Shown here: positions 1-20,706 of the stretch, piece after piece
Layout: the number at the start of each line of letters is the position of its first letter
Position numbering within the stretch: the stretch's first letter is position 1
NCBI GenBank assembly: GCA_002794465.1
Contig: MTSL01000077.1
Coordinates: forward strand, 28,466-49,171
Direction of reading: 5' to 3'
DNA length: 20,706 nt
Source: Paramicrosporidium saccamoebae KSL3
Lineage: Eukaryota > Fungi > Cryptomycota
Translations under genes and position numbers: made by a program
The notes under the pieces: generated by a model
Seen by the model: only the letters and a program-made list of their open reading frames with translations
What the model was told of the DNA's origin: nothing
Database searches by the model: none

Positions 1-24
1 AGTATTATCCCCACTACGCGACAG
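1..24 (+). repeat. Dispersed ~22-bp intergenic motif GTATTATC-N4-CTACGCGAC/T, copy 1
   Basis: 2-23 (gtattatccccactacgcgaca) is 22/22 identical to 14633-14654; 1-24 is 21/24 identical to 306-329. Related copies at 9079-9102 and, core only, on the minus strand near 20592-20600. Confidence 0.8.
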
Positions 25-305
25 TAAGAGGACTAATACATAACAAATCAAAACTTTGGCAAGCCTCTAATTCTAGCCTCACAAATTCTCTCAGTCCATA
101 GATATGCGTCGTGAAGGATTTTGATCAGTTGGGTATTTGAGGATAGTTGCCTAGTTTGGAGAAGACATATCTGGAATAATCGATTAAAGATAATGAGATC
201 TATAACTTTACCAATTTAGGATTATCACCTGTGAGACCTCAAAAGAGCTTACACATTTATAAGAGTTCCCTTGCCTCCCAAACAAATCGTAATGGCAAAG
301 TATGA

Positions 306-329
306 AGTATTATTTACACTACGCGACAG
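306..329 (+). repeat. Dispersed motif copy 2, ~80 bp upstream of the 408 ATG
   Basis: agtattatttacactacgcgacag versus agtattatccccactacgcgacag at 1-24. Confidence 0.75.
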
Positions 330-407
330 ATATGTACCATCTCATATGTGCTGCAACTATCAAATTCATGCTCGTGATAAAATATTTTTAATATTATTTG
401 AACAGAC

Positions 408-1958
408 ATGTTCAACATTGCTTACGTAATATGCTGGTTTTCTACCGCCCTCTGCTTGGTTATTAACTCCAGTGTTAGCGAACTTGTTCTTGGAAATGCA
501 CCGCATACAACACTTCACATACTTTTCTCAGCAGTTTGCAATCAAAATTTTGGCAAATTCCTTTCGAGATGGCTAGCGACGGACCTTGCGTCTGTACAGG
601 ACATTTACAACACTTCCTGTCAGCAGTGGACCGCTGAACACCTCCAGTGGATTATCCCTTTCGCACAAAACTCGCCACTGTATTTGAGGGATCTGCTCTT
701 CTCTTCAGCGTGCTTAAAAGCAGCTCCCAAAGACATTAATGTCTATGAGCACCTATCCCAGAGCATGATTCCGTTTAGATTGCGGAAAAGGTCGAAAGCC
801 TGGGATCAAAAGCTATGGGGAAGGCTGTTGGAATACTTGCCACCGGAATATTCGTCGTCATGGTGCAAATGGGCGCCTTTCCGAAATGAGAAATGGCTCA
901 AGTCTTTTGATCTTCCTTTTCATCTTTCGCTAGAGTGTCTCACTACTAAATATTCCAAAAGAGATTCGGTAATCAAATATACGATTGACCAGATTCCCAC
1001 AGTGCCAGCCTCGTCCTTGTCAAGACTCATAATCGAACTCGACAAAATCAAAGGAAGGACATTGCCTGGACTCCGAAAAGCTGTGCGTTATGCTGCATGC
1101 AACCCGACAGGAGAAACTCTTTTCCATAAACTGAATGAATGGGCTATTGGGTGTAGGCACCACGGCACTCTAAATAATGAAGGGATTTCGATGCTCGTTA
1201 AAAGGACCATGTTGCAGAGGGGAGAGTTGCTTATCCTTGCCTTGAGGCTGTTATTGAAAAAGCTGGGTATGAAAGAGACCAGTAGAAGGCTGAGGGAATT
1301 CACCAATCCTGGCCATGTAACGATGCCAAGATCGTTGCAGCTGGTAGCGCTTTATGGGGAAAATATGGACGAAACATTAGCAACTAGTCAAGAGTTTTTT
1401 TCATTCTTTAACATTGATCATGACGAATTCCTGCTTGAGAGAGTATCAAATAATTTCTGGGCGAGCAACATGGACCGGTTTTACGAAATGCCGTTGACGT
1501 GGAGACTGCGATACTATAGAAAGAATATGATATTCGGCGCAATGACCACCACAAGTGTGGAGCTTGACCAAACGTGTCCGACGCTTTACGCACTGGGAGT
1601 TTTCGGCTCTGAACAATCAATCCAAGAGGCCATCAAGCAAAAAGTATACTCAACCAACGGCATGTCCATAAGCACTGATTGCACTGGTGTTATCACTATA
1701 GACTCAATTGACAACGACAACTTGACACTGGATTCAATTCTTACCATGATGATCTACGGGCTAATTAGATTTGGCCGCTTTGTAGCGCTCCTCGATAGCA
1801 AGGTCTGTAGAGACCTACACGCCGATTCCGCACTGGCAAAATATTTGGGCGATGCCATTGATAGGACTCACAATGAATGGACTCTGGATTTTGTTTTTAG
1901 AGGGACTGATTTCTGTTCCCTGTTCTCGACGCAACATGCCATCAAAGGTGATCAATAA
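408..1958 (+). CDS. Hypothetical protein, 516 aa, apparently intronless, possible signal peptide
   Basis: Long uninterrupted ATG-initiated ORF with AT-rich flanks. Hydrophobic N-terminus (MFNIAYVICWFSTALCLVINS). No family motif recognised. Confidence 0.75.
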   Translation: MFNIAYVICWFSTALCLVINSSVSELVLGNAPHTTLHILFSAVCNQNFGKFLSRWLATDLASVQDIYNTSCQQWTAEHLQWIIPFAQNSPLYLRDLLFSSACLKAAPKDINVYEHLSQSMIPFRLRKRSKAWDQKLWGRLLEYLPPEYSSSWCKWAPFRNEKWLKSFDLPFHLSLECLTTKYSKRDSVIKYTIDQIPTVPASSLSRLIIELDKIKGRTLPGLRKAVRYAACNPTGETLFHKLNEWAIGCRHHGTLNNEGISMLVKRTMLQRGELLILALRLLLKKLGMKETSRRLREFTNPGHVTMPRSLQLVALYGENMDETLATSQEFFSFFNIDHDEFLLERVSNNFWASNMDRFYEMPLTWRLRYYRKNMIFGAMTTTSVELDQTCPTLYALGVFGSEQSIQEAIKQKVYSTNGMSISTDCTGVITIDSIDNDNLTLDSILTMMIYGLIRFGRFVALLDSKVCRDLHADSALAKYLGDAIDRTHNEWTLDFVFRGTDFCSLFSTQHAIKGDQ

Positions 1959-2085
1959 ATGATTGTACAAAAATATGAGTTTGTAATAGAGATTGTGGTA
2001 AAGATTAGAGTGTTTTGATCCATAAAATAGTTGTGGCAGCTCTTACCCAATCTTCTAGCTAATATATACGAAAGAGCATATTTTG

Positions 2086-2214
2086 CGGCTTCCAAAGACT
2101 TTAACTTTCACGGCTTCCAAAGACTTTAACTTTCACGGCCTCCAAAGACTTTAACTTTTACGGCTTCCAAAGACTTTATAACTTCCACAGCTTCCAAAGA
2201 CTCTATGGCTTTCA
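2086..2214. repeat. Minisatellite, ~5 copies of a 25-bp unit (cggcttccaaagactttaactttca)
   Basis: Copies at 2086, 2111, 2136, 2161 (27 nt) and 2188 (27 nt, degenerate); head-to-tail with no spacers. Confidence 0.95.
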
Positions 2215-2288
2215 CATCTTTCACGGATTTCACCGTTGCCACATTGTCCGCAAACTAAATTCAATGCACTTGCCGGGGTTGGGAATTG

Positions 2289-5200
2289 ATGGAGAACCTC
2301 GGGATATACCGGTGGGAAGCATTTGACACTAGTGCCCAATATTTATTGTGCGATGGGTCCGGAAACGTTTTGGTGGTCACCCAAGAGACAAAAGTCCAAA
2401 GACTAGGACAAAATATGCTGACCATTTCCCCTTCTTTGCCGAAGAATGATATTCTTAGTGGGCATGTGAGCTCCTTTGATAATTCCATCTTAATCTGCTA
2501 CGCAAACGGGGACCTTGTCCTCTGCATCGAGGAAGGCACAGACTTGTACACTAGTGAAGTGGTAGGCAGCATTCCTTCTGGAGTCGCTGCCTTTGCCGTC
2601 AGTCCAGATGGCGAACTCGTCTCTATAGTTTCTATCGTGGACTGCAAGGCAACACTAATCATTCTTTTGCGCTCGTCCTTGTCCATGGTGTGCGAGTTGA
2701 GGCTTGAAGATATTGGAGACACGAGTGAACACCAAGTGTCGGTGGGGTGGGGGAAAAAAGAGACTCAGTTCCATGGGTCTGCAGGAAAGCAAGCTGCACA
2801 ACAGGTCGCTATTAAAGAGGCTCTAACGGAAGAGGACGATGGGAAGCCCCGTTTGTCGTGGCGCAATGACAGTGCATTTTTTTCCTGCAGCTTGGTTGTA
2901 GAAGGTATACACGGGATGCATCGTCAGATTGTGGTTGTTGATAGAGAAGGCACAATTACTTCCATTAAAGAACCTATTGCAGGACTTGGACATGCACTGT
3001 CCTGGAGACGAGACGGCAGTTTGATTTCTGCTTCTCAGAGAAGCAGCGGAATGAACAAGATTGTGTTTTTTGAAAGAAATGGCTTAAAACATGGTGAATT
3101 TACGCTTTACGAGCACGGATGCTCCGTGCAAGACCTCAGTTGGAACTGTAATGGGACCATTCTAGCCGCCAGGATGAGTGATGGGAGAGTAGATCTTTGG
3201 ACTACCACTAATCATCATTGGTATTTGAAAAAGACTCTCCATGGATGTGGTGGGTTTTGGTGGAATGAGATCTATCCTCTAAAGTTTTCCTATACTAATG
3301 GCGATTTAATAGTATGTGAGCTGTTCAGGACCATTGACAGGTCTTTCTGTGACTTTGAAGATGACCTCTGCATGGTTGCAGTCATTGACGGATCACAACT
3401 CTTGCTGACGCCCTTTGGAAAGGCTAATATCCCGCCGCCAATGTCGTTTGCTCAAATTAATGTTGGATTTGTGCCAGACTGTGTTGCACTCTATTGCGCC
3501 GGTTCCAAGGGAAGACTCGTTGCTTCTGGAAGGGACGCTGCATTCTTGACATCCTTTTGCATCCAAAACGGAGCATTGGAATTCTCCGAAACGACGCTTT
3601 TGGAGTCTAAATTACCATTGCGACAAGTTTCCTTGACGCTGGAAAGTGTTTACGGTTTGAGTCAGTGCAACCGATTGTGTATTCTTAAAGATGGAATCAT
3701 TCAACCGTCAGGAGATGCAAGCTTTTATACATCGATTAGTTCTCGTGCATGTGGTGTGGTGCTGCTAGATTCCGAGGGCACTGCATTCTTACAAAATGAT
3801 GGCGCAATGGAGCAACTGGATAGCCACTACGACTGTACTCCATGGTTGAGCTGCTTCCAGGCCAAAGATCGTGTAATCACAGTAGGACGCACTGAAGATG
3901 ATCGGGTCATTGTTGATGGGACCGAACTGGCTGGCTGCACTTCATTCATTCTGCATCCTGAATTCCTTACCACCACGGACCGCGATGGAGTAGCTCGCTT
4001 TTATCCATTAAGCCGTGACCCCTCCGAATGGCTGTTGAACAAGTCCAATGGCGAGGAGATGATGCGACATACCGAGGGCGGTGCTATTTGTGTGGCTGTG
4101 ATCCCCAAGTCTGCTGCACTCGTAGTTCAAATGCCGAGAGGAAATTTGGAAACTGTCTTTCCCAGAGCGTTCGTCCTATCTCAGGTCAGGAGGTGTTTGA
4201 ATTCCTTGGCGTATCGGGACGCATTTCTTCTCTGTAGACGGCACCGTGTCGACCTCAACATTATCCATGACAACAATCCCGAGTTGTTCATGTCTACTAT
4301 TGGAAAGTTTGTGCAGGATGTGCAAGAGATAGATTATTTGAACCTTTTCATGTCCAGTCTCAACAGCGCAAACGTCTCGCTGACCCGTTACGGTGCATTC
4401 TCCGTGATCCAACCGACGGAAACGCCAGACAAGATAAACAATGTGTGCACTGTGCTTCGTCAAGAGTTTTTAAAAAACAATACCGCTGCCAAATTCGCAG
4501 AGTGCATAATGACGTCTTGGGTGTGTCAGTCTCCACCCGACTACCGTGCTGCTTTGCAAACCATTGTCGACCTGACCAGCTCTGATCCAACTGGAGTGGA
4601 AAAGGCACTCAAGTACCTAATCTTCCTGGTGCCGGCGGAGAAGCTGTACAAAGTTGCCCTCGGAATGTACAACCTCCCCTTGGCATTGTCGGTAGCACGG
4701 AGATCACAGATGGATCCATCCGAATACACTGTCCTTTTGGAAGAATTGCATACCATCGACTCACAAGAGTACCAAATGTATCGCATTGATGATTTCCTGC
4801 AAAATTACGATGCAGCTTTGATCCATTTAATAGAGTCTGAGGCAGACTTTCAGACATGTCTGTCTTATTGCGAGAGACATGAGTTATACAGGACTGCATT
4901 TTCACACTATACGTCAAAGGGAGAGTGGAGACTTGTTTGCAAGAGCTTTGCAGAATTCTTAATTAATGGGGAAAAATCTGATCAAGCAATTGACTTGCTT
5001 GCATTTTCAGGTGATACTGAGGAGGCGTGCAATGTTGCTATTAGGACAGGATTCTGGCAAAAAGTTGTCCAGCTTTCAAGTGCCGAGGATAGAGCTGAAA
5101 AGTGTCACCGTGTGGTCGCTACGCTGTGCCAACGGAAACGGTATGAGGAGGCCTTGAGGGTATCAGAATTGTACTGTGGCGGTTCCGATGCCCTGGAAAT

Positions 5201-5939
5201 AGCGATCCAGGGACATTTGTGGACAGACGCTGCTCGAATTGCTCATCACCACAATCTTGAAATGACAGCGGTGCTCCAAGTTGCCATGGATTCTCAACGG
5301 ACCATTTTGGAAGAATTGGCACAAGTTGTCGAATTGTTTGAAGAAAAGGCAGCGCGTCTTGAATTGGTTCAAACTCAACTTGTGGCTTCAATTGATCCTG
5401 CAAAGATTCGACAGGAACTTGAGAGGGCTGACGGGATGAGTGGTATTACCGATGGAATGTCGGAAATGTCTTTTAGGACAACCACCTCCTATGCCGGCTC
5501 ACAAATCTCTCAACTGTCCCGTGCCACAGGTTCACGAAGCAAGAAGAAGGCAGATCGTCAACGGATGAGGGGCAAGCCAGGATCGCCATTTGAGCGAGAG
5601 TACCTTCGCGACACTCTCAAGGACCATATTAGCCGCATAGTCTCTCTGCGTGCGTCATCTGTCAGCCTTGTGCATTTTCTGGCAAGCGAACAAAGATTTG
5701 ACGATGCCAGAACCCTGCAGACATCCTTTGACGCTGCATGCTTGATGATGAATGTGGCCACTGCAAAATTAAAGCGACTGGTTGATGTACAGGAGGAAAA
5801 GATGGGTCCTGAAATATTAGAGGCCTTGGGTCTATCGCCATGGTCTGTACCCTCGACGCTTCAAGTAAATCATACTTGGAAAAGCGCATTTGATTTACCC
5901 CCCAACTTTGGAAGCACCGGTCGTTTAGAATATTTATAA
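2289..5939 (+). CDS. ELP1: Elongator complex subunit 1 (IKI3/IKAP), 1216 aa from the ATG at 2289
   Basis: IKI3-family motifs WGKKETQFHGSAGK, IVFFERNGLKHGEF, WTTTNHHWYLKK, QMPRGNLETVFPR, ALGMYNLPLAL..RSQMDPSEY, and the C-terminal basic tRNA-binding segment KKKADRQRMRGKPGSPFEREYL. Confidence 0.97.
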   Translation: MENLGIYRWEAFDTSAQYLLCDGSGNVLVVTQETKVQRLGQNMLTISPSLPKNDILSGHVSSFDNSILICYANGDLVLCIEEGTDLYTSEVVGSIPSGVAAFAVSPDGELVSIVSIVDCKATLIILLRSSLSMVCELRLEDIGDTSEHQVSVGWGKKETQFHGSAGKQAAQQVAIKEALTEEDDGKPRLSWRNDSAFFSCSLVVEGIHGMHRQIVVVDREGTITSIKEPIAGLGHALSWRRDGSLISASQRSSGMNKIVFFERNGLKHGEFTLYEHGCSVQDLSWNCNGTILAARMSDGRVDLWTTTNHHWYLKKTLHGCGGFWWNEIYPLKFSYTNGDLIVCELFRTIDRSFCDFEDDLCMVAVIDGSQLLLTPFGKANIPPPMSFAQINVGFVPDCVALYCAGSKGRLVASGRDAAFLTSFCIQNGALEFSETTLLESKLPLRQVSLTLESVYGLSQCNRLCILKDGIIQPSGDASFYTSISSRACGVVLLDSEGTAFLQNDGAMEQLDSHYDCTPWLSCFQAKDRVITVGRTEDDRVIVDGTELAGCTSFILHPEFLTTTDRDGVARFYPLSRDPSEWLLNKSNGEEMMRHTEGGAICVAVIPKSAALVVQMPRGNLETVFPRAFVLSQVRRCLNSLAYRDAFLLCRRHRVDLNIIHDNNPELFMSTIGKFVQDVQEIDYLNLFMSSLNSANVSLTRYGAFSVIQPTETPDKINNVCTVLRQEFLKNNTAAKFAECIMTSWVCQSPPDYRAALQTIVDLTSSDPTGVEKALKYLIFLVPAEKLYKVALGMYNLPLALSVARRSQMDPSEYTVLLEELHTIDSQEYQMYRIDDFLQNYDAALIHLIESEADFQTCLSYCERHELYRTAFSHYTSKGEWRLVCKSFAEFLINGEKSDQAIDLLAFSGDTEEACNVAIRTGFWQKVVQLSSAEDRAEKCHRVVATLCQRKRYEEALRVSELYCGGSDALEIAIQGHLWTDAARIAHHHNLEMTAVLQVAMDSQRTILEELAQVVELFEEKAARLELVQTQLVASIDPAKIRQELERADGMSGITDGMSEMSFRTTTSYAGSQISQLSRATGSRSKKKADRQRMRGKPGSPFEREYLRDTLKDHISRIVSLRASSVSLVHFLASEQRFDDARTLQTSFDAACLMMNVATAKLKRLVDVQEEKMGPEILEALGLSPWSVPSTLQVNHTWKSAFDLPPNFGSTGRLEYL

Positions 5940-5951
5940 AAGCATCATTAA

Positions 5952-6001
5952 TGTGAGATTAGGAGTTGTGCTTTATTGTGAGATTGGGAGTTGTCATTTA
6001 T
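5952..6001. repeat. Two tandem 25-bp copies in the ELP1-MTR3 spacer
   Basis: tgtgagattaggagttgtgctttat (5952-5976) and tgtgagattgggagttgtcatttat (5977-6001), 22/25 identical. Confidence 0.85.
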
Positions 6002-6044
6002 TGGAATCCCCGGTCCGTTTTGCATTTGCAGTGTTTATCCGCTC

Positions 6045-6824
6045 ATGTCGTCTGCAAGTGTCGACCGACGGCGAAATGCCGGTCCGGATGTTAGCGTTCG
6101 ACCATTGCCATTGGAGAGTAAAGATACTTCTAGCACACTTGACGCAAATTATGTACGCCGAGACGGCAGATATCCAGAACAGCTGCGTCCCTATGTAATT
6201 ACTCCCGGGATTGTGACACGCGCACCTGGCTCAGTGTATGTCGAGGTGGGAAATACCAAAATAGTCTGTTCTGTATATGGACCACGAAGCGCCGGCTCAA
6301 GAACTGCAACAAAGAGTTTTCAAACTTTGGGAAACGTTTCCTGTGAGATAAACTACGCCCCGTTCAGTGGCCCACAACGCTGTCCCCATCCTCCCGAGAC
6401 TGAAGAGGAAGACTTGGCCTTGTTATTGCTGCAGGCAATTTGTCCAGCAATTAGACGGGACCTATTTCCCAACTCGTATCTTGACATTTTCGTCACAGTT
6501 CTAGAACGTGACGGATCCATTTTGCCCACAGCCATCACGGCGGCCTCCCTTGCGCTCCATCACTGTGGTATTGAGATGCTTGACACAGTCCTTGCCTGTA
6601 CTGCCGTTTACTCTGACGTGTGGGTAATGGATCCTACTAACAGGGAGGAAGTAGGGGCACGAGTCACCGTCTGCATGCTGCCCAACATAGATCAGGTGAC
6701 GCAGATTTGGGTGACGGGAAAAGTTCCATGTGAACAGCTAACTGAAGCTCTGGCTCTATGTGCCGATGCCACCAGAGCTCTCTATGATAATATGATCAAG
6801 CCAGTATTAGAGGCACTGCAATAA
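6045..6824 (+). CDS. MTR3: Exosome RNase PH-like subunit Mtr3/EXOSC6, 259 aa
   Basis: N-terminal DRRRNAGP is typical of Mtr3/EXOSC6. RNase PH motifs RRDGR..EQLRP, GSVYVEVGNTKIVCSVYGPR, YAPFS, IDIFVTVLERDG-like LDIFVTVLERDGS. ATG at 6045 preferred to the track's TTG at 5991. Confidence 0.88.
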   Translation: MSSASVDRRRNAGPDVSVRPLPLESKDTSSTLDANYVRRDGRYPEQLRPYVITPGIVTRAPGSVYVEVGNTKIVCSVYGPRSAGSRTATKSFQTLGNVSCEINYAPFSGPQRCPHPPETEEEDLALLLLQAICPAIRRDLFPNSYLDIFVTVLERDGSILPTAITAASLALHHCGIEMLDTVLACTAVYSDVWVMDPTNREEVGARVTVCMLPNIDQVTQIWVTGKVPCEQLTEALALCADATRALYDNMIKPVLEALQ

Positions 6825-7059
6825 AGGAGACTGTTAATAGCGGATACTGTTTAGCAGGATTTATTAGTGAGCGAGGGTGTAGGTTTCTTAAAGTATCTGG
6901 CGTCTTTATCCGCCATCTAGATGATACGTAGATCCTGTGTAGTAGAGATTTATTCTCTCATACATAAAATTTCGCGTCTATAGCAACGATCGGGGGTTTT
7001 GAATTATGATGGAATATTCTTTGCATATACCACGGGTTTTGCATCACTTTGTGATGCGA

Positions 7060-7503
7060 TCATAGCTTTGCGTGGAGAAACGGACTAGAGCGTCGTCCAC
7101 AGAACGATACCAATTCTAGAATCATCACCTGGGCACCTTCTTCGTATCGCTGTCCCTCGCTGACCATCACCTCTCTTACCATGTATGTGCCATTCTCTAA
7201 TCCGTCTGGTGCCTTCATCCGCATCGGCGCACTATCTGATTCATTTGGATCCTTCATCTGCATCAGCGCACTTTTGGATCCATTTGGCACTTTCGCTTCC
7301 ATCAATGATTTGTCCATATCTGTAAACATTGTATATCCGGATGCCCGCCTTGCGACTAGCAGCAGTTCGTTATTACGAACAATGTCACCCCGTTGAGTAA
7401 AGACTTGCTCCACGACTATTGGAGAATGCGCAGTGATTACCCAGAACTTTCCAGACGCAGAGACAACAGACGCAACAATAGTGACCAGTACGATAAAAAG
7501 CAT
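7060..7503 (-). CDS. Small predicted secreted protein, 147 aa, lipoyl/biotinyl-like barrel-sandwich pattern, ends in AKL
   Basis: Hydrophobic leader MLFIVLVTIVASVVSA. Half-motifs VVEQVFTQRGDIVRNNELLLV and APDG..GTYMVREVMVSEGQRYEEGAQVMILE resemble the two halves of the biotinyl/lipoyl fold. Paralogous to 7640-8006. Confidence 0.7.
   Translation of the reverse strand: MLFIVLVTIVASVVSASGKFWVITAHSPIVVEQVFTQRGDIVRNNELLLVARRASGYTMFTDMDKSLMEAKVPNGSKSALMQMKDPNESDSAPMRMKAPDGLENGTYMVREVMVSEGQRYEEGAQVMILELVSFCGRRSSPFLHAKL
7212..7289 (-). repeat. In-frame 39-bp tandem duplication within the 7060-7503 CDS
   Basis: 7212-7250 versus 7251-7289 are 31/39 identical; protein PNGSKSALMQMKD / PNESDSAPMRMKA. Confidence 0.85.
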
Positions 7504-7639
7504 GGCCCTGGCGATATGGCCTCGATTGTGTTATGTTGATTGGCCCACAGGTGCCACAAAAGTTGGTGCTCGCAATCGTGCTTCAGTTTCAAATTTATTG
7601 TTCATTGAATTAATGCACATCAATGGATTCTTGAGCTAT

Positions 7640-8006
7640 TCATAGTTTGCTACTGTGAACATGGGTATTGCTAAGGACAACCATCACCTCGTCTTGACAA
7701 AACTTTGCACCCTCATCGGGAAGAACTGTCACATGGTACAGCCCACCTGTTCTAGTGCTCCACCCATACGGCACTCTAATCACTAAAATCTCGTTCTTAT
7801 GTAGGACTTGTAGCAGTTTCATACCCGGGAAAATCTACCTCATGAATGAGAGCACAATTATCAATTATCACCTTGTCGCCGATGTTGGCGAGCCGGGCGG
7901 TGACTACTATATCGCCAGGAGCAGTGATGCGGTGTTCGACGCACTGTACCAGCAAGGCAAAAAATAGCGCAAAGAAGAGGTAAATATTCATAGCAGCCGA
8001 AGCCAT
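7640..8006 (-). pseudogene. Frameshifted paralog of 7060-7503 (or a 1-nt sequence error); ~121 aa when repaired, ends in SKL
   Basis: Track ORFs 7797-8006 (signal peptide plus first half-motif) and 7640-7822 (second half-motif) join in frame if one base is removed from the A4 run at 7830-7833, giving ...EVDFPGMKLLQVLHKNEILVIRVPYG... No in-frame 30-36-nt intron can be found. Confidence 0.6.
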
Positions 8007-8274
8007 GGAGGGGGCCCATTTAAAATGGCGCCATCTTGCAATTTAGCCTAATAAGGAAATCTGGGGGGGGATGGCACTTCTACGGACCAGAAATTCAAGT
8101 TTTTCATTTCCACCCCCACACCACATCTTTTCCATCCGCCAATAGTTACATTGTATATAGTCCCTACGCCTTCAACGCTGCAATCTCTAAACAATTTCCC
8201 TGGGCCCTGGACCCTGGTTCATGGTTCACGGTTATACTCTCTCTCAAATAGACATTTGTTTTGTGTTATCGTAA

Positions 8275-8858
8275 ATGTCCGGAACGAGTGGTGGAAGCCT
8301 TACGGCTCTGAAGCGACTAATGACAGAATATAAAGGTTTGTTAACCTATGGGGCGATGACCTGTAGAATTATCGCTAAACGCACCAGACGGCATTACAGC
8401 AGGACCTATCAGTGAGGACAACTTTTTTGCTTGGGAGGCCATCATCGAGTAACTATCCGCTGTGAATGTTAACACTGTCCAGAGGCCCATCCGGAACGCC
8501 ATACGAGGGCGGAATATTCCCTGCCTTGATCAACTTTCCCCGCGACTACCCACTAAGTCCTCCGCAAATGCGCTTCTCCGGTCGCCTGTTCCACCCAAAT
8601 ATTTATCCAGACGGACGGGTATGCATCAGTATTTTACACCCACCAGGAGATGACCCCAACATGTACGAAAGCAGCTCTGAACGATGGAGTCCCGTCCAGA
8701 GTGTAGAAAAGATTTTGCTCTCCGTCGTCAGCATGCTGGCCGAGCCCAATGATGAGAGCGGGGCCAACATTGATGCCTCCAAAATCTGGCGTACCAATAG
8801 AGCAGAATTTGATCGGATTGTCAAGGATTGTGTTCGCGAATCGCTCGGTTTGCTTTAA
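8275..8858 (+). CDS. UBC7: Ubiquitin-conjugating enzyme E2 Ubc7/UBE2G2, 172 aa; exons 8275-8335, 8367-8448, 8483-8858
   Basis: Spliced product begins [47 protein letters not shown]. Contains [17 protein letters not shown] (catalytic Cys) and the Ubc7-type insert [25 protein letters not shown] introns of 31 and 34 nt. Confidence 0.95.
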
Positions 8859-9256
8859 ATTATCAATAAACAGTTTCTTTTGTAGCGCAGTCACTAATGC
8901 GAGTCAAGACGACTTGCTGAGCCTAACTAACTCGCAGAAGACGTGCAAAGGCAAAAGGTCGTTTAACCCTGTGATGTAGAGAACTGATCAGCTGGGTATT
9001 CAAGGATTATTACATTATTTGCGAGACCATAAATAGGCTGTTGGATTAATAGTGGACGGATTCCCGTCTGACCTGGTACGTGGTATTATCATCTCTACGC
9101 GATAATACAACTCAAGAGCACGGCTATTTTATGGATTGGGTGCACGAGTCACTCGGCCTGCTTTAAATTACAAATAAACGATTTCTTTTGTAGCGCGGGA
9201 TGGCGACTGCCGCAGCCGCTAATGAGAGTCGAGGCGACTTGCTGAGCTGGATTAAC
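8825..9256 (+). repeat. Diverged direct duplication of the UBC7 3' end / EB1 5' end junction (8825-8931 versus 9133-9256)
   Basis: First 64 nt align at 53/64 and the next 32 nt at 27/32. The left copy has a 17-nt deletion that removes the EB1 ATG. Confidence 0.88.
9079..9108 (+). repeat. Dispersed motif copy 3, here forming an 8-bp inverted repeat
   Basis: 9079-9102 is 21/24 identical to 14629-14652. gtattatc (9083-9090) and gataatac (9101-9108) are perfect reverse complements around a 10-nt loop. Confidence 0.65.
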
Positions 9257-10053
9257 GACCTGCTTCAACTTAATGTGTCAAAGATTGAACAGGTTGGCAC
9301 TGGTGCAGTGCTCTGTCAGATTATGGACTCAATATACGGTATCCGGCCGCTGTGTGACTTGAATTGCAGGTGACGTGCAAATGCACAAGGTCAAGTTTAA
9401 TACAATCCAAGAGTACGAATATGTCAACAACTTTAAAGTGCTGCAATCCTGCTTCACTCTGCATGGACTCGATAAGGTATTGCCATTTTCGGGTCTGCAT
9501 TGTATAGTTTATCCCAGTTGACCGTCTGGTGAAATTAAAGTTTCAAGACAATTTGGAATTCTTGCAATGGATGAAAAAGTTCTGGGACAGCAATTATCCT
9601 GGCGGCAGTTATGATGCCATTGCCCGTCGCAAGGGTCTCGCTGGTTGCCAAGACGTCTCTAATCAGCGAACCTCCAGTGGCTCCCGTATTTTGACAATAC
9701 TTGGTTAATTTCTAGTGAAAACGGTTTCCAGGTCCTCGGCCTCGCTGGTTGGTGCTCAACGCATCAACGCTGCTACTCCGCCGGCCACCCCGTCGACCGT
9801 CAGCCATTTTCAGCAGACCATTAATCACCTCAACAATGATCTAACCACTGTAAAGTTGCAGCTGGATGAGATGGAGAAGGAGCGTGATTTTTATTTTAAT
9901 AAGCTCCGTGATATTGAGATTATAACCCAACAGGTCACTGATTCTGCTGTTCTGGAGAGTGAAATGTTCAAGTGCATCACCGAGGTCCTGTACAAGACTG
10001 AAGACGGATTCGAGATTCCCCAAGAGATGGAAGGCGGGGCTGTTGTGGTCTAA
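9200..10053 (+). CDS. BIM1: Microtubule plus-end-tracking protein EB1/Bim1/Mal3, 253 aa; exons 9200-9338, 9370-9476, 9508-9685, 9716-10053
   Basis: CH domain ([56 protein letters not shown]) and EBH domain ([26 protein letters not shown]). Introns of 31, 31 and 30 nt. Confidence 0.96.
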
Positions 10054-10148
10054 TAAATCTATTTAAGGGGCACGTGAAGCCATATTTCCTATTTCAGCTT
10101 ACCCAGCACGAGTAATCTGAAAACCGACTCTTGCAGCCAGCATAAATA

Positions 10149-10665
10149 ATGGAATCAAAGCCGATCACGAGTCGCTACCGACCAAATCCGCTGGGTATTG
10201 CCCTTTCTGCATTTCAGGCATGTCTCTTGCTGGTAAGCGCAACTTGATGACAGTAATGGCCAGCTGAATGTGGTGATAGAGACAAGACATGTAATTTTCA
10301 ATCAAAAAGCCCTGGGATCGCTGTACATTGTCCCGCTCATCATTGTGTATGCCGCAGCAATTGCCTGCATTGTGTCGCTTCTCATTCCTCCCCATCCCAG
10401 CACCCGTCTTGCCGTACTCTTTGTCATGGCCTAATGATCATAGTGTATCATCACATATGGCTTGCATGGAGTCTGCAGCCTAGTATTCATTGAGCAGGCA
10501 TGGATTGTGGACGAGCTGCTCGTCAATTATACTATACCTGCCATCCTTGATATCAGTCTGACCATTGCCAACATTAATGGGCCCGGCTCTACTCCGGGTA
10601 AGCTGCTACCCTACCGTCTGGACACGACCAATATATCGTTCAGTTCCGCCCAGCACCTTCCATAA
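10149..10665 (+). CDS. Hidden 3-exon four-TM membrane protein, 151 aa; exons 10149-10232, 10264-10413, 10444-10665; dispersed member of the 4TM family
   Basis: Phase-0 GT-AG introns of 31 and 30 nt restore one open frame with four hydrophobic stretches. Intron positions (after ..LLL and after RLA) match those in the 14920 and 15596 genes. YRPNPLGIAL resembles YTRSSLGTAL. Confidence 0.78.
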
Positions 10666-10725
10666 CCATCGAGAACCCCTCCCTGGTGCCTCATGTACCG
10701 ATATCGCAAAATATAAAACATTTTA

Positions 10726-11784
10726 ATGCTACGGCAATTCTCCACGGGCCTCTTTATCCCAAAATTGCTCGGAGGACCCGGAAAGTGTATTCTTGACCGT
10801 GGGGTTGTGAGTGTGACGGGACAGGACGCGGCAAAGTTTTTGAATGGCATTTGCACAAGTAATATCTTTAAATGGTCTTCAAACCCCAATGTCCCTGGAG
10901 TGTTCGCCGGCTTCCTTACTCCGCAAGCATACGACTGCACTTTTCTCATAAACTTAGGGACGCTTAATGTACGATGCCTTTATATATCGGCATCAGGACG
11001 GCTTTGTGCTCGATTGCGACCGTCGTGTCACTGGTGATTTCATGTTCCACCTGAAACAGTACAAATTAAGAAGTAAGATTGAAATCATGGACGAGTCAGC
11101 GACCATGTCCATTTGCGCCGGGTGGAATGGAGAAGCGGAGGATAATGCAGTAAAAGATGAACGCTGTGATTGGAACATGTGGAGAACAATTGTCACGTCG
11201 ACAGATGGCGTGAGCAGGGACACGGATATCTACAATACACTCCGGATGATCAAGGGAGTGCCAGAGGGACCCGTGGAGATAGCACGAGGAAAGGCTATCC
11301 CCATGGAATACAATCTCGAATTGATGAATGGAGGTACTCTGGGACCTCACCTCTCTTACATATAGTCGATCTCCACAAGGGCTGTTACATGGGACAGGAA
11401 TTGATTACGCGCACATTGCACAAGGGAGTTGTTAGGAAGCGCGTCGTTCCGCTTCGATTGTACGAAGAAGGGCAGAGATCTGACAAAGAGTTTGTTCCCA
11501 ATCCCACTTGTACCTTTGAGGGACTCGATCTGGGGAGCGAGCTCCACAAAATTGAACCGAACACTGCCACTACCATCCGGGAGATTACCAAAATCGAGCC
11601 CACTCGCAATTTTGGGAAAATAATCGGTCTCGTCGGCAATATGGGATTAGCGCTAGTTCGGTTGGAGGATATACCTCCGAACGGTACTTTTGCCGTTCAC
11701 AGGCCGCATCTGTCCCCCGGGGCGCCAACATTTCTACTCGGCCGCGTAACTATCCCGGATTGGTGGCCAGTAAACACAAAATGA
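10726..11784 (+). CDS. IBA57: Mitochondrial Fe-S assembly factor Iba57/Caf17 (GcvT/YgfZ family), 331 aa; exons 10726-10926, 10958-11333, 11366-11784
   Basis: DRGVVSVTGQDAAKFLNG, FLTPQ|GRLMYD, YKLRSKI, and the signature KGCYMGQE motif. N-terminal presequence-like MLRQFSTG. Intron 1 is GC-AG (31 nt), intron 2 GT-AG (32 nt). Confidence 0.93.
10927..10957 (+). other. GC-AG intron, 31 nt, in IBA57
   Basis: gcatac...aacttag; removing it joins PQ to GR in the conserved FLxPQGR motif. No GT alternative restores this. Confidence 0.8.
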
Positions 11785-11951
11785 GCTAGTACATAGAGAT
11801 ACGTGTGAAGCGGTACATCTGTAAAGGGTCTGTTGAAGAGCAGTAAAGTTATTTACTAGAGCTTGTGATGTGCTGAGAGCGGATTAGTTATAAAAGGGTT
11901 ATGGGCGAGACGATTTAGATACGAATCGACTCCATAGAGGGTCTTTACCTC

Positions 11952-12112
11952 TAATCTTATGCTTGTTTAATCCTACACTTGATTAATCCTACGCTTGAGT
12001 AATCCTACACTTGTCACTCAAACTCTACATTACTACTCTCATACTACATTTTTTTACTCAAATCTCACGCTCACTACTCTCATGCTACACTTTTTGCTCC
12101 AATCTTACATCT
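11952..12112. repeat. Four 16-bp tandem copies (taatcctacacttgNN, 11952-12015) followed by two ~40-bp copies (12032-12112)
   Basis: Direct inspection; lies in the IBA57-DET1 spacer and accounts for the low-complexity N-terminal extension of track ORF 11995. Confidence 0.85.
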
Positions 12113-12144
12113 TTTACAAAAACAATAATACACTTTATCTATCG

Positions 12145-13876
12145 ATGAATCATGCGTTGACGCCATCGACTCTTGACAGGCTGGAGTATCAAAGGGAGCT
12201 GTGTGAGGATAATTCTGTTGGCGAATACTTGCTTAATCGGGCAATTGGTTTCGAAGCGCCTACTGTGGCCCGACAGGCTGCCCGGAGGCAGTACGTCAAT
12301 ATTCCACCTAGCGAGACATTGTACGAACAAGAATTTCCTGCAAGTCTAAAGCGTTTTTCTCTAACTGGAAGAGCATGCCATGCCATAATGTTTTGACTGT
12401 TAGTACTTGATTGGTTTTGGGAGGAGCAGTCACTCTGTCATGATATTCAACGTGTCTTTCACTGGAGCGCCCAGAACAGCAGACAACTTCTTTACGCTCA
12501 GAAATGAGGTGTTGCTCTGTGCGGGCACAGAAAATCTCTGTCGCGATTTCTGTCTATTCACGCCCGACGATCGCTTCGTACTCTGCAGTGGGGGATTGAC
12601 GTTATAGATTATTGTTGCATCGGCAGAGTCTTCAAACAACACATTTAATGTCGAGCCAGAGAGGCCCCCGAATAGTAACCCACACTCGCTAACAGGTCTA
12701 TCCAGTCTTGACGATGTCCGGTTTCATTCCATTGACATAATGACAGGAAAAGTCGTAGACCGCATAAAGTTTACTCGTGACTACATCCTGCTCTCTAACT
12801 ATGCTGGGGTTTCAATGAACGGCAGAAAATTGGCCATAGTTTCTCTACAAAATCAGCTGATCAAGATTTATGAAATTGATCACAAAGGACGGTTTAATGC
12901 GAAGCAAATCGTCGGGTACAGCCTTTACGGAGATGATTACGAAGAAGTTTCTGGCAAGCCCTTGTTGGGGTTTAGACAGCGTCTCATGTCGTATCTGTAT
13001 CGAAACGCCCTGGAAAAGGAAAATCCGCAATTATCGGTGCGACTGTTGTATAATAACTGGGAAATTGTTGAAAATCTGTGCATTTCCCGAGTCCAATTTC
13101 TGGACGACGCGCATTTGCTGATCAAACTAACTTGTCCAGAGTCGCTTTCGGTGAGATCGCGAGCAATGTCCGACAGTGTTCTTCAAAACACTGCATTCTT
13201 TGTTGTATATAATCTTCAGGACACTCAAATCGAATGCTTCCACCGCAGCACCAGCCAGGTATAGATTTTTTTAACAAGTCCCTAATTCTAGTAGGAATTG
13301 TACGAGGCTGTTCGGGACTACAATGACTATCTTCGTGTCGTCTCTGCAACGGATCCCACCTCGGATCATGGCATATCGTGGCAGTCCACCCCATCAACGG
13401 ATATTTATGAAAGACAAGTTTGGGAGCGCAATGTGCAATTGCTCGCTGCCTCTCGACCAGCACAGGGAGATTTGTATGCCGCCAAGAGATTGCTGCTTTC
13501 GTTGCCGTACTCGCCCCAGACATACTCGGAATCTCCTTACTTGGATCCCAGCATCTTTAGATTCGATGAAAGATCAGTGTCATCCTCAGAGAGACAAAGG
13601 AGTGCCGCCGATTTCCCAGTTCGGTTCTTTTCAAGACGGAGTGATCGGGTAGCATTCCGATTGAATAGCGGTTCCTGTCCCGATACAGCCCCTCCGTCGT
13701 CCAACCCGTACCGTGTCAAGTAACTCGTCAGCGTCACTCTAACATTTTGTAGAAAATACACACAATGGATATTTCATCCATATCTCCCGCTAGTAATTTC
13801 GTCTCAACACACTTTGATTCGTTCCAATACGGTAAATATCCACTACAAGCCATCCCATTCGAGAGGTATCCAATAA
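12145..13876 (+). CDS. DET1: DET1 (de-etiolated 1) homolog, CUL4-DDB1 associated, 533 aa; exons 12145-12372, 12404-12577, 12608-13258, 13295-13719, 13753-13876
   Basis: Colinear matches to metazoan/plant DET1 motifs: LKRFSLTGR|YLIGF, NLCRDFCLFT, LAIVSLQNQLIKI, QFLDDAHLLIK, FFVVYN, LPYSPQTYSESPYLDPSIFRFD, FPVRFFSR, IFHPYLPLVIS. Introns of 31 (GC-AG), 30, 36 and 33 nt. Confidence 0.93.
12373..12403 (+). other. GC-AG intron, 31 nt, in DET1
   Basis: gcatgc...ctgttag; removal gives TGR|YLIGF, matching DET1 DGRYFIAF. Confidence 0.8.
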
Positions 13877-13950
13877 AAGTCACGCCATTTTTTTCTCATC
13901 CAATGGACTGAAGCGTATTAGATGGCCGCCTCCGGTCAGTCTGGCGTACG

Positions 13951-14420
13951 ATGGAGTTTAGAAGAAGTGTTCCTGGCACTATTATATTTGTCCTCTTAGC
14001 CCTGATTCACCTTGTACACTTTTCCTTTCCTTTGCTAAAATTTACTAGGATGCGTTCTATGAGATAGTAAGGTCTATCTGGGACTGGGAGTACCTTGACT
14101 GGGTGGCCCTTCTTGCCGAAATCCTTCAAGTCTTAGTCTTTGTCGTCTACGTTTTTATGATCTTCTTTCCCATCAAGACTTTTGTCGGGCGAATCTCGGT
14201 TGCTTTTGTCTTTGCCTTGAACTTTGTAAGCAACTTGACAGCGTTTATCGTGCTGTACCAGGCACGGAGGATGGTCGATCTGGTGGTCTTTATGTTAGCA
14301 GCGTTAGATTTAATTATTGTCCTTGTGCTGCTCATTAATCCCCGCGGACGGGTGGCCAAGGTGACACCCTTCTATGCAGTAATGGACAGCCATATGTCGC
14401 AAAACAGCCCCGCAAAGTAA
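13951..14420 (+). CDS. 4TM family member A, 144 aa; exons 13951-14013, 14049-14420
   Basis: MEFRRSVPGTIIFVLLALIHL|DAFYE..., one 35-nt phase-0 GT-AG intron, four hydrophobic segments, C-terminal KVTPFY. Confidence 0.82.
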
Positions 14421-14632
14421 AAAATTATTATTCTGGTTGGTGTGAAAATGTGTTATTAGAGACAATATCCGCCTGTTGCATGGCGGGAGCATAACTGTGA
14501 CGTAGAGGCAGAGGATGATTAGTTGGGTATATGACGTAGAGGGTTGATTAGTTGCTGGGTATTTGAGGACAGTGAGATGTGTATCCATACTATTCTAGGA
14601 TTAGCAGTGAACAACCCCCCTTCCCGTCCGTG

Positions 14633-14654
14633 GTATTATCCCCACTACGCGACA
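14633..14654 (+). repeat. Dispersed motif copy 4
   Basis: 22/22 identical to positions 2-23; preceded by ttcccgtc, as is the copy near 9061-9102. Confidence 0.8.
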
Positions 14655-14919
14655 TAACCACGGACACGTACTTTGTCATTTTTTTGTGGGAGCAGGGAAC
14701 TGTTTATTATCAACTGCCTTTTACGGGTAAAATCTCAACTAGCTACCCCATTCGAAGATCTGGCTTGAAAGTATGCATGGTTCAACTAATTGGTCGCAAC
14801 AGGAATCACCCAATAGACTGAACAAAATTTAGCAATGTGATTGGTTCCAAGTACCATGTCCAATGACTAGGTTTAAATGTATATACTACAAGATCCCAGC
14901 GAGTCGTCCAAGAGCCACA

Positions 14920-15395
14920 ATGAGCGAAGTAAAGAGAAGTGTTGGAGGGACGGTGCTGTTTGTGACTATGGCCTTGGTCCTTTTGGTAATCACGACTTTC
15001 TAGGCTAACTAATAGGCCTCATTCATTGAGATCATTCAAGACTTGATTTACAATCGATTCCGGGCTCTCTGGGGCAACATCCTTGGCCTTATTATTTTCC
15101 CAATGATACTTCTCATGCTCTTTGTGCACTTTAATTATCGCACGCTTCGCATCGCCGTACCTCCCCATGGCTGTTTATAATTTCATAGAGTGGCGTTGTT
15201 TTCATAGTAGGAGCTGTGCTACGCTTAATCTTTTTCCTTGTCATGCTATTCCAGTATGGGATCTATTCTGGAACAAGTGCTTCAGTCATGTTCCCCATGC
15301 TGACTGCGGGAATTGCACTGTGCATGAAGTCTGACTCCAAGCTAGCGCCCGTTTTGCCCTTTTACAAAGATCCTTTAGTGGAATCGCCAGTGTAA
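14920..15395 (+). CDS. 4TM family member B, 137 aa; exons 14920-14985, 15016-15156, 15189-15395 (absent from the ORF track)
   Basis: MSEVKRSVGGTVLFVTMALVLL|ASF...TLRIA|SGVV...APVLPFY; phase-0 introns of 30 and 32 nt. Confidence 0.85.
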
Positions 15396-15595
15396 ATAAT
15401 AGTGGCATTGTACATAGTAAAATGATAAAAATTGTGAGATTGAAAGTAAAGTTTGGGTCCTTGGTTGTATATATGCTCTTGCATAGTAATGTCATCTCTA
15501 TCGTGCCTTGTCGTGCTTAATCAGTGATTGGATACCTTGTGATGCACCCAATGAGCGCTCGTGGACTTAAAGCCTCGGCCATCCTCGAACTCGTG

Positions 15596-16092
15596 ATGCG
15601 AAGGATTGAGCGAAGTATTGGTGGCACTTTTTTGTTTGTCCTTATCGTTCTACTAGAGCTAGTACATCCAACCAACGTTTTTAAATATGTAGCAATATGT
15701 AATCTGGTTCGTCAGGGTGCTGTGTAACTTTCGCGAGATTCTTGAATCAAGTCCGATCTATGCGCTAACAAGGACAATTACTGGCATTGCAACAACGCTT
15801 TCCGTCCTTGTCTTGTTCACTATGCTCATTGTTCCTATCCGACGACGCATTCCCCGCTATATGGTAACCTTTAATGGCGTGATCTGATTTTTAGATATCC
15901 GGTGTATTTCTTCTGACCACATTGGCATCGCTTGAAGCGTTTGTAAAAAGTGCCATTAAAGATGGCTACACGGGTGATGTGGCAGCTCGAGGATTTGCCC
16001 GATTACTGCTGGTAGGAGTCATGTGCTTGCCCATTACGCATTGGCTAAACATTGTCACGCCATTCTGTGTAGTCGGAGCCAAAGAAGAGTGA
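15596..16092 (+). CDS. 4TM family member C, 144 aa; exons 15596-15661, 15693-15863, 15895-16092 (upstream in-frame ATGs at 15542 and 15551 also possible)
   Basis: MRRIERSIGGTFLFVLIVLLEL|QYV...PIRRRIPRYM|ISG...YTGDVAA...NIVTPF; two 31-nt phase-0 introns. Confidence 0.85.
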
Positions 16093-16434
16093 ATAAGGTG
16101 AATGGGGGGAGTGAAGGGAAAATATCAAGACTTATCAAGGAGACAACAAAAAACAGAAAAAGAGCCAACTAGTCACTACAGTAACTATCAAACTAATTGT
16201 GAGATTTTATATATGGATCAAGACCCCCCCCAATAAACGATTTATGCTACACACTGATTACTATACATCCTGCATTGGTTATTAAACGCTGGTCACTGAA
16301 TAATCCCACTTTAAACTAATCAGTTTGCATGGCTCTCCATCGCGTCTGTTACTGGACTTGAGCCCAACTACCAATCAGATCAGTTCATGCGATTCTTGAT
16401 TGGATAGACCCTTTCTCAGATCCTGAAGTCCACA

Positions 16435-16845
16435 ATGAATGAGATACAGAGGAGCCTAGGAGGCACTGTCCTCTTCATCGCCCTGATCTTGATTGAGATA
16501 GAATCTGCCATTCAGATTATTGGAAAAATTGCCTCCATCCGCAAATGGCCCCTAATGGAGACGGTTGTAGGCATTACCACACTCATATCGGTCCTCACTC
16601 TAACCATCTTACTTCTCTTTCCCATCAGATTCCGCCTCCCCCGTTTTATTGCTGCAGCAGTGCTGTTGGCTACAATGATTATTGATGCAGACTATTTTGT
16701 GAGGCATCTCATCATGAAGATATATAAAGGGGATGTGGCGGCAACCATTTTAATAAGAGGCATAGCTTCAATAGCGCTGTGCATGCCCATTTCATCGGTA
16801 ATCAGTGACGTGACGCCATTCATAGAGCGACCCGTCCACGAATGA
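16435..16845 (+). CDS. 4TM family member D, 136 aa, intronless
   Basis: MNEIQRSLGGTVLF...PIRFRLPRF...YKGDVAA...SDVTPF; closest to member C. Confidence 0.85.
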   Translation: MNEIQRSLGGTVLFIALILIEIESAIQIIGKIASIRKWPLMETVVGITTLISVLTLTILLLFPIRFRLPRFIAAAVLLATMIIDADYFVRHLIMKIYKGDVAATILIRGIASIALCMPISSVISDVTPFIERPVHE

Positions 16846-17123
16846 ATCCTAAAATAGTTGTTCTTTATCCAATAAATAGCGCCGTGCAGACCCATTTCAT
16901 CGACACCAGAGAGCGATCTGTTTATATCCGATCAGTAGCGCTGTGCATGCCTGTCGCTAGAAACCAGCAATATGGCACCAGAGAGCGGCCCGTTTACTAA
17001 TAAACTGGAGCAATTGCTTTATATCCGATCAATAGAGCTTTGCTTGCTCACGACATCAGAGAGCGGCCTGTTCATGAGTAGACCTTGAAATAGTTGTTTT
17101 CTAATTGACCAATAGCGATTGTC
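16769..17123 (+). repeat. Degenerate tandem copies of member D's 3' coding end and 3' UTR
   Basis: caatagcgctgtgcatgcc-like starts at 16769, ~16875, 16933, 17030 and 17110, with recurring cagagagcg, tttatatccgat and aaatagttgtt blocks. Confidence 0.75.
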
Positions 17124-17130
17124 GGTCGGT

Positions 17131-17620
17131 ATGGAGTACACCCGGAGCAGTCTTGGCACGGCCTTGACCATGTTAGTATCCCTAAATCTTTTTGTACGAC
17201 ATCCTAATATTTCTAAATATACAGATGCTAGCTCCGTTATCGTTTGACTGGTCGCGTATCACCTGGTGGGGACCAGGTCTGCTCTCCACTCTTGCCTGCT
17301 TCAGTTACGGAATCAACTTTCTTGCCACCGTCTGCCTCCAGTGGATACCCGCTTGGGAAAACTCGCTGCTCTTGGTCATCCTCCATGGTCTTTTTGCGAG
17401 CAACATTATAATCAATGCGTTGCTATGTGTGCCCATACTGGGTTGGGACAAGGACTTGCTATTGTCGCGAGTAAATATACTGTTCTTTGATGGTGTCATA
17501 CTGTATGCCTTGGCAAAGGGACCATTGTCCCGGTGGGCATTTGTGCTGCCCCATCATGGCAAGGAAGACATTATCCCGACGAGTAGAAAGGCTTTTCTTA
17601 TAGGACAGGAGGTCCTGTAG
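17131..17620 (+). CDS. 4TM family member E, 152 aa; exons 17131-17193, 17225-17620
   Basis: MEYTRSSLGTALTMLVSLNLF|MLAP..., 31-nt phase-0 intron after codon 21 as in member A, hydrophobic segments, C-terminal FVLPH. Confidence 0.78.
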
Positions 17621-17652
17621 CGCGCAATAAATGTATATTTGGTTTACAGACG

Positions 17653-18995
17653 TTAGGTAAATGGACGGAATTCGGACTCTTTGGGCGGCACCGTGTCCGT
17701 GTTAACTGAAATCCGCCGCTCGAATACCCCGTAGGCCTTGGGCTTGAGCTCCAGCATCGTCCCCAGTGGCATTTCAACGTTGGGAATTTCCTTGTTTGGG
17801 ATTTCCAAAAAGTAGGCATATATGCATTGCAGCACAGAGAGATCGGCAACAATCAATACGTCTTTAGGGTCTCTTTCCAATTCTAACATGACATTTTCCA
17901 ACCGAACAGCCAAATCGTGATATGATTCGGCTCTCTGATAGCGGTGATAGTACCGATCTGCTTGGTGTGCCGCATATTCATCGGGATATTGTCGCTCGAC
18001 CTCTTCAGCAGTGAGATTTTCCACAACGCCGCCATCGAGTCCTCGCAACTGGGGCTTTGTTAAGAGTTCATGGCCCTTGAATACTTTGCCAATTACACAG
18101 CTAATCAAACTAGTCTCTGTCCACACCGACAAAGAGTCAATGTCTCCCACGCTGGCGAGGTACCTTTGAGCAGGACCCACCGCGTCCTGCACATTGAGAG
18201 CCTTCCTCGGCAAGGGAAAGAGAAAGATTCTCTTTGATCCGTGATGCAAATTCATCAAGTAATACAGCATCCTCGATGGCAGATAGCCTCTAATCTGATT
18301 TGCGACAATCTTCTTTCCCCCACCCAACAATCTAATAAATGGATACTCATATTCCTCTATTGGAGCTCCAACCGGAACGTAATACGGTCGGTAATAGTCG
18401 AGTCGGCGGTTGAAATCATTAGTTGCCTGTTCGCATTCGACGTTGGCATATTCAGGACAGGTTAGTCGGAGCTCCTTGATATGTTCAATGACGGCTACTT
18501 CATGACCGTGACTGTAAACGCATTCGAGGAACATTGTGCGAATGCCAGACTTGGTTAGCCGATTGACAATAGTTTTGCGACGTTGAGGCTGCGTGTTGGA
18601 AGCATCTAAAATGGCCACCTGACCGCCGTCGGGGGCTTCGAGCCATCGGACGAGGTCATCCAGTGCACTGTCGGCAATCTCTGTCCTCTTTCGTAAATTT
18701 TCCTGGTTGTCTAGAGTGCTATAGTCATGAAACCATTAGTACTGGCATCGAAGAATTCGGCAGTTAGATTCTCTCCCACCATTCGACTGCGGTAATGTGC
18801 CACGCTAAAATTGCGTGTCTTCACTCCCAGCCAGCGGAGGTAACGACAGAGATTACGAGCGGTGAATGTCTTTCCACTTGCTGGCAATCCGACCATTACA
18901 ACGGCAATATTTCCAGCATGCCATTTTTCTTCCCCCACATTCATGCTGTGCTTGCCAATCACCTAAATCGGTGTGACGTCTATAGTAAATACCAT
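17653..18995 (-). CDS. 6-phosphofructo-2-kinase/fructose-2,6-bisphosphatase family protein (YLR345W-like), 426 aa; exons 18995-18993, 18962-18743, 18710-17653
   Basis: WHAGNIAVVMVGLPASGKT (P-loop), RYLRWLGVKT, ILDASNT..RR, IRGYLPSRMLYYLMNL, and PGM-like domain residues LRGLDGG..RYQRAESYHDLAVRLE. Introns of 30 and 32 nt. The first exon (ATG only) is less certain. Confidence 0.9.
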
Positions 18996-19141
18996 TTATC
19001 CCTGGCTCATAGATAGATATGTGCAGTGTGCAAGGGGCTGTTATAGTTTTGCATAGTAGAGTCGGTTTATAAAGACCTTTCCATCGAATCTGTTAAATTC
19101 TCAACAAACCTGACACCATCCATCACTTCATACCTTTATTA

Positions 19142-20360
<1,219 letters not shown>

Positions 20361-20449
20361 GCTGTCAGTGTGTTTTGAATCTCTCATAATTCAATTAATA
20401 TAATCCATGAAACGACGAAACGAGGTTTCCGTAAATAGTTTATTGTGAG

Positions 20450-20537
20450 ATAGGGTGAGTCTAGATCATAAATAGGGTGAGTATAGATCATAAATAGGGC
20501 GAGTCTAGATCATAAATAGGGTGAGTCTAGATCATAA
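20450..20537. repeat. Minisatellite, four copies of a 22-bp unit (atagggtgagtctagatcataa)
   Basis: Copies at 20450, 20472, 20494 and 20516, each with 0-1 mismatch. Confidence 0.95.
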
Positions 20538-20620
20538 ATGGGGCTCGTTACTATTAATCTTGCGTTCCAAGCAGACTCGTCGCAATTATCAGTCGCGTAG
20601 CGCGGTGGGACGGGCGCGAA

Positions 20621-20706
20621 GAGACGAAAAGAGGTGGAAATGGGTGAAAAGAGATGGGAAGAGGTAACAAGAGATGGAAAGAGACGGAAAGAGACGAAAA
20701 GAGACG
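20621..20706. repeat. Degenerate 10-bp purine-rich tandem repeat (gagayggaaa-like), runs off the window end
   Basis: About 9 units in register, e.g. gagacgaaaa, gagatgggaa, gagatggaaa, gagacggaaa. Confidence 0.8.

Follow-up and report, generated by a model that had tools for sequence, protein, structure and literature searches.

The region at positions 13951-17620 of the window, i.e. the whole stretch of 20,706 nt of DNA that was analysed, contains five real, spliced and co-oriented protein-coding genes (A to E), which form one previously undescribed family of integral membrane proteins of about 140 aa. In relatives known as uncultured eukaryotes, an older set of these genes, i.e. an A-type and a C/D-type gene and, in some lineages, an E-type gene, occupies the same site, flanked by DET1 and PFK2, and the array in the window grew from it by tandem duplication: the C/D-type gene gave rise to C and D, and B, which is very divergent, was added. 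The explanation that we consider best, and on the whole probable, is that of a new membrane family, expanded in tandem from an old set and held under purifying selection, whose products would be small subunits assembling into hetero-oligomers in a cellular membrane and acting via a conserved cytosolic face, either in a scaffolding or adaptor role or as accessory subunits of a larger membrane complex.

The preliminary description had proposed five co-oriented genes of 136-152 aa, mostly hidden unless spliced, and this was confirmed, as all five spliced reading frames are intact and encode proteins of 144, 137, 144, 136 and 152 aa, respectively. Four of them (A, B, C and E) are split by introns of 30-35 nt, all in phase 0 and bounded by GT..AG. 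On the forward strand, gene A (13951-14420), representing the A-type, consists of exons 13951-14013 and 14049-14420, separated by an intron of 35 nt (14014-14048); gene B (14920-15395), a divergent member on a long branch, of exons 14920-14985, 15016-15156 and 15189-15395, with introns of 30 and 32 nt; and gene C (15596-16092), of the C/D-type, of exons 15596-15661, 15693-15863 and 15895-16092, with both introns being 31 nt long. Gene D (16435-16845), likewise of the C/D-type, is an intronless intact ORF, and gene E (17131-17620), representing the distant E-type, comprises exons 17131-17193 and 17225-17620 around an intron of 31 nt. Since in-frame ATGs lie upstream of B (at 14863) and C (at 15545 and 15554), the true N-termini of these two proteins could be longer than modelled.

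The gene models are supported by the conservation of the introns in orthologues and by the third-position bias of the mismatches. Orthologous introns occupy the same positions and keep GT..AG, while their lengths differ by non-multiples of 3; the A intron is found at the same place in the orthologue on contig L010, and both C intron positions are kept on L011. The intron of E is 61 % identical to its counterpart on contig L001, compared with 88 % for the exons, and exon mismatches favour the third codon position, e.g. 15/7/33 in E and 19/7/45 in D.

Judged from their sequences, A to D are clearly paralogues. Pairwise BLASTP at a database size of 1e7 gave 8e-23 for C-D, 3e-11 for B-D and 8e-6 for A-B, at a low identity of 20-37 % between paralogues, and a profile of A to D, searched against the six-frame translation of the window, matched every exon of these four genes at E-values of 5e-8 to 3e-63 (5e-8 and 3e-35 for the exons of gene A) and nothing else in the window. 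The similarity of A to D is thus well above what chance would give by both BLASTP and HMM, while the matches of E to the other members were non-significant by either method, and only hhalign aligned it with A to D, over the full length, with a probability of 81 % and a value of 1.3e-5 (given once as P and otherwise as an E-value). E also has the N-terminal motif, four helices, a VLPH variant of the C-terminal motif and, as in the family, a phase-0 intron after codon 21, and this gene structure together with the one profile-profile alignment suggests that it is a distant family member.

Every sequence motif reported in the preliminary description was found again, i.e. RSxxGT before TM1, R69 before TM3 and the C-terminal (V/L)(T/L)P(F/H), as well as PIRxRxPR and YxGDVAA in C and D. 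The family can be defined by a length of about 140 aa, an N-terminal [KRQ]RSxxGT, four TM helices, a TM2-TM3 loop of the form P..[KR]....R and a C-terminal [VIL][TL]PF[Y], and A to D show all of these features. Residues R5, S6, G9, T10, R69, P128 and F129 are conserved family-wide. The pair at positions 20 and 108 co-varies, being H/D in the A-type, E/R in C and D and H/N in more distant C/D-types; B lacks this polar TM1/TM4 pair and has L/M there. In the phylogenetic tree, C and D are sisters (support 97/95) and adjoin the C/D-type member of contig L002 (L002_CD), the A clade is separate, and B, which has a long branch, joins the C/D clade with a support of 92/85. Judging by the tree, it is old paralogy rather than fast turnover that accounts for the low identity among the members. 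An internal 2+2 helix repeat was rejected (hhalign probability 0.8 %).

The AF2 model of A (pLDDT 92.7, pTM 0.84) is a four-helix membrane bundle with helices at residues 7-32, 39-60, 66-90 and 96-116 and strands at 2-5 and 129-132, and that of D (pLDDT 74.7) has the same architecture, with strands at 2-6 and 129-133. Hydropathy and charge distribution fit an N-in/C-in topology. Each protein is thus predicted to be a four-helix TM bundle whose N- and C-terminus both lie on the side rich in K/R, presumably the cytosolic one, where the strand immediately preceding RSxxGT is predicted to pair with the C-terminal TPF(Y) strand. In these models, the paired strands and the conserved TM2-TM3 loop (P..K/R....R) would make up the only surface conserved across the family. 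The correlated mid-membrane TM1/TM4 pair would be a structural contact. Neither a signal peptide nor a large exposed loop was found in the family proteins.

An hmmscan against Pfam-A, with cut-offs of E<=10 for A to E and E<=1 for the 19 alignment members, returned only noise (E >= 0.04), and no PDB sequence was matched at E<=10 in a profile search. Foldseek gave best E-values of 0.34 and 0.45 against the PDB, searched with the two models, and of 0.19 against the viral structures of BFVD, with none at E<=0.001 in either. With no Pfam family and no solved structure matched, the initial view that the proteins are assignable to none of MARVEL, LAPTM, claudin or Got1/Sft2 is upheld. Got1/Sft2 proteins (PF04178; Golgi/ER, about 138 aa) resemble the family in size, in their four TM helices and short loops and in having both termini predicted to be cytosolic, but PF04178 was matched by none of the five window proteins or of the 15 other aligned members, and Got1/Sft2 proteins are not known to have an N-terminal RSxxGT, a C-terminal TPFY or terminal strands that are predicted to pair with each other. 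The MARVEL proteins (Nce102, synaptophysin, occludin; PF01284), i.e. four-helix, oligomerising organisers of membrane domains, had been offered earlier as a functional analogy; however, PF01284 was not matched, no MARVEL structure was among the Foldseek matches listed, and the family proteins are smaller. Claudin/PMP22 (PF00822, PF13903) and LAPTM (PF03821) proteins likewise have four TM helices, but the family proteins are much smaller than either and match none of these Pfam entries; in contrast to the W-GLW-C-C signature and large loop 1 of claudins, loop 1 of the family has 6-20 residues without paired cysteines, and no tail carries the PPxY of LAPTM. The best structural neighbour overall was an uncharacterised Edafosvirus protein of 169 aa (BFVD A0A3G4ZVQ1; TMq 0.58, rmsd 3.9 over 137 columns), but with an E-value of 0.19, 9 % identity and no functional information. 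What is new here is a well-defined eukaryotic family with signature motifs, a predicted fold of high confidence without a solved counterpart, three old subtypes, synteny and purifying selection. It is also a tractable target for work on the assembly of very small polytopic proteins by expression and reconstitution.

Among 1.84 billion protein representatives, 17 relatives were identified with a profile that is weighted towards the C/D-type and may have missed more distant named relatives. The source was looked up for ten of the 17, and all ten are known only from JGI or Logan assemblies (metagenome/SRA). As proposed earlier, the family is real and lineage-restricted. When the 19-sequence profile was used in a word-indexed search, hydrophobic words filled up the list of candidates, and P0001 alone was therefore retrieved. 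Two scans of a metagenome contig collection gave no confirmed relatives, the collection therefore evidently lacking these contigs, and an exact look-up of the D protein returned no record. The family could serve as a marker for a eukaryotic lineage seen here almost entirely as metagenome/SRA assemblies.

L002, a metagenome contig of 101 kb, shows the gene order of the window, i.e. ELP1-RNasePH-UBC-EB1-CAF17-DET1-(A-type, C/D-type, E-type)-PFK2-HPPD, and contig L013 has CAF17-DET1-(A-type, C/D-type)-PFK2, with the E-type gene absent at this locus. DET1 is followed by family genes on L002, L013 and L010 alike. A second locus from the same metagenome (L007), the two loci probably belonging to one organism, harbours an A-type gene and then a three-exon member; a third gene there, tested as E-like, was not significant. 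The orthologue of A on L010 has 66 % protein identity, no orthologue of B was found, C has orthologues in P0008/L011 and in a fragment on L001, D is 85 % identical to P0001, and E has orthologues on two contigs, with aa identities of 88 % (L001) and 45 % (L002). These orthologues are one-to-one and syntenic in at least three lineages. While the relatives have two to three family members per locus, the window has five, and since they keep the A-type, the C/D-type and sometimes the E-type at the same site, it is the lineage of the window that expanded the old set.

Compared with the orthologues, dN/dS was 0.14 for D, 0.16 for E (L001) and 0.085 for the 3' end of C, and 0.036 for the end of the neighbouring PFK2. 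Values of 0.09-0.16 indicate that the array genes are under purifying selection rather than diversifying rapidly. The preliminary description had read the array as a rapidly diversifying, lineage-specific family at the host interface of an intracellular parasite, a reading with which the paralogue identity of 20-37 %, the tandem arrangement, the absence of the family from annotated genomes and the compact genome with its tiny introns would agree. However, besides the low dN/dS (0.085-0.16 across the three genes), orthologues that are one-to-one and syntenic and a copy number as low as two to five per locus contradict rapid diversification, and no sign of an intracellular parasite or of a host interface was seen in this analysis: the proteins have no signal peptide or large exposed loop, their conserved surface is on the K/R-rich, presumably cytosolic side, the flanks of the array (HPPD, DET1, CAF17 and PFK2) encode ordinary free-living metabolism, and one of the distant members stems from SRR10063240, which two papers on hot-spring metagenomes list among their runs (PMC7692377, PMC8468003) and which was the only one of the sample and assembly accessions to be traced in the literature. 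We therefore regard this reading as very improbable, and, contrary to the first proposal, the array has no bearing on parasite-host interaction. Even further from the evidence is the notion that the region is non-functional, i.e. made up of chance hydrophobic ORFs or decaying pseudogene copies, as might be thought from the stops that four of the five genes hit unless spliced and from the decayed partial copies of D adjoining the array; with intact spliced frames in all five genes, introns kept in position with GT..AG, third-position-biased substitutions, a dN/dS far below 1 and a high-confidence AF2 model against it, it is extremely improbable and effectively refuted.

As regards function, hetero-oligomerisation is plausible, because several lineages keep distinct types as neighbours, as do two loci that probably belong to one organism; this retention of paralogue types side by side could also be explained by slow genome rearrangement, since the whole ELP1 to HPPD block is syntenic. 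It is conceivable, if unlikely, that the A-type, alone or with the C/D- and E-types, forms a small cation (proton/metal) channel or transporter whose path is a ladder of membrane-embedded polar residues. In its favour, the polar sites of the A-type are conserved, i.e. H20 of TM1 in 9 of 10, Q48 of TM2 in 10 of 12 and N83 of TM3 in 10 of 13 members, and D108 of TM4 in all 13 A-type members outside P0016; position 45 of TM2 is E, Q, D or N, the outward loop 1 combines acidic and aromatic residues and has a conserved D-W, and the model of A would place the polar residues inside a tight four-helix bundle. The polar set is, however, not family-wide, as C and D have a salt-bridge-like E/R in place of H/D and B has L/M, and no known channel or transporter was similar by sequence (Pfam, PDB) or by structure (Foldseek against the PDB). 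The bolder version, in which the family would be a new class of small eukaryotic channel or transporter with a proton or metal-cation path through H20, Q48, N83 and D108 of the A-type, and with the co-inherited C/D- and E-types as non-conducting heteromer partners held by cytosolic strand pairing, is somewhat less likely still. Somewhere between these two in our estimation, and rather unlikely, is that the proteins serve a membrane enzyme complex as small accessory or regulatory subunits, as Kei1, ORMDL and Erg28 do, with lipid (sphingolipid) synthesis as one candidate. Kei1, the small subunit of the fungal inositol-phosphorylceramide synthase, is likewise a small, helical membrane protein that works only within a hetero-complex, and gave the best TM-scores among the solved structures listed for the D model (9vj4_B and 9ivc_B; TMq 0.57 and 0.48; Foldseek probability 0.87 for the former); size and the conserved cytosolic face fit as well, and at L007 a TLC/ceramide-synthase-like gene immediately precedes the family genes. 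The Kei1 matches are, however, non-significant (E-values of 1.0-1.1; 1.1 for 9vj4_B) at 9-14 % sequence identity, Kei1 is absent among the 50 matches listed for the better model of A, its Pfam family was not matched, and the adjacency to TLC, absent at the window locus, may be due to chance in such compact genomes. Overall, hetero-oligomeric assemblies acting via the cytosolic face are favoured over a cation-conducting role of the A-type.

The array is preceded by the 3' part of DET1 (de-etiolated 1; 12740-13911, forward strand), with Pfam Det1 matches at 12740-13264 (1.5e-29) and 13298-13723 (2e-24). We infer a last short DET1 exon at about 13765-13911; the piece 13753-13908 has no Pfam match of its own, and a similar ORF follows DET1 on L013. 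A 'KVTPFF' at 13880-13897 was considered as the relic of a sixth member and rejected, as it lies within this putative exon and the matching ORF of L013 lacks the motif. Downstream, a gene for 6-phosphofructo-2-kinase/fructose-2,6-bisphosphatase (PFK2; 17653-18618, reverse strand; Pfam 6PF2K and His_Phos_1) is convergent with E and has the same position and orientation on L001, L002 and L013. Its product is nearest to, yet outside, the sampled fungal phyla, all named matches being fungi at an identity of up to 39 %, and falls within a separate, fully environmental clade that includes GCA_047514055.1. Rfam gave no matches in the window. In the spacer between D and E, a repeat search found three partial copies, all of them decayed, of the final ~25 codons of D (16850-17090, forward strand; repeat families D1-D3), with 60-89 % identity to the reference copies and a spacing of 59-105 nt, which TRF had missed. 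The orthologous spacer of L001 is free of such copies, and D of L001 has an in-frame C-terminal extension where the window has the decayed copies.

The five adjacent genes for small four-helix membrane proteins (A–E) are all on the forward strand and, as the preliminary description had stated, mostly hidden without splicing: in the ORF listing of the window, which is eukaryotic and gene-dense with a G+C content of around 46 % and very short introns, D (16435–16845, 136 aa) is the sole intact ORF of the family, the remainder being in fragments. Gene models were obtained by joining the fragments at GT..AG sites with the intact D protein as a guide, i.e. A (13951–14013 and 14049–14420; 144 aa), B (14920–14985, 15016–15156 and 15189–15395; 137 aa), C (15596–15661, 15693–15863 and 15895–16092; 144 aa) and E (17131–17193 and 17225–17620; 152 aa), and all shared motifs named in that description were found in the window proteins. 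The six array introns (14014–17224) are 30–35 nt long, in phase 0 and start with GTA, with intron 1 placed after codon 21 or 22 in all four split genes (A, B, C and E), and intron 2 at an identical position in B and C. The flanking UBC, EB1, CAF17, DET1, PFK2 (6-phosphofructo-2-kinase/fructose-2,6-bisphosphatase) and HPPD genes are likewise broken into short ORF pieces, and tiny introns therefore appear to be genome-wide, a trait that may be of use in placing the lineage.

Judged by sequence comparison, the similarity among A–D exceeds chance: BLASTP scaled to a database of 1e7 gave 8e-23 for C–D, 3e-11 for B–D, 8e-6 for A–B and 3e-3 for A–D, and a profile of A–D plus one orthologue matched all A–D exons (5e-8 to 3e-63), and nothing more, when the window was translated in all six frames. 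E was not significantly similar to A–D by BLASTP or by the A–D profile. A three-sequence E profile matched the A–D profile over its full length in hhalign (probability 81 %, E 1.3e-5), pairing N79/N83 and D108 as well as the N-terminal motif and, at the C-terminus, xLP, and a 21-codon first exon is common to E and other family genes. Because of this full-length match and the shared first exon, we accept E as a probable distant member, with less certainty than A–D.

When searched against 5.8 billion clustered proteins, D had one match only (P0001, 85 % identical), while exhaustive profile searching with HMMER across 1.84 billion representatives yielded 17 proteins at E≤1e-3; the ten whose sources were checked came solely from JGI metagenomes or Logan SRA assemblies, and none of these ten had an NCBI or UniRef entry. 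The source run of one distant member, SRR10063240, is listed in two hot-spring metagenome papers (PMC7692377, PMC8468003).

The gene order of a 101-kb JGI contig (L002), i.e. ELP1-RNase PH-UBC-EB1-CAF17-DET1-[family]-PFK2(-)-HPPD(-), is identical to that of the window, and the collinear block spans window 1–20706 and L002 1–14400. Its family slot holds three genes: an A-type without intron (P0002), a three-exon C/D-type in which both introns coincide in position with those of C/B, and an E-type with its intron where window E has it. Amino acid identity between the window and L002 is 36 % for A, 31–34 % for C/D and 45 % for E, and 49 % for ELP1, 60 % for RNase PH, 68 % for PFK2, 82–89 % for HPPD and 93 % for UBC. 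A more distant organism (L013) has CAF17-DET1-[A-type P0005, C/D-type]-PFK2. From the metagenome of L002 came a second family locus (L007 9070–12001; also L008, L009 and L012), which on L007 comprises an A-type (P0007) and then a three-exon member, immediately downstream of a TLC/ceramide-synthase-like gene. The small hydrophobic/membrane ORF that follows as third gene did not prove E-like when tested and could not be placed in the family. In the family tree, C and D are sisters (97/95 support) beside the L002 C/D-type and P0012, B joins the C/D clade on a long branch (92/85), and the A-types form a separate group. Tree and synteny therefore show an old pair of A-type and C/D-type genes, with an E-type in some lineages, to which the window lineage has added a tandem duplicate of the C/D gene, and B.

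Orthologues of the end of C, D, E and PFK2, in this order, lie on the related metagenome contig L001 (79–88 % nucleotide identity to the window), and those of A and C on two further such contigs, L010 and L011, respectively. Their introns have identical positions and keep GT..AG, with length differences that are non-multiples of three. In E, the intron is 61 % identical between the orthologues and the exons are 88 % identical. By codon position, exon mismatches number 15/7/33 in E, 28/19/47 in A, 50/21/72 in C and 19/7/45 in D. Nei–Gojobori dN/dS against L001 was 0.085 in the end of C, 0.14 in D and 0.16 in E, as compared with 0.036 in the adjacent PFK2 end; given these low values, purifying selection acts on the array genes, which evolve faster than the housekeeping enzyme yet are not diversifying. 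The small polytopic membrane proteins are a conserved family under constraint, in which distinct old subtypes have been passed on side by side.

Pfam scans of the family returned noise only (E≥0.04), with MARVEL, Got1/Sft2, claudin, LAPTM and Kei1 matches absent from all scanned members, and a PDB sequence profile search gave no matches. AlphaFold2 models of D (5 sequences, pLDDT 74.7) and A (20 sequences, pLDDT 92.7, pTM 0.84) both have four long helices, an N-terminal strand (2–5) and a C-terminal strand (129–132), and hydropathy gives four hydrophobic segments in every protein. The best Foldseek E values against PDB were 0.34 (D model) and 0.45 (A model), the matches being generic helical bundles, among them GPCR fragments, SUR TMD0, ferritins and Kei1 (TMq 0.57, E 1.1); in BFVD the best match was an uncharacterised Edafosvirus protein (E 0.19). 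The family thus cannot be filed within any described one, and we regard it as an orphan family not described before, though ordinary in kind (small tetraspan proteins in a tandem array), which is unusually cleanly defined and has a confident predicted model lacking a structural match. The observation in the preliminary description is confirmed, and its interpretation is supported in part: the lack of a known family holds, whereas the rapid diversification that it proposed is contradicted by the dN/dS values (0.085–0.16).

A carries K/R clusters at its N-terminus, TM2–TM3 loop and C-tail, and loop 1 is acidic. The K/R-rich side of a membrane protein is the inside (the positive-inside rule), and an N-in/C-in topology is therefore predicted. 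All residues conserved family-wide (R5, S6, G9, T10, R69, P128 and F129) are on this predicted inner face. Positions 20/108 are H/D in A-types, E/R in C and D, H/N in distant C/D-types, N/D in the E-type and L/M in B, a correlated change that would fit a TM1–TM4 contact; an internal 2+2 repeat was tested for and none was found.

We propose, with moderate to low confidence, that the subtypes assemble into hetero-oligomers and, with confidence no higher, that these would serve as a scaffold or accessory subunit, acting through their conserved cytosolic face. A-types have additional conserved polar residues within the membrane (H20, E/Q45, Q48, N83 and D108), and a cation path centred on them is conceivable, if unlikely, for a family in which B has L/M at positions 20/108. 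Marginally less probable is a role as accessory subunit to an enzyme of lipid synthesis: the second locus adjoins the ceramide-synthase-like gene, and in the window the neighbours are DET1 and PFK2. The host-interface family of the preliminary description, in genes under purifying selection, seems very improbable, and the analysis gave no sign that the organism is a parasite.

All named relatives of the window PFK2 are fungal, the best from Mortierellomycota and Mucoromycota (38–39 % identity). In the PFK2 tree, the window and L002 fall within a distinct clade with strong support, whose 17 sequences comprise the window, L002, environmental sequences from Logan and ENA, and one NCBI assembly (GCA_047514055.1). 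Contig JBCAWG010013163.1 of this assembly (L006), on which HPPD adjoins PFK2, is the nearest sequence found that comes from a deposited NCBI genome assembly and not from a metagenome (HPPD 67–79 % and PFK2 46 % identical to the window).

The D–E spacer (16850–17090) contains three decayed tandem copies of around the last 25 codons of D, comprising the TM4 end and tail, with a unit spacing of 59–105 nt. On L001 this spacer is around 50 nt long and without the copies, and the D protein has an in-frame repeat-like C-terminal extension (IERPVIEQPVIGRPVYE). CCAAT/ATTGG boxes are enriched in the array spacers (13912–17130), with 12 in 1365 nt versus 49 in the other 19341 nt; each array gene has one at 22–64 nt before its ATG, frequently paired as ATTGG...CCAAT, and they may be a promoter element common to the array or a feature of this genome in general. 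The ORF right before A (13765–13911), probably the last exon of DET1, ends in KVTPFFSHPMD, resembling the family C-terminal VTPF motif; since a similar ORF after DET1 on L013 is without TPF, the likeness looks coincidental. Two other ORFs have no Pfam match, one of 516 aa (408–1958, forward strand) and one of 147 aa (7060–7503, reverse strand), the latter with a hydrophobic N-terminus resembling a signal peptide.
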